Assembly (NCBI GenBank): GCA_020438105.1
Contig: JAGQVE010000014.1
Location: 11,977 to 75,976 of the forward strand
Direction: 5' to 3'
DNA: 64,000 nt
Source of the DNA: Bacteroidales bacterium
GTDB lineage: Bacteria; Bacteroidota; Bacteroidia; Bacteroidales; JAADJA01
Below are positions 1-64,000 of this stretch, piece after piece. The position numbers and the translations under genes are program-made. Every line of letters begins with the position of its first letter. Position 1 is the first letter of the stretch. Under the pieces are notes generated by a model. The model saw only the letters and a list, made by a program, of their open reading frames with translations, was not told the DNA's origin and searched no databases.

Positions 1-395
1 ACACCATCACCCTGAATGAAGAACTACCTTTTATCGAATCATATATTTATTTGCTGAAGACCCGTTTCGATCAAAACCTGGAAGTGGATATTGATATCGC
101 GGCAAATTTCAGAGTGAAAAAAGTAGCGCCCATGGTGCTGCAATTACTGGTTGAAAATGCGATCAAACATAATATCATCTCCAAATCCAAACCGCTTTCA
201 GTGAAACTTTTCATTGAAGCATCGGGCGAATATTTAACGGTAATGAACAATCTTCAGCTAAAATCGAGCACCGAAAGATCGTCGCATATTGGATTGGAAA
301 ACATACGAAAACGCTATGATTACCTTACCGGCAAAAAGGTAGAGATCATCAACAATGAACAACATTTTATGGTAAAAATTCCATTACTGGATTAA
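1..395 (+). CDS. Sensor histidine kinase, LytS/YehU type, C-terminal fragment (5' end lies outside the window)
   Basis: The reading frame is open to the window edge (frame starting at nt 3: TITLNEELPFIESYIYLLKTRF...). It has the ATPase N-box LLVENAIKHN. Its C-terminus is collinear with the paralog at 13089-14126. A LytTR regulator starts 12 nt downstream. Confidence 0.8.
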   Translation, partial: TITLNEELPFIESYIYLLKTRFDQNLEVDIDIAANFRVKKVAPMVLQLLVENAIKHNIISKSKPLSVKLFIEASGEYLTVMNNLQLKSSTERSSHIGLENIRKRYDYLTGKKVEIINNEQHFMVKIPLLD

Positions 396-406
396 AAATT
401 ATAATA

Positions 407-1165
407 ATGAAAGTACTGATTATCGAGGACGAACCATTTGCACAGCAGGAACTTAAAAGGCTCTTGAATATCATTGACAATTCAATGGAAGTAATGGCCT
501 GCCTCGACTCCGTTGAAGATAGCCTAAATTGGCTCAACTCAGACAAAAATCCTGATTTGATTTTTATGGATATTCAGCTATCCGACGGATTGAGTTTTGA
601 AATTTTTGAACAAACAACGGTTGCCGCCCCGGTAATTTTCACCACTGCCTTCGACGATTATGCCATCAAAGCTTTTAAAGTTAACAGCATCGATTATTTG
701 CTGAAGCCGATTGAGGAGGAAGACCTGGCCAGGGCTTATGCTAAATTTAAAAAGAGCCAGCCAAAAAATGAAGGGTATTTCAGCAAGCAGCAGCTCGAGG
801 AAGTTTTAGGACTTTACAAACCGGCCTATAAATCGCGACTGGTAGTTAAGCTGGGGGATAAAATCAGGCACATTGAGGCCGGTGCTATTGCCTTTTTCTT
901 TTCGGAAGATAAGGTTTCTTTTTTGGTGACTAATGAACAGAAAAAATACATTATCAACTACACCCTTGAGCAAATTGAAAAATTTATGAATCCCAATGAC
1001 TTTTACCGATTAAACCGAAAATATATAGCCAACATAAATGCCATCGAATCCATTGATAAATATTTTAACAGCCGATTGAAAATAGGTTTAAAACCAGAAG
1101 TGGAAGATGATGTTTTAATTAGCAGAACCAAAGTGTCGGAGTTTTTAAATTGGCTTGAACGATAA
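407..1165 (+). CDS. LytTR-family response regulator (REC plus LytTR DNA-binding domain)
   Basis: ATG start. REC motifs VLIIEDE and FMDIQLSDGLSF..YLLKP are present. The C-terminus has a LytTR-like segment (FYRLNRKYIANINAI). It is a close paralog (~65% by eye) of 12322-13092. Confidence 0.9.
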   Translation: MKVLIIEDEPFAQQELKRLLNIIDNSMEVMACLDSVEDSLNWLNSDKNPDLIFMDIQLSDGLSFEIFEQTTVAAPVIFTTAFDDYAIKAFKVNSIDYLLKPIEEEDLARAYAKFKKSQPKNEGYFSKQQLEEVLGLYKPAYKSRLVVKLGDKIRHIEAGAIAFFFSEDKVSFLVTNEQKKYIINYTLEQIEKFMNPNDFYRLNRKYIANINAIESIDKYFNSRLKIGLKPEVEDDVLISRTKVSEFLNWLER

Positions 1166-1184
1166 CTAAACCAGGTTTTAGGAT

Positions 1185-2279
1185 ATGGAAAAAAAAGAAT
1201 TCAATATTTTATATGTAGATGATGAAGAACAAAACTTGTTTTCATTCAAAGCTACTTTTCGCAGGGAGTACAATGTTTTTACTGCCATAAGCGGAAAAGC
1301 CGGGATGGAGATCATGCATACCGACGATATTCATCTCATCATTACCGACCAGCGCATGCCCGAAATGACGGGCATTCAGTTCCTGGAGAAAATATTGCCC
1401 GTTTACCCCGATCCGATCCGGATGATATTAACCGGTTTCAGTGATGTGGAAGCCATTGTGGAGGCCATTAACACAGGAAGGGTTTTCAGGTATATTACCA
1501 AACCCTGGGATGAGCGTGAATTGCGGATGACCATTGAAAATGCGAGGCAAATATACAGTTTGCAAACGAGGAATAAATCACTGGTTTCGCAGCTTCAGCA
1601 AAAGGTGGAAGAGCAGGAGAAAACCCTTAAACTTTTTATGAAATATGTTCCGGAAACGATAGTTCAAAAGGCCCTGAACCAAAAAGAGGGATCTATTTTT
1701 GAAGGCGAGTCGAGGGAAGTGGCTGTGCTGTTTTGCGATATTCGAGGATTTACACCCATGAGTGAATTGCTTACTCCGAAAGAGGTAGTTTCGTTCCTGA
1801 ATGATTACTACAGCCTCATGACCAGGATTGTGAAAAGATATAACGGCACGGTCACCCAATTTGTTGGAGACGAAATATTTGCCACCTTCGGTGCCCCTCT
1901 CGCCCAGGAAAACAACGAAGAGCATGCGGTTTTTTCAGCCATCGAAATGATTGAAGCGCTGCAAGAACTCAATAATAAATACAAGGATCGGTTTCAAACG
2001 GAAATACAGGCAGGGATTGGGATCAATTATGGTGAAGTGGTTATCGGTAACCTGGGATCGGAAGAGCGGATTGAATTTGCCATCACCGGTGACACCGTAA
2101 ATACGGGCAAAAGAATTGAAACCCTGACGAAAGACTATCCAAACAGGATATTGATCCGCGACCTGGTATTTGAAAAAACTAAAAATCTGATTGAGGCCCG
2201 TGAATGGGAAGCTGTTAATGTAAAGGGCAAAAGGGATAAAATCAAAGTTTATGAAGTAATTGGCCGGAAACAGGATTGA
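1185..2279 (+). CDS. Response-regulator receiver fused to a class III adenylate/guanylate cyclase domain
   Basis: The N-terminus is a REC domain (ILYVDDE, ITDQRMPEMTG, KPW). The C-terminus has cyclase motifs VLFCDIRGFTPMSE, FVGDEIFATFGAP and GDTVNTGKRIE. Confidence 0.85.
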   Translation: MEKKEFNILYVDDEEQNLFSFKATFRREYNVFTAISGKAGMEIMHTDDIHLIITDQRMPEMTGIQFLEKILPVYPDPIRMILTGFSDVEAIVEAINTGRVFRYITKPWDERELRMTIENARQIYSLQTRNKSLVSQLQQKVEEQEKTLKLFMKYVPETIVQKALNQKEGSIFEGESREVAVLFCDIRGFTPMSELLTPKEVVSFLNDYYSLMTRIVKRYNGTVTQFVGDEIFATFGAPLAQENNEEHAVFSAIEMIEALQELNNKYKDRFQTEIQAGIGINYGEVVIGNLGSEERIEFAITGDTVNTGKRIETLTKDYPNRILIRDLVFEKTKNLIEAREWEAVNVKGKRDKIKVYEVIGRKQD

Positions 2280-2395
2280 TTAAATCAGGGGCCGACATAA
2301 CATTTCAGTCGGTAAAAATTAAAGTTCGTCAGAAACAACCCTGTAAAATATGGTATGCGGTATAAATTTGTACACTAATTTCTAAAGCACGAAAT

Positions 2396-3067
2396 ATGAT
2401 AAGGTTGATCATGATAACACTCCTTATACCTGCATTTTCGCTTTTTGCACATGCACAGGAAGGGGAAGAAGAGTTTAAAACCATATTCAGCTCTGATTAT
2501 TCATCGGGAGGATATGGAGCTCCTGAACTAAAACTTGGGAATGTAAATAACAACATGAGCCTTTTAATGGGAGGCCGTGGCGGCTGGATTATCGGGCATC
2601 GTTTTGTAGTGGGAGGTGCAGGTTATGGTTTAACTACCAACAATAATTTTTATTATTCCGAACCCTTGCTCGACGCAAATGGAAATATGGTTGACTCCAC
2701 GCGAAATCTCAGGCTTGATATGGGTTACGGCGGTTTATTACTGGAGTTTATTGCCATGCCGAAGAAAGCTGTTCACCTTTCGTTCCCTATTATCATTGGA
2801 GCAGGTGGAACTTCGGTGGGAGCAGAAATTGCACAGGATCCAAATCAAATTGATCTAACGGAATTTAACACCTATGATTTTGTGGAAAGCAGCGCCTTTT
2901 TTGTTGTTGAGCCGGGCGTCAGCCTTGAATTGAACATGACCAGATTTTTCAGGCTTGATTTTGGAGCCACCTACCGATTTATTTCAGGAACTGACCTTGT
3001 TCATGTAAGAAACAATGATCTTTCGGACCTTACATTCAGTTTGGCTTTAAAATTCGGATCTTTCTAA
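2396..3067 (+). CDS. Hypothetical secreted Gly-rich protein (possible small outer-membrane beta protein)
   Basis: Signal peptide (LLIPAFSLFAHAQ). Gly-rich segments. The C-terminus ends in an aromatic residue (KFGSF). No catalytic motif was recognised. Confidence 0.5.
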   Translation: MIRLIMITLLIPAFSLFAHAQEGEEEFKTIFSSDYSSGGYGAPELKLGNVNNNMSLLMGGRGGWIIGHRFVVGGAGYGLTTNNNFYYSEPLLDANGNMVDSTRNLRLDMGYGGLLLEFIAMPKKAVHLSFPIIIGAGGTSVGAEIAQDPNQIDLTEFNTYDFVESSAFFVVEPGVSLELNMTRFFRLDFGATYRFISGTDLVHVRNNDLSDLTFSLALKFGSF

Positions 3068-3070
3068 ATT

Positions 3071-5800
3071 TTACCTTTCAAGCTGATAATTCCAAACCTT
3101 TTTCTCTTTAGGAACAATTACATTCATGTCAGAATCATCATTGATACCTCCAATGGCTACCCCGGCAGTACTAGTAAGGGTTTCTTTCTCAAAAATGCGT
3201 CCAGCTGAATTTAAAAATATTATCTCCCCGCTTTTTTGAAGTACAATTGCAATTACCGTTTCCCCAAGTGGTGATTTAAAAATCAGTGGAGTTATTTCAA
3301 CAGATTGCGGCAGGTGGTATTCAAGTATTACTTTTTTAAAACGATCAAAAGCGATAAATTTCATTCCGTCAATAAAGATAAAATCATCCGAACCATCACC
3401 ATTAAAATCAAAATAGAAGAAATAATGATCGGGAGAAAAGTTACCAAAACTGGTAGATTTGGTAGCCCCATTTTCAGAAAAATACAAAAGTTCACCTGTC
3501 GGTTTGGTAGTGATAAAAATCCCGTTGGAGTTGGTTTTGTTCAGGTAAAATTTATTGTTTTTCGAAACCTCCACCTTGTTGCCCAATGATATCCGCTCCT
3601 CTCCCCTTCGGTCGGTAATAAGCACATTTCCATTTACATCTTTAACAATAAAATAATCCTTTTCGTTGGCTACAAGGTGCTCCACTGCCTGCAGAACCGC
3701 AGCCCTCGCCTGAATTTTATTCCATCCATCCACCAGCTTCATCTCCTTATCAAAATTGTAAATCCTGTTGTCGTTCAACGGGATCACAAATCGGTAATCC
3801 TTATTGTTGTCATAATCAAAACAGGCAACTGGCCCAATGGCACTTTGGGGCAACCGAACTGGAAAATCAGCAACATAATCACCATTTAAATCCACGATAT
3901 ACACATAGTTTTGCGTATTAAATAGATATTGATTTTTCCCGTTATCAAAATAATCCACCGAAATCAAATCACTCAAAGGAGCTTCGATGAGCGGGAGCTT
4001 CCATTTAACCTTACCGATATGATCGGCCAGGTACATATTATGAAGATCATCAAAAACAATGGTGTTAAGTTTATTATTCCGGTGATTTCTGATCATATAC
4101 GGCCTGCCAACCACTTTCCCCTCTGTTTCAAACTCCCAGCTTGAAGGATTAACCTGTTTGTAATCCGGGTTGTATTTCAGGTAAATATTGGTATAAAACA
4201 TCTGGTTGATAAAGCTTAGCTGCAGGGCCAGGCCTTCAAGATTTCCAAGGGCTCCGGAATTATCTTCGAGCCAATCACTGAAAGGCGCCCGAAAGAGCTT
4301 TGGTGCGTTATCAGCAGACTTACGGATATTGCTGTACAGGAAAATATTGGATCGTAAAGAGATATTATTCGAAAAGGTTTGATAATTCAGATCCCCGGCA
4401 AGGGTTTTGCCTTTATAAAAAGTATCAATAAGCGCCTGAAGTACTTCAGGTGAATTTGCCATAAGCACATAGTCTTTGATCAAAACGAAATAGTTTTCAT
4501 CCACCACCGAAAATAACGATCCGAATAAAACATCATTAAACTCGGGTAAATTGAGCTTATAAATTTTATAATCCTCATAGTTGATTTCCTCAGTTCTGGC
4601 AAGTTTACGTTTGTCAACCTTTTTTGCCACACCAAGCAGCGAAATTCTTGCCTTTAATATATCCGTAGCCCTGATCACCACCACCGGATCAATTCTGTCG
4701 GACGGGCCGTTGATGCCGGCAATAGCAACTTCTGATCCGATCCATGAAATAAATTCATCATAAGGAGCAATGCCGAACTGATCATTTAATTTCTTTAAAG
4801 CTTCTAGCGTTTCCGTTGAATCGGAACGGCTTTTAATAAAACGAACATAAAATTTATCAAAAGCAGCAAGACCGATGTGCAACATGTAAGCTGTGGTATT
4901 TGGCAAAACTTCGGGAATGGTTATATCCTGCGGATCCTGCTTAAAACAGTTTATAAACCTCGAATTTTCATCATCAGCAACGGAGTAGCCATTTAAGAGC
5001 AATTCATCTTTATTAACCACAATATCCGCCTCTGTCCAATCCCAAAACCTCGTTAATTCGGCGAAAGCACCTTTGTACCTGACAGATGAAAGCCCCTGCA
5101 ACCATTTCCCAAAACCAGGTCCATTTACATACAGATTTGCATCTACATTATGTCCGGCTGTTTCCCGAACTCGTCTGAATGTAGGATTTGAAGACAGTTC
5201 CTCCCCCTCATTAATTTGATTGATGGTTTCCATGATCAAAGATTCAGAAAGTGAACCGGCAAAAATTCCACGATAAAATGAATAATAAAAAAAAGTATTC
5301 TGTCTGGGGATATTTACAATTTTGATGGGCGCATTTTTATACATCTTTTCCATGACTATGCTTTCCGTACCAACAATTTTAGCAAATAAATTATCAACGG
5401 ATGATGCTTTAATCGGATTTGAATGGGCACATAAAATTACCGGCACCAGTCTGTTTTGCTCATCCGGGTTCATTGTGATAATTAGATTACTGGCCGACAG
5501 ATAGGATAGTACATCATGATTTGTTTTTGTAATTGAATCAATCAAATGAAATTGTTGCTCAAACTGATGAATACCTTCAAGCTGTAGAAAATGGTTCCAC
5601 AAGTCGGAGCTGCTCAGGCTTGATAAAGCACCCGGAGGATTTGCCGTTTCGATAAAGAAAACGGCAGAGGGAGAGACAGCAGAAAGTACCGGAACATTTG
5701 ACTTTTGACTTTGCACAAAGTAACGGTAACCCCAATAACCTGCTGCAGCAAGCCCGAGTATTAACAAAATGAACAGGATTATTTTCCCGGTTTTCGACAT
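3071..5800 (-). CDS. Large membrane-anchored hypothetical protein with C-terminal FG-GAP/VCBS-like repeat region
   Basis: 909-aa ORF with an ATG start and an N-terminal TM anchor (IILFILLILGLAAAGYWGY). The C-terminal part carries DFNGDGSDDFIFIDG-type motifs. The only internal ORFs are short and antisense. Confidence 0.6.
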   Translation of the reverse strand: MSKTGKIILFILLILGLAAAGYWGYRYFVQSQKSNVPVLSAVSPSAVFFIETANPPGALSSLSSSDLWNHFLQLEGIHQFEQQFHLIDSITKTNHDVLSYLSASNLIITMNPDEQNRLVPVILCAHSNPIKASSVDNLFAKIVGTESIVMEKMYKNAPIKIVNIPRQNTFFYYSFYRGIFAGSLSESLIMETINQINEGEELSSNPTFRRVRETAGHNVDANLYVNGPGFGKWLQGLSSVRYKGAFAELTRFWDWTEADIVVNKDELLLNGYSVADDENSRFINCFKQDPQDITIPEVLPNTTAYMLHIGLAAFDKFYVRFIKSRSDSTETLEALKKLNDQFGIAPYDEFISWIGSEVAIAGINGPSDRIDPVVVIRATDILKARISLLGVAKKVDKRKLARTEEINYEDYKIYKLNLPEFNDVLFGSLFSVVDENYFVLIKDYVLMANSPEVLQALIDTFYKGKTLAGDLNYQTFSNNISLRSNIFLYSNIRKSADNAPKLFRAPFSDWLEDNSGALGNLEGLALQLSFINQMFYTNIYLKYNPDYKQVNPSSWEFETEGKVVGRPYMIRNHRNNKLNTIVFDDLHNMYLADHIGKVKWKLPLIEAPLSDLISVDYFDNGKNQYLFNTQNYVYIVDLNGDYVADFPVRLPQSAIGPVACFDYDNNKDYRFVIPLNDNRIYNFDKEMKLVDGWNKIQARAAVLQAVEHLVANEKDYFIVKDVNGNVLITDRRGEERISLGNKVEVSKNNKFYLNKTNSNGIFITTKPTGELLYFSENGATKSTSFGNFSPDHYFFYFDFNGDGSDDFIFIDGMKFIAFDRFKKVILEYHLPQSVEITPLIFKSPLGETVIAIVLQKSGEIIFLNSAGRIFEKETLTSTAGVAIGGINDDSDMNVIVPKEKKVWNYQLER

Positions 5801-6021
5801 AACAAACCTTTGATGAAATGTTTTAGGGTAAGCAAAGGTAATATATTGCGCTGAAGGTAAGGCTGCCCTATGGAGATAATTTTAAACTCATCAAAATGTG
5901 ATAAGAAAAGATGTCACAAAGATTTCGAATTATGACAGTAGGTATTGTGGAAAAAGATATTTGAAATCCTATTCAAATATTAAAAACATCAAATATTCTT
6001 TAAAAAAATGACATAGGAAGT

Positions 6022-6981
6022 TTACAAATGGATACTCATTACAGATGACAAAATATCCTTGAATCGGCTGAATTCTGATGAATTATTATCCCATAATTTA
6101 TCTAAGTTGAAAAAATGACTTGTAGTCGGAGATTCATCCCTAAGTGATTTGTAGTCTATTTCAACATTTAGTATGGTCATAAATTCAATGTGACCTCTTT
6201 TTTTAGCCTTTTGATGACTTTTCTCCGCTTCGCCAATACGATTATGAATATTTGATATATCTCTTCCTCCTTTTATTTCTATAGAAATTAATCCCCTCAT
6301 TTCTGAAGATAGTTTTTCAGTAATTTCAATGTCTGGGTCCGCTGAAAAAGCTATTGAAACATTCCTACCAGAGTCATTTTTAATTTCAATAGAATTTGGG
6401 GTTGATGAGATAATGTAATTCTTAACCAGTTCTTTAATAATATTGAAAGTCTTTTGCGTCGCCAATTGACCATATTCATTATTCTTTGACCCCCTTAATT
6501 GAGGACCGAATGTTAGTAATTGCAATTCAGATATAATAGACAATGAAAATTCATCCATTTCTTTTACAAGAACATCTGCCGTGCTAATTAAACTTCGACA
6601 TAATTTGTCCAAATTAAAATCTGCCTTATTGGTTAAAATCCCATTCACTTCCATTAATTTAAATAGCCCAAAGGGACCCTTTGAATAAAATTCTTTTTGT
6701 GAAAATCCGAAAAGTAGTCTATAGTAGCCGAGTAAATAGGGATTCTTTCTAAGTACAGAAGGTATTGGGAAAATTGCTTCTCCACGCAAAGAGAGTTCGG
6801 CAAGCTTTTTCAAACTGACAGATGTGACAAATTTCGACAGTTCAGAATCAATGTCTTTTATTTCTAGTTTTTTAATCGTTTGCTTAAGTGATTCGTGAAA
6901 GAATAACCCCTTTGTTGATTTTAATCGATAGTAAAAACTTAATTGCAAATCAGGAGATAGAATAGGGTAATTATCTGACAT
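6022..6981 (-). CDS. Putative type II restriction endonuclease (PD-ExK fold)
   Basis: Its start overlaps the upstream methyltransferase gene's stop by 11 nt. It has a candidate PD...ExK motif: SADPDIE...(about 20 aa)...ISIEIKGG. No other family was recognised. Confidence 0.6.
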   Translation of the reverse strand: MSDNYPILSPDLQLSFYYRLKSTKGLFFHESLKQTIKKLEIKDIDSELSKFVTSVSLKKLAELSLRGEAIFPIPSVLRKNPYLLGYYRLLFGFSQKEFYSKGPFGLFKLMEVNGILTNKADFNLDKLCRSLISTADVLVKEMDEFSLSIISELQLLTFGPQLRGSKNNEYGQLATQKTFNIIKELVKNYIISSTPNSIEIKNDSGRNVSIAFSADPDIEITEKLSSEMRGLISIEIKGGRDISNIHNRIGEAEKSHQKAKKRGHIEFMTILNVEIDYKSLRDESPTTSHFFNLDKLWDNNSSEFSRFKDILSSVMSIHL

Positions 6982-7825
6982 TGTTTATCCTTTTTTTAGA
7001 GATTTCAATATATTCATCTTTTAATTCAATGCCATGAAATTTTCTTTCCAACATTTTACATACAACACCTACTGTCCCAGCTCCAAAAAAAGGATCTAAA
7101 ACAAATCCATTTTTTAAAGAAGATGCTTCAATAATTGGTTTTATTAATTCAATTGGGAATGTAGCAAAATGTGCATCGGGAAAAGGCTCCGTATTTACTG
7201 ACCAAACTGTTCTTTTATTTCTAAAGGTTTTTTTATTCGCAGTTGGCTCCTTGATTCTTTCAAAATCATAGAAGTATTTCTCATTTTTTGAAAACAGAAA
7301 AATATATTCATGTGATTGAGTTGGTCTGTCCTTTACAGACTCAGGCTGGCAATTTGGCTTATACCAAATAATGTCTGATCTTAGATACCATCCTTCTTCT
7401 TGCAATGCAAAAGCAATTCTCCAAGGTAGGCCTATTAAATCTTTTGGTTTTAATCCAATTGGAGTAGGGGGTCTGAAGGACATCCCTCTTGCAGGATTTT
7501 TTTTATCTTCAGCTCTCCAAGTTCTATTTCCACTCGTGTAGGAATCGCCAATATTTAACCAAAGCGTTCCATCTTCCTTTAATTTATTTTTTATTACATT
7601 GAAAATAGAAACAAGGTTTTTAATATATTGATCCATTTCATTTTCAGCACCAATCTGTCCATTATAACCATAGTCACGTTTTCCCCAATAGGGTGGGCTT
7701 GTAACGCAGCAAGAATAGAAGTTATTAGGTAATTTTTTCACCATTTCTCTTGAATCTCCCTTAATTATTAAGGAATCTTTCCACAATACCTTTTTCTGTT
7801 CTATTTCTGCAAAATCAAAAGTCAT
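6971..7825 (-). CDS. DNA methyltransferase, beta-class N4-cytosine/N6-adenine family (SPPY type)
   Basis: Motif IV (CVTSPPYWGKRDY) lies N-terminal to motif I (LDPFFGAGTVGVV). FATFPIELIKPII is also present. This is the PF01555-like architecture. Confidence 0.85.
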   Translation of the reverse strand: MTFDFAEIEQKKVLWKDSLIIKGDSREMVKKLPNNFYSCCVTSPPYWGKRDYGYNGQIGAENEMDQYIKNLVSIFNVIKNKLKEDGTLWLNIGDSYTSGNRTWRAEDKKNPARGMSFRPPTPIGLKPKDLIGLPWRIAFALQEEGWYLRSDIIWYKPNCQPESVKDRPTQSHEYIFLFSKNEKYFYDFERIKEPTANKKTFRNKRTVWSVNTEPFPDAHFATFPIELIKPIIEASSLKNGFVLDPFFGAGTVGVVCKMLERKFHGIELKDEYIEISKKRINNVR

Positions 7826-7904
7826 TTTTTTATTTACAAAAATAGCAAATTACAAGAAATATTAATTGATAATAGGGCATTGTCAACATATACTTAATAA
7901 TGAA

Positions 7905-7945
7905 ATGTAAAAAAAGAAAAAGGGCCGGAAGAAGCCAGCCCTTTT
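7905..7945 (-). terminator. Rho-independent terminator of gene 7964-8713
   Basis: Stem AAAAGGGC/GCCCTTTT with a 12-nt loop. On the minus strand it is followed by TTTTTCTTTTTTT. Confidence 0.7.
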
Positions 7946-7963
7946 CAGTATTTGATTCCTTGA

Positions 7964-8713
7964 TTATTCACTACTCAATTCGGGGATGTACTCCGATAGT
8001 TCGTCGTATGAATTATTTACAATATCACGGAATTCCTCAAAAAATTTCCATCTTGAGCCCTCTCCATGCACATCTTCATAATCTTTCCAGAAAGTGTCAT
8101 CCTCATCAAAAAAGGCATAATTCGGGAATCCGAAGCCTATTGCTACATCACGTCCATTGTCACTGTCAAATTGATTAAAATATACTTCAAAATAATTGGG
8201 ATATTCTTTTTGTTTATATACCTCAACCACTTTTTCGAGTAAAGCTTTAAAACGATAGCTGTCGAATGGCTTAATATCATACACCGACCAGATTTCCTTG
8301 CCTGTGAACGAACCATCAGGACTGTATGACAATTTATCATCCATTTTCCAGTATTCACCATCGCTAACCTCTTTTACATAAGGCATTACATTTTTTATCC
8401 AGTCTTCGGTATGTTCCTCCGAATCAGGCCTGCTGTCCAGGTCAGTGAAAGTGCAGGGTCCCATAACATAAACCAACTCGCCGGTGTGAGGGCCAGTATT
8501 GGCCATCCAAATATGAACCTTGTATGGATCATCTTTGTGGTAGGTGCGGTTGTGTTTGGCCAAAGCTTCTCCAAGTTCCATCATTTTGTCGGTTTTGGGC
8601 TTGAGGTACATGGTTTCATACATCTTATAATCAGTAGCGGATTCATCATCCTGAGCAAAAGTAAATGAGCTGATCAGCATCATTAGCACAAGTAATCTAA
8701 GTAACTTTTTCAT
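7964..8713 (-). CDS. Hypothetical secreted protein
   Basis: 249-aa ORF with an ATG start and a signal peptide (LLVLMMLISSFTFAQ). A terminator hairpin follows it. No motif was recognised. Confidence 0.55.
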   Translation of the reverse strand: MKKLLRLLVLMMLISSFTFAQDDESATDYKMYETMYLKPKTDKMMELGEALAKHNRTYHKDDPYKVHIWMANTGPHTGELVYVMGPCTFTDLDSRPDSEEHTEDWIKNVMPYVKEVSDGEYWKMDDKLSYSPDGSFTGKEIWSVYDIKPFDSYRFKALLEKVVEVYKQKEYPNYFEVYFNQFDSDNGRDVAIGFGFPNYAFFDEDDTFWKDYEDVHGEGSRWKFFEEFRDIVNNSYDELSEYIPELSSE

Positions 8714-8949
8714 TTTAGAGTTTATTAGTTATTAAATAGTAATTTGCGTAGTTGACCATACAAATTGATGCTGTCGAATATTGTATTAAGCTACGTTAAA
8801 AAGGAAAAAATGCGAAAATAAAATTGCGATGTCGTTTTCTTTATTCATTGGTCTCCGTATCGGGAAAACAAATGTACCCAATAAACAAGATGCTATTTCT
8901 TATTTAACATCAAATTAACAGAAACCCCTATTCAGTGGATTGATATAAG

Positions 8950-9708
8950 CTACTTAATTGCATGGACGATAAATTCTTTTGAAGAACTGTTTAATTCATT
9001 TTCTTCAAAATCACCAAATATGTTAAATGATTTAAAAGGAGATAAACGCAATAACAATTCGAGTTCATGCCTGAAGAAAAACCGAAGTGAAGTATGCCAA
9101 TCGTCGCTGTGTAATTCACCATCTTCTTCCCACTCGAGGGTAAAGTCGACATTACTTAATTGATTCACTATATCAGCTTTCATGGAAACAAAACGCCGAA
9201 CCAGTTTTCCGGGTTGATAATTTCCTTCAAAGTCTTTTACGTTATCCAGGCCATTGATCAGCATTTTCAAGTCAGGGATAAAAAGGTCAAAAATAAAAGT
9301 TCCTCCTTCATTTAAAGAATTATAAACCTGCGTGAGTGCTTTAAGCTGATCATCAACATTTAATAAATGCATAAACACCCTGAACGGAGCTATAACCAGG
9401 TTGTATTTTAAATGCGTGGTAAAATTTCGTATGTCCTGCACCGATATCCGTTGATGGTCATCGAAAGGCAGCTTATTTTTCAGCACCTCCACCATCGCCG
9501 GACTGATATCAATGCCGTAAATATCAACTCCCTGTTTTCGGGCATCAGCAAAAAAGCGGCCCGTGCCTACACCGATCTCAAGCACCGGACCCGTAACCGA
9601 TTTAATTTTGTTCAGGAAATAATCGTGATCGGCTGAATCGCGCATCTGGTGATATATAGTATCATAGAATCGTGCGAAAAACGAAGGATAAAGGGCTTGC
9701 CTTTTCAT
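8950..9708 (-). CDS. Class I SAM-dependent methyltransferase
   Basis: SAM-binding motif VLEIGVGTGR and a downstream acidic loop (IYGIDIS). The start is set at the internal ATG (MKRQALYP...). The longer ORF uses TTG and would run into the tadA promoter region. Confidence 0.8.
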   Translation of the reverse strand: MKRQALYPSFFARFYDTIYHQMRDSADHDYFLNKIKSVTGPVLEIGVGTGRFFADARKQGVDIYGIDISPAMVEVLKNKLPFDDHQRISVQDIRNFTTHLKYNLVIAPFRVFMHLLNVDDQLKALTQVYNSLNEGGTFIFDLFIPDLKMLINGLDNVKDFEGNYQPGKLVRRFVSMKADIVNQLSNVDFTLEWEEDGELHSDDWHTSLRFFFRHELELLLRLSPFKSFNIFGDFEENELNSSSKEFIVHAIK

Positions 9709-9775
9709 GGTAAATATTATTTGTAAAGAGGCTTTATAAATGTTGAAATACAAATATCGTAATTTTGCACCCAAT

Positions 9776-10231
9776 ATGGCAGAAAATAAGTTATCCGTTT
9801 ATTCCGATGAGCATTTCATGAAAGAAGCGCTTAAAGAGGCACAAAAAGCTTTTGAAAGGGATGAAGTTCCGGTGGGTGCAGTGGTGGTTTGTAATAATCA
9901 GATCATTGCCCGCGCACACAACCTCACCGAACAGCTTATTGATGTAACTGCCCATGCCGAAATGCAGGCCATTACTTCCGCATCCAATCATTTGGGCGCC
10001 AAATTCCTGGAAGATTGCACGCTTTATGTTACTGTAGAACCATGCCCCATGTGCGCAGGGGCATTGTTTTGGTCAAGAATGGGTAAAATTGTTTTCGGTG
10101 CTTCAGATCCCAAAAAAGGATATTCAACCATTTCAACGAAAATGCTTCATCCCGGAACTGAAATCATTTCGGGAATTATGGCAAAGGAATGCGGGCAAAT
10201 CATGACAACTTATTTTAAGCGTAAAAGATAG
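9776..10231 (+). CDS. tadA: tRNA adenosine(34) deaminase
   Basis: CDA zinc motifs HAEMQAI and PCPMCAGAL, with typical length. The start is set at ATG 9776 (MAENKL...). Confidence 0.9.
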   Translation: MAENKLSVYSDEHFMKEALKEAQKAFERDEVPVGAVVVCNNQIIARAHNLTEQLIDVTAHAEMQAITSASNHLGAKFLEDCTLYVTVEPCPMCAGALFWSRMGKIVFGASDPKKGYSTISTKMLHPGTEIISGIMAKECGQIMTTYFKRKR

Positions 10232-10263
10232 TATTAACCGATTCAATTAAAATTAATAAATCA

Positions 10264-10653
10264 ATGGAAATATTTTTTAATGGCAAAAAACAGGTTTTTG
10301 CCGACGTAAACGGACATATCATTAAAACTGACCAATCACCAAGAGGTGGTGGCGATGGCGAATTTCCGGAGCCTTTCACTTTATTCCTGGCATCACTGGG
10401 AACCTGCGCAGGAATTTATGTAAAAAGTTTTTGCGACCAGCGCGGTATTCCTGCCGAAGACATTAAACTAACGCAGGCTCAAAATTACAACCCAATTAAA
10501 AAATTGATCGATCAGATTGAGATCCAAATACATGTTCCGGCTATTTTCCCTGAAAAATATGAATCAGCGGTAATTAACACTGCCAGTTTGTGCGCAGTTA
10601 AACGCCATTTAAAAGACGATATTGAAGTAAGTGTAAAGGTGGTCAGGCACTAA
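10264..10653 (+). CDS. OsmC/Ohr-family protein
   Basis: 129 aa with a LASLGTCAGIY...C pattern. Size is typical of OsmC-like peroxiredoxins. Confidence 0.6.
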   Translation: MEIFFNGKKQVFADVNGHIIKTDQSPRGGGDGEFPEPFTLFLASLGTCAGIYVKSFCDQRGIPAEDIKLTQAQNYNPIKKLIDQIEIQIHVPAIFPEKYESAVINTASLCAVKRHLKDDIEVSVKVVRH

Positions 10654-10669
10654 TGATGACTGCTACAGG

Positions 10670-12325
10670 CTACCTTTTATCATGCCAGTTTTGCACCTGA
10701 ATGTGTAAGGTATCGGTAAAGCCATAAACGGCTGAGCGATTGGAAATATCACCACTATTTTGATCCACTTCCACACGGTTCCAACCTCCACGGGTAACCT
10801 TGTATTCGAAGCCCTGATTTTTTCCTGTAATGGTAATATATGGCCGGCCATCGGGAAGCCTGTCGAAGATCAGGTTCCGGTCTTCGGGGTTCCAGCCATT
10901 AAAATCGGGAGCCAGGTAAATACTGGCATTTGCGGGTGTATTTGGCGGCATTTGGTCAATTACAATGGTAAGGTGATCCAATTGAAGTGGCGGAAGATCG
11001 AGCCAGTTAACAATGTCAATTAATACCGTATCTGCGTCCTGGAAAAACAGTTGCCTGTTTTCAAATTGTTGACCTAAATTATCCACTTCCACATTTGACC
11101 AGTCGCCCCGGGTAATTTTATAGTTTAAAGCATATCCCCTGCGAGGCACATTAAGATAATATCGTCCTTTAAGGTCTTGTTCAAACCTGAATTTTCGTTT
11201 GTGCGGATTCCAGCCATTGATATCTCCGGCAAGGTAAAACTCCGAATTATCGGGAGTTGTCTCGGGCAGCTCACCGAGCACAATGGTTACTTCCTGATCA
11301 TTGATATAGTTCCGGTCCTTCCATCCACCTATTGAAAGGTAAACGGTATCTTCGGCTTCGAGATTGGTAACGCGGTTGGCAATTTCAAATCCATAACGGT
11401 CAACTTCAACGGTTGACCAGTCGCCACGTGTTATTTTGTATTCGATATACTGCTTCTTCCTGGGGAAGGGATAAAAATACTGGCCGTTTTTGTTTTTCTG
11501 AAAAATATAGTTTTTATCGTCAGGTGTCCAGTTATTAAGATTACTTACCAGATAAATATAATCATTCAGGGGTGTGGTTTTAGGCATGTCCTTGATAATA
11601 AAAACAACCCGGTTTGATTTTTCTTCAGAAGGTTTATCCACCCAGCCATCTACCGATAACCGAACCGTATCTTTAACCCCAAATTGTACTTTTCTGTTGG
11701 CCACATTATTTCCAAACTCATCCGACTCACTGGTTTGAAGATTGCCCCTGGTAACTTTAAATTCGAGCTCACTAACACCAGGCATTCTGTCGATGGTCAA
11801 TGAATATTTCCCGCTTGAGCTATCCTTCCTCAGCACAGCATTTTGATCAGGATTCCAGGCATTAAAATTTCCCGCAAGAGCAATTACTTCATCTTCCGGA
11901 GTATCTTTGGGCACACTATCCAGGATAATGGTAAGCCGCGGGCAGTTAATCGGGTCCATATCATTCCAGCTTTGAATCTGGTTGGTAATGGTATCCTGTT
12001 CGCCTAAAATCAAGGTGCGGTTATCAATTTCGTATCCGCATATATCTTTTTCAACGGTAGTCCAGTCGCCACGTGTAAATTTATATTCAATGGTTCCGAA
12101 TCCCGCCGGAAGCACCACGGAATAGGATCCATCATCATTTGGGATTAACCGGAAACGTGCTTCACCCGGATCCCAGTTATTAAAATTACCGGTAATAAAA
12201 ATGGGTTGGTTTTTAGGCGAATTTTCCGGAATGGAATCCACCCTTACAACCACCTTATGACAGGATGATAGCAACAGCAACGCTGCCATTAAAGTTAAAA
12301 TAATATTTCCTCTTGATTTCATCAT
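10670..12325 (-). CDS. Lipoprotein with five tandem CBM20/48-like beta-sandwich repeats
   Basis: Lipobox LLLLSSC. There are five repeats of about 100 aa. Each has an FN(N/A/G)W(D/N/T)P motif and a K(F/V/I)TRG(D/G/N)W..VE.D motif. Its start ATG overlaps the stop of the upstream LytTR gene (ATGA). Confidence 0.75.
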   Translation of the reverse strand: MMKSRGNIILTLMAALLLLSSCHKVVVRVDSIPENSPKNQPIFITGNFNNWDPGEARFRLIPNDDGSYSVVLPAGFGTIEYKFTRGDWTTVEKDICGYEIDNRTLILGEQDTITNQIQSWNDMDPINCPRLTIILDSVPKDTPEDEVIALAGNFNAWNPDQNAVLRKDSSSGKYSLTIDRMPGVSELEFKVTRGNLQTSESDEFGNNVANRKVQFGVKDTVRLSVDGWVDKPSEEKSNRVVFIIKDMPKTTPLNDYIYLVSNLNNWTPDDKNYIFQKNKNGQYFYPFPRKKQYIEYKITRGDWSTVEVDRYGFEIANRVTNLEAEDTVYLSIGGWKDRNYINDQEVTIVLGELPETTPDNSEFYLAGDINGWNPHKRKFRFEQDLKGRYYLNVPRRGYALNYKITRGDWSNVEVDNLGQQFENRQLFFQDADTVLIDIVNWLDLPPLQLDHLTIVIDQMPPNTPANASIYLAPDFNGWNPEDRNLIFDRLPDGRPYITITGKNQGFEYKVTRGGWNRVEVDQNSGDISNRSAVYGFTDTLHIQVQNWHDKR

Positions 12326-13092
12326 TGGTCAACCCATTTCATAAATTCAGGAACCTTTATTCGGCTGATCAAAATTGTTTCATCAGTGGGAGGTTCCAGC
12401 TCAAGATGTAATCGACTGTTAAAGTATTTACTTATTTTTTTAATTGCATTGATGGTAACGATGTACGATCGGTTTATCCTGAAAAATGCTTCCGGACTAA
12501 CAAGCCTCCCCAATTGTTCGAGGGAATAATCAACGATATACCGCTGATTGGACCTGGTGACCAGCATTACTTCATTATCCTCGGCCCTGAAATACGCTAC
12601 ATCACTTACATCAATGTGTTTAATTTGATCTCCTACTTTTGCAATAAAACGATTTTTGTATTTGGTATGCTGTATTTGCAGCAATTGCTCAATCTGCTCC
12701 ATATTCAGTCCCTGCCTTTCTTTTTTCCCATATTGTTCGCTTAACCCCGAAAATTTTTCGAGTGCAGCTTCCAGCTCATCCGATTTTATGGGTTTTAGCA
12801 AATAATCAATACTATTCAATTTAAAAGCCTGAATGGCATATTCATCATAAGCTGTTGTAAAAATTACAGGGGTTTTAAATTTCACCTGGTTAAAAATCTC
12901 AAAACTCAATCCATCACTAAGTTGAATATCCAGGAAAAGCAGATCGGGTTCATCATTTAGCTGGAACCACTCCACTGCCTCATCCACACTATCAAGGCAA
13001 TCCAAAATCTCAATTTCCTTCCCGGTTTTGGCAAGCAATCGTTTCAGCTCATTTTGAGCATAAGGCTCATCTTCAACTATCAGAACTCTCAT
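12322..13092 (-). CDS. LytTR-family response regulator
   Basis: REC plus LytTR domains (FFRINRSYIVTINAI). ATGA overlaps with the genes on both sides. Confidence 0.9.
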   Translation of the reverse strand: MRVLIVEDEPYAQNELKRLLAKTGKEIEILDCLDSVDEAVEWFQLNDEPDLLFLDIQLSDGLSFEIFNQVKFKTPVIFTTAYDEYAIQAFKLNSIDYLLKPIKSDELEAALEKFSGLSEQYGKKERQGLNMEQIEQLLQIQHTKYKNRFIAKVGDQIKHIDVSDVAYFRAEDNEVMLVTRSNQRYIVDYSLEQLGRLVSPEAFFRINRSYIVTINAIKKISKYFNSRLHLELEPPTDETILISRIKVPEFMKWVDQ

Positions 13093-14126
13093 GAGGGATT
13101 GATTAATGGTATTTTTACAACAAACTCCGAATCGGTTTCATAAATGTCCACAATTCCGGAAGTTAAGAACGAATAACGGCTCTGAATGTTTTTAAGGCCA
13201 AGTTTACTGCTGTACTCTTTTATTTCCTTGCGCTGCAAATTGTTTCTCACGGTCAATTTATCTTCGTTTGCTTCAATCTTTAAAGTCAAAGGCATTTTTC
13301 GAGAAATAACATTGTGTTTCACAGCATTCTCAATAAGCAACTGCAAGGTTAATGGAGCAATCAGTTTCGATTCCGCTTTCTTTTCAATTTGCCATTCCAC
13401 CATCAGGTTTTTTTCAAATCTCAAACCGAGTAAAAACAGGTATGAGCGGGCAATCTTAAGTTCCCTTTCGAAAAGCACCAGTTCGCTTCCTCGGTTTTCC
13501 AGAATATATCGGTATACATCTGATAATTCCCTGATAAATATTTCGGCTTTTTCGCGGTCGTTGTATATGAGTGATGATAGGGTATTAAGGCTGTTGAACA
13601 GAAAATGCGGATTCACCTGAGATCGCAAAGATTCAAACTGAAATTCCGCATTTTCTTTTTTAAAACGTTCCAATTCTGCTAACGAAAAACGCCATTTCTC
13701 CAAAAGGTATATGCTTAATTCAACAACTGTTAATACCGATATTATAACAACCACAAGGGCCGCCATGATCAGTTCATCCACAACCGCAACAAACGTGTAA
13801 TTGTTCCGAATGAGAATATACGACCACCGAAGCACGAAAACGACAAATAAGCCTACTAATAAACCCAATGACCATTGCATGAAAAATCTCCGGTACGCAT
13901 TTTTTTCCCAGCTAATGTTTTGATCAAGCTTAAGCTTCACCTGGTAAATGCCCTCTAAAGCAATGAATGTTATAATGATGGTGAAAAGATAGCTTACAAA
14001 AGACTGGAACAAGTCGTAGTTACGGTACATGAGGCTATAAGTAATATCCAGCAGGAACCTGAATAGTATACCCAGGAAGAGGAATATTCCCCAACGAATC
14101 CCACGATTTTTCAAATAACCCATCAT
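13089..14126 (-). CDS. Sensor histidine kinase, LytS/YehU type (multi-TM N-terminus)
   Basis: Several N-terminal hydrophobic helices. His_kinase motif LRSQVNPHFLFNSLN. N-box LLIENAVKHN. Confidence 0.85.
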   Translation of the reverse strand: MMGYLKNRGIRWGIFLFLGILFRFLLDITYSLMYRNYDLFQSFVSYLFTIIITFIALEGIYQVKLKLDQNISWEKNAYRRFFMQWSLGLLVGLFVVFVLRWSYILIRNNYTFVAVVDELIMAALVVVIISVLTVVELSIYLLEKWRFSLAELERFKKENAEFQFESLRSQVNPHFLFNSLNTLSSLIYNDREKAEIFIRELSDVYRYILENRGSELVLFERELKIARSYLFLLGLRFEKNLMVEWQIEKKAESKLIAPLTLQLLIENAVKHNVISRKMPLTLKIEANEDKLTVRNNLQRKEIKEYSSKLGLKNIQSRYSFLTSGIVDIYETDSEFVVKIPLINPS

Positions 14127-14245
14127 ATTTTAATCATGCTATTGATGTACTTCACTGCTCAAATTTACAAATTCCGTTACTTGTATATTGCAAAAGATGT
14201 CAAAGAACTGTTATTGGAATAAATTCGGGGTATTAACCCTTTTAA

Positions 14246-14623
14246 TTATTCAGCGATGGCCAGGGTGCCATCCCTTTTGGAAAACTTCTGTGAATAAAGA
14301 ACGTCTTTTCCTTGAACTACTTCAAAAGTGTATTCTCCTGATGGAAATTCCGAGATATCATATTTTACCCGGGTGTTGTCAATTTTTTTAAATTGTTTCT
14401 GATAAAGAACTTCATCATTGTCCGACTTTACCACCAATTTTATTTTGGTTTCAGGAGTCTTTGAAAGGATCATTGTTACAGCGTCGCCACTATTTGGATA
14501 CATGGCTACGGTTACATCCTCACCCTGGTGTACAAATTGATTGTTTGTTACCTGGTTTTCATTTTGTGAAAAAGTCAGGGTAGCTATTACTACCATTGCT
14601 GTTGTTAGAATTAAGGTTTTCAT
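14246..14623 (-). CDS. Small secreted hypothetical protein
   Basis: Signal peptide (VVIATLTFSQ), 125 aa. It is preferred over the overlapping + strand ORF, which has no signal peptide or motif. Confidence 0.45.
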   Translation of the reverse strand: MKTLILTTAMVVIATLTFSQNENQVTNNQFVHQGEDVTVAMYPNSGDAVTMILSKTPETKIKLVVKSDNDEVLYQKQFKKIDNTRVKYDISEFPSGEYTFEVVQGKDVLYSQKFSKRDGTLAIAE

Positions 14624-14763
14624 GGTTCAAATTTTTTTTAAAGTTTAACATTTAAAAGTTTGAACCAAAATTACAGCGGACCAGTGTGGTTTTGAAACCG
14701 AAAAACTGTGAAGTTAAGAATGAGTATTGTGAAATGAATGATTAATCCTGTGAAGTGAAAACA

Positions 14764-15726
14764 TTAAAACCCAATTTCCTTCAATCTTTCATTTAAATAC
14801 TCACCGGCGGTGATATCTTCAAACTGCTTTGGATTGTGTTCATCAATGCACTGAGGTAAACAACTCAGGTCCATTTGCGATTTGGGATGCATAAAAAACG
14901 GAATTGAAAAACGCGGGATATGCATCAACTCGCGCGGAGGATTTACCACCCGGTGAACGGTTGACTTTAACTTATTATTGGTAAGCCGCGACAACATATC
15001 GCCCACATTAACCACCACCTGCTCAGGCAAAGCAGTAATGGGGATCCACTTTCCATCGCGGCGCAACACCTGCAATCCGTCGGCGCTGGCACCCATCAGC
15101 AGGGTAATTAGGTTGATATCGGTATGCTCGGCTGCCCGAACTGCATCAGCGGGCAAACTATCCGGATTTAAAATGGGGAAGTAATGAATGGGACGTAAAA
15201 TGCTATTCCCATTTTTCACTTTATCATCAAAATAGTGCTCATCCAAATCAAGGTATAAAGCTGCTGCTCTTAACAGATCAATTCCTGCACACTCAAGTGT
15301 TTCAAAAGTTTTCGCTCCCAATTCAGCAAATTCAGGTACCTCAGCCGGGAATATATTTTTGGGGTAAGCAAGGGTATCCGGATCGTTCGGATCCAGTTTT
15401 TGACCAATATGATAAAATTCTTTGAGATCGGGAGCTTCAAAACCCTTGGCATGTTCCTTCATTTTACCAATATAACCGCGCTGGCCTTGTATTTCGGGAT
15501 CTTCATATTGTTGCTTTACTTCATCCGATTGCTGAAAGAACTTTTCAACTGCATTGTACAATCGCTGACGGTCATATTCATCAAGTCCATGATTTTTCAA
15601 AGCTACAAATCCAATGTTTGTCCAGGCTTCACCCAATTGGTTTACAAATTTAGCTTTTTGAGCTACTGAACCTTTTATAAAGTCGTTGAGGTCCAGCGAA
15701 GGAATTTCATCATATAACTTCAACAT
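14764..15726 (-). CDS. 2-oxoglutarate/Fe(II)-dependent oxygenase (isopenicillin N synthase family)
   Basis: HxD...H facial triad context (AEHTDINLITLL ... STVHRVVNP) and an R-x-S motif (IPRFSIPFF). Confidence 0.8.
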   Translation of the reverse strand: MLKLYDEIPSLDLNDFIKGSVAQKAKFVNQLGEAWTNIGFVALKNHGLDEYDRQRLYNAVEKFFQQSDEVKQQYEDPEIQGQRGYIGKMKEHAKGFEAPDLKEFYHIGQKLDPNDPDTLAYPKNIFPAEVPEFAELGAKTFETLECAGIDLLRAAALYLDLDEHYFDDKVKNGNSILRPIHYFPILNPDSLPADAVRAAEHTDINLITLLMGASADGLQVLRRDGKWIPITALPEQVVVNVGDMLSRLTNNKLKSTVHRVVNPPRELMHIPRFSIPFFMHPKSQMDLSCLPQCIDEHNPKQFEDITAGEYLNERLKEIGF

Positions 15727-15785
15727 GAGGAGATGATTTTAGTGATTTGGGTAAAAATAGTAAAAAATGAATCCTGTTAAGTATA

Positions 15786-15816
15786 AAAAAACCCCGGTGA
15801 ACTTCACCAGGGTTTT
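15786..15816 (-). terminator. Rho-independent terminator of the OmpA/TPR lipoprotein gene
   Basis: The minus strand reads CCCTGGTG-AAGTT-CACCGGGG followed by TTTTTTT. It lies about 20 nt after the stop at 15837. Confidence 0.75.
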
Positions 15817-15836
15817 ATATTTAGTTGGATGTTAAA

Positions 15837-17537
15837 TTACATTACCAGGCTTTTGAAAGCTTCGTTATCGAAATATTTCAGGAACTCGCGATCTTCTTTT
15901 GCTTTTTCTTTCATTGAAGCATCCATTCCGATTGCTTTTCCGAGATATTCAAATACCATATCACCATCATTGGTACGTGCACCGTAAACTGCAAGCATAT
16001 AATAAGTATTGGCACTTACAGGAGCACATTTGAGGTTGGTCATGGCATCTTTCATATTGTCAGTAAACATCTGCGCCATAGCAACATTGTGATCACATTT
16101 TGTATTTTTAAAATAGGTGAGTGCTTTCTGGTATTCACCTTTTTGGATAGCCATTACACCAAGGTTGTAGCTAACATCTTCGCCGTTTTTCTGGGCATTC
16201 AGAAAATGTTCTTCAGCCTTTGCATAATCACCCGTATGACTTGCAACAACACCCATATTGTTTTCGATCATACCATTGTTTTTCGAAAGTTTTTCAGCTT
16301 GCATGAGTAAGTTGGAAGCATCACTGATCATATCCATTTCAACAGCTTCAACAGCAGCATTGTTATATGCTTTCCAATCGCGGTTAGGATTAGAGAATGA
16401 AGCTCTGTAAATGTTGTATTTAGCCTGGTGATCTTCAGTTAAAGTTGCGGCATGGAGCAATTCAACATAAGTTAAAGAATCAGGACTGGTAACTGCCAGT
16501 TGAGCAATTTCTTCATCAGTACGTTTCGGTTCGTAGCAGCTAACTTTAATTTCAGCCCGACGCAGAGGAGGCAAAATTTTATCAGCAACTTCTTTGTAAA
16601 TTACAGTCATGTTGCGCATTTCCTGCTCGCGTTTTGAAACATCGCTTTGTGAATTTACAACATTGAGAATGGTGCTTTTTTCAGGAAGATCCGAATTCTG
16701 AACTGATTTCATGAATCCATCCCAATCTTCGCCATGACCTTTAACCAAATATTTTACATCTTCGGCATCAGTCAATTTAGCTACTTTGGATTCCATATAT
16801 TTTTTAGCACTTTCGGCACGATCATCAGCGAGGTTATCGTTGAAATCAATCTCTCCTTCGGGTGATGCCCATGCATCGATAGCTACGTCTTTAATTTCCC
16901 ATCCCTGCTCCAGGAAAGCATAAACTTCATTCAATGCAGCTTTGGCTTCGTCTGATTTATTCAGATCAATGCTCCAGTTAACATTGTAACGGTTTTGCAT
17001 ATAATAAATAGTGGCCATTTTTGTAATGATGGTTTCGCGCTCATATCCTGATGGGGCAAGAATTGCATTTTCAGTATGCTCGATATTTTGATACGTTGCG
17101 ATAATACCATCAGCCAGTTTAATATCATTGAATTCCTGAACTTTACTTCCTTTGATAACTTTTGCATTCACAAAAAGTTCTGAAGCATGCATGTCGTCAG
17201 TATAATCAAATGTTTCGTTGTAGGTGAAACTTCCACCTGTTTTTGAATTAATAACAGTTCCTTCACCTTCGGTTTTTTCACCACGAAGTGTGAAAGGTTT
17301 TAACTCTTTCACCTGGTCACCATATTTCAGGTAAGGTGTAAATTCAACTTTTGCTTTCTTGTGGAAAGATTTTTCCGGTACTGTTCCATTAACTGTAAAC
17401 GCAACTTCACCACCTTTGGCTTCCAACACCTCCGGGTTAACGGTATATGAATCTGGAAGTTTGGTTGACATACAACCTGAAAGGAAAAGAATGGAAATTG
17501 CTACTGTTAAAAATAGTAGACCTCTGTGTGATTTCAT
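15837..17537 (-). CDS. Lipoprotein with OmpA-like domain and C-terminal TPR-like repeats
   Basis: Lipobox FLSGC. OmpA-like segment AWASPEGEIDFNDNLADDRAESAKKYM. TPR-like segments (YNLGVMAIQKGEYQKALTYF). A terminator follows it. Confidence 0.55.
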   Translation of the reverse strand: MKSHRGLLFLTVAISILFLSGCMSTKLPDSYTVNPEVLEAKGGEVAFTVNGTVPEKSFHKKAKVEFTPYLKYGDQVKELKPFTLRGEKTEGEGTVINSKTGGSFTYNETFDYTDDMHASELFVNAKVIKGSKVQEFNDIKLADGIIATYQNIEHTENAILAPSGYERETIITKMATIYYMQNRYNVNWSIDLNKSDEAKAALNEVYAFLEQGWEIKDVAIDAWASPEGEIDFNDNLADDRAESAKKYMESKVAKLTDAEDVKYLVKGHGEDWDGFMKSVQNSDLPEKSTILNVVNSQSDVSKREQEMRNMTVIYKEVADKILPPLRRAEIKVSCYEPKRTDEEIAQLAVTSPDSLTYVELLHAATLTEDHQAKYNIYRASFSNPNRDWKAYNNAAVEAVEMDMISDASNLLMQAEKLSKNNGMIENNMGVVASHTGDYAKAEEHFLNAQKNGEDVSYNLGVMAIQKGEYQKALTYFKNTKCDHNVAMAQMFTDNMKDAMTNLKCAPVSANTYYMLAVYGARTNDGDMVFEYLGKAIGMDASMKEKAKEDREFLKYFDNEAFKSLVM

Positions 17538-17826
17538 GATCGTTAAAAATTTGGTAATTTTAAATTCAACTAAATAATGTGCGAAAATACTATTTTTAGT
17601 AGTATTCTAACAAATTTATATTAAAAAAGTTATCAAAAACAGTCTTGTTAAAATTCACTTTTTAATTAAATCCTGTCAAGCTTTACCACATTAAAAATTT
17701 CAAAACCAATCGTAATAACAAGAAACTACATTTCAGAGGGTTTTTCCAGCTTGATACAATTATTTAAACCATTTGAAGCCGGATAATTTATTAGCTTTAC
17801 AGGTTTTAATAAAACATGTTGTTTCT

Positions 17827-19791
17827 ATGAAAAAATTCTTCATGCTATCGCTTTTATTAGCTGTCGTCATGCAGCTAAAGGCAGATCCCGAAATTTGGTC
17901 AAAAATTAAAAATGCAGGGGATCAGAAAGACTTTCCCGGCAAGTCGGAAGTAATCATCTTCGACAGTACCATGGTGGATGTTCAGGAAACCGGATTGAGT
18001 TATGTTTACATGCATAAACTTACCAAAATTCTGAATGAGAAGGGCGCAAAAGACAATGCAGTGGTAAAAATTGGTTACGATCCTTTATCCGCTTACGTGG
18101 AAATAAGAGGTGTAAAAATTTACCGTAATACAGGTTTGATCGAAGAGGTGAATCTTGAAAATGTATTGGATTATCCGGCCCCGGCCAGAGCCATTTACTG
18201 GGGTGCAAGTGAAAAAATGGTGGAAGTAGGCCATCTTGAGCCGGGTGATGCCATTGAGGTTAATTTATTCAGGAAAGGGTTTACTTACGCCCTCTTACTG
18301 GATGGGATCATCGACGATGAAAAGTATATCCCCCCCATGCGTGGCCATTTTTACGATATCGTTGAGTTTTGGAGCTCACAGCCGGTAAAGGAAAAAGTGT
18401 ATCAGGCTAAAATCCCTGCAGATAAACTTGTTCAATACAAAGTTTACAACGGCGAGGTAATGGCTTCGGCTGTTCCGGTGGGCGATGCATTTTTATATTC
18501 CTTTACCAAAAAGGATTACACCGAGCCCAAAAGTGAACCCAATATGGTGGCAAAGTCAGATGAATTTACAAAATTGCTGATTTCCACCAGTCCCGACTGG
18601 ATTGCTAAGTCGCTCTGGTTTTATGGCGTAAATGAAGATTTTGGAAGTTTTGAATCAACCCCGGAAATTGACAGGAAAGTTGCTGAAATTCTGAAAGGGG
18701 CTAAAGATGAAATGGATTCGGTTTCAAAATTGACCCATTGGGTGGCAGATAATATTCGCTATTCTGGAATTTCGATGGGAGAAGGTGAAGGATTTACATT
18801 GCACAAAGGTGAAATGACTTTTAGCGACCGCTGTGGTGTATGTAAAGACAAAGCCGGTATGCTGATTACCATGCTTCGGGCTGCCGGATTTGAATCGTAT
18901 GCCGCCATGACCATGGCCGGTTCGCGTATCGACCGGATACCAGCCGATCAATTCAATCACTCCGTAACTGTGGTAAAACTTTCGGATGGAAAATACCATC
19001 TGCTCGATCCCACATGGGTGCCTTTCGTTCGCGAATTATGGTCGAGTTTGGAACAACAGCAAAATTACCTGATGGGCGTTCCTGAAGGTGCTGACCTGAT
19101 GATCACCCCCATTTCACCACCTGAAAATCACTACCTGAAAATAAACGGAACTTCTAGTTTGAGCGAAGACGGAACCCTCTCCGGTGAATTTACTCTTGAG
19201 GCTGAAGGACAGTCCGACGCTGCCATCCGGCGGATTTTTACCGGCGCCTACAGAACTACCTGGGAAGAAAACCTTGAAAGGGAGTTAATATCCGTTCAGC
19301 CGCGGGCTAAGATCATCTCAGCCGATTATGGAGATCCGATGGATTATCAAAACGCCAACCTTAAAATTATTATCAAATACGAAATTCCCGGTTATGCCAT
19401 TGTTACTGATAATGAGATATTGATCACACCTGTGGTAGTTTCCAATATTTTCAAAAGAGCCATGTCGCACCTTTATATGAATACGTCGGTTAAGGAACGG
19501 ACTTACCAGTTTAGAGATCGTTGCTCACGTCAGGTACAGCTATCTGAAACGGTTCAGTTACCTTATAAAGTTGAAACCGTTTACCTGCCTTCAACCGAGC
19601 TGATGAGCGGAACAGGAGCCACTTTCAAGGGTGCTTTTTATGTGGAAGGCGATCAACTAACCGTATCGGAAAATATGAAATTTAAAAAACGGATTTACGA
19701 TCCTGAGGATTGGGGCTCATTCAAAAGTGCCGTTGTGTCGCAGAATAAGATTGCTGAAGAACCGGTAATTCTTAAAAAATCCAGTTTCTAA
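17827..19791 (+). CDS. DUF3857-type protein with transglutaminase-like cysteine protease core
   Basis: The start is set at ATG 17827 (MKKFFMLSLLLAV signal peptide). Cys-His-Asp core: CGVCKDKAGMLITMLRAAG ... FNHSVTVV ... LLDPT. Confidence 0.75.
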   Translation: MKKFFMLSLLLAVVMQLKADPEIWSKIKNAGDQKDFPGKSEVIIFDSTMVDVQETGLSYVYMHKLTKILNEKGAKDNAVVKIGYDPLSAYVEIRGVKIYRNTGLIEEVNLENVLDYPAPARAIYWGASEKMVEVGHLEPGDAIEVNLFRKGFTYALLLDGIIDDEKYIPPMRGHFYDIVEFWSSQPVKEKVYQAKIPADKLVQYKVYNGEVMASAVPVGDAFLYSFTKKDYTEPKSEPNMVAKSDEFTKLLISTSPDWIAKSLWFYGVNEDFGSFESTPEIDRKVAEILKGAKDEMDSVSKLTHWVADNIRYSGISMGEGEGFTLHKGEMTFSDRCGVCKDKAGMLITMLRAAGFESYAAMTMAGSRIDRIPADQFNHSVTVVKLSDGKYHLLDPTWVPFVRELWSSLEQQQNYLMGVPEGADLMITPISPPENHYLKINGTSSLSEDGTLSGEFTLEAEGQSDAAIRRIFTGAYRTTWEENLERELISVQPRAKIISADYGDPMDYQNANLKIIIKYEIPGYAIVTDNEILITPVVVSNIFKRAMSHLYMNTSVKERTYQFRDRCSRQVQLSETVQLPYKVETVYLPSTELMSGTGATFKGAFYVEGDQLTVSENMKFKKRIYDPEDWGSFKSAVVSQNKIAEEPVILKKSSF

Positions 19792-19809
19792 AAAACCACA
19801 AAAATCATA

Positions 19810-21621
19810 ATGATGAAAAATATATTTCCAATTTTATTGCTGATCCTGAGTAATGTAATGTTTGCGCAAGAGGCAAAACATGATGCTACCTTTATTGAAA
19901 TTGTGCAGGAGTATACGCTCAATGAAGATGGCTCACAGGATTATCATTACTATAAAAAGTTTGAGCTCAATACCCATTTTAGCTTTAATCGGCTGTATGG
20001 CGAAACTTTTATCGTTTACAATCCGGAGCACCAGGAATTGAAAATCAATGAATCGAAAACGACCCACAAGGATGGTAAAGTCACCGAAGGTCCTTTTAAT
20101 TCTTTTAATGAGGTTTTACCAGGGTTTGCAAGTGATGCACCATACTATAATTACCTGCGTGAAATGGTTGTGACCCATCCCGGAACTGAAATCGGGGCGG
20201 TAATTGAGCTGGATTATTCAATTAATACTGAAGCTGGCTACCTTCCAGGCTTAATGGCCGACGAAATTCTGCCGGAAAGTTCACCCGTTCAGAAAAAAGT
20301 GATTATTATAAAAATACCGGTTAGCAAAACGCTGCATTACAAAGTATTCAACCTGAGAACAGCCCCTGAGATTGAAGAACAAGGTAACTATAGAATTTAC
20401 AAATTCACCTTTGGCGGACTCGCAGAATTGAGTCATGAAAGTCATCAACCGGCACACGACTCTCACCTGCCCCGATTGATATTCAGCACCCTGACCTGGG
20501 AAGAAGCGTTTAATGCCACTTATGATAAGATGATGCCAACGGATAAATCTAATCAAAAGATGGAGGAAATGGTTACCGGATTGCGGAAGGAAAATAAATA
20601 TGACCTGCCTTTTATTCTTAAGCTTAATAAAGCTGTGGCCGAGGATGTAAACAATTACAACGTATCACCCTATTATAATGGCTATCGTTCTCGCACACCC
20701 ATCGAAACCTGGGAAAGTAACGGTGGAACTGCTTTTGAGAAAAGCTATTTACTGACCGCCCTGCTCAGAGATGCTGGTATCAATGCCGATCCGGTTCTGG
20801 TTGTTCCTACCCATTTCTATGATCCTGAGATTGGCTGCTTGCCCCTGATCGGAGAAGTGCTTGTTCAGGCAAGTCCCAGGGAACTGGAGCAAATGTATTT
20901 GTCGGCTACACATGAAGCATCACAAAACAAGGTGTTTGAAATGAATGGAAACACTTTAATCACGCTTCGTCCGGATAAACCTGCTTATGAAAACATTGCT
21001 GCAAAATTTGAAAATAAAGTGGTTACAAATGGCACACTTATCCTTGATGATTCTATGAAATGTAGCGGCAACATTGAGTTTTTATTAACCGAAGCGATGA
21101 ATCCGTATTACAAACTGGAAAATGATAGCGCAGCAGCCAAAGATATAATTTCGGGCTTTACCGGAAAGGAAATTGCAGATGCAAAAATCATCAATAACGC
21201 GCAATATCGCTCACTTTGCAATTTAAAAGTGATGGCTAAAAAACCATTGCATAAGCAGGCTAACTATTACTTTTTCGAATTACCCGAAAATAAAAATGGA
21301 ACCTCAGCCTGGCACATCAATTATTTGAGTAACGAAAGAAATACTCCTTTCCAGGTTCCGGATGTAATTAATGAGCAATACAGCTATGATATTTCAGTAC
21401 CTGATAATACGAGGTTGGTGAACCCGATAGAGCTCACTGAAATGAAAACGCCTTTTGGTGAACTTGTTTTATCAACCCAGCAAAAGGGAAATAAAATAAC
21501 CGTTAAAAGGATGCTGTTGATCAAACAAACCGAAATCTCGCAAGAGTTTTATCCTGATTTCAAAAAAATGATGGACTTGTGGAATGAGGGAAATTTCAGG
21601 AAGTTGGTTTTAGCAAGATAA
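19810..21621 (+). CDS. DUF3857/DUF3858-like protein, transglutaminase-like fold lacking the catalytic Cys
   Basis: Signal peptide. The region aligning to the neighbour's core reads GGTAFEKSYLLTALLRDAG, with no Cys. It lies 18 nt downstream of the previous gene. Confidence 0.6.
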   Translation: MMKNIFPILLLILSNVMFAQEAKHDATFIEIVQEYTLNEDGSQDYHYYKKFELNTHFSFNRLYGETFIVYNPEHQELKINESKTTHKDGKVTEGPFNSFNEVLPGFASDAPYYNYLREMVVTHPGTEIGAVIELDYSINTEAGYLPGLMADEILPESSPVQKKVIIIKIPVSKTLHYKVFNLRTAPEIEEQGNYRIYKFTFGGLAELSHESHQPAHDSHLPRLIFSTLTWEEAFNATYDKMMPTDKSNQKMEEMVTGLRKENKYDLPFILKLNKAVAEDVNNYNVSPYYNGYRSRTPIETWESNGGTAFEKSYLLTALLRDAGINADPVLVVPTHFYDPEIGCLPLIGEVLVQASPRELEQMYLSATHEASQNKVFEMNGNTLITLRPDKPAYENIAAKFENKVVTNGTLILDDSMKCSGNIEFLLTEAMNPYYKLENDSAAAKDIISGFTGKEIADAKIINNAQYRSLCNLKVMAKKPLHKQANYYFFELPENKNGTSAWHINYLSNERNTPFQVPDVINEQYSYDISVPDNTRLVNPIELTEMKTPFGELVLSTQQKGNKITVKRMLLIKQTEISQEFYPDFKKMMDLWNEGNFRKLVLAR

Positions 21622-21638
21622 TTTTTAAGCAATAAAGT

Positions 21639-21682
21639 AAAACAGCATTACTCTATTTCGAATAATGCTGTTTTATTTTTTT
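21639..21682. terminator. Bidirectional rho-independent terminator between convergent genes
   Basis: 12-bp perfect stem AAAACAGCATTA/TAATGCTGTTTT with a 12-nt loop. There is a T-run on the + strand and an A-run upstream (a U-run for the minus-strand transcript). Confidence 0.8.
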
Positions 21683-22157
21683 AGAGACTCTTTATTACTT
21701 TGCTGAGTTTATCGGCAACTTCGCCGGCAGTTTCATCCAGTTTCTCATTCCCCAGCATCTTCATCATCATCTCTGGGTTGGCTGCAACCACCTCAATAGT
21801 CCCTTCTTTCAATTGTTTCAAAATTACCTTGCATGGTAAAAACACGCCAATATTCGGTTCGGCCTGTAAGGCTTTATAAGCCGATCCTGCGTGGCAAACA
21901 CCCAGTATCATATAGGGTTCAATATCCACATCTATTTTCGATTTCAGCGTTTTAGCCATGTCCACTTCGGTAATCACACCAAATTTTTCAGCTTTTAAAG
22001 CTTCAACAACTTTATGATAAACCTCGTCCATGGTTCCGTTCACCTGCTTTGAAATGTAAATATCATTGGCATTATGCATCGGTGCAGCCTCGTTTTGTCC
22101 TATAAGGGTTGATGTTGCTGCAAACATCAATACAAATAATAATTGAATAGTTCTCAT
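21681..22157 (-). CDS. DUF302 domain protein (secreted)
   Basis: Signal peptide plus the DUF302-like core (FGVITEVDMAKTL ... YMILGVCHA ... FLPCKVIL). Confidence 0.7.
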   Translation of the reverse strand: MRTIQLLFVLMFAATSTLIGQNEAAPMHNANDIYISKQVNGTMDEVYHKVVEALKAEKFGVITEVDMAKTLKSKIDVDIEPYMILGVCHAGSAYKALQAEPNIGVFLPCKVILKQLKEGTIEVVAANPEMMMKMLGNEKLDETAGEVADKLSKVIKSL

Positions 22158-22256
22158 TTTTGATTATTTAGTGATAAATTATTTAGCGCTTAAATATCAC
22201 TAACAAAAAAAGAACCAAATTGTTAAAATTGTCAATGTGGCAAAGGTATATGAGAT

Positions 22257-22335
22257 TCATCCGATGAAATAGTGCTATTAATCATCCGATTACATAGATC
22301 TATTAATCATCCGATGACTTGAAGTCATCGGATGA
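22257..22335. promoter_or_regulatory. Phased TCATCCGAT array ending in a 29-bp perfect palindrome (candidate operator or structured element)
   Basis: TCATCCGAT occurs at 22257, 22282 and 22307, exactly 25 bp apart. TCATCCGATGACTT-G-AAGTCATCGGATGA spans 22307-22335. The site lies between the GDCCVxC stop and the DUF302 start. Confidence 0.55.
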
Positions 22336-22355
22336 ATTAAAATATCGAGGAATTA

Positions 22356-22562
22356 CTACCCACAACATCCAGTTTGCTCCGGCGGGCACTTCTCTGAACC
22401 ATACGAACAAAACACACAGCAATCGCCTTTTTTGGGTTTTAACAAAACATGACAGTTTATGCATTCATAAAAGAACAGGCAGGTGTCGGTGGGCATTACT
22501 TCTTCCTTTTGAAAGCCGCACTCGGGGCAGGTTATCACTGATTTTGTTGCTAATGTTTTCAT
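22356..22562 (-). CDS. GDCCVxC-domain small Cys-rich metal-binding protein
   Basis: 68 aa with CPECG, CINC, the literal GDCCVFC motif and a C-terminal CCG. It is preferred over the antisense ORF 22319-22567. Confidence 0.7.
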   Translation of the reverse strand: MKTLATKSVITCPECGFQKEEVMPTDTCLFFYECINCHVLLKPKKGDCCVFCSYGSEKCPPEQTGCCG

Positions 22563-22583
22563 ATTGACTCATTTATTTCTTTA

Positions 22584-22650
22584 GCCACATATTTCACAGA
22601 TTAACACAGATTATTTAAACGCTGTAAATGACACAGATTGTATTGATTTT
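22584..22650. repeat. CACAGAT-unit repeat cluster (direct units only)
   Basis: GCCACATATTTCACAGATTAACACAGATTA ... ACACAGATTG, lying between the DsrE-like and GDCCVxC genes. Confidence 0.6.
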
Positions 22651-22698
22651 TTTACACCCAACAACAAGATACCTTAGGAAGTTAAAGGTCGTTTGTGA

Positions 22699-23019
22699 TT
22701 AAAAAGTGATCACTTTGTCGGCCCATTCCACCATGTTAAGGCAGTCCACCATATTCGACATGGGGCATGCTTCTGATGCCTCCAGTTTCCGGGATTTTAA
22801 ACAGGTGCCACAAGCCATGATCTCACCACCTATTTCGTAAAACTCTTCCAGTTTCTCGGCAACGTTGTATTTTTCGTGGATCAAACCTTCGCATTCCACT
22901 GCCTCTCCCATCAGGAAAACTTTTACATCATTTCCCTGGGTTCTGGCCGTAATGGCAAACCGGAAAGCATTCCAGGCTTTTTCGTATTCTTTGGTTTCTA
23001 AGATAATTCCGAATTTCAT
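22699..23019 (-). CDS. DsrE/DsrF-like family protein
   Basis: MKFGIIL... start (ATG 23019), DsrE-like size, and C-terminal CGTC. The 13-codon upstream extension in the ORF track only translates an intergenic repeat. Confidence 0.65.
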   Translation of the reverse strand: MKFGIILETKEYEKAWNAFRFAITARTQGNDVKVFLMGEAVECEGLIHEKYNVAEKLEEFYEIGGEIMACGTCLKSRKLEASEACPMSNMVDCLNMVEWADKVITF

Positions 23020-23044
23020 TGTACAAATTTTAGATTTTTTATTA

Positions 23045-23133
23045 GCCACAGATTGCACAGATTACCCAGATTAAATATTAACACTAATTTTTTTCTTTCC
23101 CAATTATCTGTGCAAATCAGTGTAATCTGTGGC
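23045..23133. repeat. Imperfect inverted repeat built from CACAGAT units (about 29-nt arms, about 30-nt spacer)
   Basis: GCCACAGATTGCACAGATTACCCAGATTA (23045-23073) faces TTATCTGTGCAAATCAGTGTAATCTGTGGC (23104-23133). It lies between the TolC stop and the DsrE-like start. Confidence 0.8.
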
Positions 23134-23140
23134 AATACTC

Positions 23141-24319
23141 TCAATAATATACCTTCCTCAATTCAGCCTCCAGCAAAAGTAAGTCTTTCCTGAATTCCAG
23201 CAAGCTCACCAGGGTTTGATAGTAAAAGTCCGATTCATAATAGTAATCGGTTAAGGTAATTTCCCCTGCTTCCATGGCTTGTCTTAGCAATGCTTCATCA
23301 TTCGATTCCGATAACACTTGTTCCATATCCTTTACCCGGTCCTGTAGCATTAGCAATTGATCGTACTTCTGCCTGATCTCGTTTTCCTTCTCCTGCCAGA
23401 AGCGTTCGGCATCCGATTGGGCATAGATCACTTTTGCTTTGGCTGTTTTAACCGCCCTGGCATTTTCCCAAAGGGGAATGGAAATACCGGCCTGTACGCC
23501 CTGGAACTTTTCTCCCACAACACTTTCGGAATAGTACCCGGCTGAGAGTTTGGGCAATTTTTTGTTAAAAACCACATCCACTTCCTTCGACTTCCTGTCA
23601 ACTTCCGTTTGATAGATCTGATTCAGGTATCCGCTCTCATAATCCGAAAGCAAGGTATCCGGATTCAAAGCCATTTGCAGGGGCCAGACAGTATCGTTGA
23701 TCGTCACCGGAATATTCCCCGTCAGGTTCATCAATCGGGCATTATTCTCTGTGAATCGCTGCTCCAACCGGCTGATCTCATTCTTAAGGGCTACCACCTT
23801 CATCCTCGACTGGTTGAGCTGCAACTGGTTCGACTCACCGGTCTCCAGCTTGCGTTCATAACTTTGGAGGACAGTTTCAGCATAACTCAACCGTCTTTCA
23901 AGGATCGATCTCACTTTGTTGAGATGAACCTGCAGGATCCAGGCCTGACGTGCTTTTAGGATCACCTCCTGGCGGGTCGCCTCAAATTGCAGTTGAGCCT
24001 GCTCCTTTGTGATGTCCGACAGCTTATTTTGGGATGAATAAACCGTCGGGAAATCAAACGACTGTGAAACAGCAAAATCGGTCCGGTTGCCAATTACATC
24101 CGGAGTTCCCCACATGTAGCCGTATTCCACTTCGGGGTTGGGCGGCGTAAGGCCTGTGGAAGCTTCCAGTTTTCTGGCTTCTAGCAGGTGTCCGGCATTG
24201 ATCAGCACCGGGTTGTTTTGCTCAACCTTGCTGAGCAAACTGTCGAGGGATTCCTGTGCAGAAAGGGAAAAGCCGATCCACACAAGCAGTATCAAAATGA
24301 TCTTATTTTTTTGTTTCAT
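23141..24319 (-). CDS. TolC-family outer-membrane efflux protein (CzcC-like)
   Basis: Signal peptide and coiled-coil-rich OEP repeats. It overlaps the RND pump gene's stop by 17 nt. Confidence 0.8.
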   Translation of the reverse strand: MKQKNKIILILLVWIGFSLSAQESLDSLLSKVEQNNPVLINAGHLLEARKLEASTGLTPPNPEVEYGYMWGTPDVIGNRTDFAVSQSFDFPTVYSSQNKLSDITKEQAQLQFEATRQEVILKARQAWILQVHLNKVRSILERRLSYAETVLQSYERKLETGESNQLQLNQSRMKVVALKNEISRLEQRFTENNARLMNLTGNIPVTINDTVWPLQMALNPDTLLSDYESGYLNQIYQTEVDRKSKEVDVVFNKKLPKLSAGYYSESVVGEKFQGVQAGISIPLWENARAVKTAKAKVIYAQSDAERFWQEKENEIRQKYDQLLMLQDRVKDMEQVLSESNDEALLRQAMEAGEITLTDYYYESDFYYQTLVSLLEFRKDLLLLEAELRKVYY

Positions 24320-27300
24320 GATCGTTCTTTTTTTGAATGATGTAATATACCGCCGGGATCACAAACAGGTTGAGCAATGTCGAGGTAAACAAACCGCCCA
24401 GGATCACGATGGCCATGGGGCTCTGGATTTCATTGCCCGGTTTGCCACCGCTCAGTGCCAGCGGAATAAGTGCCAATCCCGAGGCTAACGCAGTCATCAG
24501 GATGGGATTTAATCGGTCGGATGAACCCCGTTGGATGATCTCCACCAATGAAAATTGTTGTTCTTTTGCCAGATTCTGGAATCGCGAAACCAGCAGGATC
24601 CCGTTCCGTGTGGCAATGCCAAAGAGGGTGATAAACCCGATGATCGCCGGAATGCTCAACATATCCGAGGTAAACCAAATGGCCAGCACGCCACCGATCA
24701 CCGCCAGCGGCAGGTTGATCAGCACCAGTCCGGCCAGGGTGGCACTCTTGAATTCCTGGTAGAGGATCACATAAATAATGATAATGGCCAGGATGGAAGT
24801 AAACAAAAGTAACCGTGATGCTTTGCTGGCGCTTTCAAACTGGCCGCCATAGCGGATAAAATAGTTCTCGGGGAGTGTCACATCCTGATCGATCGTCTCT
24901 CTTACCTCATCCACCACACTGCCCACATCACGGCCGGACACGTTGGCCGAGATCACGAGTTTACGCTGGACATTCTCGCGGTTGATGGTGTTGGGTCCGG
25001 AAAAAGAAACCACATCGGCCACAAAACTGAGCGGGATCTTCTCTCCCCGGTAAGTATCGATATACGCATTGCGGATCGCATCAATGTCATCGCGAAAAAC
25101 TTCCTTATAGCGCAACACCAGCGGGAAGTTGAGATTATTCTCATACACCTCCGAAACCTTTTTTCCGGCGATGGCGGTTTCCACATATTCCACAAAGCGG
25201 TTCATCGGTATGCCGTATCGGGCCAGCATTTCGCGGCGAGGCCGAATCTGAATCTGCGGAATCTCCACCAGTTGCTCCACATTCAGATCCACGAGTCCGT
25301 CAATCCCTTCAATTCTCCCCTTGATCTCGTTAGCGAGGTTGTACATGGTAGTCAAATCGGTACCGAACACCTTAATGGCGATATTGGCCCGCGTCCCGGA
25401 GAGCATATGGTCGATCCGGTGGCCCAAGGGCTGGCCGATGTTGATGCTGATTCCGGGAATGCCCGAAAGCCTGTCCCTTACCTCTTCCATGAATTCATCT
25501 TTTGAGCGCTCATCCAAAACGTATGGCACATCGATTTCTGAAGAGTTGCTGCCGCCATGACTGTGTTCATTCAATTCAGCACGTCCGGTTCTTCTGCTGA
25601 CGTACTTCACTTCCGGGATTTGCATCAATTCCTCATCAATCTTTGAGGTGATCCGGTTGCTTTCATCGATGGAAATGCCCGGTTGACTGACGGTGGTAAT
25701 TGTCAGCGTTCCTTCGTTAAATTCCGGCAAAAAGCTCCTCCCGAAACCGCTGAAAATGATAATAGCTCCCACCAATAAGATTATTGAAATGCCAATGATT
25801 GCTTTTCGGTAACGGATCACCGATGCAAGACTGGCCGCATAAAGGCCGTTGAGTTTTTGAACTACCTTGTTCCGGCCCCGGTCATCAGCTTTGAGTTGTT
25901 TATCGGTAACCAACAAATAACTTGACATGACCGGTGTGAGTGTGATCGCCACCAACAGTGAGGCGAACAACGAAACGATGAAAGTGAGTCCCAGCGGTAC
26001 CAGCATGCGCCCTTCCATTCCTGAAAGGAAAAAGAGGGGGATAAAAGCCACGATGATGATCAGGGTGGCCTGCACGATGGAAGAGCGGATCTCCACCGAC
26101 GCCCTGTAGATCACGGCCAGCGGATTTTCCCTTTCTTTGGGTGGCCGGCGATGGTTCTGTTTCAATCGCTTCAGCACATTCTCCACGTCGATGATGGCAT
26201 CATCCACCAGCACCCCAATGGCAATGGCCATCCCACCTAACGACATGGTGTTGAGGGTCAGTCCAAGCAATTGCAGGGTAATGAGGGAAAGCAAAAGTGA
26301 AAGCGGAATGGCGGTCAACGAGATCACCGTCGTTCTCAGGTTCAGCAGGAAAAGGAACAACACGATACTCACAAAAATCCCACCTTCCAGCAAAACGCGC
26401 AGCACATTGTTCACCGCCGTATCAATAAAATCGGCCTGCCTGAAAATATGGGAATTGAGGTGAATATTTTCCGGTAAAAAGGTGGAAAGCTGTTCCATTG
26501 CTTCGTCGATATCTTCCGAAAGGGTCAGCGTATTGGTGTTGGGCTGTTTCAGCACGGTCATGATCACAGCTGGTTTTTCATCCAGGAAAGCTTCGCCGAT
26601 GATGGGTGAATGGCCCACCGTCACCCTGGCCACATCCGAAATTTTGATCGGCTTGCCATCTTTCACTTTTACCACTGAATTGCCGATTAAAGCGGTATCT
26701 GTCGAACGTGCCGTTGCCCGGATGATGTATTCCTGTCCGTGTTCGTTGATAAACCCGCCGGATGCATTGGAATTGGTATGTTCCGAAGCAGTCAGTAACT
26801 CATCAAGACTCACATCGAAATATTGCATTTTGAATGGATCGGCCAAAATCTGGTATTGCTTGGGCAATCCGCCGATGATCACAACCTGCGACACACCGGT
26901 TACCGATAACAACTGCTGTTTGATCTGCCGCTCAGCGATGGTCCTCAGCTCGAACATCGACAGCGAATCGGAGGTGACCGAGATCAGCATGATCTCACCC
27001 ATGATGGATGTTTGGGGTGCCAATACCGGCGATTCCACATTTTCGGGTAGCTGTGTGCCGATGATCGACAACTTCTCACTCACGATCTGCCTTGCTTTAT
27101 AAATATCGGTTCCCCAGTCGAATTCCACCCACACGATCGACATGCCAAAAGAGGAGGTCGAGCGGACACGACGTACATCTGTGGCGCCGTTCATGGCCGA
27201 TTCAATGGGAAATGAAACCAGCTTTTCAACCTCTTCGGCAGCCATGCCGTGGGCATCGGTCAGAATAGCCACTGTGGGTGCAGTGAGATCGGGAAAAACA

Positions 27301-27410
27301 TCGATCTCGACCCGCGTAGCCGTGTAGATGCCTCCCACCAACAAGATCACCGAAAGGAAGATGATCAGTTGCCGGTTGTCGAGCGAATATTTGATCATTC
27401 TGTTAATCAT
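24303..27410 (-). CDS. CusA/CzcA-family heavy-metal efflux RND permease
   Basis: 1035 aa with 12-TM RND architecture. Typical HME motifs are present (AIGVLVDDAIIDVEN; GFITLFGIATRNGILL). Confidence 0.95.
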   Translation of the reverse strand: MINRMIKYSLDNRQLIIFLSVILLVGGIYTATRVEIDVFPDLTAPTVAILTDAHGMAAEEVEKLVSFPIESAMNGATDVRRVRSTSSFGMSIVWVEFDWGTDIYKARQIVSEKLSIIGTQLPENVESPVLAPQTSIMGEIMLISVTSDSLSMFELRTIAERQIKQQLLSVTGVSQVVIIGGLPKQYQILADPFKMQYFDVSLDELLTASEHTNSNASGGFINEHGQEYIIRATARSTDTALIGNSVVKVKDGKPIKISDVARVTVGHSPIIGEAFLDEKPAVIMTVLKQPNTNTLTLSEDIDEAMEQLSTFLPENIHLNSHIFRQADFIDTAVNNVLRVLLEGGIFVSIVLFLFLLNLRTTVISLTAIPLSLLLSLITLQLLGLTLNTMSLGGMAIAIGVLVDDAIIDVENVLKRLKQNHRRPPKERENPLAVIYRASVEIRSSIVQATLIIIVAFIPLFFLSGMEGRMLVPLGLTFIVSLFASLLVAITLTPVMSSYLLVTDKQLKADDRGRNKVVQKLNGLYAASLASVIRYRKAIIGISIILLVGAIIIFSGFGRSFLPEFNEGTLTITTVSQPGISIDESNRITSKIDEELMQIPEVKYVSRRTGRAELNEHSHGGSNSSEIDVPYVLDERSKDEFMEEVRDRLSGIPGISINIGQPLGHRIDHMLSGTRANIAIKVFGTDLTTMYNLANEIKGRIEGIDGLVDLNVEQLVEIPQIQIRPRREMLARYGIPMNRFVEYVETAIAGKKVSEVYENNLNFPLVLRYKEVFRDDIDAIRNAYIDTYRGEKIPLSFVADVVSFSGPNTINRENVQRKLVISANVSGRDVGSVVDEVRETIDQDVTLPENYFIRYGGQFESASKASRLLLFTSILAIIIIYVILYQEFKSATLAGLVLINLPLAVIGGVLAIWFTSDMLSIPAIIGFITLFGIATRNGILLVSRFQNLAKEQQFSLVEIIQRGSSDRLNPILMTALASGLALIPLALSGGKPGNEIQSPMAIVILGGLFTSTLLNLFVIPAVYYIIQKKNDHETKK

Positions 27411-27422
27411 ATCTTCCTCCTT

Positions 27423-28931
27423 TTAATGTTGATGATTGTGGGCAGGTAATGCAGCCGAAGTAGCCGTTTTGACCAGCATGGCACCTTCGGTAACGATCCG
27501 TTCACCGGGTTGAAGTCCTGAAGCGATCGCAGCATGAATACCATCGGTAGCCTCAATAGCTACTGCACGCTTTTCGTAGGATTCACCGCTCACCTGCACA
27601 TACACAAAATAATTTCCCTGCTCTTCGATCAGTGCAGTCATCGGGATAACGATCCTGTCCGGTTCGGGATCGGTTTTCAGGAAAAACTCGGCAAAAGCGC
27701 CTTCCAGTAGGGTTCCATCGTTCACCACCTCGAAGTAAACAGGTAGATAGTGATTGTTTTCCGCAACGGAAGCACCTCGTGCCATTAACCTGCCCGACAG
27801 TTCTTCCAGCGTATAAACTTTATGTGTATAAGCCGGGCGAAATGTGGTTGTGGTTACTTTGTCAAGAACTCCATAAAACTGTTGTGGCACATCGGCGCGG
27901 AGCAGTATCACCCGGTTGGTAGAGATGGTGGCCATGAGATTGCCTGGCGAGACAAATGCCCCCTCCGAAACATTGAGCTCATGCAGGTAACCGCTCATCG
28001 GGGCACGCACCTTCATGCCGCAAGTGCCAACGGTTTCTTTCAAAGAATAGTAGCGGATACTATCGTTGAAGTACCGGCTTTGGGTTTCGAGGAACTGTCT
28101 TTCAGAAATGATGTTTTCCGTAAGCAATCTCTGATGCCGTTCTAAATCGGCTTTGCTTTTTTCAAAATTTGTTTTTGCCTCGCTGAACTGAACCGCGATG
28201 TTGTTGTTGGCCAAACCTTCACCGCTGAGCGTAAAGAGCACTTCGCCCTTTTGCACATGTTTTCCTTGCACAAGATCTTTGGATCCAAACAAAACCACCC
28301 CCTGCGATTTAGCTGTCACACTCTGTTTTTCTCCCGGCATGGCCAGAAACTCGCCACTTGCCTTGATCACATGTGCAAAAGAATCGGTCCTGACTTCAGC
28401 CACATTGAACCGGCTTTTCCAGGCCTGTTCTTTGGTGTAGCGTACATAACTACCTGAACTTTCCTCCACATGATGGTCAGTTTCTCCTTTGGCAAGGACA
28501 TGAACCTCAGTATCCAGAATATCAGAGCCGGAATTGCTTTGGATAATGAAATTCAGAAAGGCATCACCTGCTTTTTCAGGAGTCAGGGTAAGATTGAAAA
28601 TTCCGGCAACCTTAGCAGGCACAGCAGTTTCCTGTTGATCTCCGTCATTAAACATAAGTTTTACCTTCACCTGTCCGTCTGCAAATGCGGAATATTCGGC
28701 ATCCAGCTTTGTAATATGGATCAGGAAATTACTTGGTTCGCCCTGGTGGAGCGCCCCATACTCGGTAAAAATTTCATAATTTTTAGAATAGAGGGTAACG
28801 GATCGGGTCTCCTCGTGGGTACCCTCCGTTTCCTCCTCATGCAATTCACCGGATTGCATTTCACCACTTTCCTGGTGTTCGCAGGAAATAAAAAGCACGG
28901 CCAGTAACAGTGCCAATGACAATTTCTTCAT
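27423..28931 (-). CDS. Efflux RND periplasmic adaptor (CzcB/CusB-like) with extended N-terminal domain
   Basis: Lipobox FISC, HlyD-like hairpin/barrel segments, and a C-terminal His-rich tail (PAHNHQH). It lies 12 nt upstream of the pump gene. Confidence 0.85.
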   Translation of the reverse strand: MKKLSLALLLAVLFISCEHQESGEMQSGELHEEETEGTHEETRSVTLYSKNYEIFTEYGALHQGEPSNFLIHITKLDAEYSAFADGQVKVKLMFNDGDQQETAVPAKVAGIFNLTLTPEKAGDAFLNFIIQSNSGSDILDTEVHVLAKGETDHHVEESSGSYVRYTKEQAWKSRFNVAEVRTDSFAHVIKASGEFLAMPGEKQSVTAKSQGVVLFGSKDLVQGKHVQKGEVLFTLSGEGLANNNIAVQFSEAKTNFEKSKADLERHQRLLTENIISERQFLETQSRYFNDSIRYYSLKETVGTCGMKVRAPMSGYLHELNVSEGAFVSPGNLMATISTNRVILLRADVPQQFYGVLDKVTTTTFRPAYTHKVYTLEELSGRLMARGASVAENNHYLPVYFEVVNDGTLLEGAFAEFFLKTDPEPDRIVIPMTALIEEQGNYFVYVQVSGESYEKRAVAIEATDGIHAAIASGLQPGERIVTEGAMLVKTATSAALPAHNHQH

Positions 28932-29072
28932 TTTATAAAAAATTAAAAAATATTAATAAAGCTTTGTAGAAAAATAAAGTGTTCCCTGATCGAAAGTATA
29001 AATGCAACCAGATACTGCCAGAAACGAACCGGTCAGATCTATTTGATTAAAATTCAGGAAACTAAAGAAATG

Positions 29073-29501
29073 CTAACAAGCAGGTGGGGCACGCAATGCC
29101 CGGGTAAGCGATTTTACAAAGTAGATTTTACTTACACCATCGGGTGGCTTAATCGAATGAAAAGACAAAACCATTTGTTCCGATTCATTTCCTTGCAGAA
29201 AGGCAGAATACAAATGGTTTTTTTGAAGCCTTTGGGAATGTGTTTTACTGTTAGTGTTTTTGGAATCCGTGATGATGTAAATACCATGGATCTTACAAAA
29301 TTCTGCACCCTTATTATCATGCTGATGGGATAATCCATGATCGGGATCCGCAATATTGCCATTGGCATCTTCATCTTCGCAATGCTCCGAAACAAAACAT
29401 ACCTGTTGCTCGTGGTGATGATGCGGAAACACATTGTTCAGGATCAGGACCAAAGCCGAAAGCAGTAAGACTGCAGAAATTATGTTTCGGAACTTGTACA
29501 T
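29073..29501 (-). CDS. Small membrane-anchored His/Cys-rich protein leading the czc-type operon
   Basis: ATG start and N-terminal TM helix (IISAVLLLSALVLIL). Followed by HHHHEQQVCF, EHCEDED and HGLSHQH, with C-terminal KPP...RAPPAC. Two overlapping alternative ORFs lack any such features. Confidence 0.45.
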   Translation of the reverse strand: MYKFRNIISAVLLLSALVLILNNVFPHHHHEQQVCFVSEHCEDEDANGNIADPDHGLSHQHDNKGAEFCKIHGIYIITDSKNTNSKTHSQRLQKNHLYSAFLQGNESEQMVLSFHSIKPPDGVSKIYFVKSLTRALRAPPAC

Positions 29502-29569
29502 TTGATTATTAAAACCTCAAAACTAATTTTTTTTACGGAACCCAGCAAATCTTCATCAAGTTGAAATTT

Positions 29570-29650
29570 TTAAACGGCTGTAAAGTACTTTTGTTTTATC
29601 CGCAACGACACATTCACCAATGCGATCAACACCGGCACTTCTACCAACGG
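29570..29650 (-). pseudogene. Divergent relic ACR3 C-terminus (copy C) with its own stop codon
   Basis: The minus strand translates in frame as (R)[26 protein letters not shown]. The live gene reads [30 protein letters not shown]. Copy C is flanked on the left by unique DNA. Confidence 0.75.
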
Positions 29651-29814
29651 GCGAATTACAAATTTTAAAGAAATTAGGATATCCTAAAATCTATGTTCAA
29701 TATTACTAATCCATAATAGAGTGACCAAAAAAGCGAAGGCAAAATAAAGGTGGACAACACAAATTGTTAATCGTCTGATCCCGGATTTCCAAGTCCCTGA
29801 ATATTAATCCTAAA

Positions 29815-29979
29815 TTCCCTACGGGAAAGATGACAAGGTCTGCCAGGATTTCTAATAAAATTGATGCCCTCCGGGCAATTCGTTTTTAATATTTAAGTTC
29901 AGGAAATGGTAAAATCTTCGCCGTAGGCGATATAAATTAGTAGAAAATAACATTCAGGGAATGGTTTGTCCGTAGGACA
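29815..29979 (+). repeat. Four-hairpin module, copy E1
   Basis: Hairpins with 5-bp stems and 3-nt loops sit at about 50-nt spacing. They are TTCCC-TAC-GGGAA (29815), TGCCC-TCC-GGGCA (29865), TCGCC-GTA-GGCGA (29918) and TGTCC-GTA-GGACA (29967). Confidence 0.8.
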
Positions 29980-30008
29980 TACACGTGACCTATTTTCTCA
30001 ATGAGTCC

Positions 30009-30100
30009 TCAATGTGTTTGTTTGGAAGGGAAATATTTATTTTTAAACCTCAGCGCAACATTCACCAATGCGATCAACACCGGCACTTCCACCAATGGGC
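30009..30100 (-). pseudogene. Orphan copy B of the ACR3 3' end (last ~30 codons plus stop)
   Basis: It is identical to 30458-30550 except for one synonymous change (GAG to GAA). No upstream coding body is attached. Confidence 0.85.
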
Positions 30101-30262
30101 GAATTACAAATTTTAAAGCAATTAGGATATCTTAAAATCTATGTTCAATATTACTAATCCATAATAGAGTGACCAAAAAAGCGAAGGCAAAATAAAGGTG
30201 GACAACACAAATTGTTAATCGTCTGATCCCGGATTTCCAAGGCCCTGAAAATTAATCTTTAA

Positions 30263-30428
30263 TTCCCTACGGGAAAGATGGCAAGGTCTGCCAGGATTTC
30301 TAATAAAATTGATGCCCTCCGGGCAATTCGTCTTTTATTATTTTAGTTCAGGAAATGGTAAAACCTTCGCCGTAGGCGATAAAAATTTGTTGAAAATAGC
30401 ATTCAGGGAATGGTTTGTCCGTAGGACA
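30263..30428 (+). repeat. Four-hairpin module, copy E2
   Basis: The same four hairpins occur at 30263, 30313, 30367 and 30416. Confidence 0.8.
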
Positions 30429-30457
30429 TACACGTGACCTATTTTCTGAATGGGTCC

Positions 30458-31519
30458 TCAATGTGTTTGTTTGGAAGGGAAATATTTATTTTTAAACCTC
30501 AGCGCAACATTCACCAATGCGATCAACACCGGCACCTCCACCAATGGGCCGATTACCGCCGCGAAAGCTTCACCAGAGTTGATCCCGAAAACAGCTACAG
30601 CCACTGCAATGGCCAGTTCAAAATTGTTGCTGGCCGCGGTAAAGGCAATTGTCGCCGACTTTGAATAATCGGCTCCGATCTTTTTGCCCATGAAAAAACT
30701 CACCAGGAACATGATCACAAAATAGATCACCAGCGGTATGGCAATGCGAACCACATCCAAAGGTAATTGGACAATGTATTCTCCTTTTAAAGAGAACATG
30801 ACGAGAATGGTGAAGAGCAAGGCAATCAATGTAATGGGACTGATCTTCGGGACGAACTTCGTGTGGTACCAATCCTTATTTTTGACTCTGATCAAAATAA
30901 ATCTTGTCAGGAACCCGGCGATGAAAGGAATGCCGAGATAGATGAATACACTTTCGGCAATCTGTCCCATGGTGATGTTTTTCACAACATCGGTTGTTTC
31001 AATCCCAAACCAGCCGGGCACAATGGCGATGAACACCCAGGCATATACAGCAAAAAACAACACCTGGAAAATGGAATTGAAAGCAACCAGTCCCGCGGCG
31101 TATTCGGTGTTTCCTTTGGCCAGTTCATTCCAAACAATTACCATGGCAATGCAGCGAGCCAGGCCGATCAGGATCAACCCATACATATAATGCGGATAAT
31201 CCTGCAGGAAAAGGATGGCCAATACAAACATCAACACCGGCCCGATGATCCAGTTTTGAACGAGGCTCAAACCAAGAATTTTGAAGTTTTTGAATACCAG
31301 TGGCAATTCCTCGTATTTCACTTTTGCCAGCGGCGGATACATCATCAGGATCAGCCCTATTGCGATAGGTATGTTGGTAGTGCCTACACTCAATTTGTCC
31401 CAGAAGCTTGCAATGGCCGGAAAGAAATATCCGGAAAATACCCCGATTAGCATGGCAGAAAATATCCAAATCGTTAAATAACGATCGAGGAAAGAGAGAC
31501 GTTTGGTAAGTTGTGTCAT
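30458..31519 (-). CDS. acr3: ACR3-family arsenite efflux permease
   Basis: 353 aa with about 10 TM helices. Typical ACR3 N-terminus ([13 protein letters not shown]) and conserved segments ([21 protein letters not shown]). Confidence 0.9.
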
Positions 31520-31535
31520 AATTTTGTTTTTGGAA

Positions 31536-31607
31536 TGCGGATGCCGCAGATCGTGCGGATTTTCACTGATTTTTATCTGCGCCGATCTGCTAAATCCGCG
31601 TCATCCG
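31536..31607. repeat. Variant (GCGGAT/GCAGAT units) imperfect inverted repeat
   Basis: CGGATGCCGCAGATCGTGCGGATTTTCACTGAT (31538-31570) faces ATCTGCGCCGATCTGCTAAATCCGCGTCATCCG (31575-31607). About 22 of 33 positions are complementary. It lies between arsM and ACR3. Confidence 0.5.
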
Positions 31608-31611
31608 TGTT

Positions 31612-32412
31612 CTACTTAACCGCAAAAACCGTAATACTATAAATACCTGTATCACCCGATTTGAATTCATTCAGTTCCGATTCGGACAGATATTTGCTTA
31701 AAATCTCATCCGGCAAATTGATCTCCTTTTCCTTTCGGATTTGAATGCTTTTAAAACCAGCTTTTTCAATAACCCCAAGATATTCATCCTTCTGCATGGC
31801 TCCTGAAACACAACCGGCATACATCTCCGCATCTTTCACCAATGCACCAGGGAGATTACCTGAAAGCACGATATCCGACACACAAAAATGGCCACCCGGC
31901 TTTAACACCCGGCACATTTCACCGAATGCCTTTTCCTTATCAGGAACCAGGTTGAGCACACAATTACTGATAAATACATCGGCCAGATCGTTTTCAAATG
32001 GCATCTCTTCAACATCACCTTTTACAAATTCCACATTGGTATATCCGAGTTTAACCAAATTCGCATTGGCTTTCTGTAGCATGGCATCGGCAAAGTCCAG
32101 GCCTAATACCTTCCCCGATTCACCCACAATAGAGCGGGCAACAAAGGCATCATTTCCGGCTCCCGAGCCCAGGTCAATTACGGTATCTCCTTCCGAAATT
32201 TCGGCATGTTCCGTAGGTAACCCGCAACCCAGTCCAAGATCTGCATCTTTGTTATAACCTTTAAGTCCGGAGTAATCATCACTCATGATGGTGTAGTCCA
32301 TATCGCCACAACCGCAGGTGCTCCCGCAGCAGGAGGATTCATTTTGTTCTTTGGATTGTAAAGCAATTTCGTTGTATTTGCTTTGGACGATGTTTTTTAA
32401 TCGTTCGTTCAT
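31612..32412 (-). CDS. arsM: Arsenite S-adenosylmethionine methyltransferase
   Basis: N-terminal Cys cluster CCGSTCGCG, SAM motif VIDLGSGAGNDAF, and conserved Cys contexts ISNCVLNL and YAGCVSGA. The start is set at ATG 32412. The longer ORF uses GTG inside a repeat. Confidence 0.85.
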   Translation of the reverse strand: MNERLKNIVQSKYNEIALQSKEQNESSCCGSTCGCGDMDYTIMSDDYSGLKGYNKDADLGLGCGLPTEHAEISEGDTVIDLGSGAGNDAFVARSIVGESGKVLGLDFADAMLQKANANLVKLGYTNVEFVKGDVEEMPFENDLADVFISNCVLNLVPDKEKAFGEMCRVLKPGGHFCVSDIVLSGNLPGALVKDAEMYAGCVSGAMQKDEYLGVIEKAGFKSIQIRKEKEINLPDEILSKYLSESELNEFKSGDTGIYSITVFAVK

Positions 32413-32432
32413 TAGGCTCAGATTTTTAATTT

Positions 32433-32544
32433 CCACAGATTTCACTGATTATCACTGATTATTTATAAAGTTTAAATTACACTGATTCAATAATTAATTA
32501 TTTCATTTTCCAATTTATCTGTGCAAATCTGTGTAATCTGTGGC
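32433..32544. repeat. Imperfect inverted repeat built from CACAGAT/CACTGAT units
   Basis: CCACAGATTTCACTGATTATCACTGATTA (32433-32461) faces TTATCTGTGCAAATCTGTGTAATCTGTGGC (32515-32544). The right arm matches the 23104-23133 arm at 29 of 30 positions. It lies between arsC and arsM. Confidence 0.8.
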
Positions 32545-32551
32545 AAATATA

Positions 32552-32968
32552 TTAGTGTAATTGTTCCTCAAAAAATATGTGAAATTCTTCCCTGATCTCA
32601 TCACGCACCTTTCTATAGACCGGCAGGATTTCTTCCTCTGTTCCTCTCGCTTTGGCCGGATCATCAAAGCCGATGTGCAGGCGGTTTTTAACTTCACCAG
32701 CGAAAACAGGACAAATTTCCTTAGCCCCATCACACACGGTGATCACATAATCGAAACTTTCATTGAGGTATTTGTCAACCTGCTCGGGTTTTTGTCCGGA
32801 AATGTCGATACCCTTTTCTTTCATTACTTTCACCGCATATGGATTCACATTTTCTTCAGCCGCCGTTCCAGCAGAAAAAACTTCCAGCTTCGGATCAAAT
32901 GATTTCAGGAAACCTTCAGCCATTTGGCTGCGGCAGGTGTTTCCGGTACATATTATCAGTATTTTCAT
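32552..32968 (-). CDS. arsC: Arsenate reductase, LMW-PTP (thioredoxin-coupled) type
   Basis: P-loop ICTGNTCRSQMAEG, downstream Cys residues (TVCDGAKEICP) and a DP motif. The start is set at ATG 32968, 1 nt after the arsR stop. Confidence 0.9.
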   Translation of the reverse strand: MKILIICTGNTCRSQMAEGFLKSFDPKLEVFSAGTAAEENVNPYAVKVMKEKGIDISGQKPEQVDKYLNESFDYVITVCDGAKEICPVFAGEVKNRLHIGFDDPAKARGTEEEILPVYRKVRDEIREEFHIFFEEQLH

Positions 32969-32969
32969 T

Positions 32970-33305
32970 TTATTCACATTTTAAGGTTCCGCAACAATTC
33001 ATGGTATTGATCAATTTTTCCATTGATCCTTTCAGTTTCTCTAGTACTTCCGGGTTCAGGCAATAATTTGTTTTAATTCCTGAAATATGCCCCTGAATCA
33101 GGCCTGCTTTTTTGAGTTCATTGAGATGCTGATTAACGGTTGTTCTTCCCAGTGGAATCTCCTGTGAAATATCTCCTGTAAAACAACTGTTAGTTTCCGC
33201 AAGGAAGTTCAAAATAGCCAATCTGGCCGGATGACCCAGGGCCTTAAACATCGTTGCACTTTCCTGAAGATCGGTTTCAAAAAGTTCAGTTTTCGCAGTT
33301 GGCAT
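32970..33305 (-). CDS. arsR: ArsR/SmtB-family metalloregulator
   Basis: wHTH core FKALGHPARLAILNFL...VNQHLNELKKAGLI. C-terminal Cys triad CCGTLKC. Confidence 0.85.
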   Translation of the reverse strand: MPTAKTELFETDLQESATMFKALGHPARLAILNFLAETNSCFTGDISQEIPLGRTTVNQHLNELKKAGLIQGHISGIKTNYCLNPEVLEKLKGSMEKLINTMNCCGTLKCE

Positions 33306-33498
33306 TTCGTTCGGTTTATTTTAACTATTAATTTTATCTAATATCTGTCAGGCTATTAATCTGCCTCCACAGGGTTTACGGAATAACGGAATATTGCAAT
33401 GATTCACTTTCTTTAAATTTTACCCGAAGTTTAACAACGGAGCAACAATTCATTTTCAAGTATTTTTATTGCATTTTAAATATCAGTTTAAATCCCGG

Positions 33499-33540
33499 CG
33501 TAAAAGTACGTCATAAAATTTAAACTGACGTATTTTTACG
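33499..33540. promoter_or_regulatory. 42-bp near-perfect palindrome (candidate operator) in the arsR / 33628-gene divergent intergenic region
   Basis: CGTAAAAGTACGTCA - 12 nt - TGACGTATTTTTACG, with 14 of 15 arm positions complementary. It is about 195 bp from the arsR start and about 90 bp from the + strand gene's start. Confidence 0.5.
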
Positions 33541-33627
33541 TTAATTTTTTTAAAATTATTTTTAAGAAAGTAAGTATTTTTGGAGCCAATTCCTTTCAAA
33601 TCCGATGATTGTATAAAATGTAGTTGC

Positions 33628-34656
33628 ATGAAAAATAAATTACTATTCCTGTTTTTTATTCTTTTTTACAACTTTTCAGTTGCAAGTTCAATTGACACGT
33701 CGAGGATTATCCGGGAACAAGGTTGGATTGAAAAGATGAATTACACTATTGGAATAAAAATTTCCCTGGATAATAATTACGAATCATTCAGAGTATCTGC
33801 ATCCGGCAGTGATATCAGTATATATCCGAATATTTCATCGATTCTTAATCTGGGCTTTTATTACAGGTTTTTGAGGATAGGATTCGGAGTTGCCCCATCA
33901 TTTCTTCCTGGAAATGGAGATACAAAAACACGTGGAGAAACAAAATCATTTTACCTGGATGTGTCTGCATACCCACGCCATTGGTACCTAAATTTTGCCT
34001 ATTCAAACGTAAAGGGTTACTACCTTGAAAATACGCATGAATATATACCTGGCTGGTCAAACGGCGATCCTTATATTACCTTTCCTGATCTTTATTTTAC
34101 GGGATTTTCGGGTACGACCGGTTATTATTTCAACCCTCGGCTATCCCTTAAAAGTTTAACCATCCAGACAGAAAGGCAACTTAAGAGTGCGGGTAGTTTT
34201 TTAGTAAATCTTAATTACCGGTTGTATACCATTGATGACAGGTCAACTCCTTCACCCGGTGGTGCAACACAAAAATCAAATAACATTGAAATCACACTGG
34301 GGCCAGGTTATGTTTATAATTTAATAATTAAGGAACATTTTTACGCTTCCATTGCAGCCATACCTGCATTTGCCCTGATCAATACCAAATTATTAACCCG
34401 GTACGAATCTGAAGTTATTAAAAGTACGCAACATAACTGGGGATTCCGTTGGGATGGCAAAGGGGCTTTGGGTTATAATGGACGTAAACTCTTTGGAGGA
34501 CTTTATATCAGCGCATCAGGACTTGAATACAAGCAGGAAAACACCACAGCAATAAATTTTGATACCAGGGTGTACTACCAGTTTTTTTTAGGAATAAGGA
34601 TCAATGCACCTGATTTTATGAACAATTCATTTGATGCGCTAAGTAACTGTTTATAA
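33628..34656 (+). CDS. Hypothetical outer-membrane-like protein (possibly DUF4421-like)
   Basis: The start is set at ATG 33628 (MKNKLLFLFFILF signal). The sequence is rich in aromatic-alternating beta-strand-like segments. The family assignment is from memory only. Confidence 0.45.
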   Translation: MKNKLLFLFFILFYNFSVASSIDTSRIIREQGWIEKMNYTIGIKISLDNNYESFRVSASGSDISIYPNISSILNLGFYYRFLRIGFGVAPSFLPGNGDTKTRGETKSFYLDVSAYPRHWYLNFAYSNVKGYYLENTHEYIPGWSNGDPYITFPDLYFTGFSGTTGYYFNPRLSLKSLTIQTERQLKSAGSFLVNLNYRLYTIDDRSTPSPGGATQKSNNIEITLGPGYVYNLIIKEHFYASIAAIPAFALINTKLLTRYESEVIKSTQHNWGFRWDGKGALGYNGRKLFGGLYISASGLEYKQENTTAINFDTRVYYQFFLGIRINAPDFMNNSFDALSNCL

Positions 34657-34746
34657 ATTTATATCCCTTAATTAAATTTATGTTAAAATTTACTAAGACA
34701 GCCTTTTACTAAAACATTTTATTTTACTTTGTGTTGAAAGTAAATA

Positions 34747-35121
34747 ATGAAAATCAGGTTTCTACATATCATTTTGAGCTTTAACATGCTTATTTCCCTT
34801 ACAGGATTCAGCGTTTCAATACACTATTGCGGGGATGAATTGATGAATCTTGCCATTGATTATGATGCGAGTTCATGCTGCGATTCTTCGTGTAATAGTT
34901 GTCACAACGAGCATTTTTATATCAAGTTTGATGAAGATTTGGCAGGACCAGTAAGTTTTCATTCTCCGGATATTGCTCAGATCGATCTGTTAGCACCGGT
35001 TTCAATAATTTTTAATCAACCGATCACTGGCATTCATCAGATTGAAATTTTTTGCAGTGAATCACCACCCGGCCGATCCGGGCCTGACTTATTTACAACA
35101 TATCAATCTTTCTTACTCTGA
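34747..35121 (+). CDS. Small membrane-anchored Cys/His-rich protein (HYC...CC...PP pattern) leading the second RND operon
   Basis: N-terminal TM helix, then IHYCGDE, SSCCDSSCNSCHNEH and a C-terminal SESPPGR. It lies 92 nt upstream of the pump gene. Confidence 0.55.
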   Translation: MKIRFLHIILSFNMLISLTGFSVSIHYCGDELMNLAIDYDASSCCDSSCNSCHNEHFYIKFDEDLAGPVSFHSPDIAQIDLLAPVSIIFNQPITGIHQIEIFCSESPPGRSGPDLFTTYQSFLL

Positions 35122-35213
35122 TTTTAATTGAATTTTTTTGATGGAGATGATCCAAACAGGTGGATTGTGTCCTTTTTTCTATTTCAAATTCATTCAATTA
35201 AAATTCGTTTCCA

Positions 35214-38200
35214 ATGCTGAATAAAATCATTCGGTTTTTTCTTGAGAACAAGCTGATCACCTTTCTGCTTATGATCTCACTGATTACCTGGGGCATCGTG
35301 ACGGCACCCTTCAACTGGAAGACCGGCTTTTTGCCCAGCGATCCGGTTCCGGTGGATGCCATCCCCGACATCGGTGAGAACCAGCAGATCGTATATACGG
35401 AATGGCCCGGCCGATCGCCGCAGGATATCGAGGATCAGATCTCTTACCCGCTGACGACTGCCCTGCTCGGCATTCCCGGTGTAAAAACAATCCGTAGTAA
35501 TTCCATTTTCGGGTTGTCGAGCATTTACATCATTTTCGAAGACAACATTGAATTTTACTGGAGTCGCACCCGAATACTCGAAAAATTAAACTCCCTTCCG
35601 GCCGGTACTTTGCCCGAAGGTATTTCTCCCTCGCTGGGACCCGATGGTACGGCTCTGGGGCAAATCTACTGGTATACCCTTGAAGGGCGCGACAAAGACG
35701 GCAATCCCGCCGGTGGCTGGGATCCGCAGGAACTCAGAAGCATCCAGGATTTTTATGTCCGCTACTCGCTTACCGCAGCCAAAGGTGTTTCTGAAGTTGC
35801 TTCCATCGGTGGATTTGTCAAAGAGTACCAGGTCGACATCGACCCCAACGCCATGAAAGCCTATGGTGTGACGGTTGGACAGGTGATGGAGGCCGTTAAA
35901 AAGAGTAACCTCGACATTGGTGCCCGCACCATCGAATTCAACCGGGCTGAATACCTCATCAGGGCATTGGGGTATGTGAAAAGCCTGAAAGACCTCGAAG
36001 AGAGCGTTGTGGCCGTGCACGATAACGTGCCGGTGAGGATCAGTGATGTAGCTAAAGTGAATTTCGGTCCGGCCACCCGGCGCGGCGGCTTGGATAAAGG
36101 CGGTGCAGAAGCTGTGGGTGGTGTTGTGGTTGCCCGCTACGGTGCCAATCCCATGGAGGTGATCAACCATGTAAAAGATAAAATAGCCGAAATTTCAGCA
36201 GGGCTTCCTTCCAAAACGCTGGATGATGGCACCGTTTCCAAAGTTACAATTGTTCCGTTTTACGATCGTACCGGCCTGATCAAGGAAACCCTGGGCACAC
36301 TCGAATCGGCTTTGACCGACGAAATTCTGATCAGCATCATCGTGGTGATCATCCTGGTTTTGAACCTGCGGGCTTCGATCCTGATCTCCAGTCTGCTACC
36401 CATTGGTGTGCTCATCACCTTCATCGTGATGCGGCAGTTCGGCGTGGATGCCAACATCGTGGCGCTGTCCGGTATTGCCATCGCCATTGGAGTGATGGTG
36501 GATGTGGGGATCGTCTTCACGGAGAACATCATACGGCACCTCGATTTGCCTGAAAACAAGGGCGCCCACGGTAAAAAATTGCTGAATGTGATCTATGAAG
36601 CCACCACCGAAGTGGCATCCGCCATCATGACGGCGCTGGCCACAACGGTCGTCAGCTTCCTTCCGGTATTTGCCATGCAGGCCGCGGAGGGAAAACTTTT
36701 CAAACCGCTGGCTTTCACAAAAACATTTGCATTGCTGGCCTCGCTGCTCATCGGGATCGTTATGATCCCTGCACTGGCCAATGTCATCTTTTCCATACGT
36801 TTTGATAAAAAACGGGTATCCCGCATCTGGAATATAGCATTGATCGCCATCGGAATTATTTTACTGATCACAAGCGGACAGTGGGAAACGCTGGCACTCG
36901 TGGCTTTTGGGATCAATAACCTGCTTGCTTTCCGTTGGCCGGAAAAAAGAAAAAAATTCCCCAATCTCATCAACATCGGGATTGCTTTGGTGGTGGTGAT
37001 CTATTATCTCACCATCGAATGGATGCCGCTGGGCGCCATGAACTCCACCTTCGTCAACTTCCTGTTTGTGATCGTCATTCTTGCGGTTGTGTTGGGAACA
37101 CTGATGACGGTGGTGCATTATTATTCGTCTATTCTGCAGTGGTGCCTCGCCAATAAATGGAAATTCCTGGCCATCCCGACATTCATTGTTTTGCAGGGGA
37201 TCGTCATCTGGCAGGGCTTGGAAAGGACTTTTGGTTTTATTCCGAATACCTTGCAACGGATTGGCATCGAAACCCGCGATTCGCAGTTTTGGGCCAGGGC
37301 AACGAGTACTTTCCCGGGGATCGGTAAAGAATTTATGCCGGCACTCGATGAAGGATCATTTCTGCTCATGCCAACCACGATGCCCCATTCGGGAGTAGAG
37401 GAAAACACGCAGGTGATCCAGCTGCTCGACATGAAAGTGAATGCTATTCCGGAAGTGGAATCGACGGTTGGGAAATGGGGACGTGTGAACTCAGCACTCG
37501 ACCCCGCACCGATTTCGATGTTTGAAAATGTCATCAACTACCGTCCGGAATACATCCTTGATGAGAACGGCCGCAGGATGCGCTTCAAAACCGATGATGA
37601 AGGTGCATTTATGCTGAAGGACAGCACCATCTACGACCGGCAAAGAGATGGATTTAAAGTGATCGGCAAGGATGATCTTATTCCGGATGAAAACGGAGAA
37701 TATTTCCGTCAATGGCGCGACGAGATCCATTCGCCTGACGACATCTGGCAGGAGATTGTGAATGCTTCCAAAATACCGGGCTTGACCTCCGCACCCAAGC
37801 TACAGCCCATCCAAACCAGGCTGGTGATGCTTCAAACCGGCATGCGGGCACCCATGGGCATCAAGGTGTACGGTCCCGATCTGCAAACCATCGAACAAAC
37901 CGGTTTCGAACTGGAACGCCTGTTGAAAGAAGTTCCCGGTGTTGAGCCCAACTCCGTATTTGCCGACCGGGTGGTAGGCAAACCTTACCTCGAGATCAAG
38001 ATCGACCGAGAGGCTATCTCACGTTACGGACTCACCATCGATGACCTGCAAAAATACATCGGCGGTGCCATTGGCGGTATGAAACTCACCACAACCGTTG
38101 AAGGCCGTGAGCGCTTCCCGGTACGAGTGCGCTATGCCCGTGAATACCGGGATAATCCCGACGACCTGAAAACGGTGCTGATCCCGACACCTTCGGGGGC

Positions 38201-39056
38201 ACAGGTTCCTTTGGGTGAACTGGCCGACATCACCTATACCCGCGGGCCGCAAATGATCAAGAGCGAAGACACTTTCCTGGTTGGATATGTGATCTTCGAT
38301 AAAAAAGAAGGGTATGCCGAAGGCGATGTAGTGGCCAATGCACAGGCATTTCTGAAAAAGAAATCCGATGAAGGCGAATTTATGCTGCCGACTGGTGTGA
38401 GCTATAAATTCACCGGAAACTATGAAAACCAGATACGTGCTACCAAACGCCTGATGCTGGTAGTTCCCATTTCGCTCATCATCATCTTCCTGATCCTCTA
38501 TTTCCAGTTCAGGTCGGTGACCACATCGGGCATGGTGTTCACAGGTATTTTCGTGGCCTTTGCCGGTGGTTTCCTGATGTTGTGGCTATACAGTCAGGGT
38601 TGGTTCCTCAATTTCAGCATTGCCGGAGTCAACATGCGCGACCTCTTCCAGATGCATACCATCAACCTGAGTGTGGCGGTTTGGGTCGGGTTCATCGCTT
38701 TGTTTGGCATTGCCACCGACGACGGCGTGATCATGGGCACTTACCTGATGCAGGTGTTTGAAAAGGAAAAACCGGCCACCGTTGATGCTGTCAGAAATTC
38801 AGTGCTGCATGCCGGAATGAAAAGGGTGCGCCCCGCCATGATGACGGCCGCCACAGCCATCATCGCCCTGATCCCAGTTCTTACTTCTACCGGAAAAGGT
38901 GCGGATATCATGGTACCCATGGCCATCCCCTCGTTTGGTGGGATGACCCTGCAGGTAATGACCATGTTCGTGGTGCCGGTGCTCTACAGCATGTGGCAGG
39001 AATCGAAAGTGAAACGAGCAACCTCAAAATCAAAACGTGATGAAGACAATGTTTAA
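35214..39056 (+). CDS. CusA/CzcA-family heavy-metal efflux RND permease, long form (1280 aa)
   Basis: HME-RND motifs are present (AIAIGVMVDVGIVFTEN; GFIALFGIATDDGVIM). It has an extra hydrophobic insert between the two halves and an insert in the second periplasmic loop. Confidence 0.9.
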   Translation: MLNKIIRFFLENKLITFLLMISLITWGIVTAPFNWKTGFLPSDPVPVDAIPDIGENQQIVYTEWPGRSPQDIEDQISYPLTTALLGIPGVKTIRSNSIFGLSSIYIIFEDNIEFYWSRTRILEKLNSLPAGTLPEGISPSLGPDGTALGQIYWYTLEGRDKDGNPAGGWDPQELRSIQDFYVRYSLTAAKGVSEVASIGGFVKEYQVDIDPNAMKAYGVTVGQVMEAVKKSNLDIGARTIEFNRAEYLIRALGYVKSLKDLEESVVAVHDNVPVRISDVAKVNFGPATRRGGLDKGGAEAVGGVVVARYGANPMEVINHVKDKIAEISAGLPSKTLDDGTVSKVTIVPFYDRTGLIKETLGTLESALTDEILISIIVVIILVLNLRASILISSLLPIGVLITFIVMRQFGVDANIVALSGIAIAIGVMVDVGIVFTENIIRHLDLPENKGAHGKKLLNVIYEATTEVASAIMTALATTVVSFLPVFAMQAAEGKLFKPLAFTKTFALLASLLIGIVMIPALANVIFSIRFDKKRVSRIWNIALIAIGIILLITSGQWETLALVAFGINNLLAFRWPEKRKKFPNLINIGIALVVVIYYLTIEWMPLGAMNSTFVNFLFVIVILAVVLGTLMTVVHYYSSILQWCLANKWKFLAIPTFIVLQGIVIWQGLERTFGFIPNTLQRIGIETRDSQFWARATSTFPGIGKEFMPALDEGSFLLMPTTMPHSGVEENTQVIQLLDMKVNAIPEVESTVGKWGRVNSALDPAPISMFENVINYRPEYILDENGRRMRFKTDDEGAFMLKDSTIYDRQRDGFKVIGKDDLIPDENGEYFRQWRDEIHSPDDIWQEIVNASKIPGLTSAPKLQPIQTRLVMLQTGMRAPMGIKVYGPDLQTIEQTGFELERLLKEVPGVEPNSVFADRVVGKPYLEIKIDREAISRYGLTIDDLQKYIGGAIGGMKLTTTVEGRERFPVRVRYAREYRDNPDDLKTVLIPTPSGAQVPLGELADITYTRGPQMIKSEDTFLVGYVIFDKKEGYAEGDVVANAQAFLKKKSDEGEFMLPTGVSYKFTGNYENQIRATKRLMLVVPISLIIIFLILYFQFRSVTTSGMVFTGIFVAFAGGFLMLWLYSQGWFLNFSIAGVNMRDLFQMHTINLSVAVWVGFIALFGIATDDGVIMGTYLMQVFEKEKPATVDAVRNSVLHAGMKRVRPAMMTAATAIIALIPVLTSTGKGADIMVPMAIPSFGGMTLQVMTMFVVPVLYSMWQESKVKRATSKSKRDEDNV

Positions 39057-40284
39057 GATCATCGGAATCATTGTGTTGCTGCTGATGGTGCAAAACCTTT
39101 CAGCACAGGATGAATTGAATCAATACCTGGCTGTAGCAGCAGAGAACAATCCGGGTGTTAAAGCGAAATTCAACGAATATTTGGCTGCCCTCGAGAAAGT
39201 GCCGCGGGTTGGGACTTTGCCCGACCCGCAGGTGAGCTTCGGGTATTTCATTCAACCCGTTGAAACAAGGGTCGGACCCCAACGGGCAAAGATCTCGGCT
39301 TCGCAAATGTTCCCCTGGTTCGGTACGTTGGGTGCAAAAAGGGATATTGCCACCGAAATGGCCAAAAGTAAATATGAAACGTTTGAAGCCGCTAAATCGG
39401 AATTGTTTTACAAGGTTAAAGCAAACTGGTATAACCTCTATTTTACGCAAAAAGCCATTGGTATTACCCGGGAGAACATCAACATCCTTCAGATCTTCAG
39501 AAAGATTTCGCTTAGCAAGGTAGAGTCGGGACAGGCCTCTACGGTGGATATATTGCGTGTGGAAATTGAGATCTCCGACCTCGAAAACCAACTTGCATTG
39601 CTCAACGACAAATACACAGCACAACAGGCAGGGTTTAATAACCTGCTGAATGTGGAAGAAAATCGTACAGTATTGATCCCGGATTCTCTGAAAAACGAAA
39701 CGCTGGCTTACAGCCGTGAAGCTATTCTCGACAGCATCCGGCAGGTTAACCCGGCGCTGCATCAATTGGATTATATGGCTTCGGCTTACGAGCAACAGGA
39801 GTCACTGGCTCGCAAATCGGGTTCACCCAATATCATGGTTGGGGCGGATTACATCATCACCGGCAAAAGCAATATGCCGGAGGTGAGCGGATCAGGCAAA
39901 GATGCCATTGTATTTCCGATGGTCGGGATCTCGGTTCCGATCTACCAGAAAAAATATGCGTCGATGGAGAAAGAAGCACAACTGATGCAACAGTCCGTTG
40001 AAGCACAAAAAGCCGATAGGACCAACAAACTCGAATCGGACTTTGAAACGGCCAATAAAGATTACAATGATGCCGGCCGGCGGATCCCTTTGTTTAAGCT
40101 ACAATCGGAAAGGGCCAATAAGGCGCTGAGCATTCTACAGACCGAATACGAAACCGATGGTAAAAACTTTGAAGAGATCCTTCGCATGGAAAGGCAATTG
40201 CTCAAATACAAACTTGAGCTCGAGAAAGCCCGCTCGGATAAAGGCGCCGCCATTGCCTACATCGAATATCTCATGGGACAATAA
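39040..40284 (+). CDS. TolC-family outer-membrane efflux protein
   Basis: Signal peptide (IVLLLMVQNLSAQ) and OEP repeats. ATG 39040 overlaps the pump gene's end by 17 nt (alternative ATG at 39049). Confidence 0.8.
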   Translation: MKTMFKIIGIIVLLLMVQNLSAQDELNQYLAVAAENNPGVKAKFNEYLAALEKVPRVGTLPDPQVSFGYFIQPVETRVGPQRAKISASQMFPWFGTLGAKRDIATEMAKSKYETFEAAKSELFYKVKANWYNLYFTQKAIGITRENINILQIFRKISLSKVESGQASTVDILRVEIEISDLENQLALLNDKYTAQQAGFNNLLNVEENRTVLIPDSLKNETLAYSREAILDSIRQVNPALHQLDYMASAYEQQESLARKSGSPNIMVGADYIITGKSNMPEVSGSGKDAIVFPMVGISVPIYQKKYASMEKEAQLMQQSVEAQKADRTNKLESDFETANKDYNDAGRRIPLFKLQSERANKALSILQTEYETDGKNFEEILRMERQLLKYKLELEKARSDKGAAIAYIEYLMGQ

Positions 40285-40301
40285 AGCTAATTCAGATCAA
40301 A

Positions 40302-42149
40302 ATGAAAACAAAAATAAAGATCAATCAAAGAGACATAAAGATCATCCTGATCGCGGTGATTGCCGGCCTTTTCTTCGGCTGGTTGTTTTTCCACGGATCA
40401 GGCAGCGAAACCCCGCAAAATACCGCAGAATCGACAACGCAGCAGGAACAGGCAACGGTGTGGACATGCTCCATGCACCCGCAGATCCGCATGGACCATC
40501 CGGGTCAATGCCCCATCTGCGGGATGGACCTGATCCCGCTCGATGAGCTTTCAGCATCAGAAAGCGCTGTTTCACCCTCTGAAATTAAAATGACGGAAGC
40601 GGCTGTGAAAATTGCTGATGTGCAAACCATGGTCGTGAAAAAAGCCTATCCCGACAAGGAAGTTTATTTGCTGGGAAAGGTGAAACCCGATGAACGCAAT
40701 ATTGCCGAGTTGACCGCCCGCTTTGGCGGAAGGATTGAAAAACTCCATGTCAACTTCACGGGGCAAACGGTGAAAATAGGTGAAAAACTGGCGACCATTT
40801 ATTCGCCCGCCATGATGACGGCCCAGAAAGAATTGCTGGAAGCGATAAGCTACAAAGATTCCAACCCGGAATTTTACAAGGCAACCCGGAACAAACTCAA
40901 ACTCTGGGACCTGACCGAAGCGCAGATCGACGCCATCGAAAAGGAAGGAAAGACAAGCAGCTATTTTGATGTGTTGTCGCCGATCTCGGGCACCGTCACC
41001 CGTCGCGATGTGGCCGTGGGGGATTATATCAAAGAAGGCATTTCCTTGTTCCAGGTGATCGACCTCAGCAAGGTATGGGTGATGTTTGATGCCTATGAAA
41101 GCGATTTGCCGTGGATCAAGCAAAGCGATAAGGTGACTTTCACAACCAAATCGGTGCCTGGTAAAACATTCACCGGAAAGATCAGCTTCATCGATCCGGT
41201 GCTGGATGCCAAAACCCGAACTGCCAGTATACGCGTGGAAGCTGCCAATGGTGGCGATCTGCTCAAACCTGAAATGTTTGTCAATGGTGTGGTAACCTCG
41301 TCTATTGCAGGAAATAAAAAAGACCTGACCATTCCCAAAACTGCAGTTTTGTGGACCGGCAAGCGAGCTGTGGTGTATGTTAAAGTCCCCAACCGCGAAC
41401 AACCGACCTTTGAATACCGCGAGATTGAGCTGGGTCCGGTAGCCGGCGATTTTTACGTGGTAGCCGGTGGATTGAATGCCGGTGAAGAGATCGCTGTGAA
41501 TGGCGTGTTTAAGATCGATGCGGCAGCACAACTGGCCGGTAAGCCGAGCATGATGAACCCGGAAGCCGGGATCGAGTCGGGACGCAATGAACAGGTGATG
41601 GCCGCAGCACAGCTCCAACAGGATGTCAGCGAAGTGGAAGGGGATGTTAAAACACATGAACATGCTGCATCTCCTGCGGAAAAACCACAGGTGCCCGAAA
41701 AATTCAAAGAACAATTGACAAAGTTTTATGAATCATACCTTCCGATGAAAGATGCTTTTGTTGCAACCGATCCCACAGCAGTGAAAGAAAAAGCGGAAAA
41801 TATGAAAAGCCGGCTTCAAAAAGTAGATATGGAACTGCTTTCAGGAGCAACGCATATGGAATGGATGGAGTATCTCGATCCGATGAAAAAAGCCCTGGAA
41901 AAGATCATCGTTTCTAATGATATTGAGTTGCAGCGGCAGGGATTTTCCGACCTCAACCTGGTGATGTATAAAGTGATCAAACGGTTCGGACTTGAAAATG
42001 AAACGGTGTATTACCAGTATTGCCCCATGGCCTTCGACAACAAAGGCGCCTACTGGTTCAGTGAACAAAAGGAGATCAGGAATCCCTATTTCGGGGATAA
42101 GATGCTGAAGTGCGGGGAAACGAGAGAGGAGTTTGATTTTAAAAAGTAG
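40302..42149 (+). CDS. Efflux RND periplasmic adaptor (CusB-like) with N-terminal CxxC...CPxCGM metal-binding module and C-terminal helical extension
   Basis: TM anchor, then CSMHPQIRMDHPGQCPICGMDL, then the HlyD-type core. A C-terminal extension of about 170 aa is DUF3347-like (assignment from memory). Confidence 0.85.
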   Translation: MKTKIKINQRDIKIILIAVIAGLFFGWLFFHGSGSETPQNTAESTTQQEQATVWTCSMHPQIRMDHPGQCPICGMDLIPLDELSASESAVSPSEIKMTEAAVKIADVQTMVVKKAYPDKEVYLLGKVKPDERNIAELTARFGGRIEKLHVNFTGQTVKIGEKLATIYSPAMMTAQKELLEAISYKDSNPEFYKATRNKLKLWDLTEAQIDAIEKEGKTSSYFDVLSPISGTVTRRDVAVGDYIKEGISLFQVIDLSKVWVMFDAYESDLPWIKQSDKVTFTTKSVPGKTFTGKISFIDPVLDAKTRTASIRVEAANGGDLLKPEMFVNGVVTSSIAGNKKDLTIPKTAVLWTGKRAVVYVKVPNREQPTFEYREIELGPVAGDFYVVAGGLNAGEEIAVNGVFKIDAAAQLAGKPSMMNPEAGIESGRNEQVMAAAQLQQDVSEVEGDVKTHEHAASPAEKPQVPEKFKEQLTKFYESYLPMKDAFVATDPTAVKEKAENMKSRLQKVDMELLSGATHMEWMEYLDPMKKALEKIIVSNDIELQRQGFSDLNLVMYKVIKRFGLENETVYYQYCPMAFDNKGAYWFSEQKEIRNPYFGDKMLKCGETREEFDFKK

Positions 42150-42221
42150 CTAAGGAATTTTGATTGATGAAGCATTAAAAATAATTTATATAACAGTCAA
42201 AAATTGAAAATACAAAATAAC

Positions 42222-44657
42222 ATGAAGATTCACCCAGATAAAGGCTTCCACTGTCCTATGAAATGCGAAGGCAACAAAACATACGATAAACCGGGCGATT
42301 GCCCGGTGTGTGGGATGCACCTTGTCCCCGCTGATGAAAAGGAAACTCTTGATAATCACCATCATGGTGCAATGAATGATCATCATCAGAAGGATCACCA
42401 GCATAAGCAAACATCTAAGGACGATTCAGCAAAAGGGAAATATTATTGCCCCATGCGATGTGAGGGTGACAAGACATACGATAAACCCGGCGATTGCCCG
42501 GTTTGTGGGATGCACCTGAAAAAAGAAGAACGCGCAACAGCTTCAAAAACGATTTATACCTGTCCGATGCACCCGGAGGTAAAACAGGACGGACCGGGAA
42601 CCTGTCCCAAATGCGGGATGAACCTGGTACCCGAAAAAGGTGAGGAAAGCAGCGAGCAGGAAAAAGCTTATAAAAAAATGCTTAAAAAATTCTGGATTGC
42701 CTTTGCCTTTAGTGTTCCGGTGTTTATCATTTCCATGTCGGACCACATTCCCTTCCTCAACCTGGAGACTGTTGCGCCAAAAAAATTATGGAACTGGGTA
42801 GAATTCATCCTGGCATCTCCGGTTGTTTTTTATGCCGGCTGGGGATTCTTTAAAAGAGGATGGAGTTCTATACGGCGCTATTCACCCAATATGTGGACAC
42901 TGATCTCCATCGGAGTCGGAGCAGCTTACCTCTTCAGTGTTGTTTCGCTGCTGGTTCCGAGATTATTTCCGGATCAGTTTAAAGATGCAAGCGGAAACGT
43001 GCATGTTTATTTCGAAGCTGCAGCAGTAATTTTAACCCTGGTGCTGATCGGGCAGGTGATGGAGTTACGCGCACACAGCAAAACCAACTCCGCTATCAAA
43101 GCGCTGCTTGACCTGGTGCCGCCCGTTGCGAGACGCATGAAAGATGGTGAAGAAGAAGTAATTCCACTTGAAGATATTAAGGTTGGTGATATACTGCGTG
43201 TAAAACCTGGTGAAAAAATTCCGGTCGACGGAGTGGTTACGGATGGCTCTGCAACGATTGATGAAAGCATGATCACCGGAGAACCGATCCCGGTTGATAA
43301 ATCAAAAAACGATAAAGTGACCGGAGGAACCATCAATGGTAAAACAACTTTCGAAATGAAGGCCGATAAAGTGGGTAGTGATACCCTGCTTTCGCAAATC
43401 ATCGATATGGTGAATGAAGCAAGCCGAACCCGCGCACCCATTCAAAAGCTGGCGGATATCGTAGCAAAATATTTTGTCCAGATCGTGGTTGCCGTGGCCC
43501 TGATCACCTTTGCCGTTTGGGCCATCTGGGGTCCCGAACCGGCCTATGTGTATGCATTTGTCAATGCCGTTTCGGTGCTGATCATCGCCTGTCCCTGTGC
43601 CCTGGGCCTGGCTACCCCCATGTCGATCATGGTGGGGACAGGACGCGGCGCCCAATCTGGGGTGCTGGTGAAAGACTCACAAGCCATCGAATTGATGAAT
43701 AAAGTGGATACTTTGATTATTGATAAAACAGGAACCATCACCGAAGGCAAGCCCTCACTAAAATCTTTTAAGTCGTTTGGAGAATTATCAGATGAAGAAG
43801 TTCTTCGTCTGGCCGCCTCGGTCGATTCATATAGCGAACATCCCATTGCTGAAGCCATTTTTAAGGGTGCCAAAGCGAAAAAGTTGGATCTGAGCAAGAT
43901 GAAAAACTTTGAATCGGTCACAGGAAAGGGTGTGCAGGCTGAATATGAAGGGAAAAAGATCGGGCTGGGAAACCACCGCCTGCAAAAAGATTTTAATGCT
44001 TCACTGGAAGAAAAACAACGGGAACTGGTTAAAAAATGGCAATCGACCGGTCAAACCGTTATGTATCTTTTAATTGATGATCATCTTGAAGGAATCATCA
44101 GTGTTGCCGATGCAATAAAAGAAACATCGGCCAAAGCAATCAAAGATCTACAGGAGATGGGCATAAAAGTACATATGCTCACCGGCGACAACGAATTCAC
44201 AGCTAAAGCCGTAGCTGAAGAACTTCACCTCGACGGCTATCAGGCCGACTGTCTGCCCGATGACAAATACAAAAAGGTGAAAGAATTGCAGGAACATAAT
44301 CACATTGTTGCCATGGCCGGCGATGGTATCAACGATGCACCTGCACTGGAACAGGCCAATGTAGGCATTGCCATGGGAACCGGAACCGATATTGCCATGA
44401 AAAGTGCGGAGATAACCCTGGTGAAAGGTGACCTGAATGGTATTGCACGGGCAAGGGACCTAAGCCATAAGGTAATGCGGAACATCAAACAAAACCTGTT
44501 TTTTGCATTTGTCTACAATTCGGTTGGGGTGCCGATTGCTGCTGGAATCCTGTTCCCGTTTTTCGGCATCTTGCTCAGTCCGATCATTGCAGCGGCAGCT
44601 ATGAGCTTTAGTTCGGTTTCGGTGATCATAAACGCACTTCGACTAAGAAAGCAATAA
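42222..44657 (+). CDS. copA: P1B-1-type Cu(I)/Ag(I)-translocating P-type ATPase
   Basis: Motifs present: CPC (IIACPCALGLATP), DKTGTIT, GDGINDAP, YN (FVYNSVGVP) and MSFSS. The N-terminus carries three CxxC...CPxCGM modules and a His-rich spacer. The start is set at ATG 42222. Confidence 0.95.
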   Translation: MKIHPDKGFHCPMKCEGNKTYDKPGDCPVCGMHLVPADEKETLDNHHHGAMNDHHQKDHQHKQTSKDDSAKGKYYCPMRCEGDKTYDKPGDCPVCGMHLKKEERATASKTIYTCPMHPEVKQDGPGTCPKCGMNLVPEKGEESSEQEKAYKKMLKKFWIAFAFSVPVFIISMSDHIPFLNLETVAPKKLWNWVEFILASPVVFYAGWGFFKRGWSSIRRYSPNMWTLISIGVGAAYLFSVVSLLVPRLFPDQFKDASGNVHVYFEAAAVILTLVLIGQVMELRAHSKTNSAIKALLDLVPPVARRMKDGEEEVIPLEDIKVGDILRVKPGEKIPVDGVVTDGSATIDESMITGEPIPVDKSKNDKVTGGTINGKTTFEMKADKVGSDTLLSQIIDMVNEASRTRAPIQKLADIVAKYFVQIVVAVALITFAVWAIWGPEPAYVYAFVNAVSVLIIACPCALGLATPMSIMVGTGRGAQSGVLVKDSQAIELMNKVDTLIIDKTGTITEGKPSLKSFKSFGELSDEEVLRLAASVDSYSEHPIAEAIFKGAKAKKLDLSKMKNFESVTGKGVQAEYEGKKIGLGNHRLQKDFNASLEEKQRELVKKWQSTGQTVMYLLIDDHLEGIISVADAIKETSAKAIKDLQEMGIKVHMLTGDNEFTAKAVAEELHLDGYQADCLPDDKYKKVKELQEHNHIVAMAGDGINDAPALEQANVGIAMGTGTDIAMKSAEITLVKGDLNGIARARDLSHKVMRNIKQNLFFAFVYNSVGVPIAAGILFPFFGILLSPIIAAAAMSFSSVSVIINALRLRKQ

Positions 44658-44709
44658 ATGTAGACAGTATTAATTAAATCGATCAAAGGATTCATTAACA
44701 GATAATACC

Positions 44710-44934
44710 ATGAATACAACATTACTCATCATTCTTGTTCTTGTCGTATCATTTGTTCTCATCTTAGTGAGTATCAAGTTATTTTCGACCCATGTTAAGT
44801 TCCGGGAATATCCCTTTTGTAAATTTGAGATAAATGATAATATGGACACAGAAGTGTGCAAAAAATGTGGATTTAATAATCATGAAGATTGTCCTCTCGA
44901 AGATGAAAGAAAGCACCATAAACCATTCAGCTAA
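44710..44934 (+). CDS. Small TM protein with Cys-rich tail (hypothetical)
   Basis: ATG start 52 nt after the ATPase stop. One TM helix (LLIILVLVVSFVLILV). Tail with C..CKKCG...CP. There is no independent support. Confidence 0.35.
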   Translation: MNTTLLIILVLVVSFVLILVSIKLFSTHVKFREYPFCKFEINDNMDTEVCKKCGFNNHEDCPLEDERKHHKPFS

Positions 44935-44970
44935 TGAGAGTTGAATTATGTTGAATAATACATGATGTTT

Positions 44971-45303
44971 TGTATTCCCCACGCGCAATCATTTTACGAT
45001 ATTTTGACATTTTCCGTTGAAATGTCTGCCTTATAGGGAATTATTCGGGCATACAATTAATTTCTATTCTGGCAACCAACATTCGCCCCAGACGATACAT
45101 TTTCATTGAAAATTTAATAGTGTTGTGTATTCCCTGCAGGAAATCATTCTTGGATCTATTGACATATTCTATTAAAATGAATGCCCTACGGGCAATTATT
45201 CAGGTATACAATTAATTTTTCGTTGGACAACCAACATTCGCTGTGCGATACATTTTAATAGAAAATATGATGTGATACACAACAGTTTGTCCGCAGGACA
45301 TAG
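44971..45303 (+). repeat. Tandem pair of four-hairpin modules (F1 degenerate, F2 intact; 155-bp period)
   Basis: TGTATTCCC starts at 44971 and 45126. F2 hairpins are TTCC-CTGCA-GGAA (45130), TGCCC-TAC-GGGCA (45182), TCGC-TGT-GCGA (45238) and TGTCC-GCA-GGACA (45288). Spacers are collinear with E1/E2 (e.g. TTCTATTAAAATGA vs TTCTAATAAAATTGA). Confidence 0.75.
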
Positions 45304-45397
45304 ATAAAACCTAACAAATATTCGCATTCCGTCTTCTTCAGAATACAAGAAAATTCTCCTTTAGAATTTCTTCAATTTTAACCCTTACCTTTGAATC

Positions 45398-46075
45398 ATG
45401 AAAATTCTTGTGATCGAGGATGAACTTGCCCTTTTGGAAGAGATCAATCAGTTTCTGCTAAAAGAGGAGTATGTAGTAGAAACCGCGGATGCTTTCGATA
45501 TAGCCGAAGACAAAATCGCAATTTATCATTACGACATTACCATTGTCGACATCACACTGCCGGGTGGCTCAGGCCTGGAGCTTATTCAAAACCTTAAAAA
45601 ACGCAATAGTGATACCGGCATCCTGATCATTTCAGCTAAAAACTCTCTGGATGACAAACTCACCGGCCTCGATATCGGTGCCGACGATTACATCACCAAA
45701 CCTTTTCACCTCGCTGAGCTAAATGCAAGGATTAAAGCCCTGATACGCAGAAGATATTTCAAGGGAGCCATGGAAGTTTCTTTTAATGAAATACGGATCA
45801 ATTCAGAAGAAAAAACGGTATTTGTAAATGATGCAAAACTAACTTTGACAAAAAAGGAATATGCCTTGATTGCGTTTTTTATTGCCAACAAAAACCGGTT
45901 GATCACCAAAGAATCGATTGCTGAACATCTCTGGGGCGACCACATCGACCTGGTGGATAATTTTGATTTTATTTATACCCACATCAACAACCTGCGAAAA
46001 AAAATCGAAGCAGCCGGTGGCACCGACTATTTGAGAACTGTTTACGGAATGGGTTATAAATTTACCGACCGATGA
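45398..46075 (+). CDS. OmpR/PhoB-family response regulator
   Basis: REC domain (ILVIEDE, VDITLPGGSG, KPF) plus a winged-helix C-terminus (LTKKEYALIAFF, VYGMGYKF). Confidence 0.9.
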   Translation: MKILVIEDELALLEEINQFLLKEEYVVETADAFDIAEDKIAIYHYDITIVDITLPGGSGLELIQNLKKRNSDTGILIISAKNSLDDKLTGLDIGADDYITKPFHLAELNARIKALIRRRYFKGAMEVSFNEIRINSEEKTVFVNDAKLTLTKKEYALIAFFIANKNRLITKESIAEHLWGDHIDLVDNFDFIYTHINNLRKKIEAAGGTDYLRTVYGMGYKFTDR

Positions 46076-47313
46076 AACTGATCCATCAACTAAACCGGAA
46101 ATACCTTACGTATGCTGCAATCCTGTTTGTGGCTGTGGGATTTGTGTTGTTTATTTTGTTGCGGACCATTGTTCGTGAGGAAACGGACGAAAAACTACTG
46201 AGTATGCTCGAACATATCGAAACCTTTGATCCAGGTGAAAAAAATATGTTTGAGTTGTTCCCGGTCATCTCTGTTAAACCATCAAATCATATTTCAGCCG
46301 ATGTGATCTTTTCAGATACCCTATTGCAAATCGATGACGAAAGCGAAGTGTTCAGGCAGCTTGTGGCATACCGGCAGATCAATAATAGCAACTATAAAAT
46401 TGTGATCCGCGAATCGAGTGTTGAATCAGAAGACCTTTTGGTGAGCTTAACCCTTATAATTCTTTCGAGCTTTGGGGGCTTACTTCTATTAATTTACCTA
46501 ATCAATAAAAGGATTTCGAAAAAACTCTGGGATCCGTTTTTCCTTAATCTGGATAAACTCAAACAATTTTCGCTTCAATCCTCGATGTCATTTTCCCCGG
46601 AAAAATCAGATACCGATGAGTTCAATGAGATGAACAGGGTGCTGAAATCATTAACAGATAAGGTTTTGACGGATTACGACAACCTGAAAAAATTCTCAGA
46701 AAACGCCTCTCATGAGTTGCAAACGCCCCTGGCGGTGATCCGTAGCAAAACAGAAGCACTGCTTGAAGAAGACCAGCTATCACAGGAGCAAATCTCAAAG
46801 GTTGAATCCATTTACAAATCGGTTAACCGCTTAACTAAAATCAACAGCGGTTTGTTGTTGCTCACCAGGATTGAAAACAGGCAATTCACTGAAGCTGAAA
46901 AGCTCAGATTGAATGAAACCATACAACAACAGCTTGAAAATTTCAGCGAATTGATGGAAATCAAAAAATTAAATTTTACCTATGATTTTCAATCCGACTG
47001 GGTTGTTGAATGCAACAGGAGTTTGCTCGATATGCTGATCAACAACCTTTTTGGCAATGCCATTATCCACAATATCGAAGGTGGTGTGTTGAAAATTGTT
47101 CTTAGCAACAGGCAATTGGCATTTTATAATTCGGGCAACCATCCTTTACCGGATGAGAATAAACTATTTGAACGTTTTAGAAAAGGAGACCGGTCCGATT
47201 CTGTGGGACTGGGGCTGGCCATTTCCCGGCAAATCTGTACTTATTTTGGCTGGGAACTCACCTACAGGTTTCAAGAGCAAATGCACATATTTTCCATCAA
47301 TTCAGACAATTGA
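46072..47313 (+). CDS. Sensor histidine kinase (HisKA/HATPase_c), partner of the OmpR-type regulator
   Basis: ATGA overlap with the regulator gene. Two TM segments. H-box ENASHELQTPLAVI, N-box LFGNAIIHN, G-box GLGLAISRQI. Confidence 0.85.
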   Translation: MKLIHQLNRKYLTYAAILFVAVGFVLFILLRTIVREETDEKLLSMLEHIETFDPGEKNMFELFPVISVKPSNHISADVIFSDTLLQIDDESEVFRQLVAYRQINNSNYKIVIRESSVESEDLLVSLTLIILSSFGGLLLLIYLINKRISKKLWDPFFLNLDKLKQFSLQSSMSFSPEKSDTDEFNEMNRVLKSLTDKVLTDYDNLKKFSENASHELQTPLAVIRSKTEALLEEDQLSQEQISKVESIYKSVNRLTKINSGLLLLTRIENRQFTEAEKLRLNETIQQQLENFSELMEIKKLNFTYDFQSDWVVECNRSLLDMLINNLFGNAIIHNIEGGVLKIVLSNRQLAFYNSGNHPLPDENKLFERFRKGDRSDSVGLGLAISRQICTYFGWELTYRFQEQMHIFSINSDN

Positions 47314-47379
47314 AAATTCTTCAAATTCTCTTTAGAATCGGATTTTAATTTTATGGCATTAAATCAAAAAAACATCACA

Positions 47380-47835
47380 ATGAAAAAAACAATCGTCGTA
47401 TTATTTTCAGGCTTATTGGCGCTGATTGCATGCGCACAAAATGCCAATCCACCTGAAGCAGTTTCAAAGGCCTTTTCTGATAAGTTTGGCACTGTAAAAG
47501 GGTTAAAATGGGATCAGGAAGATGATGAATGGGAGGCCGAGTTCAAAATGAACGGAACAGAAATGTCGGCCAGCTTTGATCAATCGGGTACCTGGCTCGA
47601 AACTGAAACAGAGATCAAAGAAAAGGATCTGCCTGAAAACATAATGAATGCAGTTAACGCACAATTTGAGGGCTGGGAAATTGAGGAAGCAGAAAAAATT
47701 GAAACGCCGGATTTTAAAGGGTATGAGTTAGCCATAGAACAAGATGAAAATGAAAAAGAGATCCTCGTTTCTGAAGATGGTAACATAACGATAAAAAAAG
47801 AAGAGCGTGAGGATGAGGAAGATGATGATGAGTGA
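47380..47835 (+). CDS. PepSY-like secreted protein with poly-acidic C-terminal tail
   Basis: The start is set at ATG 47380 (MKKTIVVLFSG..IACAQ lipobox-like). Duplicated W..E.E...Y.V motif pattern. The tail reads EEREDEEDDDE. Confidence 0.55.
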   Translation: MKKTIVVLFSGLLALIACAQNANPPEAVSKAFSDKFGTVKGLKWDQEDDEWEAEFKMNGTEMSASFDQSGTWLETETEIKEKDLPENIMNAVNAQFEGWEIEEAEKIETPDFKGYELAIEQDENEKEILVSEDGNITIKKEEREDEEDDDE

Positions 47836-48065
47836 TAAGTAGCTAAAACAAAAAGTTATAGATTATTTCTGTTAAACGGTCGAAATTCATTACGCGGTCT
47901 TAATTAGAAGGATTTACTTGAACTGCGCTACCAGTGCTGCTGATAGCGCGGTTTTTATATTTGATAACCGATTTGACTCGGACTATCAAAAAACCCTATT
48001 GTACTACACAAGGTTGAGTGTTTTATCCTGTTTTTCACTAATTTCACCATCCAAACAAATTCAAC

Positions 48066-50483
48066 ATGCGCAGCTATAAATTGTATACCGGTTCAATATT
48101 GCTATTGCTGGCTATTATTTTAGTTTCATGTCAAAATACTGGCACAGGTTCATCAGCAGCAAAGGATTACCCAATTACTCCCGTTCCGTTTACCCATGTG
48201 AAACTGCAGGATAATTTTTGGCTTCCACGTATCTTAAAGAACACGGAAGTAACCATTCCAATTGCTTTTGGGCAGAGTGAGGAGACAGGCAGGATCAAAA
48301 ATTTTGAAGTTGCCGGTGGCTTGAAAGCGGGAACTTTTTGTGGCATTTATACCTTTGATGATTCAGATGTTTTTAAGATCATCGAAGGGGCTTCCTATTC
48401 GTTAATGGTAAAGCCTGACGCCGAACTTGAAGCCTACCTGGATACGTTGATCTATAAAATTGCTGCTGCCCAGGAAGAGGATGGTTACCTTTATACCAAC
48501 CGGACCATTTTAGGTGATAGTGCTTATGCAATGGCAGGCCCTGAAAGATGGTCGAATGTGACGGAACATAGTCATGAGCTATACAATGCAGGCCATATGT
48601 ACGAAGCTGCTGTGGCTCATTTCCAGGCCACAGGCAAACGAACTTTTCTGGATGTTGCCATCAAAAATGCCAACCTGATCGACCGGGAATTTGGATGGGG
48701 AAAGATTGAGAAATATCCGGGTCATCAGGAAGTTGAGATTGGTTTGGTAAAACTATACAGGGCAACTGGGGATCAACGATATCTTGATCTGGCCAAATTC
48801 TTCCTGGATGTTCGGGGACCAGGCGGCTGGGAATACAATCAGGCGCATAAAAAACCTGTTGATCAAAGAGATCCGGTAGGTCACGCCGTAAGAGCGCTTT
48901 ATATGTATTCAGCCATGGCTGATGTTGCAGCATTAACCGGCGACACTGCTTATTTGCATGCCATTGAAGAAATCTGGAGTAAATTGATCCAAACCAAATT
49001 TTATATCACCGGCGGAGTCGGGCAAAGCGGAAGTAATGAAGGATTTGGTGCGGATTACGACCTGCCTAATTTATCAGCTTATTGTGAAACCTGTGCTTCG
49101 ATAGCAAATGTTTTTTGGAATGAGCGCATGTTCCTGCTCACGGGTGATTCAAAATACATTGATGTTATGGAGCGAACCATGTATAATGCGCTATTATCCG
49201 GTGTTTCCATGGATGGCAACCTCTTTTTTTACTCCAACAGGCTGGAGTCAAATGGGTCGGATCGCAGACAGGAATGGTTTGGATGTGCATGCTGCCCCTC
49301 AAATATAACGCGCTTTCTCCCTTCAGTTCCCGGGTATATTTATGCCCAAAGAGACGATGATATTTATGTTAACCTTTTTATCTCGAGTGAAACCAATCTT
49401 GAAACGAAAAATGGTATTATTAAAATAAATCAACAAACTGATTATCCCTGGGATGGTGACATTGTTGTAACTGTTGATCCTGAAGTAACTGCTGAGGAAC
49501 GCATATTAGTTCGCATTCCGGGCTGGACAGGCAATAAACCGATTCCGGGAATTTTGTACAATTATTACCAATCTAATGAAACTCAACCTTCACTAAAAAT
49601 CAATGGTGAAGGATCAAGCTATGATATTGAAAACGGCTATATGGTGATCAATCGAATATGGAATAAAAAAGACCAGTTGGAAATTGTTTTCAATATGCCT
49701 GTCCGCAAAACACGGTCGCTTGATGTGGTTAAGCAGGACAAGGGCCGCTTTGTACTGGAGCGTGGCCCGCTTGTTTACTGTCTTGAAGATGCAGACCAGG
49801 ATATAACAGGTGTTCGGCATGTTTTTGCTTCACTTAATAATCCTGCCACAGTTCATTTTAAAGAAAATCTGTTTGGAGGCATACCAACCGTTGAAATATC
49901 AGGAGAGAAATTACAGGCACATATTGATGGCTCAATATCAAAAGGAAAGGCTTATGAATTGACAGCTGTTCCATATGCTTACTGGGCTAACCGCGAGCCG
50001 GGGCAAATGCTGGTTTGGATTCCCGATCAAGCTGAATTTGGTACCCCCTCACCGGCACCCACCATAGCCTACCTGAGTAAAAAATCGGGTCCCGGAGCCA
50101 GGGGGAACCTCGAATTGTTATCCGACCAGTACAACCCACTCAATTCAAACGATCATACTGTTGGATATATCCATTGGTGGCCGGCAAACGACACCATTGT
50201 TTGGCTTGAGTATGATTTTAAAGATCCTGAAAAAGTATCAAAGGTAAGGGTTTACTGGTTCGACGATGGTCCTGACGGAGGCTGCAGGATTCCGGCTTCC
50301 TGGCGAGTACTTTATAACCATGGGAATGAATGGAAAGAAGTACAAAATCTCTCGGATTATACCATCACCAAAGATGCCTGTGATGAGGTGAAATTTGAAG
50401 CTGTATCCACACAGGCCATTAAGTTAGAAGTCAAGCTGCAAAAAGAATACAGCAGTGGTGTGCATGAGTGGGAAATAAAATAA
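48066..50483 (+). CDS. Glycoside hydrolase family 127 (beta-L-arabinofuranosidase-like, DUF1680) with C-terminal discoidin-like domain
   Basis: Lipobox ILVSC. GH127 Zn/Cys motifs YCETCAS and FGCACCPSNITRF. The C-terminal ~140 aa contain a discoidin (F5/8 type C)-like segment (VRVYWFDDG...W). Confidence 0.85.
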   Translation: MRSYKLYTGSILLLLAIILVSCQNTGTGSSAAKDYPITPVPFTHVKLQDNFWLPRILKNTEVTIPIAFGQSEETGRIKNFEVAGGLKAGTFCGIYTFDDSDVFKIIEGASYSLMVKPDAELEAYLDTLIYKIAAAQEEDGYLYTNRTILGDSAYAMAGPERWSNVTEHSHELYNAGHMYEAAVAHFQATGKRTFLDVAIKNANLIDREFGWGKIEKYPGHQEVEIGLVKLYRATGDQRYLDLAKFFLDVRGPGGWEYNQAHKKPVDQRDPVGHAVRALYMYSAMADVAALTGDTAYLHAIEEIWSKLIQTKFYITGGVGQSGSNEGFGADYDLPNLSAYCETCASIANVFWNERMFLLTGDSKYIDVMERTMYNALLSGVSMDGNLFFYSNRLESNGSDRRQEWFGCACCPSNITRFLPSVPGYIYAQRDDDIYVNLFISSETNLETKNGIIKINQQTDYPWDGDIVVTVDPEVTAEERILVRIPGWTGNKPIPGILYNYYQSNETQPSLKINGEGSSYDIENGYMVINRIWNKKDQLEIVFNMPVRKTRSLDVVKQDKGRFVLERGPLVYCLEDADQDITGVRHVFASLNNPATVHFKENLFGGIPTVEISGEKLQAHIDGSISKGKAYELTAVPYAYWANREPGQMLVWIPDQAEFGTPSPAPTIAYLSKKSGPGARGNLELLSDQYNPLNSNDHTVGYIHWWPANDTIVWLEYDFKDPEKVSKVRVYWFDDGPDGGCRIPASWRVLYNHGNEWKEVQNLSDYTITKDACDEVKFEAVSTQAIKLEVKLQKEYSSGVHEWEIK

Positions 50484-50517
50484 CCGGACTTGAATTAAAT
50501 TAGCGTTTGCAGAATGG

Positions 50518-51213
50518 TTAACCCGTTTCGCTGATCCTGAGCAATCTATCATAATCAACTATCTTTAGTTCTTTCCCATTCATTTCGATCAATCCATCAT
50601 CATTAAATTTTTTAAGCATACGGATAACGGTTTCTGAGCTCATTCCCGAAAGTTCGGCAAGATCTTTACGAGAAAGCGGCAAATGAAACTCCGATTTTTT
50701 AAAAATTCTCTCAGAAAGACAAAGCAAAATATCGGCTAAACGTCCATAAGCTTGTTTGTGGGTAAGGCAGAAAAAACGTCCGTAAACCTGAACACTATTG
50801 GCACTGAAAATATCAATTACCTCCTTGGCAAAATTGGCATTGCGGGTGAGTAATTCTCTGAAAGTCCTGATATCGATCTGACGGATTTCCGTATCAATGT
50901 AAGCCATAGCAGAATATTGATAGGTATTATGATCTTCAGAAAGAGAAGAAAGCCCAAGCAAATTACCTTCGGGAATCATTTTTAAAACAAGTGAATTAGC
51001 ACCGTTATCAAGGTAAACTTTCACCAGTCCCTTTTCAACATACATAACATGGGAAACAAAACTTCCTTGCTTGCAAATCACCTCCTTCTTATTGTAATTA
51101 ATAACCACCGAGTTTTTATTCATATAATCCAATTCCTCATCGGTGAGTTTTTCAAAACATCGGCAATGTCGTGAACTGATTGTGCAAGCTGTTATTTGGA
51201 TCCTGTTACCCAT
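50518..51213 (-). CDS. Crp/Fnr-family transcription regulator with N-terminal Cys cluster
   Basis: cNMP-binding-like beta-roll, and a C-terminal HTH (RKDLAELSGMSSETVIRMLKKF). The N-terminus has CTISSRHCRCF (C-x7-C-x-C). Confidence 0.85.
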   Translation of the reverse strand: MGNRIQITACTISSRHCRCFEKLTDEELDYMNKNSVVINYNKKEVICKQGSFVSHVMYVEKGLVKVYLDNGANSLVLKMIPEGNLLGLSSLSEDHNTYQYSAMAYIDTEIRQIDIRTFRELLTRNANFAKEVIDIFSANSVQVYGRFFCLTHKQAYGRLADILLCLSERIFKKSEFHLPLSRKDLAELSGMSSETVIRMLKKFNDDGLIEMNGKELKIVDYDRLLRISETG

Positions 51214-51420
51214 TTATCCATTCTGATTATTGAAAGCAAAAATACTAAAAATATCAGTAGCAAACATGACCTGGATCAGTATTTTTTATAGCGCAGAACA
51301 TCTTGATTTGGAACGTATGACAGTGGTTTTTTCTTTGCCAGTTCCTTGATTTCTTCAATCTTTGTTGTGAAACAATTAACAATTGTTAATCAGTTGAAAA
51401 ACACAGAAATAATAAATAAA

Positions 51421-52779
51421 ATGAAGAAATTTTACTATCTAATGGTTGCGCTGGTAGCCACGGCATCGTTCCTTTTTACAAGTTGTTCAAGTAATGATGA
51501 CGATCCCAACCCACAACCAAGCACTAAAAACTATGCATCTTGTGAGGGATGTCATACTGATTATGCCCACTTGCAGGAAGTTTACTCACCCGACACGACA
51601 GTTACCGGTGGGGGTTGCAGTGGTGAAGCACCTCACTACGAACCCTACGACAGGGTTTATATGGGTGGCAGTGGATATGAAGAGTATAAACAATCAGGAC
51701 ACTATGAAATAGGCTGCACGGGTTGTCATAACGGTGTGGACAATACCGATGATAAGACAGTTGCCCACAGCGGAGATTTTATCCGTCATCCATCCATGGC
51801 TGCAGAACAAAAATGCGCAGAGTGCCATCAGGCTATTGTAGAAGGATTTGAAACAAATCTGCACCACGGCACGGGCCAAAAACGGAAGGTTACTATGAGG
51901 AGTGGGCTGGCCGGACCGGAAGAGTTCGATCAGCTCCCTGCTCATCAAATTGAAGGTTATAATGCAAACTGCGCTACCTGCCATGCAAGTTGTGGTGAAT
52001 GCCACGTAGTTCGTCCGCTTTCAGGTGGAGGGGGATTGGCAGCAGGTCACGCGTTTACAAAAACCCCTGACATGGTTACTGTTTGCGTTACCTGCCATGT
52101 TTCGCGTGGAGGACATGCTTATCTTGGTGTTGGTGCAGGAACCCAGCCCGATGTTCACCTGACTTCAGCAAATTTCCATTGTATCGATTGCCATAATAGT
52201 GATGAAATACATGGGGATGGCCAGCCGGTTGAGCAACGTTATGCCTATTCAAAATTACCTAAATGTACTGATTGCCATACCGGGATTGCTGGCAGCAATA
52301 CATACCATACAATGCATATGGATGATTTCAATTGCCAGGTTTGTCACTCACAAGATTATAATAACTGCGGAAGCTGTCATGTTCATGGCGACGGAGCCAG
52401 GATACCGGCATACCTCGATTATAAAATTGCACTTAATCCTTTACCTGATTTGAAACCTGATGTAACATATGCAACCGTGCGCAGGGCACCCGGAGCTCCT
52501 GACAACTGGGATGTGTATGGGGTTGACTATTCAAATTTTAACGTTTTACCAACCTATAATTACACCTCGGCTCATAACATTCTTCGCTGGACCACCAGAA
52601 CCCAAACCAGTGACAAAGCCTGTTTCTCGAATTGCCATATCAGAAATGAGGGTGGCACTTTAATAAATAAAGACCTCTACCTATTTATGGATGATATGGA
52701 AGAATGGGAAATGGAAGCAAATGCAGGAATTGTTGTGGATAATGCCCTTCCTGAATCATGGTTTGAAGAAAAGAAATAG
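51421..52779 (+). CDS. Multiheme c-type cytochrome lipoprotein (10 CxxCH plus one CxxxCH)
   Basis: The start is set at ATG 51421 (lipobox LFTSC). Heme motifs: CEGCH, CTGCH, CAECH, CATCH, CGECH, CVTCH, CIDCH, CTDCH, CQVCH, CGSCH, plus CFSNCH. Confidence 0.85.
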   Translation: MKKFYYLMVALVATASFLFTSCSSNDDDPNPQPSTKNYASCEGCHTDYAHLQEVYSPDTTVTGGGCSGEAPHYEPYDRVYMGGSGYEEYKQSGHYEIGCTGCHNGVDNTDDKTVAHSGDFIRHPSMAAEQKCAECHQAIVEGFETNLHHGTGQKRKVTMRSGLAGPEEFDQLPAHQIEGYNANCATCHASCGECHVVRPLSGGGGLAAGHAFTKTPDMVTVCVTCHVSRGGHAYLGVGAGTQPDVHLTSANFHCIDCHNSDEIHGDGQPVEQRYAYSKLPKCTDCHTGIAGSNTYHTMHMDDFNCQVCHSQDYNNCGSCHVHGDGARIPAYLDYKIALNPLPDLKPDVTYATVRRAPGAPDNWDVYGVDYSNFNVLPTYNYTSAHNILRWTTRTQTSDKACFSNCHIRNEGGTLINKDLYLFMDDMEEWEMEANAGIVVDNALPESWFEEKK

Positions 52780-52830
52780 AACAAAAACAATAGGAACAAT
52801 AAAAATTTAACAACTTAAAAAACTTATTCT

Positions 52831-53835
52831 ATGAAAAACACAAAATTGTACTGGTTAAGCATATTATTTGCTTTTTTATTCTTTACTGCTTGTAATAAAG
52901 ATGACGATCCAACTCCAACACCACAGGTGAATGAATCCGAGGTACTTGCAAAATTCCTCGAATCAACTGCCTCACCGCTTCAAAAAGACTATGTTAATAC
53001 CGACATGCCAAGTATCATGGCTGCCAGCGAGGTTAAAACCTTAAATGAAACCGGTCAGGTTTATATTATTGATATCCGCTCGCTTGATGATTTCAATAAT
53101 CTTGGACATATTGCAAATGCACACCAGGTTGACTTTGCCAACATCCTTACACATGTGCAGGGAATTAATATGGACGACTATACCAAAGTAGCTATCGTAT
53201 GTTACACAGGACAAACTGCTTCTTATGCTGCAAGTTTGTTGCGAATAATGGGATATGATAAAGTATTCTCAATGAAATGGGGAATGTGTTCATGGAATGA
53301 AGATTTTGCAGGCAGTTGGAACAATGCCATTGCCAATGGTAATGCCTATGCCACTCAATTTACTTCAGATGCAACTGAAAAAGGCGCCAAAGGTGACATG
53401 CCCACCCTTTCAACCGGAGAAACTACCGGCATGAAAATTCTTGAATCAAGGATGAATAGCGTAATTGCCGATGGGTTTGCCAAAATTACCAATGCCACTG
53501 TATTTGGAAATCTAAGTAATTATTACATCTTGAATTACTGGCCGGCTGCTCATTACGAAAATCCCGGACATATTCCAGGTGCTATGCAATATACTCCTAA
53601 AGAATCCATTCGTACAGATCTTGATCTTAAAACATTACCAACTGATAAAACCATCGTTGTGTATTGCTACACCGGTCAAACAAGTGCTTATTTAACTGCT
53701 TATCTTCGTTTATTGGGCTATGATGCACAATCATTGTTATTCGGTACAAATGGTATGATTTACGACCTAATGGTAGATCAGGGTTTAACGACCTTTAATG
53801 CAGATCAAATCATGGGATACGATTATGAAAAATAA
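52831..53835 (+). CDS. Tandem-rhodanese-domain lipoprotein (both domains retain an active-site Cys loop)
   Basis: Lipobox FFTAC. Two rhodanese-like domains, each with a CYTGQT(A/S)xY loop (GlpE-like CYHGNSS type). A terminator follows. Confidence 0.8.
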   Translation: MKNTKLYWLSILFAFLFFTACNKDDDPTPTPQVNESEVLAKFLESTASPLQKDYVNTDMPSIMAASEVKTLNETGQVYIIDIRSLDDFNNLGHIANAHQVDFANILTHVQGINMDDYTKVAIVCYTGQTASYAASLLRIMGYDKVFSMKWGMCSWNEDFAGSWNNAIANGNAYATQFTSDATEKGAKGDMPTLSTGETTGMKILESRMNSVIADGFAKITNATVFGNLSNYYILNYWPAAHYENPGHIPGAMQYTPKESIRTDLDLKTLPTDKTIVVYCYTGQTSAYLTAYLRLLGYDAQSLLFGTNGMIYDLMVDQGLTTFNADQIMGYDYEK

Positions 53836-53861
53836 TTAGCAACTTTCTCATAATAATACAT

Positions 53862-53897
53862 GGCCATTCTCTTTTAGGGGATGGCCTCTTTTTTTAA
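53862..53897 (+). terminator. Rho-independent terminator after the rhodanese gene
   Basis: GGCCATTCTC-TTTTA-GGGGATGGCC (10 bp including 2 G-U pairs) followed by TCTTTTTTT. Confidence 0.7.
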
Positions 53898-54056
53898 CAT
53901 TTCTCTGCCGGAACTCAAAAATTAAAGGAATTTCAACGCATTTGGATTGGATCACAATTTATCTTGAAAGCTCTTTTTACTTTATCATTAGATGAAAAAA
54001 ATGTATATCAATTAAATAGATTTATTAATTTTATGGATCAATTAAAACCAAAAAAC

Positions 54057-54995
54057 ATGAAAAGATTACTTTTATTCGCAGCACTCCTTATCCTATTAAC
54101 TCATTTTGCGGATGCACAGGAATACCATCCTTTTCCGATGGACAATGCTGCATGGAACACAGTTGGAGATAATTCTTTCTCCGGAAATATCTGGCATTTC
54201 AGGTATGCCGTTTTTGGCGACACCATAATAAATGAAATGGTGTATTCCAAGGTTTATGAAATGTATGATTCCACAATACTAAATCCTAATTCAACCTATT
54301 TTGCAGCTATAAGAGAGAATGATGATAAACAGGTATTTTGCTTAATTCCGGGTTTTGAAGAAACCATTCTGTATGATTTCGGTGCTGAACCTGGTGATGT
54401 GATCATCTACCCTATTGGGGGTGCGCTTTGTGAAGATGGAATAGCATTTTGGGAAACAACACATATTAAAACAGTAAGCAGTGTATCCACCTTTCAACTT
54501 GAAAATGGTGAATCCAGAAAAAAATGGAGTTTTAATGAATTTCTGCAAGATGAATGGGTTGAGGGTATTGGAAGTATCAAATGGTATGGCTTATTCAATC
54601 CCCTGATTTCAGACATAACCCTCTGTGGCGACAATTATCAGTTTGCCTGTTTTAAGCAAAATGACACCACCTTATTTTTAGACAATCCTAATTGCAATCG
54701 TTGTTTTTGCGATAACCTAACGGCAAATACTCCAAACCAATTGGAAACCGGTAATTTAATTGAAATTTCACCAAACCCTGTTCAGGAGCGTTTTAAATTG
54801 AGATCAAGTTATTTCGATTATAAATCAAATCCTGTAATCACGGTCTTTAATATCACAGGAATTACGCAACAAGTGAGCATCATAAGGAATATTGACCATT
54901 ACTTAATTAATTCAAATACTTTATCTACGGGAGTTTATATCGTTAAAATCCAATCAGGTGATAAATTGGAATACGCAAAATTTGTGAAGGAATAA
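54057..54995 (+). CDS. Secreted protein with T9SS (Por) C-terminal sorting domain
   Basis: The start is set at ATG 54057 (signal LLILLTHFADAQ). The C-terminal ~80 aa match the CTD pattern (ISPNPVQERFKL...VFNITG...TGVYIVKI...KFVKE). Confidence 0.7.
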   Translation: MKRLLLFAALLILLTHFADAQEYHPFPMDNAAWNTVGDNSFSGNIWHFRYAVFGDTIINEMVYSKVYEMYDSTILNPNSTYFAAIRENDDKQVFCLIPGFEETILYDFGAEPGDVIIYPIGGALCEDGIAFWETTHIKTVSSVSTFQLENGESRKKWSFNEFLQDEWVEGIGSIKWYGLFNPLISDITLCGDNYQFACFKQNDTTLFLDNPNCNRCFCDNLTANTPNQLETGNLIEISPNPVQERFKLRSSYFDYKSNPVITVFNITGITQQVSIIRNIDHYLINSNTLSTGVYIVKIQSGDKLEYAKFVKE

Positions 54996-55049
54996 AAAAT
55001 GCGCCACGAATAAATTGTGACGCATTTGCTTATTTTCACGTTTGGGTAA

Positions 55050-58000
55050 TTATTGTTTTTCGTCCTTATGAAAAACCTCCTCGGTCATTAAATTCTTAAC
55101 AATTACATTGAGCAATTGCATTTTGGTATACGGTTTTGCAATGTAATCCGTACAACCGGCATCCAAACATTTTTGCCTTTCGTCAGCCATGGCGTAAGCT
55201 GTTTGAGCAATTATTGGCACATCCTGGTTTAGTTTTCTGATCTCACGTGTTGCCTCATAGCCATTTAATCCAGGGACTTTTATATCCATCAGAATTACAT
55301 CAATGTTTCCATTGTTTTTTTCAAAAATACGCACTGCACTGTCACCATCTGTTACATGTTTGAGATGCACATTGCTTGATCTGAAAATACTTTCAATGAG
55401 CATGAAATTAGTAAATTCATCCTCAACAACCAGGATATTTTTACCCTCAAGTAGCGCCGGATTAACTTCTGCATCCGATGGATCGATTTGCTGAATAGTA
55501 TCTACTTCCGTGTCGTAGGGTAAGGTAAAAAAGAAAGTAGAACCCTTACCAACTTCACTTTCAACCCACATTTCACCACCAAGTAACTGGGTTAACTTTT
55601 TACTAATAGCAAGGCCTAATCCTGTTCCATCAAAATTACGGGTATAGGTTTCCTCCACCTGCCGGAATCGCTGGAATATCACAATCAGTTTATCCGCAGG
55701 TATTCCGATTCCGGTATCTTTTACATAAAATAAAATTTTATCAGGAAAATCAATCCGATAACCAAATTCAACCTCGCCGGTATCGGTAAATTTGATGGCA
55801 TTATTAATGAGATTTGAAAGTATTTGTTTTAATCGTGTTGGATCAGTCACAATTTTTGTACTTCTGTTTTGACAATCTTTTGGAATGGTCAAACTAACAG
55901 CTTCCTTGTTTTTATTTTTAATATGCTCATGAAAGGTGAGGAAAAGTTCAGAAAACATGGTATCAAGATAACATTCCTCTTTGATAACTTTTACCTGACC
56001 GGCCTCTATTTTGGAGATATCAATGATATCATTTATCAACTTTAAAAGCGTATTGCCGCCATTTGTAATGTATTGAAGATATGTTTGCTGTTCAATAGGA
56101 TCAAGATCCGGTTCTTTCATCAGGTCGGCAAAGCCTATAATGCTGTTTACAGGTGTTCTGATCTCGTGGCTCATATTAGCGAGAAAGGCAGTTTTCAATT
56201 TATCTGCCTGTTCGGCACTTACCTGAGCTTTCCTTCGTTCTTCCGCTTCCGTTTGCAATTCGAGCGTTTTTTCACTTACCAGCATCTCAAGCCTGACTTT
56301 TTGCTCGCGTATGGATTTAAACCGCCACCAAAAAATGAAGTAAGTAATACCTCCCAACAGTAATATCATTAGCGCCCTGAACCAAACCGTTTGCCATAGT
56401 GGAGGCAAAATAGTGAAGGTTATAGTTGTCGGTTCTACATTCCAAACCCCGTCGTTATTAGCTGATTTTACTTTAAATGTGTATGTTCCCGGTGGGATAT
56501 TGGTGTAAGTTGTTGCAGTGGTTTTTGTGAGTGGATTCCAGTCATCATCAAAATTCTCAAGTTTTACACGATATCTTATTTTATCGGGTGCAATATGACT
56601 TATTCCGACATAATCAAAAGTAAGGTGGTTTTTTGTGTAAGGGAGCTCAAGACCCTGCGGAAGACCTGTGCGAAGATCAAATCCGGCGGTGTATAGATTG
56701 AAGTCATTTTCTTCAAAAAACAAACGAATATCCTCTATTACCGTTATCGGAGGGATTGCATTCATGCGATCAAGCCGTGTATTGAATTTCACAACGCCAT
56801 TCATGGTACCAAACCAAAGAACTCCGTTATCACCTACACAAGCAGCATTTTGGTTATTTTCGATACCCAGAAAGCCTTCGTCCACACCGTAATGTTTAAA
56901 GGTTTCTGTAACCGGATCGAGGCGATCTAAACCCGAGTTTGTGCCAATCCAGATATAATCCTTTTCATCACATAAAATGCTAAAGGGACTATCTGAACTT
57001 AATCCATCTTCAATATTAAGGTTTGAAAACTCATTGCCATCAAACTTAAATATTCCACCGCCAATTGAAGCAATCCAGAGGTTATTGTGGCTGTCGTGGG
57101 TAATAGCTCCCGTACTTAAATTAGTTAAACCATCCGTTTCATTGAAAATTTTAAAATTCTGACCATCGTATTTTGTGAGGCCTTTATCATCACTTCCAAA
57201 CCAAAGATTTCCAAATTCGTCGCGGTGAATAACCCAGAATTTATTGCTGCACAATCCATCTTCCTGCGTGTAAGTTTTAAAAGAACCATTGTCATTATTG
57301 CTGTTATAAATAAATTCGGAAACACCATATTTGAGTGTCGCAAACCAAACGTTCCCATTTATATCTTCATTGATAGCCAGCACTGATTGGGTGATCATAC
57401 CATCACGCTTATCAAAAAACCGCATTTTCCCGGTTTGTGGATTATATCTTACCAGTGGTCCTTCAGAATAGAAACCGAGCCACACAAATCCACGAGAATC
57501 CTGAAAAAGAACATCCACAGAATTGTGTGGCAAACCCTCGGAGGTGGTGAGATAATCGAATTTTTTACCATCATATATGCCAACGCCCTTTTCCGTTGAT
57601 ATCCATAAGTTCTTTTGGTTATCCTCCATTACAGATGTCACCACGTTACTTGGTAATCCGGTTTCATCATCAAACAGCATAAATTTATCACCGGGATATT
57701 TAAACACACCCAGATTCATTGTTCCTATCCATATATTTTCCTCACGATCGACAAAAACGGTATTGGTTTCGTTTCGATAAAAACCGGTACCTCTGAACTC
57801 ATAATCAAATTCACCATTTTCAAACCGAAAAACTCCCAACTCATGAGCACCCCAAACTACACCTGAAGGATCCTGAATTATGTTTTGAATAGAAGTTACT
57901 GAAATTCCCGGATCAAAGGGGTAAAATTCCAAAACTTTCATTTCCTTACTTTCGGTTATTTCAATGAGCACCAATCCTTCATATCCCAATAGCCAATAAT

Positions 58001-58676
58001 GATGGTCGTCATGATGCGCTATCGATATTACACTTGCTATCGGGAGTCCACTATTATCATCGGTAAAGTTTCGGAATGAAAAATGTTCGGCAGTCTGGTC
58101 GGTTTGCAACACCGTTAATCCACCCATTGAGGCAATAAGCAACTGGTTGGTTTGTGTAAGTTTGATATCGGTAATATCCACTGAAGGGAGATTTGCATTT
58201 ACATCCGGATTTTTAAAACTTTCAACTCTCAATTCTTTTTCTGCGGGTAAAAGAATGATTCCGTCATTGTAGGTCCCTAACCAAATATTTCCTGAATGAT
58301 CCTCACAAATGGCATTGATCTGGTCATCCGAAACATGCAAATGTATCAGGCTATCCTGAATTTTAACAGTGAGCCCTTTGTATCTGTGTCCAAACCAATA
58401 GCGGTTTCTTGAATCCTGTAAAATGCTGGTAATATGATTATCACCCAGGCCATGACGGGTGTCAAAGTTTTCAAAGCTATTACCATTATATTTGGTAACA
58501 CCTCCCTGTGTTCCCAACCAGATATTACCGGTATAATCCTGGTAAATAGTTAACACCGATGATTGCGGCAAACCATCGTCGAGAGAGTAATGAATAAGTA
58601 TGCTTTGCTGCCCCTTTACTGTATACCCTGAAACAACCACCAAAAAAATCAGGGTGAATCTTAGAATCGATTTCAT
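55050..58676 (-). CDS. Hybrid sensor histidine kinase/response regulator with periplasmic two-component-regulator propeller (Y_Y_Y) domain
   Basis: Repeated NxWxGT propeller blades and a TM segment. H-box FLANMSHEIRTPVN, HATPase G-box GTGLGLAISK, C-terminal REC (ILMDIKVPGLNG). The start is set at ATG 58676, because a strong terminator lies inside the longer ORF's extension. Confidence 0.9.
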   Translation of the reverse strand: MKSILRFTLIFLVVVSGYTVKGQQSILIHYSLDDGLPQSSVLTIYQDYTGNIWLGTQGGVTKYNGNSFENFDTRHGLGDNHITSILQDSRNRYWFGHRYKGLTVKIQDSLIHLHVSDDQINAICEDHSGNIWLGTYNDGIILLPAEKELRVESFKNPDVNANLPSVDITDIKLTQTNQLLIASMGGLTVLQTDQTAEHFSFRNFTDDNSGLPIASVISIAHHDDHHYWLLGYEGLVLIEITESKEMKVLEFYPFDPGISVTSIQNIIQDPSGVVWGAHELGVFRFENGEFDYEFRGTGFYRNETNTVFVDREENIWIGTMNLGVFKYPGDKFMLFDDETGLPSNVVTSVMEDNQKNLWISTEKGVGIYDGKKFDYLTTSEGLPHNSVDVLFQDSRGFVWLGFYSEGPLVRYNPQTGKMRFFDKRDGMITQSVLAINEDINGNVWFATLKYGVSEFIYNSNNDNGSFKTYTQEDGLCSNKFWVIHRDEFGNLWFGSDDKGLTKYDGQNFKIFNETDGLTNLSTGAITHDSHNNLWIASIGGGIFKFDGNEFSNLNIEDGLSSDSPFSILCDEKDYIWIGTNSGLDRLDPVTETFKHYGVDEGFLGIENNQNAACVGDNGVLWFGTMNGVVKFNTRLDRMNAIPPITVIEDIRLFFEENDFNLYTAGFDLRTGLPQGLELPYTKNHLTFDYVGISHIAPDKIRYRVKLENFDDDWNPLTKTTATTYTNIPPGTYTFKVKSANNDGVWNVEPTTITFTILPPLWQTVWFRALMILLLGGITYFIFWWRFKSIREQKVRLEMLVSEKTLELQTEAEERRKAQVSAEQADKLKTAFLANMSHEIRTPVNSIIGFADLMKEPDLDPIEQQTYLQYITNGGNTLLKLINDIIDISKIEAGQVKVIKEECYLDTMFSELFLTFHEHIKNKNKEAVSLTIPKDCQNRSTKIVTDPTRLKQILSNLINNAIKFTDTGEVEFGYRIDFPDKILFYVKDTGIGIPADKLIVIFQRFRQVEETYTRNFDGTGLGLAISKKLTQLLGGEMWVESEVGKGSTFFFTLPYDTEVDTIQQIDPSDAEVNPALLEGKNILVVEDEFTNFMLIESIFRSSNVHLKHVTDGDSAVRIFEKNNGNIDVILMDIKVPGLNGYEATREIRKLNQDVPIIAQTAYAMADERQKCLDAGCTDYIAKPYTKMQLLNVIVKNLMTEEVFHKDEKQ

Positions 58677-58764
58677 AGAAAAATATTGAGAGATCAATAA
58701 CAATAAATACTTCATACGCATTGATTGGTGAGGGGTTACAAGTGATTGAGAATTGGGAAATGAC

Positions 58765-58799
58765 ATAAAAAAAGCGATCCGCCCGTTGGCGGATCGCTT
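58765..58799 (-). terminator. Rho-independent terminator of the S46 peptidase gene
   Basis: Perfect 12-bp stem AAGCGATCCGCC/GGCGGATCGCTT with a 4-nt loop. A run of seven T follows on the minus strand. Confidence 0.85.
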
Positions 58800-58819
58800 G
58801 ATCATTCGAACTAAAAATA

Positions 58820-61000
58820 TTATTCTATAATGGTAAGCTCATCAATCAGATTTTGAGCTCCTGCAAATTTATCAATGATAAACAATACGTACCTCGAATC
58901 AACGCAAATGGTTCTTTGCAATTCAGGCTCAAAGGCGATATCGCCACTCATTGCTTCCCAATTACCATCAAAGGCCAATCCGATCAATTCTCCATTTCCG
59001 TTTATTACAGGGCTCCCGGAGTTTCCACCGGTAATATCGTTGGTAGTAAGAAAACAAGTTACCAATTGACCATCTTTACCGTAACGGCCAAAATCTTTAG
59101 CCTCAAAAAGCTCCTTTAATTTTTTAGGGACGATAAATTCAGGATTGGTTGTATCTTCTTTTTCCATCACACCATAAAGGTGAGTTACATAATCATAATG
59201 AACAGCGTCGGCCGGATAATAATCCTGCACGGAACCATAGGATAAACGCATGGTAGAATTGGCATCCGGATAAAATACTTTATCAGATTCCATTTCCATT
59301 AATCCTGCAACAAATAACCTGCTGCCCTTATCCAAATCGCTCTGCGAACTATAATAAGCGGCTAAAGAACTCATAAAACCTTCCATAACCTGACCGGATA
59401 ATTTATATGCTGGATCTTTTGTCAGTATTTTGACTTTTGGATTATCAAAAAATGTATTCAGTTTCTCTTCACTTGCAAAAATTGATTTTGAAAATACATC
59501 AGCAGCAAACTTATTGTAATCGCCTTTATACTTTTTTGTAATCCCTTTCAAAAATTCAGGCTGACTTTCCACAGGGATATTTTTTGCAAACATGGCATAC
59601 ATTCCAGCCAGCATTTTTTCATCGGTAGGCGCATTATAATCTTTAAAATATTCGGCCATACCTTCTCTCAGGTATTCAATAGTCTGGCCCGGAGCTTCAG
59701 GGTTATCTTTTATTTCTTCTAATTGCTTTTCCAACTGTGTAAACTCTTGCGCATAATTTATAATTGCTGGACTCATTAACGCAAAGTTATAATACATGAA
59801 CATTGCAAACGGGTCTTCATGTTGAGAATATCCACTTTCAATCAGATCAAGTGCCTCACCATAATTCTCTTTCCTTTCTTGATTTTGACCAATCCAGGCA
59901 ATAAATTTATCCTCGAGGGCTTTCTTTTTGCCATAAACATCCAAATGTTTAACACCCCTGGATTGACCTATCAGATATTTCCAATAATTAGCTAATCCAG
60001 CATAGGTTGAGGCATACTTAATTTCAACCTCTTCATCAGCATCCATGTCTTCCTTCATGATTTCAAGACTTTTGCCAAGTATATCAATCAAAGTAGGGTT
60101 GCTATGATCCAGCGCAAAACGTACTCCATAGGAAGTCATATACCTATTGGTGCTACCGGGATAACCCCAAATCATGGCAAAGTCATCTTTTTCAACGCCC
60201 TTGATTGAAACAGGGAGGTGATGTTTGGGAGTTAACGGAACATTATCTTCTGAATAATCAGCAGGCGAACCATCAGGCGCTGAATATACTCTGAATATAG
60301 AGAAATCGCCGGTGTGGCGGGGCCACATCCAGTTATCAGTATCTCCACCGTATTTTCCTATATCGGAAGGAGGTGCTCCAACCAGTCTTACATCGGTATA
60401 AACAAGGTAAATGAAGCGGTAATATTCGTTTCCTTCAAAAAAGCTTTTAACAACCACATTGTATTTTCCATCTTCATTTGCCGATTCTTTGAGTTTGCCC
60501 TGCAATTCGCGCACCTTTGCACTTCTTTGACCTTCGGTCATGGTATCGGATAAAAACGGGACTATGCTATCGGTAACATCATCCATTCTTACCAGAAAAG
60601 AAGCTGAAAGGGCTTCATTTGGAAGTTCTTCATCAAAACTTCTGGCCCAGAATCCATCACGTAAATAGTTATGTTCGACGGAACTGTGTTGCTGAATAAT
60701 GTCGTATCCGCAATGATGATTGGTGAACAACAGGCTTTTGTCGGAAACAATTTCGCCTGTGCAAAAATATCCGCTTGGCGTAGCACTTCCTGAAAGTCCA
60801 ACGATGGCATCCTTAATGCTGGAATTGTTTATACTATAAATTTCTTCTGCTGTAAGCTGCAATCCCATTTTTTGCATATCAGTGTAATTGAGCCGATCAA
60901 CAAAAATGGGAAGCCACATTCCTTCATCAGGCGGGTTAAAAGCAAAGGAGTTGATTCCAATGGCCATCACCGCAACGATCATTAGTAAAATCTTTTTCAT
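58820..61000 (-). CDS. S46-family dipeptidyl-peptidase (DPP7/DPP11-like)
   Basis: Signal peptide. Catalytic His context FTNHHCGYD and Ser context TNDITGGNSGSPVING. Length of about 720 aa. Confidence 0.9.
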   Translation of the reverse strand: MKKILLMIVAVMAIGINSFAFNPPDEGMWLPIFVDRLNYTDMQKMGLQLTAEEIYSINNSSIKDAIVGLSGSATPSGYFCTGEIVSDKSLLFTNHHCGYDIIQQHSSVEHNYLRDGFWARSFDEELPNEALSASFLVRMDDVTDSIVPFLSDTMTEGQRSAKVRELQGKLKESANEDGKYNVVVKSFFEGNEYYRFIYLVYTDVRLVGAPPSDIGKYGGDTDNWMWPRHTGDFSIFRVYSAPDGSPADYSEDNVPLTPKHHLPVSIKGVEKDDFAMIWGYPGSTNRYMTSYGVRFALDHSNPTLIDILGKSLEIMKEDMDADEEVEIKYASTYAGLANYWKYLIGQSRGVKHLDVYGKKKALEDKFIAWIGQNQERKENYGEALDLIESGYSQHEDPFAMFMYYNFALMSPAIINYAQEFTQLEKQLEEIKDNPEAPGQTIEYLREGMAEYFKDYNAPTDEKMLAGMYAMFAKNIPVESQPEFLKGITKKYKGDYNKFAADVFSKSIFASEEKLNTFFDNPKVKILTKDPAYKLSGQVMEGFMSSLAAYYSSQSDLDKGSRLFVAGLMEMESDKVFYPDANSTMRLSYGSVQDYYPADAVHYDYVTHLYGVMEKEDTTNPEFIVPKKLKELFEAKDFGRYGKDGQLVTCFLTTNDITGGNSGSPVINGNGELIGLAFDGNWEAMSGDIAFEPELQRTICVDSRYVLFIIDKFAGAQNLIDELTIIE

Positions 61001-61172
61001 CTGTTTTTTGTATTTAAATAAATTGATTAAAAAAATAAATTCTGAATTTCCCGAAAATTATGCCGTTAATTACAAATTATTGGTTTTTAGCCTAATAGAT
61101 TACTGAACCACTTTTGGCATTTAATACAATTGTTCGGTAGTAAATCAGCCCTGTTCATTGACGGACAATCTG

Positions 61173-62834
61173 CTATAAACCCAACATTTGAGGTCCCTGG
61201 TCAAATTCAATATCAACGGGAATTCCGGCCTCATTCAACTTATCCAGATCTGTCTGCAATTCGGCAGGAATAACGCCTTTCTCCTCAAGCAATTTAATAG
61301 CGGCTTCCATATCACCATCCCCCTGAATTTTTAAGATAAGTTGAGTAAGTTCCTTTGAAGCAGTTTTCATGTTTTCGATATCAATACTGTAAGTTCCGTC
61401 TTCATTTTTTGTAAAAGCATTTCTTTCACTGAAAAAATTAAACCTTACCATATTGGCTTTACCATGTGCACTGGCAGCCCCAAAACGCACTGAACGGAAT
61501 ATACCGGCCATAAAAGTTACATAATTATCCATCAGGTCGGTATCAGTAAATTCGCCCATTTCATGTAACCTGGTAACGAGGTATAATCCAAGAATGTCCG
61601 CTTTACCTTCTTCAATTGCACTGTATTGAGCCTGCAATGCATGCCTTACGGTTCCCTCACCTGTAATTGTGTTTTTAATACCCATTCCATGGGCTACTTC
61701 ATGAAACATGGTATTTGAAAAGAAAGCATCGAAGGTGATATATTTTTGCTGATCGGCTGATATGAGTTTCTCAGCGATGGGCACAAGAATATGGTCAAAC
61801 TTAGCCTTCATGGCATTTTTTAATTGCAGTTTGCGGGTTCCTTTGGCCAATTGAACTTCTTCATCATTTGGCAGGTTAATGGCGATGGTTTTGCCGGCTT
61901 TATTACAATCTCCGGCATAATAAACCACATCATAAGCATTTAAATCAGCATCCGAACCTGGAGTTTCCTGCTTATAAACCGGATCAACCGGCAATTCCTT
62001 TTGAAGCTGGGGAAGGAAAGCCGCATAACGTGAAAGTTTTTCACTCCATTCGCGGTCTTTAATTAAAATGTATGACTCATGAGCTGCCTTATAACCATAC
62101 AAATTATCAGCATAATTTTCGATGGGCCCGATCACCAGATCAACATTGTTATTCTTCACATCCAGCCAGGCCATATCGCTCGCCTGGTATTGATCGGTGA
62201 GTAGCGCTTCGGCCCGAAGTGCAAGGTAATTTGCAAACTCAGGATCTCCGGCAAGCTCAGAAGCTTTTTTAAGCAAATCCGCAGCCTGATTAATCTGATC
62301 ATTATAGGCCTCATGGTACCATACTGATTGCAATGCACCATTTTCAGCACGTCTGATCAAAGTATACTGGCTCGTTTTATTCGGATCTTCAAAAGCTTCA
62401 AATTCTTCTTTGGTCATATCAACCGGGTAAAAATTAGCTCCTGCTGGTTTTTCACCGTAACCTCCAATAAAAGATTTTAATCCGTCCAGCTCGTCCCAAG
62501 GGCCATAGTTTATTTCTGCAAACTCACGGGCATAATTACTTTCGATGGAAGACAGTAGCTGCTCTTTATCACCAAAATTTTGCATCCAAAATATATCATC
62601 AATTAAATCTGCTGCCTTAAACAATAGCCGGAGCATTTCTTTTTCATTGTCAGTTAGGTGCGAAATATCGGAGGTTAACTTAACCGATACATATTTATCT
62701 ACCAATTCTTTCATGGTATCATTTGTTACTGAATTCACGGCAGAACTTTCAATTTTGGTTCTGTTACCCTGGCAACTGATCATTACAGCAGCAACTGTAA
62801 GAATCAATCCGGAAAAAATAATTTTTTTAAACAT
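61173..62834 (-). CDS. Putative zinc metallopeptidase lipoprotein (HExxH ... EExxAD, DPP III/M49-like)
   Basis: Lipobox MISC. Motifs FHEVAHGMG and EEGKADILG. The family assignment is tentative. Confidence 0.5.
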   Translation of the reverse strand: MFKKIIFSGLILTVAAVMISCQGNRTKIESSAVNSVTNDTMKELVDKYVSVKLTSDISHLTDNEKEMLRLLFKAADLIDDIFWMQNFGDKEQLLSSIESNYAREFAEINYGPWDELDGLKSFIGGYGEKPAGANFYPVDMTKEEFEAFEDPNKTSQYTLIRRAENGALQSVWYHEAYNDQINQAADLLKKASELAGDPEFANYLALRAEALLTDQYQASDMAWLDVKNNNVDLVIGPIENYADNLYGYKAAHESYILIKDREWSEKLSRYAAFLPQLQKELPVDPVYKQETPGSDADLNAYDVVYYAGDCNKAGKTIAINLPNDEEVQLAKGTRKLQLKNAMKAKFDHILVPIAEKLISADQQKYITFDAFFSNTMFHEVAHGMGIKNTITGEGTVRHALQAQYSAIEEGKADILGLYLVTRLHEMGEFTDTDLMDNYVTFMAGIFRSVRFGAASAHGKANMVRFNFFSERNAFTKNEDGTYSIDIENMKTASKELTQLILKIQGDGDMEAAIKLLEEKGVIPAELQTDLDKLNEAGIPVDIEFDQGPQMLGL

Positions 62835-63193
62835 GGATAAAGATCATTTTATTATGGTGCCAAAATTATATAAAACTGTTTACATTCAGTGACAATAATC
62901 CGTATTAATCTGAGGGTTAATCATTATAAATTTATAATTATAAATCACTTATTATCATCTATTTTTCGATGCAACCATAATATTTAAGTTCTTGTCTTAC
63001 CCTCGTATTTTCTGGCTGAAATAACCCAGATCGTTCTTTGGCAAAAACAGGCTTTCTGTAAGGTTTATGATTAGCATTGGTAAAACCGGTAATTTTTTGT
63101 ACTTTTACGGCATATGTTATTAATACCCTTATTTATAACATTTTACAAAATTTAGGTTTTATTCTTACCTGAAAAAGGTTGTTTGGCTGATTC

Positions 63194-63739
63194 ATGTTTT
63201 CTGAAGAAGAACTAATCCAGGGGTGCATTGAGCAGAATGCAAAGGCGCAGGAATACTTTTACAAGCGCTATTCTCCAAAAATGTATGGAGTTTGTCTTCG
63301 TTTTGCTAAAAATCAAATGGAGGCGGATGACATCATGCAAGAAGGATTTATCAAAGTTTTTCTAAATTTAAAATCATTCCGAAACGAAGGGTCACTCGAA
63401 GGTTGGATTCGTCGAACCATTGTAAATACGGCCATCAATCTTTACAAGAAAAATATTAAGTATCAAAAAGACATTGAGATCGATCAGGCCGAAGGTATTC
63501 AAAACCATGAATCGGGCGCTTTCGATAATCTTTGTGCCGAAGAATTGCTTAAACTCATAACCGAACTTCCGGCAGGCTACCGAATGGTATTCAACCTGAA
63601 TATTATTGAAGGATATACCCATAAGGAAATCAGCCAACTTCTAGATATATCTGAAAACACCTCAAAATCACAGTTATCAAGAGCAAGGCAAACCTTACAA
63701 CGAAAACTTGAAGAGCTAAAAAACAAGGAAAAATTTTAG
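63194..63739 (+). CDS. ECF-type RNA polymerase sigma-70 factor
   Basis: Region 2 (DIMQEGFIKVF, WIRRTIVNTAIN) and region 4 (GYTHKEISQLLDISENTSKSQLSRARQ). Confidence 0.9.
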   Translation: MFSEEELIQGCIEQNAKAQEYFYKRYSPKMYGVCLRFAKNQMEADDIMQEGFIKVFLNLKSFRNEGSLEGWIRRTIVNTAINLYKKNIKYQKDIEIDQAEGIQNHESGAFDNLCAEELLKLITELPAGYRMVFNLNIIEGYTHKEISQLLDISENTSKSQLSRARQTLQRKLEELKNKEKF

Positions 63740-64000
63740 ATGAGCGAAAACTTTAAAAATATCGATGATCTTTTCAGGGACAAGTTCGAAAACTTCGAAC
63801 AGAATCCTCCAATTCATATTTGGGAAAATGTAAAGGCCGGCATCGCAACCAATGGCGGACCAAAAGGAGGTTTGCGCGGAGGAATTGCAGGATTCACTGC
63901 CTTACTGATCATCATCGGTACTGTTTTGGTTTACCTTTTAAGTAATTCTTTTACCATTCAAAATCCAGCTGATCAAACCGTGCAATCTGCCACAATTACT
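63740..64000 (+). CDS. Putative anti-sigma/membrane protein, N-terminal fragment (3' end lies outside the window)
   Basis: My own translation from the ATG directly after the sigma gene's stop gives MSENFKNIDDLFRDKFENFEQNPPIHIWENVKAGI...GFTALLIIIGTVLVYLL. This has one TM helix and stays open to the window end. It is not in the supplied ORF track. Confidence 0.5.
   Translation, partial: MSENFKNIDDLFRDKFENFEQNPPIHIWENVKAGIATNGGPKGGLRGGIAGFTALLIIIGTVLVYLLSNSFTIQNPADQTVQSATIT

Follow-up and report, generated by a model that had tools for sequence, protein, structure and literature searches.

Displaced native 3' end and a short tandem array at the ACR3 arsenite efflux gene of an uncultured Bacteroidales species, a probable scar of gene exchange

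In an uncultured Bacteroidales species, the ACR3 arsenite efflux gene is followed by a tandem array in which further copies of its own 3' end alternate with hairpin-bearing DNA. The array probably goes back to displacement of the C-terminal part of the gene by an imported ACR3 allele and subsequent tandem amplification; the mechanism of the first event is one that we infer. Seen this way, the locus is a real but fairly ordinary gene-exchange scar rather than a new mobile element. It provides a clean natural record of exchange between resistance operons in which the conserved ACR3 gene has repeatedly been the homologous anchor: one import would have been closed by an illegitimate join that left the native tail behind, and the direct repeats so formed would now drive copy-number change.

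Organization of the locus

The window, i.e. the whole stretch of 64,000 nt that was analyzed, contains an arsR-arsC-arsM-ACR3 operon with ACR3 as the final gene. The 353-aa ACR3 protein is present as an identical copy on 13 contigs. The features at and below the gene are the following, with the basis of each assignment in brackets.

29073..29501, minus strand: DUF6769-like ORF of 142 aa that opens a czcB/czcA/OEP-type efflux operon (ORF call, annotation)
29502..29569, minus strand: 68-nt spacer with a Bacteroidetes-type promoter-like pair (sequence)
29570..29659, minus strand: copy C, relic of the native ACR3 tail (80.5% identity to copy A; live C-like tail in the related locus L122)
29660..30008, no strand: core beta, of the unit adjoining C (direct repeats, unit typing)
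30009..30107, minus strand: copy B, non-functional duplicate of the A tail (blastn and sequence)
30108..30457, no strand: core alpha, of the unit adjoining A (unit typing)
30458..30556, minus strand: copy A, the repeated segment that forms the 3' end of the live gene (direct repeats and blastn)
30458..31519, minus strand: live ACR3 arsenite efflux gene, 353 aa (ORF call, Pfam SBF, ACR3 naming)
30913..30914: second, independent recombination breakpoint inside ACR3 (strain L121)
31069..31070: recombination breakpoint inside ACR3 (D-type strains L092, L106 and L108)

The array appears as two pairs of direct repeats, 29583-29882/30031-30330 (94% identity) and 29884-30107/30333-30556 (95% identity), both with an offset of 448/449 nt. 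Copies A (30458-30556) and B (30009-30107) are 97% identical by blastn, the sole difference in the ORF part being GAG in A and GAA in B, and in a comparison within the window either of them matches copy C at 29583-29659 with 80.5% identity (E=9e-15). Copy B is preceded by the GTAATTC of the core, so that its frame reads VIR and not VIG, and the same B sequence is found in L001, L003, L005, L006, L108, L109, L110, L114 and L121. Copy C is open in frame on the minus strand (VIR...) up to the stop. The two cores differ by 16 substitutions and 1 indel (~95% identity), and on the strand of the gene the 448/449-nt unit has no ORF that reaches 40 aa. On the plus strand, all three junctions read ...GGGC followed by (C/G)(G/A)ATTAC, and the homology runs on as GTAAT in gene orientation. 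After copy C there are 68 nt and then the next gene. Directly past the stop codon of the relic, this spacer carries on the minus strand the motifs TTTG (29546-29549) and TAGTTTTG (29518-29525), which resemble the Bacteroidetes promoter consensus and form a putative promoter; the pair and the spacer are kept in the related loci L122 and L123. The original prediction had described the synonymous difference between A and B, the open frame of C, the similarity of the cores, the common junction point and the unique DNA past C, and all of this is upheld, with a homology at the junctions that is 5 nt (GTAAT) longer than stated. For annotation, copies B and C are to be treated as relics and not as genes.

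Reality of the array

The array is real and was not produced by assembly. One, two or three units of 448/449 nt are present in metagenome and MAG assemblies that were made independently for this uncultured species. MAGs of the species include GCA_041393315.1 and GCA_035391545.1. A falsely duplicated or mis-joined repeat, which the original prediction had named as the finding that would overturn it, could be suspected from the 100-N gaps at which short-read scaffolds are interrupted and from Tandem Repeats Finder, which gave no rows for the repeat region, but it is almost certainly the wrong explanation: the core-to-B junction was recovered at least five times, in independent assemblies for which different assemblers were used, three units are contained in each of two long contigs (399 kb and 485 kb), the second of which has homopolymer indels typical of long-read assemblies, and the units cannot be a collapsed or duplicated identical repeat because they differ at 17 positions. 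An array of this kind is expected to break short-read assemblies.

Copy C as the native tail

Sequence comparisons support the view that copy C is a displaced, once-functional native ACR3 tail and that the live gene carries an incoming one. Codon differences between A and C are synonymous in 9 cases and non-synonymous in 3, and second codon positions are spared by all 14 nucleotide differences (chance ~0.003 by our own arithmetic). Because of this ratio and the lack of second-position change, copy C was once a functional tail, and the displaced end stems from a functional allele and not from a decayed duplicate. The live ACR3 gene of L122 ends in a C-like tail (SLRLKQRYFSAV-stop), and 59 nt separate it from DUF6769-czcB-czcA downstream. 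Since a C-like tail is live there in the same synteny, copy C is assigned as the native tail, and the L122 locus is an empty site. The codon pattern and this C-terminus bear out the earlier proposal of a displaced 3' end and an incoming live tail, as does the empty site itself, an ACR3 body with a C-like end upstream of the same operon, whose existence had been foreseen.

The second relative, L123 (~82% nucleotide identity), is closer than L122 and likewise has the DUF6769-czc operon downstream of ACR3. Its live ACR3 tail is of a third type; past it lie a palindromic repeat of another kind and, after this, a decayed 45-nt relic of a C-type tail, with a different junction. No counterpart of the core exists in L122 or L123. 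The L123 relic is independent, which supports a recurrent displacement of ACR3 tails. Among the 120 best full-length homologues, the exact C-type tail is absent and only the close variants P0266/L122 and P0259/L123 occur. A 52-aa query with the C-type tail returned only short fragments, three of them on long contigs; none of the three is a displaced tail, two being frameshifted ACR3 genes and one lying beside a transposase remnant.

ACR3 as a recombination junction

Imports of divergent DNA with ends inside ACR3 are seen in other strains. L092, L106 and L108 are identical to the window below 31070, and above this position they are ~12-19% diverged up to ~42.0 kb. L121 matches the window identically below 30914 and is diverged above it, with different upstream genes, and P0242 contains a mosaic patch at ACR3 residues 128-149. 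With three separate breakpoints, ACR3 in the host species can, on these alignments, be regarded as a proven junction for imported divergent DNA, the conserved gene offering the homologous anchors. Tracts of 100% identity in a JGI contig were considered as a transfer between species and rejected, as longer contigs placed them in the same species, with an 11-kb upstream segment as the imported part.

Copy-number change by unequal crossing-over

Unequal crossing-over, which the original prediction had held as its alternative, explains the copy-number change fully. A third unit type, gamma, matches beta to position 308 and alpha from position 418; this beta/alpha recombinant is the product that would be expected of a misaligned alpha x beta exchange in an array of the window type. 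The tail of L008 is a B/C hybrid, and its crossover falls within a 29-nt block in which both copies have the same sequence. Between the haplotypes seen, with 1, 2 or 3 units, the steps are single homologous exchanges.

Cores alpha and beta differ by 4.8%, compared to 99.8-100% identity of the flanking DNA among strains; therefore, either the first duplication is old or one core was imported. Copy B is A-like right up to GCCC and, for this reason, the exchange that made it would have been resolved at the outermost 5' limit of the homology and not in the 29-nt block. This calls for either a heteroduplex that was extended and repaired in patches or gene conversion at a later time. The GAA of copy B is the state of copy C, which fits patchy repair and the own sequence of an inserted element alike.

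Origin of the displacement

The locus probably arose as follows. In the native lineage, ACR3 would have ended in a C-type tail with its stop ~60 nt upstream of the DUF6769-czc operon, and this starting point is supported. A diverged ACR3 allele would then have been imported with its own 3' flank, consisting of a REP-like hairpin cluster and ~155 nt of further sequence, and have replaced the resident gene body. Homology within ACR3 or upstream of it would have set one end of the import, and the other end would come from an illegitimate join at the patchy microhomology GTAAT(T/C)(C/G)GCCC, a site inside the most conserved ACR3 motif, VIGPLVEVP. This event would resemble homology-facilitated illegitimate recombination (HFIR) and leave the order body-A-core-C. 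The last step has good support: tails A and C, joined later by the cores, would serve as direct repeats for unequal homologous crossing-over that made copy B and now varies the array from 1 to 3 units. A donor locus (A-type ACR3, core, then unrelated DNA) was not found by GTDB scan, metagenome scan or protein look-ups, so that it is the microhomology, at 9 of 11 positions, that suggests the illegitimate join.

The original prediction had favored two tandem site-specific integrations of a small element. In this explanation, a non-autonomous integrative element made of the A-type tail and the core would have inserted at least once at the 3' end of ACR3, at the core site GTAATNNGCCC, by means of a recombinase encoded elsewhere. 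GTAAT..GCCC is indeed common to both kinds of junction, the inserted tail restores the ORF and displaces the native tail intact, and from the junction on B is A-type throughout, as a second insertion would leave it. The shared GTAAT-NN-GCCC, at 9/11 positions, is equally expected from a microhomology join in a conserved motif, however, and inspection of the junction by eye revealed no dyad symmetry and no attC- (GTTRRRY), dif- or attP-like features. Neither the further copies of the core nor the linked integrase that had been anticipated came to light: the collections searched contain neither the unit nor its core at any other locus or in any other species, a pattern scan of metagenomes located the core solely at the ACR3 locus, a second tail or core is absent from the 80 closest ACR3 loci of GTDB genomes, and there is no recombinase among the 20 window ORFs scanned with Pfam and the annotated ars and efflux genes. 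In addition, tail displacement in L123 was a separate event, with another junction and other DNA in between, and homologous exchange accounts for every copy-number variant. Integration of such an element is thus regarded as unlikely and, if it happened, would concern the first event.

It is quite unlikely, too, that a second ars operon was inserted beside the resident one and that a deletion at the GTAAT microhomology later removed the downstream ACR3 body and left its tail. The end product and the 5-nt microhomology at the core/C junction would be the same, and ars operons have clearly been exchanged at this locus, but two events are invoked where one suffices, and none of the 80 related loci or same-species contigs contains two tandem ACR3 genes.

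REP-like hairpins and Y1 transposases

The core is composed of two parts, a hairpin cluster of ~195 nt and 155 nt of unique sequence. The hairpins belong to a family of 13 nt with the pattern NNNCC-GTA/TAC-GGNNN.

30108-30262: unique AT-rich half of core alpha, for which no relative was found
30263-30457: REP-like hairpin cluster of core alpha, which matches REP-like arrays elsewhere
30263..30428: the four 13-nt hairpins of core alpha, at a spacing of ~50 nt
30263-30275: hairpin 1, TTCCC-TAC-GGGAA
30313-30325: hairpin 2, TGCCC-TCC-GGGCA
30367-30379: hairpin 3, TCGCC-GTA-GGCGA
30416-30428: hairpin 4, TGTCC-GTA-GGACA
29815-29827, 29865-29877, 29918-29930 and 29967-29979: the same four hairpins in core beta
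44951..45301, no strand: paralogous REP-like hairpin array, 3' of a P-type ATPase gene and a small ORF

None of the 17 differences between alpha and beta falls inside a hairpin. The array at 44951..45301 has its hairpin types arranged in the order of the cores, and 155 nt within it are tandemly duplicated. An Rfam scan gave no match for the unit or core even at E<=10, nor for the related arrays, and the core folds no better than shuffled sequence on either strand (z = -1.3 and -1.25). By analogy with REPs, the hairpins on the ACR3 transcript may act as 3' stabilisers or as a terminator; the array itself is probably without a dedicated function.

In other Bacteroidota, the hairpin family flanks single-copy IS200-like Y1 transposase genes. 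In four independent tnpA contexts (L095; L100/L115; L101/L102; L118), hairpins lie no more than ~310 nt away from the gene, flanking it on either side in three of the four and located only downstream in L095, and none is present in the remainder of the 10-kb flanks. Dispersed arrays were found at L093, L094, L096, L098 and L099, the window has two more, and 800 kb of control loci contained a single such hairpin. Palindromes that flank a single-copy Y1 gene and are dispersed between genes, as in REP/RAYT systems, are thus observed for this hairpin family. A useful by-product of the analysis is this hairpin family as a candidate REP partner for Y1 transposases of subclass 1.2, which the summary table of a 2018 survey gives without associated REP structures and for which, according to its text, typical IS200 terminal structures are generally absent (PMC6006769). 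The link is directly testable in cultured Aquipluma nitroreducens, with its Y1 transposase of 153 aa.

A role of such enzymes in shaping the array can be imagined in two ways. The unit could be a REP-bearing, non-autonomous mini-cassette that swaps tails, is mobilized in trans by a subclass-1.2 Y1 transposase or an unlinked recombinase and targets the VIGPLVEVP-coding motif of ACR3. If this very unlikely idea were true, the cassette would carry a replacement tail, so that the pump survives the insertion, and the L123 relic would be an older hit at the same hot spot. Highly improbable is also that the REP-like cluster was mobilized as single-stranded DNA by an IS200-like, RAYT-like Y1 transposase of the lineage, that read-through to a surrogate ...ATTAC on the plus strand captured the ACR3 tail, and that re-insertion 3' of ATTAC generated the tandem units. 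The membership of the core hairpins in a Y1-flanking family would agree with this, as would the ...ATTAC at all three plus-strand unit boundaries and a perfect 14-nt palindrome in core beta (TTAGGATATCCTAA), 14 nt from an ATTAC boundary. Yet ATTAC is imposed at the boundaries by the conserved codons GTA-ATC, the palindrome is near one end only, ~130-155 nt separate either boundary from the closest REP hairpin, and the proposed right end has no adjoining hairpin. Moreover, the 64-kb window has two hairpin arrays and lacks a Y1 gene, duplicated gene ends are absent from all other hairpin arrays examined, and the recombinant units indicate that homologous exchange operates at the locus.

Comparison with known systems

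Some integrative elements regenerate the 3' end of their target gene, for example e14 at icd and islands at tRNA and tmRNA genes. As in these cases, the ACR3 locus has an incoming live gene end, a diverged native end beyond the insert and a short identical sequence at both junctions. In contrast to them, the insert is 449 nt, has no integrase or cargo and was found at no other site, and its copy-number variants are products of homologous recombination.

Compared to REP/BIME clusters and REPIN-RAYT systems (Bertels & Rainey 2011; Quentin et al. 2018, PMC6006769), the core shares short GC-stemmed palindromes just past a stop codon, in both orientations and ~50 nt apart, and in other Bacteroidota the hairpins of its family sit beside single-copy IS200-like Y1 genes whose position in the chromosome is conserved. 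It differs in its stems of only 5 bp with a fixed GTA/TAC loop, in the position of GTAG, which is inside the hairpin and not at its foot, and in the subclass, 1.2, of the linked transposase. As in VNTRs shaped by unequal crossing-over, there are 1 to 3 units among strains, recombinant units and a hybrid end repeat (L008); unlike in usual VNTRs, the founding repeats would be two diverged alleles of one gene's tail that were joined by gene exchange.

At rhs, CDI and T6SS effector loci, orphan 3' ends are left by incoming alleles, and HFIR has been proposed (Jackson et al. 2009; Kirchberger et al. 2017, PMC5361080). ACR3 differs from these in being a transporter and not a polymorphic toxin, in having no immunity gene or evident selection for tail diversity, in a displacement that covers only the last ~29 codons and in the later tandem amplification of the displaced block. 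The likeness lies in the exchange itself: the conserved 5' part would be the recombination anchor, the incoming allele would supply both a new 3' end and its own flank beyond it, the former 3' end is moved downstream and starts inside a conserved motif, and the process recurs in related lineages, here in the window and in L123.

Architecture of the array

An arsR-arsC-arsM-ACR3 operon on the minus strand carries the array at its 3' end, immediately upstream of a DUF6769-like ORF, which is followed by a czcB/czcA/OEP-type efflux operon. Repeat finding and blastn resolved a 449-nt and a 448-nt unit in the window, with non-coding cores separating three copies of the ACR3 tail.

Tail copies of ACR3 in the window (blastn)
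30458-30556, minus strand: copy A, tail of the live gene, 97% identical to B
30009-30107, minus strand: copy B, non-functional, 97% identical to A
29583-29659, minus strand: match of copy C, relic tail, 80.5% identical to A/B (E=9e-15)

The originally described junctions, the single GAG to GAA change in B, the reading frame of C and a core identity of about 95% were all borne out, with a junction homology 5 nt longer than had been stated. In gene orientation, the junction (slash) reads GTAATCG/GCCC in the live gene and GTAATTC/GCCC before B and C.

Copy C as the native tail

Codons 4-26 of A and C differ by nine synonymous and three non-synonymous changes, and none of the 14 nucleotide differences between the two copies affects a second codon position, which indicates that C diverged from A within a working gene and not as a decaying duplicate. 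A query in which the C tail was attached to an ACR3 body had no exact match but retrieved close 350-aa relatives, of which the loci L122 and L123 were examined. In L122, ACR3 ends in SLRLKQRYFSAV-stop and the DUF6769-czcB-czcA operon follows 59 nt further on with no core between. This is the empty site expected from the original prediction, which had rightly regarded C as a displaced native end: in this synteny, the C type is the native tail.

L123, with an unchanged gene order at ~82% nucleotide identity, has a live ACR3 that ends in yet another tail, a third type (SLRIKNKYFVSG-stop). Downstream of it (L123:6054-6352) come ~240 nt with a different long palindromic repeat rich in CTGTG/CCGTG, a decayed 45-nt relic of a C-type tail (NISVRSKQKYFAAV-stop) and the same spacer. 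Since the junction of this relic is unlike that of the window and its degradation goes far beyond that of C, it represents an independent, older event, and tails were displaced at least twice in the clade. The spacer carries, immediately 3' of the native stop codon, a conserved TTTG-19/20 nt-TA(G/T)(T/A)TTTG pair (window 29518-29549, L122:1301-1359, L123:6290-6352), which we take, from its fit to the Bacteroidetes promoter consensus, to be a putative promoter. The last ~25 nt of the native tail are better kept than the remainder of the L123 relic. There are hints of a putative regulatory overlap at the native tail end, which could explain relic persistence.

Strain variation and copy-number change

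The array is genuine and polymorphic among assemblies. An identical ACR3 protein and an identical adjoining ORF occur on many contigs of several sample series; the flanking DNA of these contigs is 99.8-100% identical, so that differences concentrate in the array. Alignment of all complete units distinguished three types: alpha adjoins A, beta adjoins C and differs from alpha at 17 positions, and gamma agrees fully with beta as far as unit position 308 and with alpha from position 418 onwards.

Array haplotypes
One unit: L004 and L010, A-beta-C; L008, A-gamma-(B/C hybrid)
Two units: window, A-alpha-B-beta-C; L114, A-gamma-B-beta-C
Three units: L108 (399-kb contig) and L109 (485-kb contig), A-alpha-B-gamma-B-beta-C

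The composite gamma unit makes the three-unit array what would be expected if two window-type arrays had recombined out of register, with alpha aligned to beta. Every other haplotype can be derived by one homologous deletion, with the L008 crossover inside a 29-nt block identical between the tails. Unequal homologous crossing-over, originally considered only as the alternative to two tandem site-specific integrations, is thereby directly documented, and a site-specific step is needed for none of the copy-number changes.

Short-read scaffolds contain 100-N gaps inside the array. The ACR3 of L109 differs from that of the window only by homopolymer deletions and one substitution, a pattern typical of long-read assemblies. 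Two single-base deletions in A-runs (L109:1-2471) account for the failure to call ACR3 as a gene on this MAG contig, and one B copy also carries a homopolymer deletion. Most probably these reflect consensus errors of long reads, not real pseudogenisation.

Recombination inside ACR3

Three D-type strains of the same species (L092, L106 and L108) share with the window an identical sequence that runs from the czc operon across the array to 31069 inside ACR3; between 31070 and ~42.0 kb, L092/L097, L106 and L108 diverge from it by ~12-19%. The 11-kb replaced segment (31070 to ~42000), which differs between strains of the same species, holds the ACR3 5' part, arsM, arsC, arsR, DUF4421 and DUF8199 ORFs, a 1280-aa RND pump and an OEP gene, up to a CusB-like gene; its two crossovers fall within ACR3 and close to where the CusB-like gene ends. 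A further contig, L121, is identical to the window up to 30913 and diverged beyond, with different upstream genes. It represents a third haplotype (L121:1-1701), in which the array and the final 455 nt of ACR3 are exactly those of the window and thioredoxin-like genes stand in place of arsM. P0242, a third ACR3 allele, contains a mosaic patch at residues 128-149. These breakpoints and the patch reveal that diverged ars DNA is commonly imported here with its anchor inside ACR3.

The core and its hairpin family

The core matched no Rfam family and folds no better than shuffled sequence. Its stop-codon-proximal half (~195 nt) contains four perfect 13-nt hairpins, NNNCC-GTA/TAC-GGNNN, ~50 nt apart; searches with the remaining 155 nt matched nothing. 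The hairpin series was found again at window 44951-45301, after a P-type ATPase gene and a small ORF rich in Cys (44710-44935). Within this array, 155 nt are duplicated in tandem (74% identity), and inverted TTCTATTAAAATG/CATTTTAATAGAA arms surround two of its hairpins. Scanning JGI metagenomes for a two-hairpin pattern yielded nine loci, including the ACR3 locus, the 45-kb locus and six unrelated intergenic arrays.

A second short intergenic repeat family, rich in ATCTGTG/CACTGAT (23096-23135 and 32507-32546; also 31544-31574 and 32433-32463), sits between ars genes and beside the czc operon and resembles the palindromic repeat of the L123 spacer. Two intragenic repeats of the window are ordinary internal repeats: a duplicated CxxC heavy-metal-binding module in the P-type ATPase N-terminus (42252-42322 and 42447-42517) and a 318-nt periodic repeat within a 551-aa CBM/X25-like ORF (10736-12091).

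A candidate Y1 transposase partner

In L095, one of the six unrelated arrays, the hairpins abut the gene of a 153-aa IS200-like Y1 transposase (Pfam Y1_Tnp, E=3e-27), for which >7,500 homologues were reported at E<=1e-20. Its motifs DHIH, WQ and Y---Q--HH assign it to subclass 1.2 of Quentin et al. 2018, which according to that survey is low-copy and generally lacks the typical IS200 terminal secondary structures, and which has no associated REP structure in its summary table (PMC6006769). Further tnpA loci were examined in L100 (Aquipluma nitroreducens), L115 (same synteny as L100), L101/L102 and L118; all have hairpins within ~310 nt of tnpA on both sides and none elsewhere in the 10-kb flanks. 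In ~800 kb of unrelated loci, the hairpin occurs once.

Y1 genes with hairpin arrays
L095:1550-2190, hairpins downstream only
L100:1337-2039, hairpins on both sides
L101:320-1359, hairpins on both sides
L115:4837-5531, hairpins on both sides
L118:4975-5535, hairpins on both sides

GTA-loop hairpins lie upstream of tnpA and TAC-loop hairpins 8-22 and ~61-74 nt past the stop codon, except in L101/L102, where one TAC hairpin is on the upstream side and GTA hairpins are found farther downstream. Presence around tnpA and near-absence from control loci link this REP-like family to a RAYT-like gene, and the flanking of a subclass 1.2 Y1 gene by hairpin arrays, one-sided only in L095, is REPtron-like. 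In A. nitroreducens and the second, 5.4-Mb genome (L115), the Y1 gene lies between the same PDDEXK_1 nuclease and gamma-glutamyltranspeptidase genes, suggesting vertical inheritance of a domesticated copy, not an active insertion sequence. The hairpin family with its transposase partner is of somewhat higher interest than the ACR3 locus itself.

Origin of the array and comparison with known systems

The best-supported account has two stages, allele replacement and tandem amplification. The resident gene would have given way to an ACR3 allele imported together with a REP-bearing 3' flank of its own, one end being homologous and the other joined at the microhomology GTAAT..GCCC in the most conserved motif of the gene. 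The native tail would thereby have been stranded just upstream of the promoter-like spacer of the next operon, and the two tails, as direct repeats, would then have seeded the amplification. The native status of C, the repeated displacement, the breakpoints in ACR3 and the unequal crossing-over are shown, and from them we infer no more than a likely course for the first event, namely that its join was illegitimate and which way the DNA was transferred. The two-stage account has no detailed explanation for a B tail that is A-like right up to GCCC, nor for the 4.8% difference between alpha and beta.

Taken together, the two alternatives for the first unit, a site-specific and a Y1-mediated origin, appear unlikely. 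The plus-strand boundary ...ATTAC does resemble an IS608-type target, but these bases are fixed by the conserved codons GTA-ATC, and the proposed right end has no hairpin close by. The small mobile element of the original prediction found no support: neither a second tail nor the core was present at any of the 80 loci of GTDB genomes with the closest ACR3 (72-83% identity), and no recombinase was seen among the scanned ORFs of the window. Short ACR3 'genes' on long contigs, considered as displaced tails, turned out to be genes with frameshifts or a fragment beside a transposase remnant.

Tail displacement and amplification at ACR3, a locus of modest interest in itself, belong to a known kind of phenomenon. 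The same recombination model has been proposed for C-terminal displacement at rhs and T6SS effector loci, whose anatomy the array matches (PMC5361080).
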